A stretch of DNA of 64,000 nt from Podarcis pityusensis. Taxonomy: Eukaryota. Of this stretch, positions 1 to 64,000 are shown piece by piece. The DNA lies in assembly GCA_964106645.2 (NCBI GenBank), contig OZ067053.1; one strand, 5' to 3'. Numbering within the stretch: position 1 is the first letter of the stretch; the number at the start of each line of letters is the position of its first letter. The notes beneath the pieces are model-generated. The model worked only from the letters and a program-made list of their open reading frames with translations. It was not told the DNA's origin and did not search any database. The translations under genes were made by a program, and so were the position numbers.

Positions 1-944
1 CTCTCCCAAACCTATTTTGCTGACATGAGTCATGATAATTTCCCAACCAAGTAGCCTGAGAACTGTGGTTTTGAGATGGAGATAAGATAGAGCTGCTAGC
101 ACCCTCCCAAACTACAATTCCAATAGTTTTTTGGGGGGAAACATTTACATTTTCCAATGTGTTCTTTTGCTTGTTGGAGTCCTTCCAGATTGGGTTGTTT
201 GGTTCTTTTGCGGCTGTATTCTGCACCAATAATTATTGATGCAATAACAGTGCTTTAATGGTGGACTGTATCTGACGGTCTTCACATTATTCCACGCATC
301 TTAGCTGTTCTGTGATGCTTCCCCAACCTTACCACATTGCTGCCTGCTGGAGGAGCAGGACAAATAATAAACTGGAACATTTGTGGTATAAAAATCCCTA
401 AGTCTCAGAGGTCTACCTTTTTCATCATGACCCAGTCCCACTGGAATCTCTTCAGATTTAGCAACAACCATATATATATATATTCTCTGTACTACTGAAA
501 TCTAGAAATGTGCCTTGTTGAGCAAGGAGAGTGGGTGATTCTGATGATACCTTGAACTTTACTTAGAAGTAAAGTGCATTGATGTCTATTGAATTTTTTC
601 CAAGTGAGCATGCTTTAGTTCATAACCCATAAGACACCAAAATTGCATGCCACCATGTGCCCTAATTTTGTTCCACGTGGCAGAGGCAAGTACAGATGTG
701 AGTAACCCTGACTTGAACATTCCTTGTGGTCTAAGTATATGTGATGTCAGCAGATCTATGTTACAGAATTCTGGTCGCAGCTGAACAGGTATATAAGAGT
801 TTGAAGTCATTTCATGTGGAGGAGTGTGTGAAAGAGGTTGCTGAACCCTTTCCCCACACCACACTCCCACCCCCTTGAAACTACTCCCCACCCCTTGTTT
901 GTCTCCCATTTAAACTCTGACTGGGGAAAAGCCTCACTAGGGGC

Positions 945-2695
945 TAATAATAGTAATAATAATTAATAATGATTTATTATTTTTATTTATATGCCACCCA
1001 TCTGATTGGGTTGCCCCAGCCACTTTGGGCAGCTTCCAACAAATTATAAAGCCACAATAAAATATCAAACATTAAAAACTTCCCTGTACAGGACTGCCTT
1101 CAGATGTCTTCTAAAAGTCAGATAGTTGTTTATTTCCTTGACATCTGATTGGGGGGGGGGCGTTCCACAGGGCAGGCATGACTATCAAGAATGTCCTCTG
1201 CTTAGTTCCCTGTAACCTCACTTCTCGTATTGAGGGAACTACCAGAAGGCCCTTGAAGCTGGATCCCAGTGTCTGGGCCAAACAACGGTGGTGGAGACGC
1301 TTCATCAGGTACAGAGCCTTAGCCAACTAAGACTTTTAAAGGTCATCATCAACACTATGAATCGTGCTTGGAAACATACTGGGAGCCAATGTAGATCCTT
1401 TAGGACAGGTGTTATATGGTACCGGTGACTGCTCTCAGTCACCAGTCTGGCAGCCCCATTCTGGATTAGTTGTAGTTTCCAAATCACCTTCAAAGGTATC
1501 CCCACACAGAGTGCATTGCAGTAGTCCATGTGAGAGATAACCGGAACGTCTACCACTCTGGCAAGACAGTACACAGGCAGATACCTCAGCCTGCATACCA
1601 GATGGAGCTGTTAGACAGCTGCCCTGGACACAAAATTAACCTGCCCCTCCATGGACAGCTGTGAATACAAAATGACCCCCAGCCTGTGCGCCTGGTCTTT
1701 GGGGGCACAGTTACCCCATTCAGGTCCAGGGAGTCCCCCCACCTGCCCACCCACTGTCCCCTAGAAACAATACTTCTGTTGGGGTTCAGCCTCAATCCAT
1801 TGATCACCATCCACCCCCCAGACACCTCCAGACACCCACACAGGAAGTTTACTGCCTTCAGTGGTTCCAATTTAAATGAAAGTTAGAGCTGGGTATCATC
1901 CACATGTTGGTGAACACCCAGCCCAACCCCCCAATGATCTCTTCCAGTAGTTTCATATGTTGAAAAGCATGGGGGAGAGGACAGAGTCCTGAGGCACCCC
2001 ACAAGTGAGCACCCAGAGGACCAAACACTCATCCCTCACCACTAGTTTCTAGACATGCCCCAGGAGGAAGGAGTGGAACCACTGCATAACAGTGCCCCTA
2101 ACTCCCAGCCCTCTTAGACAGTCCAGGAGGATACTGTAGTCGATAGTATCAGAAGCTGCTGAGAGATGCAGCAGACCTAGCAAACAGCTTTCACCTCTGT
2201 CCCTACCTGGCCTGCAAGAGATCATTGAACAGCACAACCAAGGCAGTTTCAGTCCTATGGTGGGACCTGAAACCCGATTGGAAGAGGTCCAAATAGTCTG
2301 CATCCTCCAGATGTGCCTGGAGTTGTTCCATGACCACCCACTCAATCACCTTGCCCAGGAATGGAATATTTGAGACTTGGTGATAATTGGCCATGGTGGC
2401 CAGTTCCAAAGATGTTTTTTTAAGAGGCGGTTCAATAACCACCTCTTTAAGGGGTTCCAGGAAGACTCACCCACACTCTACCACTCCACAGAGCCCATTG
2501 CCCAGCCCTTTCTGGCTCGCTTTTGTGGGCCAGGATGGGCAAGGGTCAATAAGACTCATTCAAGCAGCCTGGCCAGGTTGAAATTGATCCCATGAACGTG
2601 ACTAGACAGAGTGCTGGCACCCTCCCACCCCAGCCCTGCCCCACTGTGAAGTCTGCCTCCTTCCAAATTTGAGCAATTTTATCTGCAAATGACTT
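945..2695 (-). mobile_element. Decayed L2-clade LINE 3' portion (RT and C-terminal remnants); boundaries approximate
   Basis: Minus-strand ORF fragments carry L2-type motifs ([79 protein letters not shown]) with many frameshifts, and an AAT/TTA-rich tail near 945-990. Confidence 0.85.
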
Positions 2696-3262
2696 TGCTT
2701 TGTCTGCTTATTCATACTTCCTCTTGTCTTGCTCTTTTCCCCAGGGAAAACTGCTCTTTAGTGCTCAATTGAAGCAAACAGCAATCAGGTTTTCCATGGG
2801 CTGCCATTTATTCCAGTTTAGAGCTAAAGAGCAGGTTTCCCTGGGAATGGAGCAGGACAAGGGGGAAACCGCTCGGACCCATGCCTAGAAAAGTGGATCA
2901 AGCAGAAAACAGCTTGGAAGTGTGCTTTCTAGGCACAGGACAAGCAGAAATGTGAGCATGCCCTGGGTGAAGTAGGTGTGAAAAGGTGCTGAAATCTCTT
3001 ATTTCTGGCAGGGAGAAGTGGTTCAGCACCCCTTCCTGATTCTCTGCTGTAAGCCACTAGCACCCCACCCTCTTAACACCTGTTCAGACCTGACCACCAT
3101 CACATCTACCTTAGAGCCCTTGGTTTTCTTTCCTGTGTCTGAATTCCTTTAGGCAAGGTCCTGAGCTGTTGTTGACATGAATTGTGAGGTCTCTTGTTAC
3201 ACTTTCTGTGGTTTGTTGTTGTTTTTTTGCCCCTATTTGTTTTCTTCCTCATCTGCTTCTAG

Positions 3263-3412
3263 TTGAAACAGTCCAGAGCAACCCTGTCCTCCTCGTAGAA
3301 AGCAGCCCACTGGTTGCTCTCCAGAACCACGACAGCTTCATGGAAACCAGTATCCCTGTTCCCATCCTGAATTGGCAAGATATTTCCAGTAAAAATTCTG
3401 GATTTGCTGAGT
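3263..3412 (+). CDS. PITPNM2: PITPNM2 internal cassette exon (150 nt, phase 1-1)
   Basis: Pyrimidine tract with AG at 3261-3262. Reads (V)ETVQSNPVLLVESSPLVALQNHDSFMETSIPVPILNWQ...FAE(S), resembling an alternative exon I recall from mammalian PITPNM2 (VETVQRNPELVLE...ETSMPVP..WQ). Donor is GTGTGT and the frame is preserved. Confidence 0.8.
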
Positions 3413-3763
3413 GTGTGTAACGTGCCCTTCTCCCTCCCCATACTGTCTTGTGACATATATTCTTGGGATTGTGGGTGATGCTTGATAAACAGCTGGTTCC
3501 CTGCCCCCAAGGATCATGAAAGCTTTCCCTACTGCCTTAGTGGCCAGGTTGATTCCCCCAGGACAAAATTGGCAGAGGCAGGGACGGTATTCTTTTCAGA
3601 GGACCAATTACCTGTACAGAATGTTGGAGTTACACAGAATTTTTCAGATATAGTGCACACAGCAGAAATGGGAAACAAGCAAATACAAAAACAGGTAGCA
3701 ATTTTATGTTTAAAATTGGGAGTAATATTCCCTGCCCCTTTTTAATTTTTTATTTTGGACACT

Positions 3764-3803
3764 GGTACCTGAAGAAGAACTCTGTGTTGCTCAAAAGTTC
3801 ACC
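3764..3803 (+). repeat. Possible decayed Penelope-like terminal repeat / degenerate hammerhead remnant
   Basis: ggtacCTGAAGAagaactctgtgttgctcAAAAgttcacc has the CTGAAGA-stem-(G)AAA layout, but with mutated GAAA and stem II. Confidence 0.35.
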
Positions 3804-6267
3804 TCCAGCACCTTTAGCATTAGTGCATAGGCACTACATCATCTGTTTGGTATACCTCCCTTTCTGATAAGTGACAAGCAAGCAAAGCAACCCTCTTTCC
3901 TCCCCTTGGCCACGCATGCCTGATTCTGCAGGGTGGAGGTACACACTGTGCGCAAGGTGATGCCCGCTGAGCCGAGAAGAACCAATTCACACCTCCACCT
4001 CTGCTTGGGGAGTTTTAAAATATCCTTTGCTTGCATTCAGCCTAGCTCACGCAGACAAGCTCGTCCAAGGTGCTCAACACAAATGTATAGGCTTGCAGTT
4101 TTTCATGCTGCCGCTCAGTCCACTTTGGAGGGGTTTGCGTGTGGTTAGGTGCAAAGTTGCAGATTGATGTTCACAGTGAGGAGACATTTTCTATCTGGGC
4201 AGGAGGAACCAAGTGACCCACTGCAAGAGGCAAGGGAGGTCGTGTGATGCTACAACAGCAAAAAAGGAGAAGGTGAAAATCCCAGTGACTCAGCATTTAG
4301 CTGACTCATTATCCAGCCTGCAGTGCTAGCGGAAGGAAGAGATTCCTCTCTGCACTCCTAGTTCATTCCCACTGCTAGGTCTAGGAACTGAGAATTCGTG
4401 ACTTTGCGTTAAATGTTTCTGATTAGGGTGGCCATCTGCCCTACTTTACACAGGACAGTTCTCTATTTGAAGGGCTTGCCTGCCCAATCCAGCTCAAAGA
4501 TAAAGAGCCCTAAGAAGGGAGAGCAGCAGAGGGAACCTTGAAGTTCCCCATCAAAAAAATAGCAGCACTGTCTTCTCTACTAGGATGCAGTGGTACTTTA
4601 GTCACTATTTCTGAATTTGCATCTGTATATATAAATTAGCATATACAAATTTTATCCATTGGATTCCAAGTGTTCCCCCTGCTGTTTAGGATATGAAGTG
4701 CATGCTTTGTGTTCCGTAGAAGTTTAAACTCCCTGAAGGGCTCTCTGGTGGTGGTCATCCAGCATCCCTTTTATAGCACAGGAAGGGGCTGGCAATATCC
4801 ACTTCCCCCACACCTCTCCTGTGCTATTAAAATCCCTGTAAAATTGCACTGCTTGCTTATGCGATATGTATCTACTCTAGGGGGCCGAGGTGTGGAGTTC
4901 CTCTGCCAAGCAATGCGTGCAAAAATGAATATAGCTAGGATAAAATAGGAACAAAATGTGCATATATTTGTGAAAATAGCATACAAAATGCATTGTTTTA
5001 GGAGAAATTGCCTTGCAAAAATGCATATATCAGAAGAAATTCATACTAAAATGCAGACTAATTTGCATGAAGACTTTTTAAAAATCAGAAACCACTGTGG
5101 AAATGTGGGGAACTCAACTTAAAAGTGGAAAATAAGAAAGAAAGATTGAAATTGGCAGATTTGTCCCTCCCTAGGCAGCTCCTGCTCCTGTGGAAGTCTA
5201 AAAGCAGAAGGAAGTTCCCTGCATCCTCACTGGAGCTCCCTTTGTAGGAACTTCTTTCATGTCCTGAAATATGCTCAGTTTCCAAATATGCTCAGCATTA
5301 AGTTTAGACACCAATCATGTACAGGATTCAACGTTTATGTGGGAAAGCTTTCAAGACCTTGGTGCCTCTAATGGCTTCTGCTTCCAAAATCGAGTTTCCT
5401 TTTGTTGCTGATTTTCTGCCTGGCTGCATTTCTTTTCAAATTTTGCATCAAAGGGGTGTTTGCAAGATCGCGGTTGACTTGTGAAAATAATTGGAGTGGA
5501 TCGTTCCTCCTTCATACTTATTTTCAAAACTGTGCAAATCACAGCTTTTAGGAAGCAAGGTAAAGACCTCCAACTAAGACCTGATGCTTACAGAGGATGC
5601 ATGGTGGTCGTTGACCAATAACATCTAATAATTTATCATCTGATGGGATTTTAAATTAGTACCATTTTATCTGCTGTTTCTACTGACTGCTTTTGTTTTT
5701 ATAGAGTTTATATGGTTTTAAAATCTTTATTGACTTCCAAAACAGCACGGAACTCATCTGTTTGTGTACTGAAGGGCAGTATATCAATTTAGAAATAAAC
5801 ACTGAAAGATTATGCATGCTGTGATGTCATTGCAAATTTCAGTGCCTGTTAAAAACATTCCTGTTTAGACAAGCCTACCCAGATGCTTAGAAAGTTGAGG
5901 TAATCTTAATCTGTTTTAGTATTTTAATTTTTGTATGTTTTAAAGTAAGGTTGTAAACTTTTCTTGATTTTGCTATTTTATCTTTTGTAAACAACTTTGA
6001 GGGGTGTGGTGGTTTTTTTTGTTGCCAAGGGGTGTATAAATTTTAGGAAAATAAAAAAATAAAAACATCCTTCCCACTTCTAAAAGCCACAGGTGGTTAT
6101 AGGCCAAAAGTGTGGTTACCAAGGAAGGTTTTTGCCTGCCGCCTAAATATATATAATAATGGCAGCTGGCCAAGAGGGAGCCACTGCAGAATATGCCCAA
6201 GACTGAGAATGTGTGAGATGGAGATGGAGAATGCAGCAGTCTGGTTCTTCTCTTAAGCTAAGACTCA

Positions 6268-6455
6268 GGAACATAGGAAGCTGCTGTATACTAGGTCAGA
6301 CCATTGGTCCTCCAGCTCAGATTTTTCCACATTGACTGGAAGCAGTTTGCCAGGATTTCAGGCAGGGATCATTCCCAGGCCTACCTGGAGATACTAGGGA
6401 TTGAACTGGGACCCTCTGCAGCCAAAACAGATTATTCTACCCCTGAACTACACAG
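6268..6455 (-). mobile_element. tRNA-derived SINE (Squam3-like), old copy; related copies near 22848-23030, 31262-31440, 42308-42480, 55098-55150, 57652-57730
   Basis: Shared body (ggaagctgc..tatact..gtcagaccattggtcc / aaaccctggagagc..ctgccagtcagtgtagacaatactg) and a tRNA-like head (gtagctcag.ggtagagca) recur across the window. Confidence 0.65.
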
Positions 6456-7029
6456 TCCTCCCCCTGCAAGACAGTCTCCCATGCCCTTTTCACCCTAGCT
6501 CTACGAACACTGTTTGTATTTAAGAGCATAAGGCAAAGCTGCTGAATGCCCATCTATTCCAGCATCCTGTTCTCACAGTGGCCAACCAGATGCTTGTGGG
6601 AAGCCTGCAAACCGAACAGCAGCATTCTGCCCACCTGTGGTTACCAGCAGCTGGTATTGGCTCTATCAGATTCACACAGTGCCATCTAGTGGTAGGAGGG
6701 GGAACAATTTCTTATGGGTTTGGATTTTTATGTCTACATCTTCCCTCTATGGATTTGTGGGCCAGGTCATATACCATTAGCTGCAAGAGTTTGGTTTCTT
6801 TGCCATTGTGTTTTTGAATTACACAACCTTTCTTACCTGTGTTAACTTACTAACTTGGGGTCAGAAGTTTTGATGTACCAGAGTGGACCGTCCTGGAAAA
6901 GAGATGCAGGAATGAGGAAGATCGCCCAGTACTGGGGACAGAGGGCTGGAGAATCATGACATAAAAAGCCGGACTGTCAGGAGCCATGCTATTTCTCTGG
7001 AGCTATAAAATGGATTCCATGCCCTCACC

Positions 7030-7206
7030 TCAGACACCTGTGATGTCTCTACACAAATGTGCAAAGTGTGGGGAACAAGCAAGAAGAACTTAATTTCTTA
7101 ATACAGGATGACAAATATGACCTAATAGGCATTACTGAAAACTGGTGGGATGTGACTTGTGACTGGAATATAGAAATTGAGAGGTAAAACCTGCTCAAAA
7201 GAAAGG
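7030..7206 (+). mobile_element. CR1 LINE ORF2 start (endonuclease), left part, interrupted by the MITE/Gypsy insertion
   Basis: Translates as CLYTNVQSVGNKQEEL.. and YDLIGITE..WWD..DWNIEIE, typical of the CR1 APE N-terminus. It continues after 12343. Confidence 0.8.
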
Positions 7207-7347
7207 AGTAGCAGCAGTCCTTTTTTTCTGGGGGGACGCATACCCCTAAACATTTTGTGAATCTTTGTACTTTTGTCCTTTTACTGTATTTATTTTCCCT
7301 GATTTGAACTATAAAATGGTGTTTTCTTGAGTCAAAATGAGAGTACC

Positions 7348-7717
7348 TGAAATATACTCAGAGTCGCAAAGTGATTTCATGCTCTTTATTCAGCTCATAG
7401 TGGTGAGGAGGAATGAATAAATGTCCCCTCACAGTATCTGCTTTATATACATTATTTACACAATGGGCTGCACATGATTGGCTAATTCTGGAATTCTACT
7501 GTAAGCCAATCAGGTTGTGGATTCACTTCTATCTGGAGCAGGATTGGGTGGTTCCTGCCAACCAATCATACTGCTGCATTGTTCTAGGACCAATCAGACT
7601 GCTGCATTCTGAATCCTATTGTTCTAGGACCAATCAGACTGCTGCCTTTTGGATCCTATTGTTCTAGGACCAATCAGACTGCTACAGTTTGGATCCTATT
7701 CAACTCAGTACATAACA
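7348..7717 (-). repeat. 3' LTR of the Gypsy element (370 bp)
   Basis: Identical by eye to 11930-12299. Adjacent to the polypurine tract. Confidence 0.97.
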
Positions 7718-7730
7718 CCCCTCCCCTCTA
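7718..7730 (-). other. Polypurine tract, overlapping the gag-pol TAG stop
   Basis: Minus strand reads TAGAGGGGAGGGG directly before the 3' LTR TG. Confidence 0.9.
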
Positions 7731-10700
7731 AGTTCCAGTCCTGCCCGGGAGGTCGCATTCATAGTCCTCAAGGTATGCCGGCGGCCTACGTGTGCGTTGT
7801 GGCCTGGGGTGTTCCCTGGTCCGGGCTCCGGGTTCTGGCTCGTGTTCCAAGGATGCTGGCTGTGATGCGGCTGTTTGGTCTGGTGCAACCGGCTCGCTCA
7901 GTCGTGGTTCTGGTTCCGGTGTCCTTTCGGCCTCACGGGTCCTCTCTGTATTTACTGATTCTGCCTCTCCTGCTGGCCCCTCCTGCTCTATGGGCCTCAC
8001 TGCCCCGCTGTTCCCTTGGGACTCCTCTGACCTGTCCTCCTCCTGGTTTTCTCCCGGGAATCGTCGCCGTATCTGGTCGCAGTGGCGGCGCCAGCATTGC
8101 CCCCCATCCGTTAGCACCTCGTACGACACGGGGCCAGTGACCCTGGTGATTGTGGCGGGTACCCATGCTGGGCCTGCCCCAAAATTCTTTGCGTACACTG
8201 GGTCCTGGGCCTCGAAGGTCCGGGGGTTCCTGCCTTCCCCCACCACTACCTCATCCTGAGCTCTATCGGGGTGAAGGCGGTCCAATCTGATTGCAAGGCG
8301 CCGACCCATTAGTAGTTCAGCGGGGCTCCGGCCAGTCGTTGAGCTGGGGGTGCTGTGCTGTGCTAGAAGGAATGTGGCAAGGCGGTACTCCCAGTCCCCT
8401 TGCGTCATGCGGCGAAGGGTGTCCTTGGTGGTCCGCACCATGCGTTCTGCTTGGCCATTGGTGGCAGGGTGGAACGGCGCCGAACGGATGTGGCGGATGG
8501 CGTTCTGCGCTGTGAAGGTTTGGAATTCTCCTGACGTAAATGCAGTCCCGTTGTCTGAGACGAGAGTGTCAGGGAGCCCGTGGGTTGCAAACAGCCTGCG
8601 TAGTACCCGGATGGCTGCGGACGTGGAAGTGGACGGTACCAGTGCGACTTCCAGCCATTTGGTGTAGGAGTCCACCACTATGAAGAATGTTTTCCCCTGA
8701 AAGGGGCCAGCGAAATCCACATGCAGGCGTGACCATGGTGCTCGGGCGGACTCCCAGGACTGGACTGGGGCCCTTGGGGGATCTGGGCGGGATTCTTGGC
8801 AGGCCTGGCAGTGTTTGACCCAGGCCTCTATCTCTCCATCGATCCCCGGCCACCACACATAACTCCTGGCAAGGGCCTTCATTCTTACTACCCCTGGATG
8901 TGTCTCGTGTAGGGCTGTGAGGACCCTTTTGCAGAGGGGCTGGGGAACAACGACTCTGCTTCCCCATAACAGGCACCCCTTGTGGGCCGACAGTTCATGT
9001 TTGCGGGTTGTGTAGCCGGCGAATTCTGGCCCGGGGCTGCTGCTGGGCCATCCCCTCCACACCCAGTCCAGGACCCGGGAGATGACCCTATCTTTCTTGG
9101 AATGGTGTGCAACTTCTTGTGCCTGAATGGGGCGGTCGGGAAGCAGCTCCAGGCTCATAACCTCTTGTGCAGGTGCTGGGTCAGGGCCTGTTTCCGGTAG
9201 TGGTAGCCTGCTGAGGGCGTCCGCATGGCCCATCGCCTTCCCAGGTCGGTGAATCAGTGCATACTGGTAGCTGGCAAGGAAAATTGACCACCTGAGGACG
9301 CGAGGAGACAGCACTTGGGGGGTCTGCTTTTCGGGGGCAAACAAGCCAAGCAACGGCTTGTGGTCAGTCACCACGGTGAAGGGCCGCCCGTACAAGAAAT
9401 CATGGAATTTTTTTACTCCCTTTACGATTGCCAGACCCTCCTTGTCGATTTGCGAGTAGTTCCGCTCGGTTGTGTTGAGTGTCTGGGAAAAGTACGCCAC
9501 CGGTACCTCTCTTCCATCCGGGAGTTGGTGCCCCAGGACAGCTCCAATGCCATAGGGTGAGGCGTCGCATGCTAGCACCACCGGCAGCCTCTCGTCGAAG
9601 TGTGCCAAGACCGAGTTTGAGACAAGCAAGTCCTTGACTGCCTGGAATGCGGCCTCCTGGCGCTGGCCCCACACCCAAGGGGCCCGCTTGTCCAGGAGTC
9701 TGTGTAGGGGCTCCGCTACCGCCGCCTTGTGGGGAAGGAAGGAATGGTAAAAGTTCAATAGTCCCAAGAAGGCCTGAAGTTCAGTCTTGCTCTTGGGCGC
9801 TGGGGCATCACAAATGGCCCGTACCTTGTCCCCAGTCGGGTGGACCCCTTCTGCGTCCACCATAAATCCCAGAAAGTCCACCTGAGGCACTCCTAGTAGA
9901 CATTTTTCCCGCTTCACCTTGAGACCCGCCGTCTGGAAACGGTGCAGAACGGTGCGGAGGCGGTCCTCAAACTCCTCTGGTGTGGGGCCGGCAATCAACA
10001 CATCATCGAAGAAGGGGGTGACGCCAGGAATCCCTTTAAGGAGAGAGTCCATTATATTCTGGAATATGCCTGGTGCCACGCTGACACCGAATTGCAGCCG
10101 CTTTACCCTGAACGCTCCTCTGTGCGTCACAATCGTCTGTGCCTCTGCTGTGGCCTCATCTACTGGCAGCTGTTGATATGCTTGGGCCAAGTCCAGCTTG
10201 CCAAAAATTTTCGACCCAGCCAGGGTGGCAAGGACATGGCTGACCACTGGCACTGGGTATGCGTGGGCCGTGAGGGCCTTGTTTATGGTACATTTGTAGT
10301 CTGCGCAGATGCGGACCGAACCATTAGGCTTGACGGGTGTGACGATTGGGGTTTCCCAGGGAGCATTAGGCACCGGCTCCAGCACTCCTTGCTCTACGAG
10401 TCGGTCCAATTCCTCGTCTATACGGGGTTTCAAGGCGAACGGGACCCGGCGGGCCTTGAGCCTGACCGGTCGTACTGCGGGGTCAAGCTGTAGCGCAATG
10501 GGGGGGCCCGTATACTGTCCCAATTTCCCATCGAAAACCCCTGGAAATTCCTTGCATATGGCGTCCACGTCCACTTGTAAGCTCGTGTGGTTCACCCCGG
10601 TGACAGCTAGCCCCAGTGGTCCAAACCATGCCAATCCCAGTAAGCTAATGTAGGGGCCCTTGACCACAAGCAAGTCCAGTTGCCGCGTCCGCCCTCGGTA

Positions 10701-11804
10701 TTGCACCCTGAAGGTCCCCACCCCCATTGTGGGGACCTTACGTTTCTGGAAGTCCCGGAGGGTGAATGGGGCCGGCCTGAGTTTGGGACCCCCAGTGGGA
10801 CACAGTTTCCTTAAGGTCCTTGCCGAGATTATGGATAGAGTTGAACCCGTGTCAAGCTCCATGCGGCATGGGGCCCCCTCTATCTGTACCTCTACATAAA
10901 TTTTCTCTACGTTGGGGTGGGGCAACTGGTATACCTGGAAGTCCGTGAGCTCCGTCGAGTTGCCTTGGTGCGTTGGGCCCCGGGACCTGGGGCTCTTGGA
11001 TTGGTCATCTGATGCCTGGTGTCGGGTGGGCCAAGCCCGACACACCCGGGCGATGTGTCCCGATTTTCTGCACTGTCTGCACTCTGCGTTGCGGAAACGG
11101 CAGGTCCTCCTCTCGTGACTCTCCCCGCAGCTTGCGCAGTTCCCTCCTTCTCGTCGAGGCAGCTGTGGTCTGTGCGCTGCTTGAGTGCGCTGCTGTACTC
11201 GGTGCACCTCCTCCCTGTCGGATCCTGAGTCGTCGGTGAGGTCTTCATGGTGGACCCTCGGTTGGGATGGCAGGCTCGGCCGTGCCTCTTGGGTCGACCT
11301 CTCGGCAGCTTCTGTTGCCAGGGCCTCCTCCAGAGCGACCTGGAACGTTAGGTCCTTCTTAGCGTAGAGGCGTCGTTGCAGCTTCTCATCCTTCAGGCCA
11401 CCGACGAGGCGGTCACGAAGCATGTTCTCCAGCTCTGAGAAGTTGCAGAACCGGGCGGCTTGGCGGAGAGAGGTCACAAACCCAGTTATGGTTTCCCCAG
11501 GGGCTTGCCGCTTTGCGTAGAAGGCATTTCGACGAGCCACCACTGAGGGCTGCGGCGAAAAGTGCCCCTTCAGCTGTTCCATTATTGTTTTGTATGGAAC
11601 AGTAGCGACGTCTTCAGGCGCAAGGAGAGCCCGGGCGATTTCAAACGTCTCCTCTCCGCAGACGCTGAAGAATATCGCCCTCTTCTTGGCGTCTTCTTCG
11701 TCGGTGACCCCTTTGGCTTCTAGGAGGAAGGTGAAACGGGAGGCGTACGCTTCCCAGTCTCCAGATGCTGGGTTGAATGGCGAGAAGCTGCTGTTGGCTG
11801 CCAT
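7728..11804 (-). CDS. Gag-Pol polyprotein, 1358 aa (Gag, protease, RT, RNase H, integrase)
   Basis: Zinc knuckles CASCGESHERRTC and CRQCRKSGHIARVC; protease ELDTGS; RT KLDLAQAYQQ, LQFGV, FFDD; RNase H LACDASPYGIGAVL; integrase H-ETH...CQAC, HVDFAGPF, SDNG, AERMVR. Domain order PR-RT-RH-IN is that of Gypsy. Confidence 0.97.
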   Translation of the reverse strand: MAANSSFSPFNPASGDWEAYASRFTFLLEAKGVTDEEDAKKRAIFFSVCGEETFEIARALLAPEDVATVPYKTIMEQLKGHFSPQPSVVARRNAFYAKRQAPGETITGFVTSLRQAARFCNFSELENMLRDRLVGGLKDEKLQRRLYAKKDLTFQVALEEALATEAAERSTQEARPSLPSQPRVHHEDLTDDSGSDREEVHRVQQRTQAAHRPQLPRREGGNCASCGESHERRTCRFRNAECRQCRKSGHIARVCRAWPTRHQASDDQSKSPRSRGPTHQGNSTELTDFQVYQLPHPNVEKIYVEVQIEGAPCRMELDTGSTLSIISARTLRKLCPTGGPKLRPAPFTLRDFQKRKVPTMGVGTFRVQYRGRTRQLDLLVVKGPYISLLGLAWFGPLGLAVTGVNHTSLQVDVDAICKEFPGVFDGKLGQYTGPPIALQLDPAVRPVRLKARRVPFALKPRIDEELDRLVEQGVLEPVPNAPWETPIVTPVKPNGSVRICADYKCTINKALTAHAYPVPVVSHVLATLAGSKIFGKLDLAQAYQQLPVDEATAEAQTIVTHRGAFRVKRLQFGVSVAPGIFQNIMDSLLKGIPGVTPFFDDVLIAGPTPEEFEDRLRTVLHRFQTAGLKVKREKCLLGVPQVDFLGFMVDAEGVHPTGDKVRAICDAPAPKSKTELQAFLGLLNFYHSFLPHKAAVAEPLHRLLDKRAPWVWGQRQEAAFQAVKDLLVSNSVLAHFDERLPVVLACDASPYGIGAVLGHQLPDGREVPVAYFSQTLNTTERNYSQIDKEGLAIVKGVKKFHDFLYGRPFTVVTDHKPLLGLFAPEKQTPQVLSPRVLRWSIFLASYQYALIHRPGKAMGHADALSRLPLPETGPDPAPAQEVMSLELLPDRPIQAQEVAHHSKKDRVISRVLDWVWRGWPSSSPGPEFAGYTTRKHELSAHKGCLLWGSRVVVPQPLCKRVLTALHETHPGVVRMKALARSYVWWPGIDGEIEAWVKHCQACQESRPDPPRAPVQSWESARAPWSRLHVDFAGPFQGKTFFIVVDSYTKWLEVALVPSTSTSAAIRVLRRLFATHGLPDTLVSDNGTAFTSGEFQTFTAQNAIRHIRSAPFHPATNGQAERMVRTTKDTLRRMTQGDWEYRLATFLLAQHSTPSSTTGRSPAELLMGRRLAIRLDRLHPDRAQDEVVVGEGRNPRTFEAQDPVYAKNFGAGPAWVPATITRVTGPVSYEVLTDGGQCWRRHCDQIRRRFPGENQEEDRSEESQGNSGAVRPIEQEGPAGEAESVNTERTREAERTPEPEPRLSEPVAPDQTAASQPASLEHEPEPGARTREHPRPQRTRRPPAYLEDYECDLPGRTGT

Positions 11805-11910
11805 TCTGAGTTCCTTGTGCCCCGGAGCTGAAGCCTGGATACACGGTGCGAGGCAGCGGTGCGGCAGTTGGCGGTGCTGCGGTGCTGTGTGTGGCAGTCA
11901 GCTCAGCGGG

Positions 11911-11928
11911 ATCCCACCTTCGTCGCCA
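11911..11928 (-). other. Primer-binding site, probably for tRNA-Ser(GCU)
   Basis: Minus strand TGGCGACGAAGGTGGGAT begins 1 nt after the 5' LTR. It is complementary to ATCCCACCTTCGTCG-CCA, the 3' end of vertebrate tRNA-Ser(GCU) as I recall it. Confidence 0.88.
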
Positions 11929-11929
11929 G

Positions 11930-12299
11930 TGAAATATACTCAGAGTCGCAAAGTGATTTCATGCTCTTTATTCAGCTCATAGTGGTGAGGAGGAATGAAT
12001 AAATGTCCCCTCACAGTATCTGCTTTATATACATTATTTACACAATGGGCTGCACATGATTGGCTAATTCTGGAATTCTACTGTAAGCCAATCAGGTTGT
12101 GGATTCACTTCTATCTGGAGCAGGATTGGGTGGTTCCTGCCAACCAATCATACTGCTGCATTGTTCTAGGACCAATCAGACTGCTGCATTCTGAATCCTA
12201 TTGTTCTAGGACCAATCAGACTGCTGCCTTTTGGATCCTATTGTTCTAGGACCAATCAGACTGCTACAGTTTGGATCCTATTCAACTCAGTACATAACA
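11930..12299 (-). promoter_or_regulatory. 5' LTR of the Gypsy element (CCAAT-repeat U3, TATA box, polyA signal)
   Basis: Three copies of ttgttctaggaCCAATcagactgct plus further CCAAT/ATTGG boxes. On the minus strand these are followed by GTATATAAAG and then AATAAA. Confidence 0.9.
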
Positions 12300-12343
12300 G
12301 TACCCCTGAACATTTTTTTAGGGAAAAAAGCACTGAGTAGCAG

Positions 12344-13490
12344 CATTATATGCAAAGGATGTATACAGTTGGGAAGAGTTCCATGACCTGGGGCATGGAA
12401 GGAAGAATATATGGGTAAAATATATAAGAGAGGGGAACAACAGTGACCTTGCTGTGGGTGTCTGCTACAGACCTTCAAGCCATACTGAGGACTTGGATTA
12501 TGCCTTCCTAGAGCAGATTACCAAACAGTCAAAAAGGAGGGATATAGGAGACCTCAACTATCCCCATATCTGCTGGAAGCAACAAGGGGATCATCTCATC
12601 TTGGACCTGGTCCTCACCAACAGGGAGGAACTGATTGATGAAGTGGATGTACTGGGAACTTTGGGAGGAAGTGATCATGTCCTCTTGGGTTTCATTATAC
12701 AGAGGGAAGGGAAAGCTGAGTGTAGTCAGACATGCACTCTGGACTTTAAGAAGGCTGGTTTCAAAAAGCTTGAGGAACTGTTGTATGAAGTCCCACGGTA
12801 AGAAATACTCAAAGTGAAGGAAGTCCAAGATGGATAGGAGTTTTTTGACAGTGAAATACTGAAGGCACAAAGGCAGTCAATTCCAACAAGAAAGAAAAGT
12901 GGAAGGCACCTAAAGAAACCAGTGTGGCTACATAAGGAGCTTACAGATGAGCTGAGATTTTAAGAAGGTGATGTGTAAGAAATGGAATAAAGGAGAAATC
13001 GTGAAGGAAGAGTATACAGAAGTAGCCAGCAGATGCACGGTCAGGTGGGCCAAAGCTCAGAATGAACTCAGACTTGCAAGATAGGTAGGTTAAAAATAAT
13101 AGAAAAGGTTTCTTCAGCTATGTTCAAAGCAAGAGGAAAAACAAGCAAGTAGGTGGAGAAATTGAGAAGATGGAGAAGACAGAGGTGGGTGACAGAGAAG
13201 GCAGAACTGCTGAACATCCACTGAAAGGGAAAGCAGTGCCTATCGTGGGGATAAAAGAATAAATGATGCAAAGAGAGAGCTGCAGCCCAATATAGGAAAA
13301 GAGGTGGTAATGGAACACCTGGCTGGTTTAATGGAATTGAAATCTCCAGTGCCTGATGTGATCTCAGAGCTTCTGTCTATAATTCTTGAGAATTTTTGGA
13401 GAACAAGTGGGGTCCTTGGGGTAGAGGCAAATGTTGCCCCTATCTTAAAGGGGGGGGGGGGGAGAAGACCCAGGTAACTATCAGCTAGGA
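12344..13490 (+). mobile_element. CR1 LINE ORF2 fragment, right part
   Basis: GVCYRPS, GDLNYPHICW, LDLVLTNREELI, LGGSDHVLL, TLDFKKAGF are CR1 endonuclease motifs, broken by stops and deletions. Confidence 0.88.
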
Positions 13491-14703
13491 AGCTTGCCAT
13501 CAGGCAGGTACCTTCACTATATTCTTTTCAGAGCCTGTCCAGACATGTAGGAGTTACATATATTTCATTTCATTTTAGCTAACGTTGATTTTAATAATCT
13601 TTTAAATAATTTTGTATACCAGTTTTTAAATATATTTATTGATAATTTCAAAGTTTATTTTACATTTTCCTAAACTGCTTAGAGGTCTTCCTACAACCAA
13701 GCACTATATAAATTCTGTTAGATAAATAAAATAAAATTTAAAGTCATTTCTGATTTTGTAATTGGCTTTTAACTGATTATATCTCTGGATAATTTCTTGA
13801 GTATTGTGTTTTAATTAAGCAGTATATAAATTGTCTAAATATATAAATATTTCCCACCCAATACCACACCACTTCATGCTTTCTGCATGGAAGGAATCCT
13901 TTCTACAGTGGCTGAGCAACTCAGCTGCATTGCAAATGTTTCTAGGCTATATTATGGGGCGGGGGTAGCCCACATGGTACCCTCCAGATGTTGCTGGGTT
14001 TCAGCTCCTGTCCTCCCTGATCACTGGCCTTGCTGGCTGCTGGAGCTGCTGGTAATTGTAGCCCAACAACATCTAGAGGACATCTCATTGGCTATCCCTA
14101 TTCTAGAGTGTAGTCTCAATTCACATGTTCTTGGGAGTGCCATGTACGAACTTCGAATGCATTCTAGTTATAATTTGCACCCAAAACTCAAATGCAGCTG
14201 ATGAGTAATGATGGGCAAAATGTATTTCACGAACACTTGTCTGCCATTAATGATGTTTGAATGGAAGAATCCCTGGGGAGCTTCTGAAAGACCCTCTGCC
14301 CCGATTTCCCAGAAACACAGTTTGTATATACATTGCTCTGTGCAAGCGGTGTATATTGGTGTGAGCCCATCCCATAGGCAACTCAGGTTCTTTCAGTCAC
14401 ATATTTCTGTTTTCTTCCAAGGCAATTATTTTGTTTACGACTACAGAGCTGCTGGACCTTTTTTTAATGCTTATTTGTGCTGGTGTTGGTTTCATTTTCC
14501 AATCTGGGTGCTGTTGAAATGCTTATTCCATCTAACCAACTTTGAATGATTTCATTTGACATCAGTTGCGGTGTTTTCTGCCTTTTCTTTGTGTGTTGTG
14601 CATGTTTTGCTTGATTTTATTTGATTTTTGCACCTTGTTCATCTCACCATGCTCTATGTCCGTTTGGTCTAATATTTTTGATTTCCCTGTTTCGTCTCCG
14701 TAG

Positions 14704-14868
14704 CGGATGTTGTTCAGTCTCATGGTGGCGTCTTCATGGAAAGTGCATCCCCTTCGGCTCCCATTTCAGCCCCCCAGTTCAGGGGCTTCCGGAGAGCCAG
14801 CGAGGCCAGCATTGCCAGCCAGGTCTCGGGAATGGCAGACAGTTACACTGCTTCCAACATAGCCAACA
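14704..14868 (+). CDS. PITPNM2: PITPNM2 exon (165 nt, phase 1-1)
   Basis: tag|CGGATG...AACA|gtaagt. Encodes DVVQSH...RGFRRASEASIASQVSGMADSYTASNIAN. Confidence 0.95.
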
Positions 14869-15940
14869 GTAAGTGTTCCTCCCCCCTGGAAATGTCGTCC
14901 TTTCCCACTAGCTCCCCCACACCAGGTCTCTGAGCAGCTTGAAGGATTGACCGATGTCCTGTCCTGCTTCATTCTTGTCATTGAGATTCTGGGGTCTCCA
15001 AACTGCAGGCCTAAAAGAACAAGCATTCTCATCTGAAAAGAAGGAGGGTCTGGGCTGCAATCTGGTTTCACTTCAGTGCTCCTTCAGTTCTTTTAATACT
15101 TATTTATTCAAAGTGCTGCACATGCATCATCTGATTGAAATCCTCACACCATCCCTGTAAGGTAAGTCAGTGTTGCTCTCCTTCATATTGCAAATGGAGA
15201 GATTGGGAGTGAGCTAGAGTGTCTTGCCTAAGGCCACGTCATCCGGACACAGGCAAGAGTCAAACCAGGGGCTTGCTGATTCATAGCTCAGGTTTCTCTA
15301 GCCATTATTTCTACACCAGCTCTTTGCATCTCACGGATCAGATGTTGGAGCTGTTCCACATCTGAAATACATATATACAAACACACACACACTCACAAAG
15401 GTACACATGTAATACTTTCTTAGGTTATCACCTCATTAAAGACACCTTAGTTGATAATACTATGGGTTTGAATTAATTAGTTGCAGAGTTAAATATTTCT
15501 TATGGTTATGACTAAAACGCTTTTACTTTTTTAAGGAAAGAAAACAGTCTGTCCGTAAACTTCTCCATCCTACCTGCAAGCAGCATTTGAGGCAACGGCG
15601 GGGGTTGGGGGCAGTTGGGGGAGGAAATGACATAGGAAGTTCCCTGGATGCTTAGATCATTGGTGTGGATGATGGTGCCAGGAAGAACCACAGGTTGCTG
15701 GGAGCAGAGCTAGAGGTTCCACTGCCCTCTTCCACACACTTTGCCCCTTGATGTGTATGGTGTCTGTAGGGGAGGGGATTACAGCTGTTGCTTAAACAGC
15801 CGGTGCTTTTCCTTCATAGCCCCATCACACTATCAAAGGACAAAAATTAAGTTGCATTCTTTGCATGACTTGTGTTTTAACAGGCGTGTGTTTTGTTTTT
15901 GTTTTGTCTTTCCCCCTATCGTTTTAAATGTTCCTTTTAG

Positions 15941-16150
15941 AAAACAAACACCATCTCACCCATTCCAGGGGGTTTAGCCTTCTAGCCCTGCTTGCCCTCC
16001 CACACAAGGCCCCCACCCAACCCTCGCCCAAAAGGCATAGGGCACCTAAACCTGAAATTTCCCAGAACCCCTTAGGAAGAAGGGTTGGGAGCTCCTCCCA
16101 TTGGGAAGTGGATGCCATTCTACAGATCCCGGACCTGGACATCGACAAAG
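15941..16150 (+). CDS. PITPNM2: PITPNM2 probable cassette exon (210 nt, phase 1-1)
   Basis: ttccttttag|...AAAG|gtattc. Peptide LTHSRGFSLLALLALP...IPDLDIDK resembles the mammalian alternative exon (LSHTPSVRRLSLLALP...LPELDIGE) as recalled. Confidence 0.75.
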
Positions 16151-17989
16151 GTATTCTGGAGAGAGACAAGGGGAGCAAGATGCATCACTAACTAACCTCC
16201 TCTGTCGCTCTCTCCAGAGCCAAATGGGTCTGCTTTTCATGGGACTCCTTCACCATCTTGGCATAGTTTAAACACTTGCTTCCACTCTGCTTTGATGACT
16301 AACTTTCTTGCCTCTAACAGCCACCTGCCTCTGTAGTGCACACTCTGGTTAATTTTAAAATCCTCTATAGCACTTGCAGTACTGTTGCTGCTGTTTCTTA
16401 GGAGGAAGCACCTATTATTGACTGTCCTGTTCGGAGGATCCCAAAATCACAGCTTTGAACTGCAAATAGAAAGCTGGAACACCTCCACTTATGAGATGGC
16501 TTTGGCTTGGGAGTAGAAATAATTGCAAGTTTGTTTTGATAACTACTCCTCTCTTATGTCAGAATGTGAGGGGAAAGAAGTCTTTTTTGGCAGGATTTTC
16601 CAGAAGTTTTGGTTTTCTTGCTGGTCTCGTACAACACAATCTGTTCTGTGATAGACATCTGTGGTAAGGCAAATAAATAAATTTGAGAAATCCAGCAGGA
16701 CAATTGAAGCTATGCTGTCAGAATGGCAATTTATGACCTCCATGCAACTAAATGGCAGTTCTCCTAACAGGACAAGGTTTGGTTTCCTCCTCTTGCCTTT
16801 GCACTGAAATTCTATAGCAAGGAGTCTAGAGAGGATCTGCTGTGGGAATTGGTGAGATGAGGGGCATCCTTTCTCAACAATACACTTCCTGCCTTTTCTT
16901 TTGACACTCAGCAGCTTTTGAGATGCTGTTGTTGATTTAGAAATTTGTAAGGGAATGTGTGTTTTAAAAATTAGACACCCAGAAATTTGCAGAAGTTTGC
17001 AGGTGCTAAGGTGCCTCGGTGGTGGTCTCCTGACACATAGCTGTAATGATAAGACAGGTAAGTGACAGACTGAAGTACAATTTCCGCTTTTGTTCCTAAA
17101 GAACTTTGGTGCCCAGTTTAATATGTGGTTTGAACCCAGCTACCTCTGTTCCAGAGGCCATGACAGGCTCTCTGTGCTGGCTGAGGCTGATGGGAAGTTG
17201 TAGGCCAAAACATCTGAAGGGCACCAGTTTGGGGGAAGCATAAAATGTTCTGAAACTTCTAAGAATCACCAATTAATTTCTCCTCTCTTACTGTGGGACA
17301 TGGCCACGCTACAAATCTATAGTAGTTTCATACTTGTTTAACTGCCACGGCTTCCCACAAAGAATCCCAGGAATCGCACTTGTGCTGACAAGACTGAGAA
17401 TGCTGTGCTACAAGTGAGATCTGCAACCAAATGCTGCAGCATGGAGTGCTCCTGTTCAGAGTGCCAGCCAGCAGCCTCCTCTTCTAGGATACGTTGTCTC
17501 CTCCCCCCCCCCCCCGATTTTCTCCTTTCTTTACAGTTCTCCACCCCATAGGCAGCACTGGCTGTGTTCATCCTCACTCGCATGTTGGAAGTAGGGGCTC
17601 GCCCCAAGAGTTTCCTCTTCTGCAAACATCAGGGTTCCCCTGATAATGTTGATACCTTCCTCTGGTATGTGAGTGGTGCCAGTTTGATTACATAAAGATC
17701 AGCACTTCCCTCTGAATGTGGCTGACAGGAGGATTGATTGAGCCTGACACCAGCACCACCCTGCCCTTCACAGCAGTTTGAGTTTCCAGGGTTTCTTGGG
17801 AGAGAGGCAGATTTTTTTGAAGCAAATGCATAGTGAAGAATACCAGTGAAGAATCTTCTTGAGGTATCCTCAGAGGAACACCGCAGTCCCCCACCCCTGC
17901 TTCAAGGTTTTTTGGAAGATGCCATGGCAATTTAACTGATATGAAACCTGATATGAATCCTGAGAAGTGGAGTTTGTTATGGTTGCCGA

Positions 17990-19170
17990 GAGTTGTCAGG
18001 AGAGCTTCAAGAAAAATGCAGAGAGCAAAATCAACCCCAGTAAATGGCGTTTATTGACCTGAATAAGGCCTTCAACACTGTACTGCCCTGTGGACTGTCC
18101 TGAAAATCGGCTGCCCAGATAAATTTTTGAACATCCTTCGGCTCCTCCATGATAACATGACGGCAACAATCGCAGATAACAATGGCTCTCAAAATGTACC
18201 ATTCACAGTGGGATCAACGTCATGTGTGCACACTCAAAGGATGATATCCAAACCATCCTAAATATCTTCACAGAAGCTTATGACAATCTTGGTCTATCAC
18301 TCAATATCCAAAAAACCAAAGTGCTGCACCAACAAGCACAAAACAACCTCTCTGCAGCGCCACAAATCCAACTAAATGGTGTAACATTGGAAAGTGTCAA
18401 TTACTTTTCCTACCTGGGCCGTTACCTTTCCACAAGGGCCAGCATTGATGCCGAGATCCAGCATCGCCTGAGCTCTGCAAGTGCAGCTTTCTCCCGATTG
18501 AAGCGCAGAGTGTTTGAGTGCGCAGGGAAACCAAAATACTCATTTTACAAAGCTATTGTACTACCAACATTACTGTACACTTGTGAAACATGGACCACTT
18601 ATAAATGCCATTTCCAGCTCTTTGAAAAATTCCATCAACCGACTCTCCTCGGGAATACAGGTGAACTAATGCCAGTGTACTGCAAAAAGCAAAGATCACC
18701 AGTTGATTCTTCAGCATCAACTTCTTTGGACTGGTCATGTTGTTTGGATGCCTGATTACCGTCTTCCAAAGCAACCACTCTATTCCCAACTCAAGAATTG
18801 AAAGCGAAATACCAGTGGATAACAAAATAGGTTTAAAGACACTCTCAGGGCAAACCTAAAATAATGTAACATAAGCACTGATAACTGGGAAACACTGGCC
18901 TGCAAGTGCTCCAATTGGAGAACAGCCTTTACCAGCCTTTACCAAAGGTGTCATGACTTTGAAGAAGCTTGAACTCAGGGCAAAAAGGGGAAAGAGGAAG
19001 GCACGTTTGGCAAACCCTCACTGTGATCAACTCCTGCTTGGAAACCTGTGTCCCCACTGTGGAAGGATGTGTGGATCCAGAATTGTCCTCCACAGTCATG
19101 TACTCACTGTTAAGACTGTGTTCATGGAAGACAATCTTCTTGGCTACGAGTGATCACCAAAGAAGAAGAC
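17990..19170 (+). mobile_element. Decayed RTE-clade (BovB-like) LINE 3' part
   Basis: CAHSKDDIQTILNIFTEAYDNLGLSLNIQKTKVL, FSYLG, DAEIQHRLSSASAAF, AIVLPTLLYTCETWT, C-terminal CPHCGR..SRI.LHSH and a short GAA tail. Confidence 0.85.
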
Positions 19171-19474
19171 GACTCCCTTCACAGAGCTACAATTCCCAGG
19201 ATTCCCTGGGAAGAGGAATGAATTATTAAACCAAATTACACTTCCCAGGGTTCTTTAGGGGAAGCGATGACTGTGTGAAGCAGTGTGACACTGCTTTAGT
19301 TGTATAGTGGAGATGGGGCCAAAGTTGTTACACCCAGAGAAAGAGAGTTTTCTGACATTTTAGTTGGGAAAGCAATGGGCCTGAAATGTAGACTTGAATT
19401 ATTTTTTACTTTTCTTTTCCATGAAAGGAATAATTCAAATGTTGGGGCTTTGTCTCCTTATGTTTTGTTCCCAG

Positions 19475-19623
19475 TTGCTGCCAAATGGTGGGGAACGAAA
19501 AGAATAGACTATGCTCTCTATTGCCCCGATGCCCTCACCGCCTTCCCTACGGTGGCCTTACCGCACCTTTTCCATGCAAGCTACTGGGAGTCAACAGATG
19601 TGGTTTCCTTCCTCCTCAGGCAG
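19475..19623 (+). CDS. PITPNM2: PITPNM2 exon (end of DDHD domain)
   Basis: ccag|TTGCT...CAG|gtcagt. Encodes [49 protein letters not shown]. Confidence 0.97.
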
Positions 19624-22273
19624 GTCAGTCCTATTTGGTTTGCAAATCTCCAGCATACACAGGGACTGTGCTCATACTCCCATTTACCGTGCACTCACTG
19701 TGCTTCCAGCCCCGGTCTTTAATCCATGTTCACACAACATTATCCAAAACACTACTCTTTGATGTACTGTTTCTCAAGCCTGCTTCGCACCAGTTTGGAG
19801 CCCTTAAGTTCCTAGTCCATCTCTAGCCAAGCCGTAGGGTAAATGCATCCCCTCCCTGTCAACATCCTCTGTTGTGTACACAAACAGAAATTAATTTGAC
19901 ACTCATGAAACCCTGCTGATGTGAGCAGCCAGAGGGATAGAGTGGTGAAACGATTTCACTGCGTTCTAATGTGAACACACCCTCAGTCCTCTGTTAGTAT
20001 TAAATTGCAGAGGGAACTCACAGTTATTCAAGGAAACTGGACACAGCTAATTTATCATCAATTTTGCTTTGCATTTTTGCAAGCTGAAAATATCTGATGC
20101 AAAGCTCCAAATATAATGAATGACTCTCCCTCTTAATAAATGTAGCTTATGATACCCTTGGCAAAGTGTTCATATTTCTAGTGCTCATGATGGTAGCGGG
20201 GGGGGGGGACTGTGGGGGCTTTGACTTAAGTATTTGTGAGCATGTGTGTGATGTGACATCTTCTAGCCTTCTTGCCTGCATACCCCTCCCCTCACAAACT
20301 TTCTGTTAGTTTCAACTTTTCAGTATCATAACAAAAAATAACTGGAACAAAAATTATGTAAAAGCAAAACCTCTAAGATTGGCTAACTAAAATAAAGCGT
20401 GCAGTTTAAATGCATGAATGTTTTGCATAGTTTAGGCCAGTTCATGAAATTCATTACTTTTAAGCTGCAATCCTATATGCATTCGGCTAGGAGTAAGTCC
20501 CCCTGAATTCAGCAGGCCTTGTTTCAGAAAAAGCCTTGTATAGGATTGCACTGTTCATGGAGTTTTCTAGGCACTTGCCATCCTCAATATGATAGAATCA
20601 GGAAAAGGGGCAAGAGGATAGATTGGTCTCTGAAACACTTTCCTCCCAGAATCCTGGAGCCAGAGTTGCCTTAGTTAGATTGCTGAATCTGCTGGAATCT
20701 TATGTCATCCCAGGAAGTGTCTGGTGCTGCAGGGCTGAGTCAAGAGGTCAGTGGATCTGGAGGCAATGTGTGATAATAATGCATTTCTGAAGAAAAGATT
20801 TCCCCAGAGCAGGGAGAAAAGGGTTGGGATGCCATCAGAATGAGCACACAGCTTTAGCACGAGGACAGCAGACTAAATGATGACATTTAGGAGAAAGCTT
20901 TTCCTGCTATAGGAATAAAACATTTGCAGAATGTGGCAGACATGGCTGCACACAACTTCACTGTACTAGAAACACACATACATACTTCTCATCCTGGAGT
21001 GAGCTGCAAGAAAGGGATGGGTGAGTTTTGCAAGTGTTTCAGCAAATCAGGGAAAAGCTGAGTACGATGGGTTCTTATAGGCTAGCACGTGTGATGTCAC
21101 CAGCATGCTTTCCTCTATCCCTAAAGCAGTTGTCAAACTGTTTTTTTAATGTTCATAAACTTACATACATTTTTAACAGAAGGATAGGCATAAAAGTATA
21201 CATACTTTGTTTTAAAATATTTTTTTAAGTATATCCACTCCCTAAAACAAGTGGAGAGACATTAAGATTCAGAGACCTGATCCAGCATTCAATTTGCAAG
21301 AAGCATTACGAATGGAAGTAAGTTTTGGAAGCTGCTGTGAATGACCATAGTTGAGGGCATCAGCCACCACTGGGGTGCCACCCCCTGCTAAATACAACAG
21401 GAAGAGCCAAACAGACTTTCTCCAGCAGATGAGGTCAGCAGCAGCAGCAGCTTCCAAGAGTGGCCATGTCTGTGGAGCTGATAGGTAGTGCCTGTGTCAG
21501 GCAAAAACTGTGATTGTGTTGGTGTTTCTGGTGTAGGACAGAGTGACATTTGTGACAGCTGAAAGTAATCAGGATTGGACATTGAATGAGTCTAAAAAAT
21601 AATTGGTCTTTCAACTGACCAAATGTCACCAGATGTGCTAAAATGTAATGTTAATTATATCAGCACAGTGACATCAAAGACACTTCAGAGTGTTGCTTGT
21701 TGCCATTAATAATTCATTTAGCACTTTCAATACGCAAATGGAAACTCCAGCCGCAATTGAAAGTGTTCTCCTGACCACTTCAATTCTGCCCATCTCTTAA
21801 TTGTTTTAAATACCATCTGTTCACACTCACCCCATGGCTCTGTTTTAATTAATCTAGAATAACTACCAGTTCTTTAAAAATAAAAATGGAAGAGGGAAAA
21901 CGTAGGAGTACAAAAAACCAAACCTTTCCTTTTAAATAAGTGCAGAACCCCAGCTAGTGCCACTCAGTTGTGCAACATGTGCAAAGCACCTGGCCCCCAG
22001 TAATGGAACAAAGGACATTCAGAAACAGATTTGGGTGCAAACAGGCTGCAACTTATGCAAAAACAGGCTACAACAAGTATGCAGCGTTGGCTAGGCATAG
22101 GGCAAGAACTGGATATTGGAGAGCCCATCTGGTGTTAATGGAATTGTCCAGTGATTTCAGCTGCTCCAGTGACTTCTGCTGCCACCAGAGCTAGGCATCT
22201 TCCACTTGGCAAACAGAGTGTAGTAGATTCTTGCGCTTTGTGGAAATCCCTGATCAGGCTATGCTTTCCTCAG

Positions 22274-22390
22274 GTGATGAGGCACGAGAACGCCAGCATC
22301 CTGGAGCTGGATGGGAAGGAGGTCTCTGTCTTTACTCCTTCTAAGCCCAGGGAGAAGTGGCTTCGCAAGAGGACCCACGTGAAGCTAAGG
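22274..22390 (+). CDS. PITPNM2: PITPNM2 exon
   Basis: cag|GTG...AGG|gtaagg. Encodes VMRHENASILELDGKEVSVFTPSKPREKWLRKRTHVKLR. Confidence 0.97.
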
Positions 22391-23577
22391 GTAAGGACAG
22401 TCTTCCGTTGTTTTTGAAAAATTTAATTTTATTCTATATTGAAAGCAATATGCACTCCATTTGGCCAGTCCAAGGGTTTCATTAACACGAGTTAATTCAC
22501 TGGCTTCATTGAGGAACACCTTCCCCCTCTAAGTCATTGCTCCATGGCTTTCTAGCAAATTGCATCTGGCATTGATTGTGTCACCATGAAAAAAAGACAG
22601 TCGCTTGTGAAACTTGTTACTGAGCATGAAACAATTTTATTTGTTTGATTTGTAAATGGTTCCTCTTCCTCCACTTTTTAATCCTCAGTCTCAACAACCC
22701 TGTTAGGCTGAGAGTTAGGAACTGATGCAAGGACACCCAGTGAGGTTCTTGACTTGAGCTGGCGCTTGAACCTGGATCTCCCCAGTCCTTGTCTGACACC
22801 CCCACATACATCTTGCTGACTAGTTTAACCATCAACCATATGCTTATACCTCAGTGATAGAGCACATACTTTGCATCCAAAAGATTCCTGATTCAATTCT
22901 GCATCTCCAGGTGTAGGTGAGGAAGACTCCTGTCTGAAACCCTCAAGAGCACCTCCTAGTCCATATAAACAGTACTGAGGTAGATGGGCCAATGGTCCAA
23001 CTCTGTAAAAGGCATAAGAAGTCCTATAAGATATGTGGAAATGAGGTCTCCTTGGCTGCCACTTAACAATTTCAGTTGCCATTCATGCACTCCCAAGCCA
23101 CTCATGCATACGCAGGATTTGAAATAGGGACATTGGCGCCATCCTGCTCTTCCCCTCTGTGTTTCTTCTTCTCTTCTCCCGTTGATGGGTGAGTGATTTG
23201 CAGCCTGTCTTGCTTCTCAAAGCATTCCACATATTGTACTCCAATATTTCCAATAACTGATTGGCGTCCAATTTTAACATTTTATGTGTTTTTTATTGTA
23301 TGGCTTAATGTGCACTTGTTGTAAACCACTTTGATTTTTTAAAATGAACTATGTAAATACATAAACATTTTACAAATAAATATTTGTCATTGTTGTTATT
23401 TTAAATGTTTATGCCCTGCCTTCTAAAGCAGTGTCTTCCTTAACTATTTGTTCTCTGCACCATGCACATTGGTGGGTCTACATAAGTAAATAAATAAATG
23501 ATTGTGATGCTGTGGTAAAGACACAGCACCCTCAGGCTGGTAGGTGATGGATCTAACTTGCAGAAAGAACAGGCTTT

Positions 23578-23854
23578 GAATCATAGTATTGTAGAGCTGG
23601 CAGGGACCCTGAGGGTAATCTAGTCCAGACCCCTGCAAGTCAGGAATCTCAATAAAGTGACAGATGGCATCCCAACCTCTGCTTAAAAGCCTCCAATGAA
23701 GGAGAGTCCAGCACCTTCCAAGGGAGTCCTTTCCACTGTCAAACAGCTCTTGCCATCAGAAAGTCCTTCCTGATGTTTAGTCAGAATCTCTTTTCTTGTA
23801 ACTTGAATCCATTGCTTTGGCTCCTCACCTCCAGAGCAGGAAAAAACAAGCTTG
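23578..23854 (-). mobile_element. CR1 3'-end fragment; similar pieces at ~28443-28545, 41905-42000, 50165-50230, 53565-53620, 61540-61690
   Basis: gaatcatag...gttggaaggg tail on +. Minus-strand peptide resembles the CR1 ORF2 C-terminus. Confidence 0.8.
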
Positions 23855-23872
23855 TTTTTCTTTTCTTTATAG

Positions 23873-23989
23873 AACGTCACAGCCAATCACCGAATAAATG
23901 ATGCTATTGCCAATGAGGACGGACCCCAGATGTTAACTGGAAGGTTTATGTATGGCCCATTGGACATGGTCACACTCACAGGAGAAAAG
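23873..23989 (+). CDS. PITPNM2: PITPNM2 exon
   Basis: tag|AACGTC...AAG|gtattg. Encodes NVTANHRINDAIANEDGPQMLTGRFMYGPLDMVTLTGEK. Confidence 0.97.
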
Positions 23990-24188
23990 GTATTGTTTGT
24001 TACAGATCTAATCGGATCCCTTTAAAACAAAGAAGAAAATAAATGTTCCATTTATGTTTCTACAATAACTTTTTGGTCAGAGTATAAATCTTAAATGCCC
24101 AACTTGCAGTTAGATTTAATGTCTGGATCAACTGAAACTGAAGTGTGCTTGGTGCTATTCAACATAATCAGAACCTGAAGCCTGATCA

Positions 24189-24189
<1 letters not shown>

Positions 24190-24222
<33 letters not shown>
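24190..24222. repeat. (CA)n microsatellite
   Basis: Visible run of about 16 CA units. Confidence 0.95.
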
Positions 24223-24224
<2 letters not shown>

Positions 24225-25612
24225 TAGATGACCTGAATCCAAGACGTCTATTGTCAAATGAGGTCATGCTGGCTGGGACTGGTGAGAATTGTAATCTAAG
24301 ACATCCACAAGGCACCAAGTTACTATATGGTGCTGCTATGTAATACTCTCTCTATCAATTAACTGGGTCTGCTTCTGTCTGCTCAGAAACTTGATTTGTG
24401 ACTTCATATAAGGTCACTTTTGCAAGTGATACAGAGAAGGTGCTTTTGCCTCTGATGTGGGCATAGCAAATATTGTTATTAGGGATTGCTGCTGTCATCC
24501 TTTTTCTTCTCTGTAGTTCCCATGTTTACTCAGGCCAGGATCCAATATTCATATTCTCTTTTTATTAGGAGAAATTGTTTAGGAATGTCAAATGTTTAGT
24601 GGTTCCAAACAATCCCCCCCCCCCCCCGACAACTTTAAAATCGTTGAGGTTCTTGGCAGACCGCCTCATTGTTTTTCTGTCTCTTATAGCAATTGCAGTG
24701 TACTGTGCTAGATGCTGTTTGATTTTTAATCACATTTGTATTGTTTCTTTTATTGCTTATATTGTATTTTCTTGCATTACAGTTCAAATTCCATAAATTC
24801 AAATTGTATGTGTTCTTCACCAACCACCTGAGAACCACTAATGGTCCACAGACCACAGTTTGAGAAGCCCTGTCTTCATTGTAGGATAAAATGAGCACCT
24901 TTTCTGCATTGTACTTGGCAGGAATGGTGGCATGTATATATTTATTTGTTATAATTGGCGTCCTGTTTTTTCACCAAAGGCGCACACTCAGCCTTGCTTC
25001 AAGGTGTTTGAAATTAGTCTTGAGGCTAATATTGGAAGGGATCATAAGAGTGCTAGAGGAGAGAGTAACACCCTCAGTGTTCAGGGTGCTCTGCAAAGTA
25101 ACCTAAGCGTTAGATAAATGTCAAATGTCCCCAAGGAGTTCATAGTCTTCATTTCAAAAATGGAAGAGACATAGCTTAAACCTCGGTATACAATTGATCC
25201 ACCCCCCTCATTATAACTGCCCTGAGATCTACAGGTATAGGGCGGTATACATTTTTCCCCCTGTGTACCGCCCTGACATTTTAGGATGAAGGGTGGTATA
25301 TAAATATAATTAATTAATAATAAATTAATAAATTTAACAAATTATTATTTTTATTATAGTCTGTTATGATTGGCAGTGACTCTCGTAAGATCTCAGGCAC
25401 TGGAAGTTATTCCTGGCCCTGCTACCTAAGATACTTTTAATACTGTGTGCAGACATGCTGAAGACCATAGATAATAGACAAAGAAGATAGTAGACAAAGA
25501 ATGAATGTCCTGAAACCCTGAAATCAGAACAAGATAATTTGCTAGATTGTTACTTGCTACGCATGTTCATGATTCCACATACTTCTTCCTCCCAATTTCC
25601 TTTGTGCCGTAG

Positions 25613-25761
25613 GTGGATATCCATATCATGACACAACCCCCATCAGGAGAATGGGCTTACTTTGACACAGAGGTCACCAACAGCAGTGGTAGGATTTCCT
25701 ACGTTATCCCCGAAAACAGGCGGCTGGGCATTGGCGTGTATCCTGTCAAGATGGTGGTCAG
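25613..25761 (+). CDS. PITPNM2: PITPNM2 exon
   Basis: tag|GTGGAT...AG|gtaagt. Encodes VDIHIMTQPPSGEWAYFDTEVTNSSGRISYVIPENRRLGIGVYPVKMVV. Confidence 0.97.
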
Positions 25762-25918
25762 GTAAGTTTTGCTGCAGGATGTTTGGCTTCTGCATCCCTT
25801 TATAAGTAACTTGAACTTGGAGCTACAATGTTTGAGGGCAAGGGACTGGCCCAAACATGTTTGCTCCCTGATCAGTCTCTTAACTAACTCAGTACCTCCC
25901 TTTTCCCTTTTCCTTTAG

Positions 25919-26068
25919 AGGCGACCACACGTATGCCGACAGCTACATCACTGTTCTGCCCAGGGGGACTGAGTTTGTGGTCTTCAGCATTGACGGTTCC
26001 TTTGCAGCCAGTGTTTCAATCATGGGCAGTGACCCCAAAGTCAGAGCTGGAGCAGTTGATGTAGTACG
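25919..26068 (+). CDS. PITPNM2: PITPNM2 exon (start of LNS2 domain)
   Basis: ttag|AGGC...CG|gtatga. Encodes GDHTYADSYITVLPRGTEFVVFSIDGSFAASVSIMGSDPKVRAGAVDVV. Confidence 0.97.
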
Positions 26069-26344
26069 GTATGAAGGATTTGGAAATGCTTTGTGTCTGC
26101 AGTTGTGCTTTGGAGTGCAAAATTATGAAAATATCCCCTTTCATTTTTAAAAGGGAAGCTGCTGGCCCTCAGGGTTTCAGGGAGAAACCTTAATTATAGC
26201 ATATGCTTTTGTGAGCCAGAGTCTATTAGAGTCATGAAGTATTTGTCCTGAGGGGTTGATATGTACATAAAATAGGGGGGTGGGAATCCAGACAGTGACA
26301 ATTCACAAAACTGTGTTAGCAGTAACATAAATATTCTGGCATTA

Positions 26345-26705
26345 AAGGTAAAGGTAAAGGTACCCCTGCCCGTACGGGCCAGTCGTGTCCGACTCTAGGG
26401 TTGTGCGCCCATCTCACTTAAGAGGCCGGGGGCCAGCGCTGTCTGCAGACACTTCCGGGTCACGTGGCCAGCGTGACAAGCTGCATCTGGCGAGCCAGCG
26501 CAGCACACAGAAACGCCGTTTACCTTCCTGCTAGTAAGCGGTCCCTATTTATCTACTTGCACCCGGGGGTGCTTTCGAACTGCTAGGTTGGCAGGCGCTG
26601 GGACCGAGCAACGGGAGCGCACCCCACCGCGGGGATTCGAACCGCCGACCTGACGATCGGCAAGTCTAGGCGCTGAGGTTTTACCCACAGCGCCACCCGC
26701 GTCCC
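26345..26705 (-). mobile_element. Young full-length Sauria/Squam1-type SINE
   Basis: Minus strand starts GGGACGCGGGTGGCGCTGTGG, has a B-box-like GGTTCGAATCC and an (ACCTTT)n tail. Perfect 13-bp TSD TATTCTGGCATTA (26332-26344 and 26706-26718). CpGs retained. Confidence 0.93.
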
Positions 26706-27787
26706 TATTCTGGCATTAGTGGGCTAATTATTGTATATTGGATGGTTCTCTCCTCCTTTGCCACATATTAAAGAGCTACTTTTGTTTCGTGGCACAAATA
26801 CTCTGAAATCTAGGACTCCTGTCTCCCCTCTGTTAATAATAAAATAGTGGGGGGGTTAAAATAGCATTCTTTGTTCCAGGGGCATAACTTCTTCATAGCA
26901 CATCCCTGTTCCAAGGCCCCCTTTCTGTGGCCTGAGACTCTTAGAGATGATGGTTTCCCCACCCAAGTTTCTTGGGGTTCCAAAATTTATTTCCTGGTCC
27001 TTTTAGTTGCACATACAAAAAGATCTGAGAACACAAAATGAGAAAAGATGTGATTGGAAAGTAGGTTACAAATGTCCTAAATGAATTTAGCAAATATATC
27101 AAATTTAAGAATGAAAGACTAGGATAATATGTTTACAAAAGGTATTTGTGGGGATAGAAGAGCAAGCATTTATTTCTCCTTTATTTGTTACAAAGTGCTG
27201 TGCAAGGGAATAAATATTGCAGAAATTTCTATTGATCACTTAGCTTCACATATAGCAGCTTCAGCAGGCCGGCTCCTGGCAAAATCTTCTCTATATTTGT
27301 GGACAGCTAAGATTCCACTTCCATCTCAGTTGTTAGTAAAAAAGAAAAGAAAAGAAAAGAAAGGGCATGTTCTCTCTTGTGCTAAGGGACTTATTTCCCA
27401 GGACTTAGGGAGCGGCCGCTGCTTGGTGGGGGCCTTGCAGGCAGAAGCTCCCAGGTTCATTCTCTGAAATCTCGATTTAGGTCTGGGAGTTTCCCGGCCT
27501 AACTCAACATAAGGCAGCTTCTTGTGTTGGTTATAAGTTGGGGGAAAGTACAAACAAAGCACCTATTGACAACACTTGGAGAGTTTTCCTCTGAAATCAT
27601 CTCGTCAGAAGCATTTCTAATACTGTACAAATAGGCTCGTGAATGTGCCAAGGTGGTTCAGGACTACAGCAGCGGGCAAATGGTTCCCTTCCCACTCCCC
27701 CTTTCCAGATCCCCAGCCTGTAATGTGCTGCATACATCCTCCCTCCCTCCTGTTCTTATTAATTGTTTTCTCCCTTCCCCTTCTTAG

Positions 27788-27971
27788 GCACTGGCAAGAC
27801 CTTGGCTACCTCATTATCTACGTCACGGGCCGGCCTGACATGCAGAAGCAACGGGTGGTTGCCTGGTTAGCACAGCACAACTTCCCCCATGGGATCGTCT
27901 CGTTCTGCGATGGTCTGGTTCACGACCCACTGCGGCACAAGGCCAACTTCCTGAAGTCCCTACTCACAGAC
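27788..27971 (+). CDS. PITPNM2: PITPNM2 exon (LNS2)
   Basis: ttag|GCAC...GAC|gtaagc. Encodes HWQDLGYLIIYVTGRPDMQKQRVVAWLAQHNFPHGIVSFCDGLVHDPLRHKANFLKSLLTD. Confidence 0.97.
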
Positions 27972-28973
27972 GTAAGCAAGCAGAGCAGGGTTCATTCTCT
28001 CTCTCTCTCTCAACAGGTTTAGGGAGAACTTCTCAAAGGCCCAGAGGCTGTGTCTATCCAAACAGTGCATGGAAATATCTGTGGGTAGGGTGGGGAGGTG
28101 TCATCCTGAAGCAAACTAAGTATCTAACAGATACTGGAAGATTTTTGGTGATGTTCCAGGCACTGGCCAGTTGTTAGCGAAGTCACTTAAATACAGCAAA
28201 CAGAGTCCAGAAAGAAAAGAAACTGATAATACTTTGGGGAATAGAAAACCCCCGGAATATCATATGAGGAGAAATAGAGAGGTGTTCTGTCTTTCTTAGT
28301 AGCTAAGCTCTAGTCCATAACAGGAATATTTACTAATGCAGAGGAGAATTCCCTCAGAACTAATCAGCTGATCAGAACCTCTTAAACATCTAACGAACAC
28401 AGTTTTGACAAACTCGGTTCACTGAGGTTCAATTTTTAACCATAGTTCATAGAATTGTAGAGTTGGAAGGGATTACAAGGGTCACCCCCGACAATGCAGG
28501 AATCTCAACAGAAGCATCCATGACTGATGGCCATCCAACCTCTTCATTACATTCACCTGAGACATTTTAACTAGGGATGCAAGAGCATCCATTCATTTTC
28601 CCAAAAAGGTGGTGTGGATGGTGTATGTTCTAAGTGAGCATGTGCGAAATCCCTCCAAAAGCGCTGAGCACTCTCCTCCACCTCCCTCTTCCCCTGCCAG
28701 TAGACAAAGAAACTTCCCTTTGGGCAGGCAAGGAAGAAGCAGAGGTGGCGGCTGCAGGCTGTGGGGCCGTTGCCCAGTTAGGCAATGTTAGACTCCAAGT
28801 GTCTTCAGAGGCTCTTTGGTAATAGAAATAGGAAAATGTGTCAGGTTCAAGTTTCTCTCTGTTTCTCATTTTTCCATTCTTCAGTTCTCAACAATGCAAC
28901 ATCAGTTTGCAACTTCTAAAAAAGAAGCCTGATGAAAATTCATCATTTTAGTGCAGATTTCTCTTTCAATATA

Positions 28974-29186
28974 CAGTGGTACCTCTGGTTGCGCACAGTT
29001 CCGGAGCTCCGGTCAGATCCCGAGCAATTTGCGACCGGAGGTGCTGCTTCTGCGCATGCATGCGGCGCAGTAGAGTGCTTCTGCACATGCGCGCGCAGCG
29101 AAACCCAGAAAAATACTTACGGGTTTGCTGCGTTCACATCCTGAAGGATACACAACTAGAGGTGTGCGTATGCAGAGGTACCACTG
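28974..29186. mobile_element. Tc1/mariner(Tigger)-type MITE
   Basis: TIRs CAGTGGTACCTCTG / CAGAGGTACCACTG with TA on both sides. Confidence 0.88.
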
Positions 29187-29829
29187 TACACATTTTAATG
29201 CACTTTTGTCTAATGTACACAAAGCAGTTTTATAATATCTTTTTTGCATGAGATTTTATAATATACACATTTTTATGCAGCTTTTATTATAAGCACATTA
29301 CTTTTATTTATCTATTTTCATATGCCGCTATTCATAAAAAAAAATCAGAGTGATTTACAGCATGTATACTTGGCCAGACTGCTCATCTTGGTAGGTGAAG
29401 CCCTGGAATGATGCCCCCAAACCCTGCCCAAAGTGGCACCACTTCTGGGCAGGCTGTGACCAAGACCCCTCGCTGTGCCCTTCCCAGATGGAAGGCCCTG
29501 AAGCAGCAGCTGCTGCTGGCACCGCTGCCTTCCTCCTGGCCCAGCGTAAGTTACTGGGGGAAATTGTGCCGGTGGGCTTGCAGGATCAGGGTGAACCTTG
29601 TGAACGCCAGTCCTGCTTTTGAGCATTCAAGGAGGGTGTTTGCCTTCCCGAGCACTTCTCCTCAAATGCATCCTTACTCTTAACATTACAACCTTTTCCC
29701 AAGGCATCCTACAAAAGATGCTACATTGCAACATCTTTGTGTGAAAACCAAGGGTCTGGTGCTATTCCAGAGGGTACTTTTCCCTCCCAGTTGCCAATGA
29801 TTTGCCTTTTCTTGCCCCACACCCTGCAG

Positions 29830-29958
29830 CTAGACATGAAGATCCATGCGGCCTATGGATCCACCAAGGATGTCTCGGTCTACACCTCCATCAGCCTGCC
29901 GCCTATGCAGATCTACATTGTTGGGCGGCCAACCAAGAAGTTACAGAACCATTGTCAG
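29830..29958 (+). CDS. PITPNM2: PITPNM2 penultimate coding exon
   Basis: cag|CTAGAC...CAG|gtaacc. Encodes LDMKIHAAYGSTKDVSVYTSISLPPMQIYIVGRPTKKLQNHCQ. Confidence 0.97.
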
Positions 29959-30259
29959 GTAACCTCAGAATTCAGGTGCTTTCACAAGGGATAGATAAGT
30001 GCCTGTATGATGAAGCTGGGGGTGCAGCCTGTCCAAGCCCTACAGCTGTGCCACTCAGCGGTGTAGCTAGCCGCTCGGGCGCCTGGGGTGGCTCCTGTGC
30101 CTGGCGGCAGGGCAGGGTAAGCCGGGGCAGGGCCTGCTGCACGGAGCCTCCAAGGAGTCTGCTCACTGCCTCCCCCTCAGCTGTAGGGCAGCAGAGGGGG
30201 AGGCGGTGAGCAGACGCAAAGCCGCACACTGCCATTTTGGGCAGCACGGAGCCTGCAGG

Positions 30260-30448
30260 NNNNNNNNNNNNNNNNNNNNNNNNNNNNNNNNNNNNNNNNN
30301 NNNNNNNNNNNNNNNNNNNNNNNNNNNNNNNNNNNNNNNNNNNNNNNNNNNNNNNNNNNNNNNNNNNNNNNNNNNNNNNNNNNNNNNNNNNNNNNNNNNN
30401 NNNNNNNNNNNNNNNNNNNNNNNNNNNNNNNNNNNNNNNNNNNNNNNN
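30260..30448. other. Assembly gap (189 N)
   Basis: Run of N. Confidence 1.
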
Positions 30449-30449
30449 T

Positions 30450-30957
30450 ATATCCCGCCCTCCCCAGCCAAAGTCAGGCTCAGAGCGGCTAACAACAATA
30501 AAAGTAACACAGCATTCTAAAATCAATTCATTTTAAAATCAATTCAAAATCAAATTAATGGCAACCATTGGGCTAGAGTTCTGTGAGGATTACCAAAGGA
30601 GGGGGTCAGAGTGTGCCTTGGCCAAAGGCCTGGTGGAACAACTCTGTCTTGCAGGCCCTGCAGAAAGATGTCAAGTCCCACAGGGCCCTAGTCTCTTGTG
30701 ACAGAACGTTCCACCAGATTGGGGCCACAGCCGAAAAAGCCCTGGCTCTGGTTGAGGCCAGTCTAAGCTCCCTGTGGCCCAGGACCTCCAAGATGTTATT
30801 GTTTGAAGACCGTAAGGTCCTCTGTGGGACATACCAGGAGAGGCGGTATGAGAGATGGTCCCGTAGGTACGAGGGTCCTAGGCCGTATAGGGCTTTAAAG
30901 GTTAAAACCAGCACCTTAAACCTGATCCTGTACTCCATCGGGAGCCAGTGCATCACA
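30450..30957 (-). mobile_element. L2-type LINE 3' fragment
   Basis: Minus peptide HWLPMEYRIRFKVLVLTFKALYGLGPSYLRDHL...RAFSAVAPIWWN. Confidence 0.85.
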
Positions 30958-32313
30958 TCACTCCCAGAGGAGATGTGTGGCTCAGGCATGCTGCAGGCCC
31001 CACGGTCAGTGCTGCCCCAGTGGTGTGGTCGCCAAGTGCCCATCCCCCCCCCCAGCTATGCCTCTGGTGCCACTTCTGTGTCAGTGGGGCTCACGAGAAG
31101 TGGCTTCGAAGAGATACCCAGAGAAGATGTAGAGGAGGGTGGCATTTTGGAGCACCAGCAGTCTAGCACAGATCTTACCTTTATGGTGCCATCTTTGTTG
31201 GCATGGAGGAGAGGAATGGTGGAAAGAAAGCCAAGCATCTCCTGAGGTAGTTGCAGAAGTGACTGTAGCTCAGAGGTAGAGCATCTGCTCTGCATACAGA
31301 AAATTCCAGCTTCTTCAGTCTTCAGCATCTTCATGTCAGGTTGGGAAAGACCCCTGCCTAAAACCCTGGAGGGCCTCTGCCAGTCAGCCGTACTGAGCTA
31401 AATGCACCAAATGCTGACTCCATATAAGGTATCTGCCTCATCTATGGAGAGACAAAAACGGACCCAGTCAGGGGATGCACAGGAAAAGCAGGCAAGTAGC
31501 CCAGTAGGCCCGGAACAAGATGGGAAGTCATTGGATAGGGGAGAAGCAGCAAGCCTGCCTATGCCTTGCCTGGCTATGTGCCTTTCTGAAAACAGAAGCA
31601 TATTTCAGTCAAAATTTTCAGGGGATCAGTGTTACATTTGTACTATCAAGATTTACCAGTGTGCTTTAAGAGATTTTTAAAATTTTTGATTTGGGTCTTT
31701 TAATAGCATGGTCTAAGCTTAGGCGATGGAGAACTGAGTACGCAGATCTTGTACACTTCCTTGGAATCCATTTGATGAAACACAGTTTAGACATATATTA
31801 TATTAAATAAAATACATATATACACAAAGTGTATCAAAGATGAATAATGGCCATTGCAGAAACAGCATTAATATGTTTAGCAAATTTGCTTATTTGGGTT
31901 GACATTTAGATGGCTTTTTGCTGAATAACTTATCCTGGTGCACATACAAGTAAGTTGGTTGCCTATATTGTTTTGCCAGCTGCTGAAGAGAATTTTGGTG
32001 CCTGCTTCTCAATTTCTAAACTAGTGTGTCAGAGAGACTTCTCCTTGACACTTGGCAGGAAGGTAGAGATGACCAGCTTATGGAGGGGTTCACACATTCC
32101 ACTTACCCCGCTTCAGCAGTGAGAACCACATCCTGTATGGCAGATTATTCTCTGGGTCTGGCAACCTGAGATAAATTTGTCACTTGGTAAACAGTTGCCT
32201 TGGCAGCATCTGAAATGGCAGCTGTGAAATTGCATTTGGCAATGAAACTAGACTGAAGTTTTGGACTGCAGATGTCTTCCAAAAATAAGCTTTCATTTTA
32301 ATTAAATTTGCAG

Positions 32314-32661
32314 TTCATTACCGAGGGATACGCAGCCCACCTGGCCCAGCTGGAATACACCCATCGCTCCCGCCCCGCCAAGAACACCACCCGGATGGCT
32401 CTTCGGAAAGGCAGCTTTGGCCTCCCGGGCCAAACGGAATTCCTGCGCAAGAGGAACCACTTGCTGCGCACCATCTCCTCTCAGCCAGCCACGGCAGCCA
32501 GCGGAAGCAGTGGCTACAGGCCGGAGCGAACCCAGAGTCAGTCAGAGAGTGACCGGGAGAGGGAGAGGGAGCGCAGCCAGAGGAGCATGAGCCTTGCCAC
32601 AGGGTGCTGGGGCCGGAGCACAGCCTCCAGACTGGAGCCGGGGGGCCTGGGGCAGAAGTAG
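32314..32661 (+). CDS. PITPNM2: PITPNM2 last coding exon (TAG at 32659-32661)
   Basis: cag|TTCATT. Encodes FITEGYAAHLAQLEYTHRSRPAKNTTRMALRKGSFGLPGQ...RSMSLATGCWGRSTASRLEPG..., matching the PITPNM2 C-terminus. Confidence 0.97.
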   Translation, partial: FITEGYAAHLAQLEYTHRSRPAKNTTRMALRKGSFGLPGQTEFLRKRNHLLRTISSQPATAASGSSGYRPERTQSQSESDRERERERSQRSMSLATGCWGRSTASRLEPGGLGQK

Positions 32662-35191
32662 AGCAGCCAGATGGCAGCAGCAGGAGGCAATCGTGCATGG
32701 AAGCAGCAGCGGAGGTGAAACAACCGAGGCCTGTGGTGTGGGGTAGTGGGGCAAACATGGTGCTACTCATTGCCAGAGAGGCAGTCATAACTTTATGAGG
32801 CGATAACAGACTGGTTTTTCCCCCCTCCATGCAAAACACACAGGCCTTGGTGACGGGGGCACTGGGTTTTTGCAGAGCACTGTGCAAAGAGGAACAAGAA
32901 AACTGCCTTTTCAAGCAGAGGGGCATCAGGAAGGGGAAGATGAATATTTTGGCAGCTTCTGGGTGCAGCTTTTTCCTGCCCCCCCCCTTTCTTACCCAGG
33001 TTTGGTGATTGTAAATATGTGCCTCCTCAGCTTCTTAGCCATCAGTCAAAGATGCAACGGAGGGCGGGAGCATCCCAGTGCCATGTGCGGGCAGAACTGG
33101 AGGAGTCAGGCGGGGGAGCCACGACTGTGGGCTTGTTCTGCTATCTGAAGTGAAAGGAGCTGCATCCTGCCACCGCTTTGAAATAAGTTGCTCCACTTCA
33201 GGAATCTGGAGAGACTCGGGTTGGACACAGGGAAGAGTTCAAGACAAGCAAAGGATGCTTAGAACACACTCCTATTCTGCTAAGAAGCAAAGTCATGTTG
33301 ACAATGGCTAATTCAAGGCATCTTTGGTGCGAGAAGCATGGGATCCGATTAGCAGTTTGTTTTATTTGGGTACAATTTCCTATGATTATTTTTAAGTGAA
33401 CATCTTAAAAAAGGAGGGAAAACAAAAACCAGATTTTGAAAACTGGTGGATTGTACTAATGCAGAGAAAGGATTTTATCTGCTGCTTTCTGCTCCTTGGT
33501 GTGTGAGGGAGGGGGCAGGGTGAAAGAAGTTGGGCAGTTACCCAGTCACTACTTTGTACTTTTGGAAAGTACCAACAGTTAGTTTCAAGCATCTAGGAAA
33601 CAAATAGCAGTGTGCTATTTTTGCTCAGCCTAAAAAAAGCGAAGTCCAAATTCTTCCCCACTCCGCCCACTTTCTCTTCTGCCTCTTGACCTCTTGACCA
33701 GAAGGGAGTCCGTCCTTCTTTCCAACTTTTGCAATGGCTTTCAGCGGAGGATGTAAATTTTGCTTTTCTTTTTAACTATAGTTATGCAACTGTAAAACCT
33801 CATTGTTTTTATTTGTTTTGCACTGATAATTTTTAGAAAGGAGGCCTATTACTATTTTATGAAGCTACACCCTCCCTATTTATAGCGCATGACAGTCAAA
33901 TGTTGCTAAGCCAGGATGCATCTACCCAAATGCAAACATGCACACACACACAGGGCTTTTCCCCACCAACAATGTCAGGAGATTTAAAAAGAACAAGTGC
34001 AACAAATTGAGAGGTACAAACCAAGGAAATGCGATTTTTAAAAGGAGAGGATAGACATATCTTAAATTTCCCTAACTACTCTCTGTACAGGAGTTGCAGG
34101 TTTGATGGTTTGGATTTGCTGCAAAGTTCTGTGAAGTACATTTGCGAGCTCTGCCCTGAGTTCTAAAGAACGTGCTTGGTTTACAACACCTTATAGTAGC
34201 TGTTTGAGAATGGCGGTAAATTGCACAAGGGAACATAGACCTACAAGGAAGGGTCTGCAAAATTTCCCTAGCCACCATCACGCCACCTCACCCTGCAGAT
34301 TCAGTTTCCAGCTGCTGCAGAACACAGTTAGCCTGAGATAATGGACTAGTTCTCCAAGAGTTGGGGTTGCCCTTTCTTGCCTATAGCTTCTGGCATTTTT
34401 TATATTTGCACAGGTGTGCTTCTTTGTTCAGTGTTCCACTTTATACGTAAAACATTTCCCCCCCTAGACCAACATCTCTTTCATTGTTTCTTCTTTTCAA
34501 TACCAAGACTCGGCAGCACTGTGAATTACAGCCTCTTTCCAAGCCACGAGGCTCAGCAACTCACCTGGACATGTAAAAAGCTACTTTGCTACATGGGTTT
34601 CAACACCAAATTTAAAATGGTGTGCTCCATCCATATGAATGTGATTGTCCAAAAGGGGTAAAATCCATTTATTTATCCATGGAAACTGCTGCTCTTTTCA
34701 AATGAAGCTTGCAACTCCCAACATTTCTTAAATGGTTGATGATGAGCCATACTGCAAGATTATAAGCCTCTTGTCTCAGATGAAGTCAACAAGAAAATCT
34801 TGGCGAGTTTTTACTACTTTTTTCTAAAAAAAAAGAACCCAAGCACTATTGACTTCCCTTTCTCCTCAGCCTAGCTCTTTGCAAATATACATTAAAAAAA
34901 ATGAGTGGGTGGGTGTTTGACATGCAGAATCCACATGGATTGCATTATAGCTCTTTGCTAGCTCAGTGTATCATCTGACCATCATCGCAAAAACAGACTA
35001 GGCGGCCACATAATCTGGATTTGAGTTTCATTGATTTGGCCTCTCCCCTGAACATTCAAGACATGTACATTATTCAAACTTTGAGACGTTCAGTGGCTCC
35101 TTTTTAGTGTGTGTGTGAGTGTGTGTGAGTAGACAGTGTAAAGGAAAAAAACAATGTAAAATGCCTGGATACGGGTTGGGGAGGAAGTGGG

Positions 35192-35231
<40 letters not shown>

Positions 35232-35790
35232 GCAGTGAAAGTAATTTATTTTATGTACAAAACCTATGTCTGGAGGGAAATAAACCTTCAGGTTTTGTTA
35301 ACATTTCAAGACCTAGTTTCCCCTCCCCCTTGTTTTCAGGCATAATTTACAACAAACTCATTTTATGGACCAAGTTTAAACTGTCCAAGGATGCTAAAAG
35401 AAATCTTCTCATTGCCTCTCGCCAATCCATATTTGAAACAAATGATCCGTAAGAGGGACAGTCATTCCTGTGTACACCCCCCACCCCTTGGCCAGGCGTC
35501 TCCTCTCTTCCAGCCATTCTCCCTGTTTCTTTTCAAGACGGTTGTTTTGTGTGTGTAAGGGGATGGGGGTGGTTCTTCATCCTTCTTTGCGATTGTAATA
35601 ATTTTGAATTAAGTGAGTGGCGAGCAAGTGACATTATGGCTGGAGGCTTTTTTCATTTTTTTAAGCTCTCCAGGATGCCATCATTCTGGTCCATGACTTA
35701 TGTATGTATACCCCTCGTGTGTTGTCCTTGATGTTGAAAGCTGAACTTGCTACTCTGGCATTAAACAAACAATAGCAATAGCTTCATTAG
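32662..35790 (+). other. PITPNM2: Probable PITPNM2 3' UTR; end uncertain
   Basis: Transposon-poor, AU-rich stretch after the stop. Candidate polyA signals AATAAA 35279-35284, ATTAAA 35760-35765 and AATAAA 36894-36899. Confidence 0.5.
35192..35231. repeat. (TA)n microsatellite
   Basis: Visible TA run with one TG interruption. Confidence 0.95.
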
Positions 35791-38700
35791 AAAGTAGTGT
35801 GGCTCCCTCTGGAATGAATCTGGAGAGCAGCATTCGCCATCCCAGTTGGAAATGCAAAGACTGATTTGTGGAATCTGAAGCCATCTGTATTTAATGCTGT
35901 AGCCTCCGTGATTGTCTTTCCTTGGGATCAGTGCCCCAGATCCAGTTTATACCTTAAGGGCCAGTAAGTGTCTATTATGAGGCTGTGTCTCTGTGGCACT
36001 TTCTGACAGCTCAATGGAGTGGGGAGGCAGGAATGCCCCCGGAAAGGACAGGTCTGCTAAACTTGCTGTGGGAACCTCAGGTGTGCAGACTTGCCCCTCA
36101 AGAGTCTTCTCAGCCGGGTGAATGAATGAGTGGTCAGGGAGAACAGTTTCAGTACATTGCGTATATTAGAGCCACCTGGACGTGCCTAGGACTCAGCCAG
36201 TATGGTGATCAGCCTTTCCCAACCTGAGACCTTCCAGATGTTTTTAGCTGCAAGGCCCAGCCAGCCAAGGAACAGGTAAAACTTGCACTTTTGTCTTGGG
36301 ATCACATAACTTCTGTTTGTTGTTGTCTTTGAAGTATGTTTTGCAAGTAATTTGGACTCTGAAGTGGTTTCCTCTTTTAAAAGACAGGGGGACATATTGG
36401 GGTGATATTTGAGGAAAGGAGTGGTCAAGAGATCAGGAACTCCCCCCTTGCAAATATTTAGAGGAGCTTGCACCAGCAACCTGGCGTTTGGGTGGCATTT
36501 AGAATTCCCACGAGATCAAGTGCTCTGTCCACATCTCCCCCATCCTCCTGCCATAAGCCAAGGAACTTTGCATAATGCAGTGCTGTATGGTTTACATCAT
36601 GTATTCACACTGCACAATTGGAGCTGCCTTGGTACGGAACAAGAATTTTGCTGAGTTTGGGTCTATTTTTTAACATAGACTTAATTTACTCTTTTCAGAT
36701 GTTTCGTATCAACAGACCTTGCGTTTGGGGGAAAGTTTTGCAGGGTAATTTGGTGCTGAAGTGTTTAAACTTGGCTAAAAATGTTTAAAGGCATCACATG
36801 GGACTAAACTTTCATTTCTTTTAAGCCAAAAAAGGCTGCAGATGGGCAGGGGAAAGCCTAATGCTCTGAAAAGCCAAAGTGGGTGTGGAGTTTAATAAAG
36901 CTTGCCTCTGCACAACCCCCAAGTTTGCCAGAGCATGCTAAATTTTGGAAAGCTCCTAAAATGTTTGCAGTCTGAGAAAACAAATGAAACAAAAGCACAC
37001 ACATAGGTTCTAGGTGGCATTCCTATGACACAATCCTATACATAATTACCCAGACGTAATTTCCATTGTGTTCTGTGGCCTTGCTCCACATTACTCCCTG
37101 TTAAGTGTGTTTAGGATTGAAGCCTTAGATATCCAAACATTACAAAAGGGCACTGACAACACCAGCCTGCTGGAATGAAGCAGATCTAGATGGCGGGGAG
37201 TCTACCTAAGAACCCCATAAATACCACCCAGAATTCCATTCAAAGAAAATTAGGATATAAATGTACAAAACAATCAATGGTTTGATGGAAAAAGAGGCCC
37301 AACCTGTTGTATACATTCTTCCCAAACAAGATAGCTTCCCTGTAATTCGCACTGGGGCCGGATTGTTAGCATCTTTTGACAAGCCAACTTTAATTTTGAT
37401 GAACGTTTTGTATCTTAAAGCTAGCTCAAGGGAAGCTGTCTGCCAAAGGCAGGGTGGGGAGCGACGTCAGTTACAAACAAAACCCTCCTCCTCCAAGACA
37501 GTTTTTTCCCCGGGCTTTACTGGAGTCATCCCTCTAGTTCAGGTATTTACCACCATTGCTGCAGTTTTTCCTGTTAGTTCCAAAAGCATTAAGGTTTTGT
37601 CTCCCTCTCCTTCATCACTGAGACCCCACCCCACACTTCCTTCTCCTCCCTGACTGTTACTCTGTATTCAACAATGTTCATTCTGTTGAATGGTGGGCGG
37701 AGGGCAGGCTTCTCAAAGATTCGGCTGGAGGGGCAGCACTCCAAGAACGTTCCCTATGGAAAGGTCACAAGGGCAAATCAGCCCAGAGTCCAGCTACCTG
37801 CGTTTGTGTCTGCATGATCCTGTCTGTCTCCTTGCTCTTGTATGTGAGGACCACCCTCTTCCTTGCTGGTCCTGCCGCCTCGTCCTGCCACCTGGTTGTG
37901 CTTTGTATATGGTTATCCCTTGTACGTTAACACCAATTAAAAGAAACGGGAAGGCCCTCTTGCTGTGTCTGCTTCTTTGCAAAGTCCACAAAAGGCATAA
38001 AGCGACTTGCTTTCAGAGCCCAAGAAAGTAGCCCTGAAGCATCAGACCAAATCCCAGCATTCTGTCTTTATAACAGCCAGATTTCCGGGGGAAATCCGCA
38101 ATCGGGACGCCATGGCATGGGCTTCCCTAAGGCACAAAGAGCCTCTCTACAGAGCAATGCCATTAAGCCCAGGGGCAAGGAACCTTTTTCAGCCTGGGAG
38201 CCACATTCTCTTCTGAGCGACCTTCTGAGGGCCACATGCAAAAGTGGGTGGAGCCATATAAATTTTACCTTTATATATTTGTTTCTACATACCCATAACA
38301 CCCCTATCTCTCCTCCAAACAGACAAGAGAGATTTCCAGCGTTCTAAGGCATTAGGCCCTGGGAAAATCAGGGTTCACATCCCCACTGAGTTATGAAGCT
38401 CACCAGGTGACCTTAGGCCAGTCACTGCCTCTCAGCCTAACCTACCTCACAGGGCTGTTGTGGAGTTCAGATGCAGAGCTGGAGGACCATGTATACCATC
38501 CTGAGTTCCTTGGAGAAAGTGGGATATAAATGTGATAGCAACATAATTATTCAGGGGGCAAAGCAGGGCCACTGAGGAGAGGAATGGTCTGAAGATGCAG
38601 TGTGTGTGGCCTGGCTCAATTTCTGAGGGCCAGTTGACGAGACCTGGACTCATATTTGGCCTCCAGACCTGAAGTTCATCATCATTCCTGCACTAAGCTA

Positions 38701-41541
38701 TTATGGCTAAGAGTTACAGTAATATTTTCATGCCCTGCAAGATATTCATGCAACATCCAACTAGTATGCAATGGAGAGAGCTTGAAATGCATTTAAATTA
38801 GAGCTGCTTGTCAGTAGGGATCAGTCTATTTCTGCCCAGTGTCAGGCTAGCAGATGTTCATTAATGAGTCGGTTCTGTCTTGTTTCCATAAGCAAAAACA
38901 CAATTGTGCTGCACATTTATCCTAAAATGAGCATTTTGTATTGCACTGCATATTTTAACCTAAAATAGAAATTTTATATGATTTTTGAGCACAGAGCAGT
39001 ATTGGAAAAAATGGAGAAGTGCAAAAATTATAACTGCAATCCAATCTGTTTATCAGTCTGCCAAGTATGAATTGGTCCAGTTCTCTGGTGTCCCCACTTG
39101 TCAGGGAGGAGCAAGAGGAAGCCAGAGGAAGCATCTCAGTTTCAAATCCCCCTTTCAGCCTGGAGGTTCAGAAGCTGGGTTGGGCGAGTCCCAACTTCTC
39201 AGCACTACCTATTTTACGGAGCTGTTATGCAGTATGTGCAATATGGATGCATTTATACCCCACTCTGAATCGCTGAAGCAAAGCAGGAAAGCTTTATTCG
39301 GTCTTATGTGCATGACTTTGGTTACACGTGGCTGAGTCGGAAGTTCTTCTTGGTTCAGTGGAACAACCCTGTTCCCAGAACAGCACAAAACCATAATAAA
39401 CAGATGATACCCTAAAACAGACAAGATGGGGAAGGCTGTTATAATGAACAGGCCTAGTATTACCTGCATCAGCAAGCCTGTGCAAGTTGATGACATGACA
39501 TTTATTACCTGGACAAACCTGGATGCTACCGGTTAAATAGGAGTGCTGTGATTTTGCAAAACAAAGACCACACCCTTAAAGGGCACAATCCAGGTAAAGT
39601 GAAGCATTTTTTTTAATCATTCTGTTAGTTTTGATGAAAAACAGTTAAAGCAACAATTCATTGGCTTGGCTCTTCTTTGGAGGAATAAGGCCAAAGTGTG
39701 AATTATTGTTCAGCACTGGGTAAATAATTAACAGGATATAATTAAAATGAATTTCACACAAACATGCCTGACGTTTGTTTGATTACCAAAAGTTGGTGAG
39801 CAAACAACCACGTCCAGCTCCTACACCGTGTTGCCTCAGGAGACCTGCTTATCAGTTCCCTTACCATACATCTAAGGAAAGAGGTGGGTGTGAGGTCTAC
39901 CATGCCAGCAACGACACTGTTGCTCTAAGGGTCGCTGGCAGAATCAGCAGGCTTCTCCTCCTGCCCCCCCCCCCCGGACATTTTTGGCATTGTAGCCTCT
40001 CTCGTGCCCCCCCTTAATCAATTGCTTGTGCCAGTAACATGCAGTTTAAACCTCTGCAACAATCCTACCACAGTGTTGCCCTGAGAACAGAGATTTAAAC
40101 CTCTCCACCTAGCCCAGTGCTTCATTAAGGAAATAACCATCATAGTGATGGAGATGTTTTGTGTACCTGTGTGATTGTGTGTGTAGTGTGTCACAGGCAT
40201 GCAACCCTCAGAGGATTGGCAATGTTTGGCACTCGGGCCAAAAGCATTTGGCTACCCCTGGCATACAGAGATACACCAGATATATAATCTGCCCAAATGG
40301 AGCCTGGAAACAAAGCAAAGCAGCATGGACAGAGTCGCTCCTGAAAGGATGACATGCTTGCCAATTGCATAGCTGTTGGCACAAGGACACACAAGGGCCC
40401 TCTAGCAAGGAAGCAAATTGTGTGGCACCCTTAAAGGGTCAAGGCTTTGAATTTCCCGTGAACACAGCAGGTGTCAGCACTTTTCAGAATCCAGAGCTTA
40501 ATGCATCCTATCTAGCTAACGCTGCAGCAGAAAAGGGTTACCATGTGGACCTGTTAAGGAAGCCTCAATGCATTCCTGTTCCTATATTAGGTAGGTGTAA
40601 GTGTGAAGATGGAAACCAGAACAGCCTGAAGTGCGATCCAGATCTCACCACTAAGGTGCCCTTCTGCCCTTAAGCAGAGGCTGCGTTGTGTCAGGCTGGA
40701 GCACAAGAAAAGGTGAGGTAGCAGCAGAACATGGCTGACCAGCCACCTTGCCAAGCCCCACACCTGAGCAGATGCTGCTCAGCCAGAGATGCTAGAGGTG
40801 GGGCACAGCAAGAGTGGACCTGTGTGAGAACTGCACGCCCTTACCCTGCTCTAACTCTTCCCAGCAGAACCCAAGAGCATGAAACTCCCTCGGCCTTGAG
40901 CAGGAGGAGGTAGGTTGCAGCTGCTGGTGCTCCTCCTACCGCCTTCTTAGGACAGCGGATTTAGAGATGCAGCCTAGCTGTCTCCTCGCTCCTTGATGTT
41001 GAGGTTTCAGAGCCTAGACACCATGAAGCCAGCTGGGAAGTAGCTGGGCTGAGCTTTAGAAAAAAGTCCCCTCCCACACAGGATAGAGGCAAGCAGGATC
41101 AAAGCCAGAAGCCTCCAGCCCACTTTGCACTTGGTCCATCTGCCTTGGAGGCAGGCAGAGCGGTAAAAGATCTCCACAGCATTTGTTGTCAGACTTCCGT
41201 CGCTTCCTTTCCAGTGACCTGGGTCTTCTGTTTTTGCTCACTTCCCTTTTGCTTTGGGATAATTATTTTCACTGTTTTTCACTGCTAAGGGAGGTGCCTT
41301 GATGAGGAAACAAGCTGGAGGCAGCAGTTGGAAAGCCTCACAGGGGAGAACTGCAAAACAGAAGGATTTGTACTAAGAGCTGATGAATCTGGGCATCTTC
41401 CTGCCCCAGCAGTTCTCAGTCCTGATGGCACTAGCATGCAAATTCCATGGGGACAGGTGTTGGGTGTGGGGAGTGCAGTGCCTGGTTTCAGCAAAGCTTC
41501 TGAAGCTGGGAGTAAAACCATCTCTGAAAACCTTCCAGTTA

Positions 41542-41598
41542 TCACTGCAGCATCCCCGTCCTCGCTTGGAAGGAAAGGCCATCTCCCCGCGTGGCTTG
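41542..41598 (-). CDS. ARL6IP4: ARL6IP4 last coding exon
   Basis: cacag|CAAGCC. Encodes QATRGDGLSFQARTGMLQ*. Confidence 0.93.
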   Translation of the reverse strand, partial: QATRGDGLSFQARTGMLQ

Positions 41599-42158
41599 CT
41601 GTGAACAAAGGTAGATGCATTAAAGGTCTGCAAATCGTATCAGTATTTGGTGCAATTTCTGAAGTTCTATTCTTTTAAGGGGAACAGCATCAATGTCCCC
41701 ACACTCTGCAGGCTTCTAAGGAAGGAAGGAAGTTCTCATCTAGGATATGAAAAAGTATTGATCTACAAACTGATGGAAACAAAGGCAAAGTGGACCTACA
41801 TGGGAAAGTCTGAGCAACCCAAAAGTCAGCTTATTCTCTCTTTTAGCAATGAAACTGCTAGCATATTTCCAAAGCTAAGCAGGGTCTGGTATAGTTTCAA
41901 ATTGGATGGGGGACTGCATGTTGAGATTCTTGCATTGCAGGGGGTTGGGCTAGATAACCCTCAGGATCCCTTCCAAATCTACAGTTCTATGATTCTATGA
42001 CACTGAAGTCAGTGGAACCACTTTAGGGGAATTAATAAGCCACTGAACAGTTATAAACAAAACCCAGCCTACAAAGCCCAGCCTTGTCCTCTAAATACTC
42101 AAGTCTACAGTTGCCAGATTACATCCGTTAGATTCTGCAATAATAAACAGCCACATAC

Positions 42159-42228
42159 CTTGTTAATTTCCTTATGCCTCTCCTTAGTAACGATCTCCTC
42201 AAGGACCTCGCCATCACCTTTAATAAGT
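42159..42228 (-). CDS. ARL6IP4: ARL6IP4 exon
   Basis: ccag|A CTT ATT...AAG|gtatgt. Encodes [23 protein letters not shown]. Confidence 0.96.
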
Positions 42229-43234
42229 CTGGAATTGAAACCCAGAATGTAGTCCAGCCAACTTGCACAAACAGTAGATGTCTACATGCCCTTCCTATCA
42301 ACAGAGGGGGCCATAGCTCCCTGCTTTGCATGCAGAAAGTCCCTGACTCAACCCCCAACTACATCTCCAGGAAGGGATGGGAATGTCCTGTGCCCCAAAC
42401 ACTGGAGAGCCTCTGCCAGTCAGTGTAGACAATACTGGGCCAAGAGGACCAGTGGTCTGGCTAGTATGAAGCTGCCTCCCATAGTTAAGAATGTGAGAAT
42501 GTAGGGATCGCCTTGCTGCAATGGGGCCAGCCACAAAGAATGCCAACTCAGCTGCAGCAGAAAAAGCAAATTCCAAGCTGGAGCTTATGAGGGGTAGGAT
42601 TAAAAGCAGGGCTGTATTCAACGAAGTTCTACTCAGAGAAGAAACATAACTGTCACATTTCAAATGGTCTTCTCTGAGTATGACTAAGGCTGTATACAAT
42701 CCATAGCTACCAATGTCATGATGCACTTCTCCCTGTCTATGGCGCAGCCACACTTGGACCAAACCCCAAAGGGATCCTGTGAACGGTGCAGAAAAGGGGA
42801 CACAACATAACCGCAAGTTTGGAGCACCTTCCCTACATTAGGGGCTTTTAAGTTTAGGAAGAAAAGGTTCATAAGCTGAAGAACATGGCTTGTTGTGCCC
42901 ACTCGCTTATCACAGTCCAGTTCCCCATTTGTAAGATGGGACCAACAGTGACTGAGCACACGGTGATGTTGCAAGGGGAAAATAAAAGAAAGTGTAAAAG
43001 CTCTGTGCGTGGTGCTTTTAAAACGATACTATTAATGGGGGTCAGCATTTGCAAAAATAAACTGCCAATGAAGGAACTTAAGAACAGAAAATACAAAGAG
43101 CTCTGTAAAGAAACTGAACTATGTGGTCGTTTCAGAGGATAATGCAGATACAGGAGAGAAAACCTAGAGGGTCTAAATAAATTTAACTTAGTGACAATCT
43201 TCTAGTGACAAACAACCCCCCCAACGCAACACAC

Positions 43235-43352
43235 CTTGTTCTTCCTGTTTCAGGGTCAACGACTCTCCTTATCACACTCTGCCGAGCGTCCCACTCCTCT
43301 TTCGTCATGGGCTTCATTGCTTGGATGCGGGATTTCTGCTCATCTGTCAGGG
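43235..43352 (-). CDS. ARL6IP4: ARL6IP4 exon
   Basis: tcag|CC CTG...AG|gtgtgt. Encodes [38 protein letters not shown]. Confidence 0.96.
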
Positions 43353-43668
43353 CTGAGAGGCAGACCCAAGTCAGAAAACAGTGGTCTCACCAATAGCTCT
43401 GGTATTACCACTGGTAGGGAGAGCATTTTTGTTGTTCAATCCCACAGAAAAAGGGCTCCTCCAGTGTGTTCAGAAATCACTGCACTATCAGTTAAAAGTA
43501 CAAATAGCTTAGTAATGATTTTTTAAAAATCCATCTAGTAATAAACAAACTTACAGAAAATGGATCTAATTAAGGTCCCTATTGCAAAACTGCAACATTC
43601 ATTTTGCCACTCATTAACCAACAGTGTTATTGTTTTCCAATCCTACCTTGCCTGGGGGAGGATCTTAC

Positions 43669-44022
43669 CTGGCCCGGAGTCTCCCAGGGTCTCTTTCTGC
43701 CACTGGTCCAGGGAAGGGCCAGGGGGTGCCTCCCCCTTTGTTGCTCCCTCTTTCTCCCTCCCCTTTGATTTATTCTTTGCTTTCTTCTTGGTTTTCCTCT
43801 TCCTCTTCTTCTTTTGCTTTTTATCTTTCTCTTTGCTTAGCTTCTTCTTGCTCTGCTTCCTCCTTTTGCGGTTGGATTCATCATCACCTGACACATCTGT
43901 AGAGGAATCGGAAGAGAAGGACGATCCTGAAGATAAGGAGCTGGTCTCGGAGGAGCTGCTGCTGCTGCTGCTGCCTCTTCTCCTTTTCTTCTTCTTCTCC
44001 TTCTCCTTCTTCTTCTTTTTCA
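43669..44022 (-). CDS. ARL6IP4: ARL6IP4 Lys/Ser-rich exon
   Basis: ccag|TG AAA...CCA G|gtaaga. Poly-K and poly-S tracts and PGPSLDQW. Confidence 0.93.
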
Positions 44023-44779
44023 CTGGAACCCAGCATCAATCAGAAGTCACCAGGGAATATCTATCATGTTGCAATACATCACCAGAACTGTTACCCAAAG
44101 GGAGAAAAAACCTGAGGGAATTCTCTTTTCTAGCCCTGGACAGAACCCAGAACTGGAACTTGTTGATTGGCTTAATTGCTGTGGCTTCACCTCCAAGAAT
44201 AACCTAGGTATTGTAACTGGGGTTGGGGAGGCAACTAGTCTAGTGTCTTCATGGGATTCTTTGTCTGGGGTTGGGGCAGCCAGGACATATTTCTAACCCA
44301 TTAATATGGTTTGAATCTGCTGCATAGATGTGGCTCTGAAGTCAGTGCCCAACGAATGATATAATCAGAGGCACTGATTTTAAGACACACCTGGATGTTA
44401 CAAAAGGCAGCTGTCAGTGTGCAGCCATCACTCGCTTGAGGGACAAAGCTTAAGAAGGCAAAGTTTCAAGCCCTGATGGTTCTGGTGGGAAGTTCTATGA
44501 AAGCAAAAGGAGTGATAATTAAAAAAAAAAACAAAACTACGGGAGAAATATTCTGCTCTGCAGGCTGCATTCTACACAAGTGTCTCATCCTAAGCAAACA
44601 AGGGGACCATGGTGGAGGGTGCAGGGAGCAGCCTCAGTGACCAGAAAGTGACAATAGCTCCCCCAGGAAACTGCACTACTGGCCAACACTGGCAAATGCT
44701 ACCCCACTGAGAGATCGGAGTTCTGCATTTCTTAGGCTATTGTTTCAGAAGCAGCTGACACCCTCTCCCACATCCTTAC

Positions 44780-44984
44780 CTTCTTTGCTGGAGGCTGAGC
44801 CCATTCGGACCCTTGGGGGCTCAGATCCTCTTTTGCTGGTGGGAGACAAACTCCTCATCCTCCCCTGGGATTCTCTGCTGCTTCTCCTCCTTTCCTTCTC
44901 CTTCTCCTCCACATCTCGCCTGCTCTGGGAGTCGCTTCGGCTCCTGCTCCGAAACCTTTTCCTCGCCTGGCTGTGAGCCATCAT
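44780..44984 (-). CDS. ARL6IP4: ARL6IP4 first coding exon (ATG at 44984 or 44981; exon begins 44994)
   Basis: MMAHSQARKRFRSRSRS... with donor G|gtaagg. The five coding exons sum to 804 nt, giving 267 aa plus stop. Confidence 0.92.
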
Positions 44985-45899
44985 ACTCTCAGGTCTGTTC
45001 CAAACAAGGAGATCTATTTACTTGCTTGGCTACCTATGACCATCCTGCCCTTGAAGATCACACTCAGTCTTACTCAAGTTTCAAACCAGCCAGAAGTAAA
45101 TGTCCATTTAGAAAGGTCTTGGTTAGGGAAATTTGATCTTGCAAGGTTTGCAAAATAGCAGCATCCCATCCATGTTGCTAGTCAGAGCCAAGGATTGCAC
45201 TTTGGCCTATTCAGATGTGAAGCCATGGCATGTAGTCATCTAATTCTTCCTTGGCCATTGGGGCTACAGGTTACTGCATGACCCTGAAAGTTCTATTGGT
45301 TAATTCTATGCCAAGTGGTTCATTCTTTAAAATGAAAGGAGGGAGAAGCTGTGACCCTCCTGAAGCTCCTAGACTACAACTCCCACCATCCCTGACCAAG
45401 CAGGCTGGGGCTGATGGGAGCTGGTGTCCAACAACAACTGGAGGGCCACATCCCTGCCCTACAGCCTAACACAATATCTTTGCTAGCCTTTCATGTGCCA
45501 CAATGGGGGTCAGGGTTTTTTTGTTTTTAAAGCTTGGCAACCTTCCTCAGATTAAAGCAGCCAAGGCTGTTTCTCTCAGGGCAACAACTGCTCCCCTCAG
45601 TTGACTAGAGAAAATTTAAAAATAAAATAACCACAATAACTCATTCATCATTAGCTTTGGATAATTTCTAGTGCACAACCCTCTTTTTCGTAACTCAAGA
45701 GCAGTTTGATTTTATTGTCTTCTTTAAACTGGCTGTTGCCGTTTCAGTTTGTCGTTTTATTTGGCTGTAGTAGGTTTGCCTGATATTCTTCATTATAACT
45801 GTACTCTTTATTCCCTACTACTTTGTAAGTCGCTTTGGGCTGCCTTGGGCAAAATTAAGTGACTAACAAATCTTAACAATAATAAGCCACTCCGGGAAC

Positions 45900-46540
45900 A
45901 CAAATCTGCGTTAGCGTTGCTCTGTAAATTCGTGCACCTCGGACCCTTTAACACCCAGCCGCGCGTTGACCCTTTTAAGAAAACCCGCGCGGTTTCTGCT
46001 GTCCTTCAAAGCCTTTCCACCCAATCCCGGCGCTCCGTCTCCCCCCGCCCTCTTTCTAAGCCCCGCCCCGCCGCCTGCCAGATAAGGGATCCGTCAGGCA
46101 GCCAACGCGCATGCGCACTGGGTGCCTGCTCGCCAGAATCTTTGCGGAGCCAATTTCGCCCCGTCCCGCCGGACTCACCCCGCCGGGCCAGGGCCTCGCC
46201 CCGAGGGAAGGCGGCGCGGCGCCCGGAGAAGCGTCGTTGCAGAGGCCGGCCTTCTAGGGCTGGGCTGCGCCTCCGCAGCCCCGGAAACCGAGCGGGGCCC
46301 CCAGCAACTCTTTCGAGTTTCCTCGGCCACTTCCTGTCCTCGCCTCGTCCGTCGCGTGAAGTGTCCGGCGGGGAACACTGAGGCCGAGCATCTTAGTTCC
46401 CGGCCTTCCCTGAAGCGCCGCTGGGTTGTTGGGCTCCCGCTTCCCTCGGCCCCGGGAGCGAGTGGCGAGTGGCCCAGGGGGATCCCTGCAACCACAAAAA
46501 TCGGGGGAGCGGAGCCGAAGATCGAGGATCCCCGTTTTCT
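45900..46540 (-). promoter_or_regulatory. ARL6IP4: CpG island: ARL6IP4 promoter and non-coding exon 1 (donor at 46179)
   Basis: CpG-dense. Minus-strand donor GGG|GTGAGT, ETS motif ACAGGAAGTG (46328-46337), NRF1-type GCGCATGCGC (46107-46116) and GC boxes. Confidence 0.8.
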
Positions 46541-48148
46541 TTCTTTCAATTTTTAAGGGGGAAAATTCTCCTTTTGTGTTCTGTACGTGTTTGTTCAAAA
46601 ATATCCAAAGTGGCGTTCAAGAACAATAATCATAAAAAGAAGCAAAAAATAAAATGGTAAAACATTTTGTGGGATCAGTTTAGATCAGAAGGTGGAGCGT
46701 GCATCTTTTAAAATAAATATTATTAAAAATAAAGCAGTATAATCCATATTTTTAACAATTGGCAAAACATGCATTTAGTAGTTGCTTCTTACATTTTTAT
46801 CCCACCTTTTCACCACAGAACTCGTGGCAACACACTTTTTTATCCTCGCAACAATACTGTAAGGTAGGTTAGGCTGAGCATAGCCCAGAATCTGGCAGCA
46901 GACTTTGAGTCAGGAGCGGTTCAAGCCTGGATTTGAACGCTAAATAAGCAAACAAAACAAAACCTGCTCCACCTCTGTTTAACACTCTTAACCACAAAGG
47001 CTTTACTATAATGATTTTATACAGTAACACTCTAAGGTACAGTATGTCTACTCGGAGGCATGCACCATTGAGTTCAATAGGGCTTCCTCCCAGGAAAGTG
47101 TATATAGGATTGCAACCTTTAATTAGTCCAGCTCTTATACGAACAGTGAATATTTGGGTCCTGCTTCTTCAGTTTTCTTATTTCTTCCACACAAAACGCA
47201 ACAAAATAGAATTTATATTCTGTACCACTATTGTCTTACCCTTGACTTTAATGAAAATATGCTATAAATTCCATGCATGTCGAACTGTACCCCAGTGGGT
47301 TGGTGAAAGAACTCTGTATTATTGTTGAAAACAGCCATTTTAGCAATTGTCATGGGGATTCGTCTACAAATATAATGGCCAGATGTGATTTTGACAGAAT
47401 AGAGCTGGACAAAAATATAATTGACCATTATTTATTGACAAGTTTTATATGACTTACTGTATGTTAGGGTTATCTCTCCAGCTGCTGCAGAGAGGGAGGG
47501 CGATTCAGGAGTGTTGCTGTTACTTAAAAAATAAAACGAAATTCTTTGCAACCTGCTTTGGTCTTTCTAGCATAGCTAAAAAATAAAACAGAATTTTGTT
47601 GGCACCTTGGCCCCCCCCCCCTTTGCCTAACGAGCTCAGATTACAGCTGCTCTCCCCCTCCTCTCTGCCTTCCGCTGCTAATGGTTCTCTCCCTCTGCCT
47701 GCTTCTTCTCCTCCTGTCAGCATCTGAGCTTCGCTGACAAGAAGTGACTGCCGCGGCATTCCCTCACAGGATGGCATGGGCAGGGTAAGGGTTTATATAC
47801 TGGGTAGTAGATTGCAGCCTGGTCTATTGCTGTCATTTTATGGATCAACGGTCTCGTTAGATAGTAAAATTTATGTAAAATTGCTGTTTTAGGGGTTGTT
47901 TTTCATCATCGGATTTAATCCGTTTTCCTTTACTTTCTATGGGAAAGCATGCCTTGGTTTAAGACTACTTTGGTTTAAGACCAGACTCCAGAACGGATTA
48001 AGTTCGTAAACCAAGGTACCACTGTAAGGCATTATTTAATGGTACTAAGAGCCATTATAAAATTGTTGAATTAATTGAAAGGTAAAAAATTGCTTAGAAA
48101 CATAAAGAGTAGCTTCCTATTTAAAAGGTCAGTCTATTGACGCTTATA

Positions 48149-48400
48149 TAGTGGTACCTTGGTTTAAGAACAGCTTTGTTTATGAACAACTTGGATTAAG
48201 AACGCTGCAAACCCGGAAGTAGGTGTTTTGGTTTGTAAACTTTGCCTTGCATGCAGAACATGTTTCGCTTCCTGTTGAGTGTGTTCCATTTGTAAATTGA
48301 GTCCCCTGTTGCTATGGGAAAGCACATCTTGGTTTAAGAACGCTTTGGTTTCAGAACGGACTTCCGGAACGGATTAAGTTCGAAAACCAAGGTACAACTG
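48149..48400. mobile_element. Tc1/mariner-type MITE; a related right end also finishes at ~48025
   Basis: Termini TAGTGGTACCTTGGTT / AACCAAGGTACAACTG flanked by TA. Confidence 0.8.
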
Positions 48401-49286
48401 TATATTGAAATAAGTGTGTTGAATCAAAAGTCTTAACAAAACATCCTTAAACAATGAAAAGGCAACAATTATTTCATTTCCTACACCCTTTATTTTACAC
48501 CACTGTAATGGCCAGATGTGATTTTGACAGAATAGAGCTGGACAAAAATATAATTGACTCAGAACACCGACATTTCAAAACACACAACCATTCTCTCATC
48601 CCACTCACAGGGAAATGAATGGTGTTGGAGATTTTTTTGCCTCCTTTCATCAGGTTACTTTTGCATTAATAACTGTGCAGATTAATTTTCAAAGTGGACA
48701 TTTGATTGCCTCTAGAGGCTTGCACCAAGCAACGACAGCTGTGAGCTGGCCTCTGAATTGGAAATTGTATGAAATTAGTTTGCTGGGAAATCAAGGTAGA
48801 CAGTTGGAAATGAATTAAAAATAAAATGATGTTTTTTAAGGTTAAGAGATAATTGCAATTGTAAGAGCTATCAGCTTGATAGGAGGTGGAGGGGAGAGTA
48901 AGAGATTATTACTGACCCTTTCACGTGGTGACTGTCAACTGTAAGTCACAGAAGACATCTAGCCATCAGCATAGGCTCCAATCCTCATGTAGCACACTGT
49001 TGGCTACAATGCACCCCCTGCAACCACCTTTCCCTGGAACCCAGCAAAGAGATCCTTAACTCCCTTTCTCACCATGCACATGATAGGCTTCTGTTTCCCA
49101 TTTTGCACTTCCAGCGCTCGTTGCTGCCTGCATCTTGTCCAAAATATGGCAAATTCAAAATGAATTGTACATCAGGAATTTAGCTCCAGCATAATTGGCA
49201 AGTAAGTTGGCATCATCTTCCTAGTCAGCAACCTGTGGTCTGTAGGTCTGTTTGCACTAGCCACAGTCCCATTTTTTATTTCATGT

Positions 49287-49475
49287 ACCGTATTTTTCGC
49301 TCTATAGGACGCACTTTTTCCCCTCCAAAAATGAAGGGGAAATTTGTGTGCGTCCTATGGAGTGAATGCAGGCTTTCGCTGAAGCCTGGAGAGCGAGAGG
49401 GGTCGGTGCGCGCCAACCCCTCTCGCTCTCCAGGCTTCAGGCAGCTTTCCGCAAGCCTTCTGAGCCCGGTGGGAG
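49287..49475. mobile_element. DNA-transposon end fragment (ta-CCGTATTTTTCG) with an internal GC-rich hairpin
   Basis: Mariner/Tigger-like terminus. Perfect 25-bp inverted arms span 49379-49440. Confidence 0.6.
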
Positions 49476-49849
49476 TTCCATGTACGCTTGACGATATGGT
49501 AGCCAGGCCCTCAGATTTGCTCTCCTGCTCCTGTTGACAAATACCTACTGTGTGCCACCTATACTGCAAAACAGACACCTGTCTTTTAGGGATAAATGCT
49601 GATTTTTACAATCTGTGATCACAACCATAGTGTTTTGATTAGCTGTTGTGGCATCTGCTTCTGCATAACCTTTTCAGTTAGCTTTTCAGAGTGTGTTCAG
49701 TGCCTTTAATGTATGACTTTAATGTATGACACATTCTCTCAGCTTGGCCTACAGAAAACAGCTTGGGGGCTACTGCCAGTATTGTCATCAGCCCCTCTAG
49801 CAACGTCTTCAGTGAAATCAAGGCACAGGATTTGCCGCACATCACCTCC

Positions 49850-50125
49850 CTAGGTTAAGGAGCACACATCCAGAGTCTCAAGCTGTACATTTTCAGAATT
49901 CCTGGTGAACCCATCTCCAAATCCCTCTGCTTGCACCAATTCAGGCGCTCTGTTGCACATGGGGCAAAGATGATTCCGGACAGTGGACGATCGCATCCAG
50001 ATAATCAGGTTCCAGCGCTCCCCAGAGGCGATAGGCAGCGCCCCGTGAATTTGTCCTCCCCGGTGGAATAAGCCATGGAAGGGAACATGTTCAACTTCAA
50101 TGTATTTTGGCACTGGGTTGCTGTC
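49850..50125 (-). CDS. OGFOD2: OGFOD2 exon 7 (last coding exon)
   Basis: caag|GAC. Encodes EVEHVPFHGLFHRGGQIHGALPIASGERWNLIIWMRSSTVRNHLCPMC...GFGDGFTR...DVCSLT*, including the distal His and the likely 2OG-binding Arg. Confidence 0.96.
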   Translation of the reverse strand, partial: DSNPVPKYIEVEHVPFHGLFHRGGQIHGALPIASGERWNLIIWMRSSTVRNHLCPMCNRAPELVQAEGFGDGFTRNSENVQLETLDVCSLT

Positions 50126-51659
50126 CTTGAAAAGGAATAAGAAAGACCACATGTTATTATTATTTAGAATCATAGAACTGAAGAGTTGGGACTCTGAGAG
50201 TCATCTACTCCAGCCCCTGCAATGCAGGAATCGCAAATAAAACAGTCCATTCCACTGCCATGAGTGTTTAAAGCGGCTTCATAGCGCGTTAAAAGGTGTG
50301 GATGTGGCCCTGGCCTCCCTCACCCCACTGCCCCTTATTATTGAGGAATCAAAAATATTTCCCCATTCAAATCTCTCGGAAACAACAAGAAGAAAGACTT
50401 TGTTTCTCATGCCATTTTGAAATGTCTTAATTTGAAATGCCAATAAAGGTATTTGTATTGTATTGTACTGTATTGTATAATGATTAATATGGGAAGTGGG
50501 ATGGTAAAATGTTAATGAGGCAGACGCGATACTTCTGTCAACTGAAACTCCCTTCTGGTGGGCGTGGAAGGAGGAACTTGCAGGCGGACAAGAGACTTTA
50601 CAAGCTGTTTTTCCTGATGAAGATGTGCCTGATCTTGGGTTACCCCACTTGCAAGTGTGTATAATAAAAAGGTTTTCTAATTCGCCCATCTTGTCCAGAT
50701 CACTTTATTTAAAAGGATCCAGAGACCTTAAGGAACCAGTTTATTTATCTCTCACAACGGGCAAAATAAATAAATAATACCAATCCTTCAGCTGCCAAAA
50801 CAAACGGTCTTGCAGCACTGTAAAAACTAACAGATTCTGGGGAAACTTTTTAAAAATGGGAGGGTAAGGGGGCCTTGGTGGGTGCTAAGAAGGGTTTCTG
50901 AGGGTGCCATGGAGTCCACATGCCACACGTGTCACAAGGGGGGGGGCCTCCTCAGTCATCATGTATTTATTAACAAGTGCCCCCCCTTGAGGCCTGGTTT
51001 CCCCAGCCCTGTCTATGTATGATCTGCCTGTGATGTCACAAAGAGACCCAGGAGGGCAGGAGGGGGACATTTTTCAGCCCAGGGGCTGCATTTCCTTCAC
51101 ACAACACTAGTCAAATGCACAAATGAACAGAGCAGTGAAAGCAAGCCTTATCTTTGCACAGGAAGCTGTTCAAAGAATGACATGCAGAGACAAAGCACCA
51201 AACCCAATTAAACCTATTAAGAAATAGATTGTCCAACCCCTTGGAATGCAGGAAACTCAACTGAAATTTAGGAAACGTTTGTATTTCTTCATGTGTCTAT
51301 AGTATCCATATTGCTATTCGGAATACTCGTAATGGGGCGGGGGCTCAGCTGCACACCCACCTCCCTTCATTTTGGGGTGGGGTCTCTCTGCCCAGCAGCT
51401 TCCCTGCCTGCTATCTCCCCCTCAATCATCCCACTGGCATTGCATCCTCCCCCAGCCCCCACCCCAAAATGCCTGCTGCACCCCAAGGCTTTTTGCACTC
51501 ACCTGGACCCTTGCAGGGAAAGAGGCGGGGCACAATGGGCAGGGGCGGGGCGACCAGGCTGCTTAAACCACACCCCTTTCCCAACGGAAGCGGCATGGGT
51601 GGGGTCAGTATCCAGCACCCCCTTCTCTGCTTCTCTTGAACTCTTTGACTTTAACCCTT

Positions 51660-51924
51660 CAGTGGTGTCCAAACTTTTTTCAAAGAGGTTCCAGATTTGA
51701 TGAAGTGAAGGGCCGTGTGGGCTGATCAAAGAGCCGACCAAAGTTGTTAACCTTTTTTAGAATTGAAGTTGTTGAGCTTTCTTTTTTTAAAAAAGATTTT
51801 ACCCCAAAATTGTTTAGCTTTTTGTAGGATTGAGGTTGTTGAGGTTTTTTTGGATTTTACCCAACCGCCACAGGGGCCGGATTAAACCGACCAGCGGGTC
51901 CAAAACAGACTTTGGACATGCCTG
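51660..51924. mobile_element. hAT-type MITE, copy A
   Basis: Termini CAGTGGTGTCCAAAC / TTTGGACATGCCTG. Confidence 0.75.
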
Positions 51925-52164
51925 AATTTTAAGTGAATTGTGAAATCAGTTTTAAGATTTCGTGGATGATTTAAGCGTATGAGTTGTGCGGATGGCTTCA
52001 TCATCATAACCCTTGTTAAGTATTTCCTACCATACCTTGAACTGGTCGTTGGGTCACAGCTTGTTCCAAGGCTCTGGGTTGCTCTTTTTGTCCCAGCCAG
52101 GCAGAGAAACGTGACAAGAGGCAGACAGCAAGGAGTACATCTTTGTAAGAAGAAAAACATATAG

Positions 52165-52371
52165 CAGGCATGTCCAATGTCCATTTTAGGGGCCTAATCC
52201 GGCCCGCTGGTTGGTTTAATCCGGCCCCTGTGGCAGTAGATTTCCTGGGCTAAAATCCACAACTTCAATCCTAAAAAAAGGTTAACAACTTTGGTTGGCC
52301 GTTTGGTCAGCCCTCACGGCCCTTCACTTCATCAAATCTGGCCCTCTTTTAAAAAAGTTTGGACACCACTG
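52165..52371. mobile_element. hAT-type MITE, copy B (inverted relative to copy A)
   Basis: CAGGCATGTCCAA...GTTTGGACACCACTG, the reverse complement of copy A along most of its length. Confidence 0.75.
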
Positions 52372-53090
52372 ACTTAGGGGTTCCACAGAGAGGGCTGTCT
52401 TCCAGGCCACTGCTTGTTAGCAGCTACCTCTGTGACTCATGATGGTCCAGTAAAATGAGACTGCTTTGGGTAAAAGCATATCGGACAAATAGAAGGATTT
52501 CTTCACACGGCACATCTTTTGACATGAGAAACTCACTGCTGCAAGCTGTGGATATGGTGGATGGCTTAGGTGTTTTTGAAAAGACCTGGTATATCCCAAA
52601 GTTCATCAGCCCAGGGATGGTCAGGGATGAATGAATTCAGCAACATCGAGAGGGCCACACATTCCTCACCATTGGATTAAATGGAACCTTAGACCAAAGT
52701 CTATTGAGGTTAGCATTACTTATTCAATAGGGACCACTCTGCCTCTGGAAATTCCCTAGGAGGGCAGGAGAGGGAGGAGCAGGCTTTCTCTGCTTTTTGA
52801 CCCCAGCAGCCAATAAGCAGAGTTGTACTGCCACTATACATGGAAGTTCCATGTAACTGTCATGGGTCTGTGCATAGTCAACATGGTGCATTCTGGGTAT
52901 TCTTGGAACCATCAGCCCCAGGCAGTTATCAGGGATTATGAGAGTTGGGGTCCAACACACTGGTTTACCCCATCTTTTCTGTTTAAAGTCATTAACACAT
53001 CTTGTGGCAGTGAACTGCATATGTTTCTTACAAATTCTGTGAAATAGTAGGCATAATAAAGTGAAAGTAAGCCATTAAAAGAAGAGGCAC

Positions 53091-53348
53091 CTTTCTGAAT
53101 TCAGCAAAATAGAGGTTGCCCTCAGTGAACTCTTTCCCCAGGGAAATGTTGAGAGTCACTTCCGCATTGTCATAGTGGGAACTCAAATCGAGGTCTTCCT
53201 GCAAAGCATATTTCACCACAAAGGCCTTATGACTGTCCAAACAGCCTCCCCCACAGTCTGGGTAAAGCAAAGCTGTGAGGGGTTGTAGGTATTTTTCACG
53301 CAGAGAGGTGATGAAAGTTTCATCCAACCCAAGTTCGTTTAAGAGAAC
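53091..53348 (-). CDS. OGFOD2: OGFOD2 exon 6
   Basis: gcag|GTT...AAG|gtgcct. Encodes VLLNELGLDE...LYPDCGGGCLDSHKAFVVKY...SHYDNAEVTLN, containing the HxD iron-binding motif. Confidence 0.97.
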
Positions 53349-53979
53349 CTGCAGTGGGTCATATATGAACATGCAAAAGAAAGAGTTAAAGGGGAACCAA
53401 ACAGAATGCAAAATAAATATTTTTTGCAGAAGGGTCAGGGCATTTTGCAGTGGTCAGGTTCTTGCGATGGCTGAAAACTGTTCTCCATTTTCTAACATGC
53501 TACATTCTCTCAATTTGGATAGTAAAGATTTGCTTCTTTGCCCAGTAAGGACTTTAAGATCAACAAATCACAGAATTGGAAGGAACCACAAGGGTCATCT
53601 AGTCCAACCCTCTGCAATGCAGAAATATTTTGCCCAGCATGGGGTTTGAACCCACAACCCTAAGATCAAGGGTCTCATGCTCTACTGACTTAACTATCCC
53701 AGCAGAGGAATGGAACCTGGTTCCATTGTCCTTTTAAATGTGTTGTGGGAGGGGGGATTATTGGCCTGTTATTGTTTTTGTTCTTATTTTTATTATGTAT
53801 TTTGTGTCTTTTATATTGCAGTTTTATCTTGTGAACCGCCCTGAGATCTATGGATGAAGAGCAGTATACAATTTTAATAAATAATAATATAATAGTAATG
53901 ATATATAAATTAATTATAATACGGGGTGAGTCTAGGTAAGCATAATAATAACCTTAGCACTCACCTAGCACTTTGTTTG

Positions 53980-54560
53980 TTTGTTTGTTTGTTAATTAGA
54001 ATGTACAAAATGCCGAAAAAAGAAATACATAGACAAACAAAAAGTAAACTACAACTTACACATATAATAATCGAGCCCAACCCTGTGACAACCCATCACC
54101 TCCTCCCCAACTTCCCTCCACCCCATCTTGACTTCTGTATATTTTAGATTGGATGGTATACATTGCAGTCTTTTAAGGTATTACCTTTTATTTCGTTTCT
54201 AACACGTTTTATTAATGATTTTTGTTTCACTTTACTCTTTTAATCTAAGCATATCAACATGTTCTCTTTGGAACAGTGTTTATCCATATATTCTTCAAAA
54301 CATCGCCATTCTTGTCTAAGTTTTTGGTTTGATTGCATTCTTATGTAAGCAGTTAGCTTTGCCATTTTCATGAATTTGCTTAGTTTGTATAGCCAGTCGG
54401 CTTTTGAAGGTATTGTCTCGCTCTTCTATTTACTGGCAAATACAATCCTGGCAGCTGCTGTGGCATATAAGAAAATTCCTTTCTTATTTTGCGGTATATC
54501 AGACCTAGTAGATATGCCTCTGGTTTCTTTTGTAAAGACACTTTTAACACTTTTTAAAGT
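53980..54560 (-). mobile_element. L1-clade LINE 3' fragment
   Basis: Minus strand gives GIFLYATAAARIVFASK, resembling the C-terminus of reptile L1 ORF2. Confidence 0.6.
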
Positions 54561-54802
54561 TCTTCATGAATCATACCCCAGCATGCCTTAGATTTTTCGC
54601 AAGTCCACCAGGCATGGAACAATGTTCCTTCTTCTCACCTAGCACTTTGGAGGGCTCAAACTACTTGATTATTTTCTTGTGATCCTTACAGTGATCTATA
54701 CTACAAGACTGTAATTGCTATTAACCCCATTACTACAGATGGGGGGGTTGTCAAGAGAAAGCAACTTGTCTAACAGTACAATCCCTAAATAGCGACTCTT
54801 AC

Positions 54803-54927
54803 CCCATAATTATTCATAGAGTTGGGCCTCCCTTTGGGTAGCTCAGATTGTTCAAAGTTCTCTAGCTCCTCAATGAAAGCTTGACAGAATTCTTTGGCAA
54901 ACACTGGCAGTCGGTAGATTCTCTTAT
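54803..54927 (-). CDS. OGFOD2: OGFOD2 exon 5
   Basis: acag|AT AAG...GGG|gtaaga. Encodes KRIYRLPVFAKEFCQAFIEELENFEQSELPKGRPNSMNNYG. Confidence 0.96.
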
Positions 54928-55912
54928 CTGTTGTGGGGAGGATGGGAAATAAAATCGGAAGAAGTTAACACATAGCCACTTGCTTAATCACCTGTAGTGG
55001 AAGAAAATCTCCTTCTGGCGACCAGAATGGGAAGGGTGGTGGTGGGGGTTTTGTAAGTGCAAAGAAAAGCTGGTTCTCTGTTCTTCTTTAATGGGTAGGG
55101 GCCTTAGCTCAGTGACAGAGACCATGTTTTGCATGCAGAAGGCCCCAGGCATCTCTGGTTAAAACTAGTGCTTTTTTTTGAGAGTACTCAAAGCACCAGC
55201 ACCATTTTTCTAGAAGAAAACCACTGGTTAAAAGTGTGGCACTGATTGTAACAACTTCATGGTGGATACCAGCACCTTTTTTCCTAGAAGAAAAGCACTG
55301 ATTAAAATGATTATAATTGGAAAGTCTGGGGTAGACACACCTCTTTGCCCAGGACTGTGGAGAGCCTTTCCCAGTTCACTGGGCTAGATCATCTATGTTA
55401 AGAAGAACAGAACATAAGAAGAGCTCCGCTGGAGCAGGTTAGTGGCCCGTCTAATTGAGCATTCTGTTCTCACAGGGGACAAGCAAATGTATGGGAAGCT
55501 GAATGCAACAGTAATCTCCCCACTTGTTATTTCCAGCAACTGGCATTCAGAAACATGCTACCCCCAACTGTGGAGACAGACCATGTTGTGATTTGCAACA
55601 CTTTTACAATGGGAACCTTCCGAAGTAAAAACCAGTAAAAAAAATTCTCCTGCATCTTTTCAAACCGAAACCAAAGAGGCTATTTAGACAACATGGAGCA
55701 TGTAGTCATTTCCTTTTGCAGAGTAGGAAACAACCTTTTAAAAGCCAGCACCTTCCAGGCATCTTTTTAAACATGAAGGTAATATGTATACCACTAATTC
55801 CCTCCAAGAATACAAACTGCACATATGCTTAACCTATATTTCAAAAATAATTAATATGGGCAGCCCCTTACCATGTACACATATTGCTGATAAATTAATC
55901 CAGTCTCCCCAC

Positions 55913-56012
55913 CTGATATTGATTCCACACGGTCCAAGAGGCCTTGAAGATCAGCACCTTTGGATGCGCAGTATCTGACCGTTTCTAAAAATTCTGGTGC
56001 AAGAAATGATTC
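55913..56012 (-). CDS. OGFOD2: OGFOD2 exon 4
   Basis: ctag|GAA...TCA G|gtgggg. Encodes ESFLAPEFLETVRYCASKGADLQGLLDRVESIS. Confidence 0.94.
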
Positions 56013-56503
56013 CTAGCATTGGAAGAGGAGAGGAGGGTGGGAAAAAATTATTTTCACACACACACAAGATACCTCCATTTAACCTGTTTTTAATGTGCTT
56101 CAACTTTAATTTTGTTCTTGGACAGAGTGAATAATGGCGGCTGGCGCAGAATTAACCATGAGGAGGAGGAGTGGGGTTGCAAAGGTGTACACCTCTCTTT
56201 ACATGACACTCTACCCCGCCCAGGACAAATTCCCAAAAGGGGGTGCAAGTTCCATGCAGGGCTGAGTAAGATTAGCACTGTGTGCCTCGTAGAAAAATTG
56301 CTTTTGGACAATGCTTGTGACAACTCTTTTTCTTATTTGTGCTGCTAAAAGTACAGGCAGAGTCTTGTCCACTCCCCAGTGAGGAAGCCCCTTCCCAGAG
56401 GAATGGTGTCAGCTGAAAATGGGCTACTACTCAGCAACTATTTCTAATGAAAATAAAAAAAATCCTTCCAGTAGCACCTTTAAGACCAACTAAGTTAGTT
56501 CTT

Positions 56504-56543
56504 GGTATGAGCTTTCGTGTGCAAGCACACTTCTTCAGATACC
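56504..56543 (-). ncRNA. Minimal type I hammerhead ribozyme motif (sense to OGFOD2 pre-mRNA)
   Basis: Minus strand reads GGTAT-CTGAAGA-A-GTGTG-CTTG-CACAC-GAAA-GC-TC^ATACC. Confidence 0.8.
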
Positions 56544-56663
56544 TGAAGAAGTGTGCTTGCACACGAAAGCTCATACCAAGAACTAACTTAGTTGGTCTTA
56601 AAGGTGCTACTGGAAGGATTTTTTTTATTTTGATTATGGCAGACCAACACGGCTACCTATCTA

Positions 56664-56703
56664 GGTATCTGAAGAAGTGTGCTTGCACACGAAAGCTCAT
56701 ACC
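56664..56703 (+). ncRNA. Minimal type I hammerhead ribozyme motif; predicted cut after 56698
   Basis: Stem I GGTAT/ATACC, core CUGAAGA(+A), stem II GTGTG/CACAC, GAAA, palindromic AGCU and cleavage triplet CUC. Confidence 0.82.
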
Positions 56704-56789
56704 AAGAACTAACTTAGTTGGTCTTAAAGGTGCTACTGGAAGGATTTTTTTAATTTTGATTATGGCAGACCAACACGGCTACCTATCTA

Positions 56790-56829
56790 GGTATCTGAAG
56801 AAGTGTGCTTGCACACGAAAGCTCATACC
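56790..56829 (+). ncRNA. Minimal type I hammerhead ribozyme motif; predicted cut after 56824
   Basis: Identical 40-mer, 126 nt downstream of the previous one. Confidence 0.82.
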
Positions 56830-56915
56830 AAGAACTAACTTAGTTGGTCTTAAAGGTGCTACTGGAAGGATTTTTTTTATTTTGATTATGGCAGACCAAC
56901 ACGGCTACCTATCTA

Positions 56916-56955
56916 GGTATCTGAAGAAGTGTGCTTGCACACGAAAGCTCATACC
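56916..56955 (+). ncRNA. Minimal type I hammerhead ribozyme motif; predicted cut after 56950
   Basis: Identical 40-mer, another 126 nt downstream. Confidence 0.82.
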
Positions 56956-57512
56956 AAGAACTAACTTAGTTGGTCTTAAAGGTGCTACTGGAAGGATTTT
57001 TTTTATTTTGATTATGGCAGACCAACACGGCTACCTATCTGTATTTCTAATGAACAATTCTGAATTCTGAATCTGCACTTTTTAAATTTATTTTTTGCTG
57101 AACTGTTTTGGTTTTGCTTTGCTGATACATTAGCCTTTGTTGATATTATTAAATGGAGGGAAAGTGTGATTTTTTTCTCAATGTTTTGTTGTTGTTTTAA
57201 GCTGCATTGAGAATAAACCTTGCTACTGAAAAAGCAGCATACAAATATTAAATCAAAATTTACCCCTCTCCATTAACTGTGCCCCATTAACCACAGTATA
57301 TCAGCACCAACATTAGCCCGTGTGTTAAGAGTATGCAGGTCCCATTTTATCCAGTGATAGCTAAGCATCTTCAAGTCTGCACCAACTTGCAGGAGTATAG
57401 ACTCCGACCCTCCTGCTAAACTGTTGTACGGAAATGTCACCAGAGTAGAGGCCATTCCTAAACTATCTCTAGCTATGGACTTGCATGCAAATCGAAGAAA
57501 CAAGTTCTTTAC

Positions 57513-57623
57513 CTGTAAAGTATACAGTTGAGGATGCTTTGGCTTGTATTTCAGGGAAATTATTGCTTTCCTTTCCCTAGAGCGGCACTCTAATTCCTTT
57601 CTCCTCTGGACTTCTTTTTCAAC
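57513..57623 (-). CDS. OGFOD2: OGFOD2 exon 3
   Basis: ctag|GTT...CAG|gtaaag. Encodes VEKEVQRRKELECRSRERKAIISLKYKPKHPQLYTLQ. Confidence 0.93.
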
Positions 57624-57876
57624 CTAGGAAAATTCATTCTGAAGCTGAAAGGCTGTAACTCAGTGTAGAATACCTGATTTACATGCAAAGAATTCTAAGC
57701 TCAATGCCTAGTCAGTCAATGTAAACCAGAGGTGAGGAGGGGAACCTTTCTCAGCCCATGGGCAACCCTCCTGAGACCACATATCAGTCATGGGCCAGAC
57801 CAGAGACTAAAGTGAGTGATCATACAAGAAGCTGCATTCCAGCCATGCAAAAGTCAGATGTTTACATAGTCTAGTA

Positions 57877-58095
57877 CAGGAGTGCCCAACTCTCAAGAGA
57901 CTGTGATCTATTCACAGAGTTAAAAACTGGCAGTGATCTACCCCCTTCTGGGGGGTTCAGGTCAAAGGTTGAGATTTTTAGGGAGGAGGAAAAGTTGTTG
58001 AGCTTCTTTGGGGGGAGCCAGTGATCTACCAGTGATCTACCACAGACTTCCAGTGATCTACCAGTAGATCACGATTTACCTGTTGGACGTGCCTG
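57877..58095. mobile_element. hAT-type MITE with internal cagtgatctac repeats
   Basis: Termini CAGGAGTGCCCAAC / GTTGGACGTGCCTG. TSD not clear. Confidence 0.6.
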
Positions 58096-58738
58096 GATAT
58101 ACATCTTTCCATCTAGGCCCCCAGGCTATGGGTTCTGAACCTCTGGTGTAGACAGTAGGGAGTTAGGTGGACCAAAGGTCTGATTCAGTACAAGGCAGCT
58201 TATGGAGATGTATCACTCTGGTCTTCACCATGTTTGGGTGGATAGGTCCAGGCTCCATATTTAAGCAACAGAAATGCCAGGGCTGTGTAATCAATATTAT
58301 TTATACATGTTTAGCCCACCTCTGTGCACTTTTATTCAGAAGCAAACCCTATGAGTTCTATAGAGTTCATGAGGTCCCTGTGTATAGGACTGCAGTCTAC
58401 AGAGCGCTCTGAAACCTGGATTATGTCACTGGAATATTCTGCATATCAATGCAAAGGCTGTCTCTGGCTGTTTACATATTTACTACAAAGCCAATCCTGA
58501 GACCATATGTAACTGTTTTTACCCACTTCCTCTGGAGAGAAGAGCTGAGAACCTGACCTGTATCACCAACCATCTGGGGCCAGAAGCAGCGGCTCTCCCC
58601 TGGCCTCCATTACACATCTGTGTGAATTTTAATTGGTAGCTATTGGTAGCCAAACCTGGTTGAAAAGCACAGCATAAAGTATAGCATGTACACAAGATCA
58701 GACTGTTAGTTCTCTCACATCAAAGCCAGGTACAGTAC

Positions 58739-58795
58739 CTCTTGGACTACTGCCTCAAATTCTTCCACGCTTCTGCAGCCCCGTTGTCTTAATAC
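58739..58795 (-). CDS. OGFOD2: OGFOD2 exon 2
   Basis: acag|GTA...GAG|gtactg. Encodes VLRQRGCRSVEEFEAVVQE. Confidence 0.92.
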
Positions 58796-59647
58796 CTGTA
58801 GGATAGAGCGATGCTGAGTTTGTACGTGTGATACACGTTTTTGTTTTATACTTTACAGTCCCAGTCCTTCCACACCAATGCCGCTATGGTCTAGACAAGC
58901 ATGGGACTGTCCCTGAAATTAACCCACAAGACTCACATAGGCCAGAGGCAAGACCTCTTTCTGTACCTCTCCAGATACAGTAGGGTTTTTTGTTTTTAAA
59001 AGGCACACCAGTCTGGATAAAATTAAAGCAACAGTAGTCTCTGATGTGTACCCATTTTTTGTACTTAAACACTGTTGGTGAAGGCTTTGTATGCTCACTC
59101 AGAAGTAAACCCCATTCAGCTCAATAGGACTTCCTATAGGATTAAAACCCAATTCTCCTCTTTCTTTTAACCTGGAAGAAAGCCCTGTGAAGATGTTTCT
59201 TTACTATGGCCATTTCAACATAGGGGGTTGCTTACTATTTATATGTACTTGCTATTGTATTTGCTTCATTTTGAGAACTTTTTTAAAACTCTAAAACACA
59301 GTACTGTAACTGTAAGCAGCTCTGCAGTACAATCCTAAACGTGTTTACTTTTTAGTCAGGAAAAAAGTTCACTGGGATCAGAGGGATTTACTCCCTAAAG
59401 TGTGCGAATTGAGACTGCCATCCTCTCCCCACGTACCTGGAAGTAAGCCTCATTGGATCCAATGGGGCTTACTTCTGAGTTAGCACTGCATTGTTAGGAG
59501 TCAGGTAATAAGCGTGCTATCCCCCCGCCCCTGCTTTCGTTGCGTGTAGGGAATTATGACTCCAATCCGGATTAACGATGGGAGAGGAGGGTGCGCGTGT
59601 ATAAAGTCTCTGCTCTCCAGAAAACGTCCACGGCGCTATGTATTTAC

Positions 59648-59791
59648 CGGTCCATAATCCCTCCGCAGCTGCTCCGGATCCCCGTGGTAGCGGAGGTGAA
59701 GCCCATACCGCGGCACGAACAGGTTGTCGGTGAAGAAGCAGGCGCAGGCCAGGAACGGCCCTGGCCTCGGCCGCATACCGCTGGGCTCCAT
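59648..59791 (-). CDS. OGFOD2: OGFOD2 exon 1
   Basis: MEPSGMRPRPGPFLACACFFTDNLFVPRYGLHLRYHGDPEQLRRDYGP|gtaaat. The seven exons sum to 1071 nt, giving 356 aa plus stop. Confidence 0.93.
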
Positions 59792-60010
59792 GATTCCAGC
59801 CGGACCCCGAAGAGGAACGGAACAGATCTCCAGGGGCAACGGGTCCGTCGGCGAAAACGCCCCGGTAGGAAACGAGCGCTCTCCTTAAGGGAGCGTCGAC
59901 GAATTACACTGAGACTTGTAGGAAGGAAGAATGAATGAAACCTGTTACTACCTCGCCCCAAACCCAAGCTGTCTGTTTCCCCACAGTAGCCTATCGGGCG
60001 CCCTCAGAAA
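59792..60010. promoter_or_regulatory. CpG-rich OGFOD2 5' UTR/promoter, possibly shared with the divergent GIN2
   Basis: Local CpG cluster immediately upstream of the OGFOD2 ATG. Confidence 0.55.
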
Positions 60011-60436
60011 GCGCACAGGCAGGGCATGAAGGCAATAGAGCCGTATGGCACAGCAGTTTTGTTCCCCACTGTGGGGTAGGCTGTGCCTGCATATGGAGGT
60101 TCCATTTCTATACTGTCACGTGGCTAGTAAGAATTAAAAAAGAGCTCCGCATAGCCCAGCAACTTGTCTACCTCAGTGGCTGACCAGTTGCCACTGGGAA
60201 GCCACAGGCAATAGACCTCTTTTTCTTTTGTTGCTCTCCCTGACTGTCACTCAGAAGGACACTGCCTCTGAACATATGGCTGTGGTAGCCAGTGACAGCT
60301 GAATTATCGCTTTTAAAAGCCACCTAATGACCACGACCGCATATTGTGATAGTCAGTTTCACTGAGCAATGTACAAACATGCAAACATTTAAGAGTTAGA
60401 AGCGAAAGAACATTTCCCTCCAGCCATATCCATATA

Positions 60437-60678
60437 CAGTGGTACCTCGGGTTACATACGCTTCAGGTTACAGACGCTTCAGGTTACAGACTCTGCTAAC
60501 CCAGAAATAGTGCTTCAGGTTAAGAACTTTGCTTCAGGATGAGAACAGAAATCGTGCTCTGGCGGTGCGGCAGCAGCGGGAGGCCCCATTAGCTAAAGTG
60601 GTGCTTCAAGTTAAGAACAGTTTCAGGTTAAGAACGGACCCCTGGAACCAATTAAGGACTTAACCTGAGGTACCACTG
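60437..60678. mobile_element. Tc1/mariner-type MITE
   Basis: TIRs CAGTGGTACCTCGGGTTA / TAACCTGAGGTACCACTG with TA TSD. Confidence 0.9.
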
Positions 60679-60699
60679 TACTGTATATCTCAGGGTAAC

Positions 60700-60775
60700 A
60701 CTTCATGCATCTAGTGTAGTGGTCCAGAAATGCTTATGCCTTAATAAATTTGTTAAAGTCACCACAAGATTCTTG
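60700..60775 (+). repeat. Probable decayed Penelope-like terminal repeat
   Basis: atgcatct..gtagtgg..GAAAtgcttatgcc..aataaatttgtta..ccacaaga follows the usual reptile PLE end, with the hammerhead core eroded. Confidence 0.4.
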
Positions 60776-61437
60776 ATATTGGCAAGGGGATTTCCTTTCC
60801 CCTTAACTTGATCCGATTGAGGCCACCCTTTCTTTCTTTCTTTCAAGTGTTTAAATTTATTTTTAATTTGCAAACATAGCAACTAACCAGCGGTAGCATC
60901 ATCAGCCTACCTTAACAATAAGAATATTTCATCAGTTATAAGTTAAACATATAAATTAATATAAACAGTCAATTTGTCCAAGCAGGCATCCCAATGCAGA
61001 AAGGGCAGTAAGATCTGCAGACCACTGAGTAGTGGCAACTACAAAGGCTTGCCGGCTCCACTTAATCCAAGACTACTCTTGAGTAAGAGGTGTGAAGGGG
61101 CCGCCACTGTTTGCATCTGTTAGGCTGCTTCTGCTGAATGCAACATGCAAAGCTTTTCTTACCTGGCATGTAGGGAACAACTGTACCTGTTGGATCTCTG
61201 CCTGTCATACAGCTGTTAAAGGCACAGGAGCCCTGACCCAGTGCAGGGAGTGGGATAGACTGGCAACCTTATTTAAGGGGTTGAAAGCGCAGAGGGCATT
61301 TGAACATTTGGAGCAAGCAACCTTCCGTCATTTTCCTTTGTGGCAAACAATTAACTTGTTCGTTTCCTGAAGGAGTGTCTGGATCCCTGACAGCTGTGGG
61401 CGGCGGCGGCGGGGGGGGGGTCCAGGCTGAGCCCCTG

Positions 61438-61539
61438 GAGAGGTACAGGCAGGTTTACAAATATCTGTATAAGGGAAGGTATCCCAAGCACCTCACAGCC
61501 CTGCAAAAAAGGAGCCTGTGGAGGAGATACGCCGTGAAG
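61438..61539 (+). pseudogene. Degenerate extra copy of the GIN-type N-terminal module, cut off by a CR1 fragment
   Basis: ERYRQVYKYLYKGRYPKHLTALQKRSLWRRYAVK aligns by eye with SKFEDIFRLLSEGCFPHSFCSIKRKNL-KRYAQK of the exon at 61912. Confidence 0.55.
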
Positions 61540-61911
61540 TCTGAAGTGGGATGTAGGAGGACAGAAGCCTTGAAGGTTTTCAAGCAAAGCTTGGAGGGCC
61601 ATCTGTTGCAGATGCTTTAGTTGAGATTCCTGCATTGCAGGCGCTGGACCAGACGACCCCCAGGATGCCTTCCAACTTGCAATTCAGCATGGGCAGCGAT
61701 AGGCCTTGTGATGCAGGCGGGCGTTTTCAGACGGCCCCTTTAGCCGCGTTCTCGTTTCGCCTCGGCTTGGTGTGTTGTGTCTCCTTGAAACAAGTCCGGG
61801 TCGCTGCCTTCCCAGCTTGGGGACTGAGCCCCTGAACTCCCTCCGCCTGCCCGTGGACTCGAGCCAGTCCTGACCCGGGGCTGATGCCCGGGACATGTCC
61901 CAGCCCCCGGC

Positions 61912-62080
61912 ATGGACTCCGCTTTGCAAGTGGCCGAGGAGGAAGTGGTGGAGTCCTGCAGCCCCACCAGCAAATTCGAGGACATCTTCCGCTTGCTGTC
62001 CGAGGGCTGCTTCCCCCACAGTTTCTGCTCCATCAAAAGGAAAAACCTGAAGCGCTACGCTCAGAAATTCATTGTGGAAG
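61912..62080 (+). CDS. GIN2: Gypsy-integrase-derived gene, probable first coding exon
   Basis: ggcATGG start. MDSALQ...FEDIFRLLSEGCFP...KRKNLKRYAQKFIVE G|gtaacg resembles GIN1 RRAAKKFVFKE as recalled. Confidence 0.8.
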
Positions 62081-63297
62081 GTAACGCGGGGGTGGGCGGG
62101 GTGGGGGGGACAGAGCAGAAGACAAAACAAACAAACAAGGCTTTTGCTACATGCGCATCCCCAGCCAGGCTCCTGTCACTGGATGGCTGCTGTTTTTAAA
62201 AGAGCTGCTTCAAGACATTTAAAATGTCCAGCTTCGCCGGAGCAGCAGGGATGACTCCTGACCAGTTTCTATTGAAAGTGAATCTAGACTATCCAAAGCT
62301 ATTCAGGTTCCCAAGCGGATTTATTTTCCTGACCAATCACCCTCTCTTTACGCTTGAAGGCTTTAATACGAGGGAATGGGGACCTCTAAAGATGCAGTGA
62401 TTCAAAACCACAGTAACATGATGTCACTGTGCACATTTTATGAGTTGCTTTTCCATGAAATTGCAAAGTGTACACAATTTTGCACACATTGACTAGGAAG
62501 CAATTCCCCTTGGGCTCAATGCAGCTTGCTTGCTTACTCCCCAGTAAGTGTGTTTAGGATTGCAGCCTTAACAGCTTTGAATTCCCTCAATAGAGTTGGA
62601 AATGGAAAGAGATTAATTCCTAAAAAGGTAGGTGCCGTAGGTCCAAGTAGCCTCCCAAAAGGCCCCATCTCTTGTGTCCATCAGCCTAACTGACCTTATT
62701 AGTGGAGAGCCTCTGTGGCTGATCTTGGAGTGCTGGGAAGTACAGAGACAGCACAACTTCAGGTGGCCTCCTCCCAAACATGCATTTTGAATGAGTAGGA
62801 AACAAGTGCAGCTGGTACAGAATCTCTGTAATTTCTTTTGAACCAAGGATAGTCAGTTAGTGGCCTGCTGGAGTACAACTACCATCATCCCCAATCATTG
62901 GACATGTTGGCAGAGTCTGTTGGGAGTTGTAGTCCATTGAAGTTTTGAGGGCACCATGTTGGGTATCCCTTCAAGCATTTAGCCTGCACAAGTATCTGGG
63001 CTCCTACATTTTGCTGCATTTGGAACTCTTTTAAGGCAGCCCCAGGTGGAGCACATTATAGTAGTCCAGCTGGTATGTAAGCAGAGCATGAATAATGGAG
63101 GCAAGATCTGCTGCTTCCGGATAGGTTGTAGATGGTGTACCAGCCTAAGCTGACAAAAGACACACCTGTGCTTCTACAGACAGAGCCAACTCCAGAAGGA
63201 CACAACAACCTATGAACCTGATCTCTCAGAGACCCCATCCAGAACCAATTGCATGACCCCTTCTGAACTACTAGGCTTTTCTGTCATCCTCCCACAG

Positions 63298-63491
63298 GGG
63301 GCTGCCTCTATTATGTGGGTCCAAAGAAAGAGGAAAAGCGTGAAGTCGTGGTTGATCCAGAGAGGCGGCGGCAGGTCTTCCTTGAAAGCCACTTCTCTGA
63401 GATTGGGAACCATCTTGGGCAGAAGAAGACAGTGCACCGGATTCAGAGCAGATACTACTGGCTGGGCATTGTCAAGGACGTGGTGGACTGG
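63298..63491 (+). CDS. GIN2: Gypsy-integrase-derived gene, exon with the HH half of the integrase zinc finger
   Basis: acag|GG GGC...TGG|gtaaat. Encodes CLYYVGPKKEEKREVVVDPERRRQVFLESHFSEIGNHLGQKKTVHRIQSRYYWLGIVKDVVDW. Confidence 0.88.
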
Positions 63492-63703
63492 GTAAATAAT
63501 GTTCAGAAAAACTCCCAGAGTTTTATGGAAGTAAAAGGAGCTGGGCTATATCTGTTTCCTTGTCAGATTTTACCTTCATTTACTGTTCTCGTGCCAGCAA
63601 AGTGGTTGGCATGGTCTGACTGGGAACACCATTACCTCTCCAAAATCCTAGGCACCTATTGATTTATTTCCCTCTCTGTCCTCCTCCCCTGCCCCATGCC
63701 CAG

Positions 63704-63815
63704 ATCAAGATGTGTGAAACCTGCCAAAACACAGAGCATAGCAAGAGCCTGTCGAAAAAACCCCGGCCTGTCAAAGTGGAGTCGCCTTGGGAAGTTCTAG
63801 GACTTGATGTCTATG
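63704..63815 (+). CDS. GIN2: Gypsy-integrase-derived gene, exon with CxxC and the start of the catalytic core; gene continues beyond the window
   Basis: ccag|ATC...TAT G|gtatgt. Encodes IKMCETCQ...PVKVESPWEVLGLDVYG, with the first Asp of DDE present. Confidence 0.88.
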
Positions 63816-64000
63816 GTATGTGCTTGTGGTGGGGGATCTGTATGCACATCTGCACTATGGTAGGTTTGCCATATGTCTGGAAGTTCCCAGACATATCCAG
63901 AATACTGCAGTTGGCAGCAGCGTCCGGGCATAAATCAACAAAAATGTCCGGGAAAATCCTGACCTATGGCAACCCATGAGGGCTGTGTGGTTTTTGCCGA

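Follow-up and report, generated by a model that had tools for sequence, protein, structure and literature searches.

A tandem hammerhead-bearing insertion in a lizard genome with the anatomy of Penelope-like element integration

Positions 56452–57041 of the 64,000-nucleotide stretch of Podarcis pityusensis DNA analysed here (the window) are most probably one recent insertion of a non-coding mini-element that was made by the enzymes of a Penelope-like element (PLE). The preliminary description of this DNA had seen in it a tandem hammerhead, retrozyme-like Penelope derivative, and of that view the non-coding nature, the PLE-type anatomy and the templated unit junctions stand; the element does not, however, found a new class, but is an ordinary member of a described one, whose representatives are already known in vertebrates including reptiles.

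Structure of the insertion

The features of the insertion are collected in Table 1. Its main part is an array, the only one reported by Tandem Repeats Finder, with a period of 126, 4.0 copies, 99% matches and no indels. Comparison of the units in register shows that a T>A change at 56752, in unit 2, is the sole difference among them and that the fourth unit ends 6 nt early, at 57040, and all of the internal unit-unit junctions of the array read CTATCT-AG-GTATCTG. The four head-to-tail units of the preliminary description, with their one substitution and shortened last member, are thus borne out, and the target-site duplication, which had been put at 11–13 bp, is 13 bp long and identical on the two sides. 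The final two bases of the left duplication can be assigned equally well to the element's inverted arm (below). A blastn search with the 126-nt unit found no further copies in the window.

Table 1. Features of the insertion and its flanking duplications (window coordinates).
Feature	Positions	Strand	Basis and remarks
Left target-site duplication TATTTCTAATGAA, AT-rich	56439–56451		Identical 13-mer at 57042–57054
Inverted 5'-truncated unit copy lacking the tail, 91 nt	56452–56542	−	Inverted repeat I4 and reverse-complement comparison
Complete minimal hammerhead motif	56504–56543	−	Descriptor match 56538–56509; predicted cut between 56509 and 56508
Four direct 126-nt units (3.95 copies)	56543–57040	+	Tandem Repeats Finder, in-register comparison, direct-repeat family D1
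Incomplete hammerhead of unit 1	56543–56577	+	Core and helix II; helix I 5' strand replaced by the inversion junction
Complete minimal hammerhead motif	56664–56703	+	Descriptor scan; predicted cut after 56698
Complete minimal hammerhead motif	56790–56829	+	Descriptor scan; predicted cut after 56824
Complete minimal hammerhead motif	56916–56955	+	Descriptor scan; predicted cut after 56950
Predicted stem-loop of the unit body (last unit)	56969–57026	+	Fold of 56917–57043; 3' strand AGACCAAC is AC-rich and lies within the tail
Tail of 31–34 nt, right end only, about +84 to +115/117 from A9	57010–57041	+	Family 3' ends and left-arm end
Right target-site duplication TATTTCTAATGAA	57042–57054		Second copy of the left 13-mer

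For 56450–57041 the preliminary description mentions direct units only, but the stretch to the left of these is an inverted copy: it forms part of an inverted repeat whose 94-nt arms (56445–56538 and 56543–56636) are 99% complementary and are separated by a 4-nt spacer, ATAC. In minus-strand orientation this inverted arm extends from GTAT-CTGAAGA to ...TTTTATT, or from about −10 to +81/83 when counted from the hammerhead core base A9, so named below; it stops at the equivalent of 57007–57009 and lacks the last ~31 nt of the unit. It directly adjoins unit 1, which is without helix I because the inversion junction lies there, and it is this same junction that gives the minus-strand copy its complete hammerhead motif.

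In the last unit A9 is position 56927, the predicted cut falls at +24, the left arm ends at the equivalent of +81/83 and the right end of the insertion is at +114/117. The right end carries 31–34 nt that are missing from the left arm. Other copies of the family (below) keep matching through CTATCTGTA, and G57041 therefore belongs to the element and not to the target; the AG in the three internal junctions is by this comparison particular to the array or its source. In terms of a Poseidon-like plan the unit corresponds to about −10 to +117, the ORF and the remaining terminal repeat being absent.

Minimal hammerhead motifs

Three of the units have the complete 40-nt motif GGTAT-CTGAAGA-A-GTGTG-CTTG-CACAC-GAAA-GC-TC/ATACC. 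The hammerhead core positions (C3-U4-G5-A6-N7-G8-A9, G12-A13-A14, A15.1/U16.1 and H17) are present as CTGAAGA...GAAA-GC-TC in all units, with C as H17. Helix I is GGUAU/AUACC (5 bp) and helix II is GUGUG/CACAC (5 bp, closed by G10.1-C11.1), an extra unpaired A stands between A9 and 10.1, and the palindromic 15.2–16.2 stretch is AGCU with no loop 3. Folding predictions place helices I and II in the minimum-free-energy structure, both for the motif alone (−11.6 kcal/mol) and for the 126-nt monomer. All the features listed for PLE minimal hammerheads (PMC4209133), namely the base between 9 and 10.1, G10.1-C11.1, the palindromic 15.2–16.2 and a short helix I, are found here, and by these sequence features the motif belongs to the minimal type I PLE hammerheads. 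The assignment to the type I hammerhead of Penelope-like terminal repeats made in the preliminary description is therefore upheld in every published feature, as is its account of three complete 40-mers at the junctions and a first unit that has the core but lacks the 5' strand of stem I.

The Infernal models that had been proposed as a check did not recognize the motif: no Rfam hammerhead family matched at E ≤ 1 over 3.5 kb, nor at E ≤ 10 over 221 nt. Rfam hammerhead models presuppose a helix III, and we therefore wrote a descriptor of our own for the minimal motif as published, which asks in this order for a helix I (≥4 bp), CUGANGA with 0–1 additional base, a G-C-closed helix II (≥4 bp), GAAA, a palindromic segment of 0–6 nt and U-H. 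This descriptor matches three times on the plus strand and once on the minus strand of the window, always inside the insertion, the rest of the 64 kb and 200 random sequences of equal length and composition being free of matches; it misses the incomplete hammerhead of unit 1. An exact scan of metagenome contigs with a 35-nt motif gave no match. The Rfam matches to microRNA precursors or leaders all stay below threshold (MIR1222, for example, scores 67 bits where 90 are required) and arise from the perfect 94-nt hairpin.

Coding capacity, host gene and transcription

No PLE ORF (telomerase-like reverse transcriptase (RT) plus GIY-YIG nuclease) was found in the element or anywhere in the window; the element is therefore non-autonomous, and we file it as PLE-mobilised and not as a PLE. 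A 207-aa ORF on the plus strand (56447–57070) spans the inverted arm and all four units; it is open throughout because 126 nt are 42 codons and one frame has no stop, and this frame, which starts at A9, is of a kind expected by chance in about one frame in 8. A word-based search with the 207-aa sequence found no relatives, and its Pfam matches are repeat artefacts, as no stretch passes alone. The idea that the frame is a relic of a parent ORF was likewise rejected: when 1.84 billion representatives were searched by phmmer with the translated unit (42 aa), two matches appeared, and each is a short repeat-motif match to an unrelated repeat protein, the one an amastin array and the other a protein whose only own matches, to SUKH-4 and to a decapeptide repeat, are sub-threshold.

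The host gene lies on the minus strand, since both a Pfam OGFOD2-like match (53028–53411) and a consensus donor, CAG|GTAAAG at 57513/57512, are found on that strand, and the four direct units are consequently antisense to it. Contigs from RNA runs start to match at this donor, and transcriptome contigs of two other species (1,436 and 1,212 nt) also begin matching at 57512; 57512–57600 and beyond is probably an OGFOD2 exon that is conserved across species. The only hammerhead in sense orientation to OGFOD2 is that of the inverted arm, and in OGFOD2 pre-mRNA each of the four units would offer this arm a partner for a perfect duplex of ~94 bp (56445–56636).

Each plus-strand unit contains a run of eight T, which would stop Pol III. 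A Pol III promoter was considered and rejected, as the A/B boxes are no better than those in 20% of shuffled sequences. We found no evident promoter at the array and nothing that points to a plus-strand transcript from this locus, so that the plus-strand RNA envisaged in the preliminary description has no known source here, and the array, antisense to OGFOD2 and without an evident promoter, is for these reasons probably idle.

Elsewhere in the window an uninterrupted 1,358-aa ORF on the minus strand (7728–11804) has protease-like, reverse transcriptase, RNase H, integrase zinc-finger and integrase core domains, and looks like an intact Ty3/gypsy-type LTR retroelement pol. A run of 189 N at 30260–30448 is an assembly gap or a masked stretch.

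A large family of dispersed copies

Contigs of four public runs were placed on 56900–57600, that is, on one unit and the right flank. At likenesses of at least 90%, 4,524 contigs of a DNA run with the same species label and 6,829 of a DNA run from another species lie on the unit, and the summed word depth is about 2–3.6 million on the unit versus 24 on the single-copy flank in the same-species run, a depth ratio that is not to be read as a copy number; the contigs from the other species do not extend over the flank. These data point to a family tens of thousands of copies strong. DNA or unclassified runs that hold at least one quarter of the stretch's sampled words bear eight species labels. 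The presumption that the family is small or obscure, which one might take from the preliminary description, has to be given up, as contig placement makes it huge and mostly dispersed and its class has been described in reptiles.

The 5' loose ends of the family copies gather at 56915–56917 in all four runs, the 3' loose ends gather at 57010/57013 (best supported) and at 57043, and the flanks vary between copies. It follows from these shared ends and heterogeneous flanks that most copies are dispersed and have one fixed 5' end and two 3' ends, as at the locus studied here. Two runs presumed to be RNA have 276 and 504 contigs on the unit, again with flanks that vary between contigs; host transcripts that carry copies would explain these differing flanks, and such transcripts may be what the contigs represent.

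The family is young, since 1,076 contigs with the same species label are at least 99% like the unit. Its family-wide variable positions are 56958, 56962, 56977, 56978, 56997 and 57012, and none of the six variants at 10% or more of the contig depth lies within 56917–56955, a weak hint as regards compensatory changes in the helices. The base of the window's copy is the rarer one at 56978 and 57012 in each of the four runs and at 56997 in three, which places this copy in a young sub-family. The age of the insertion itself is addressed by a 1,908-nt contig from an independent sample with the same species label. Its match to the flank begins at exactly 57042 and lasts until the examined stretch ends, with 7 mismatches and 1 gap in 559 bases (about 1.4%), and on the left the contig continues with at least 334 bases that do not fit the array; to judge from where its match begins, this contig is probably an empty allele without the insertion.

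Comparison with known elements

Non-LTR retrozymes are short non-coding tandem units with type I hammerheads (Cervera & de la Peña 2020, PMC7229834) that are now read as non-autonomous PLE derivatives, coming from PLE terminal regions (Li, Clavereau & Pollet 2026, bioRxiv 10.64898/2026.07.22.740005). Li et al. found them in four of five reptiles sampled, with consensus units of 51–972 bp and a reptile mean of 176 bp, and recognize a retrozyme by at least two consecutive units and a hammerhead below −5 kcal/mol; the insertion, with three motifs at −11.6 kcal/mol, counts as one by this rule. It resembles non-LTR retrozymes in having non-coding tandem units that each bear a type I hammerhead, longer target duplications and a low G+C content, and in having no LTR, primer-binding site or polypurine tract. 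It differs from them in several ways: the 126-nt lizard unit is shorter than the 170–400 nt RNAs that have been shown experimentally, its hammerhead is of the minimal PLE type whereas the canonical type I has loop contacts, its predicted RNA is not strongly self-paired, and its family consists mostly of dispersed monomers.

The best characterized relative in architecture is the Poseidon element of Anolis carolinensis, Poseidon_Ac or PAc (Frangieh et al. 2024, PMC11167929), whose protein cuts and extends both DNA strands with a preference for AT-rich sites, and whose reverse transcription begins internally, in an AC-rich stem-loop. In PAc the A of the AUG is the core base A9, the hammerhead cut lies at about +26–30, and the tail is the stretch between two RT start sites, about +85 to +119 from the AUG; in the lizard unit, counted from A9, the corresponding values are +24 for the predicted cut and +84/87 to +114/117 for the tail. 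As in PAc, the hammerhead core stands just before +1, an AC-rich stem-loop and two ends that resemble RT starts are present, the insertion site is AT-rich, the arrangement is tandem and the frame from A9 is open through the unit. Unlike PAc, the insertion has no ORF, RT or GIY-YIG domain and has AAG in place of the ATG, and a by-eye comparison found no sequence likeness outside the hammerhead core, so that only the architecture is common to the two.

Like the minimal hammerheads of PLE terminal repeats (PMC4209133), the motif combines CUGANGA, an extra base, G10.1-C11.1, GAAA and a palindromic 15.2–16.2 with the absence of loop 3; its helix II has 5 bp as against 7–8 bp in the schistosome minimal hammerheads that were described first. 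PLE minimal hammerheads are thought to act as dimers (PMC4209133; Lünse et al. 2016, as cited in PMC6765202). The family appears to have inherited this PLE motif, in which a helix III would need two copies. In being a very abundant, short and dispersed retroposon with a hammerhead it also resembles the schistosome SINE-like elements Sm-alpha and Sj-alpha, but these have a Pol III promoter, whereas the A/B boxes here are at the level of shuffled sequence and each unit has its T8 run.

Proposed course of the insertion and origin of the multimer

PLE insertions are recognized by partial tandem copies, by a 5'-truncated copy in inverse orientation immediately upstream and by a tail of 30–40 bp that is often one-ended (Craig et al., PMC8557442), and all three hallmarks are present at this locus. 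We propose the following course. The enzymes of a PLE (telomerase-like RT and GIY-YIG nuclease) would have inserted a non-coding mini-element made up of the hammerhead motif and the next ~117 nt, in which PLE reverse transcription would start. An AT-rich site would have been cut on both strands with a 13-bp stagger, and cDNA synthesis would then have been primed from both DNA ends at neighbouring internal start sites in the RNA, at about +83 for the left end and at +114/117 for the right. The right-hand cDNA would have copied almost four units from a template that already held the unit junction and was presumably multimeric, the left-hand cDNA would have copied 91 nt, and the two would have been joined head to head near CTGAAGA. 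In this scheme the PLE enzymes, the priming from both ends and the multimeric template are all deduced, the both-end priming by analogy with one in vitro study of another species.

How the multimer arose turns on the three internal junctions. Three independent template jumps with untemplated bases would be unlikely to give identical AG junctions, and the junction must therefore have been copied from a template (a multimeric transcript or a circle) or multiplied after insertion. One form of the former is that a plus-strand multimer cuts itself, the 126-nt monomer circularises and a PLE RT copies it by rolling circle, giving four units in one step, a model that has been proposed for PLEs and retrozymes (PMC4209133, PMC7229834). 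The identical junctions agree with it, and so does the coincidence, within the unit, of the 3' end at 57043 (equivalent to 56917) with the 5' end at 56915–56917, which is expected after one turn of a circle. We nevertheless regard it as unlikely. Copies that end at 57010/57013 are not accompanied by a cluster of 5' ends at 57011–57014 among the best-supported ends listed; their 5' ends stay at 56915–56917, and tail-less copies that keep this 5' end fit a linear RNA with a fixed 5' end. Self-pairing of the 126-nt monomer is nothing out of the ordinary (z = +1.2), since 184 of 200 shuffled sequences reach a fold that is as good or better, and for an RNA with two motifs the best predicted structure is a rod with the helix II strands paired in trans, to which the double-hammerhead fold is inferior by ~14.6 kcal/mol. 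Published PLE minimal hammerheads show poor cleavage also in dimeric form, a single dimer out of nine from Xenopus was seen to cleave, and the Anolis hammerhead needs protein, is dispensable for insertion in vitro and has no RNA-seq read ending at its cut site (PMC11167929). That the family as a whole multiplies through a hammerhead-processed circle of about 124–126 nt we consider rather improbable.

Local growth of the array would equally yield identical junctions and leave the duplications untouched: a monomer or dimer would have been inserted and then amplified by unequal crossing-over or replication slippage, as Li et al. 2026 (bioRxiv 10.64898/2026.07.22.740005) propose for retrozyme arrays. 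The units are, however, 99–100% identical, little time was available, given that an independent sample with a flank only ~1.4% divergent seemingly lacks the insertion, and multi-copy head-to-tail insertions are a normal primary outcome for PLEs (PMC8557442), so that such growth is unlikely at this locus. PLE tandem and inverted structures are also known to trouble assemblies (PMC8557442), and the count of four units is the assembly's, the independent data being short-read contigs only; even so, the intact duplications, the private substitution in unit 2, the one-ended tail and the known form of the class make a coherent structure, and it is very improbable that the unit number or the inverted arm is an artefact of assembling a repeat-rich spot. 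Insertion in one event by PLE enzymes is the reading that we retain.

Implications

What deserves an answer is whether circles are ever formed in vivo through minimal PLE hammerheads. Were the circle real, no smaller retrozyme circle would be known and none would have been shown before in an amniote, and PLE reverse transcription would have in the mini-element a minimal template of natural origin. Independently of this, the locus is a clean and dated example of PLE-type integration, with both ends, the duplications, a one-ended tail and a templated multimer, and its boundaries agree with the two in vitro RT start sites of the Anolis element, which lends the mechanism independent genomic support from another lineage. 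The unit also shows how far a PLE can be pared down, to a hammerhead and about 117 nt, while still reaching a very high copy number.
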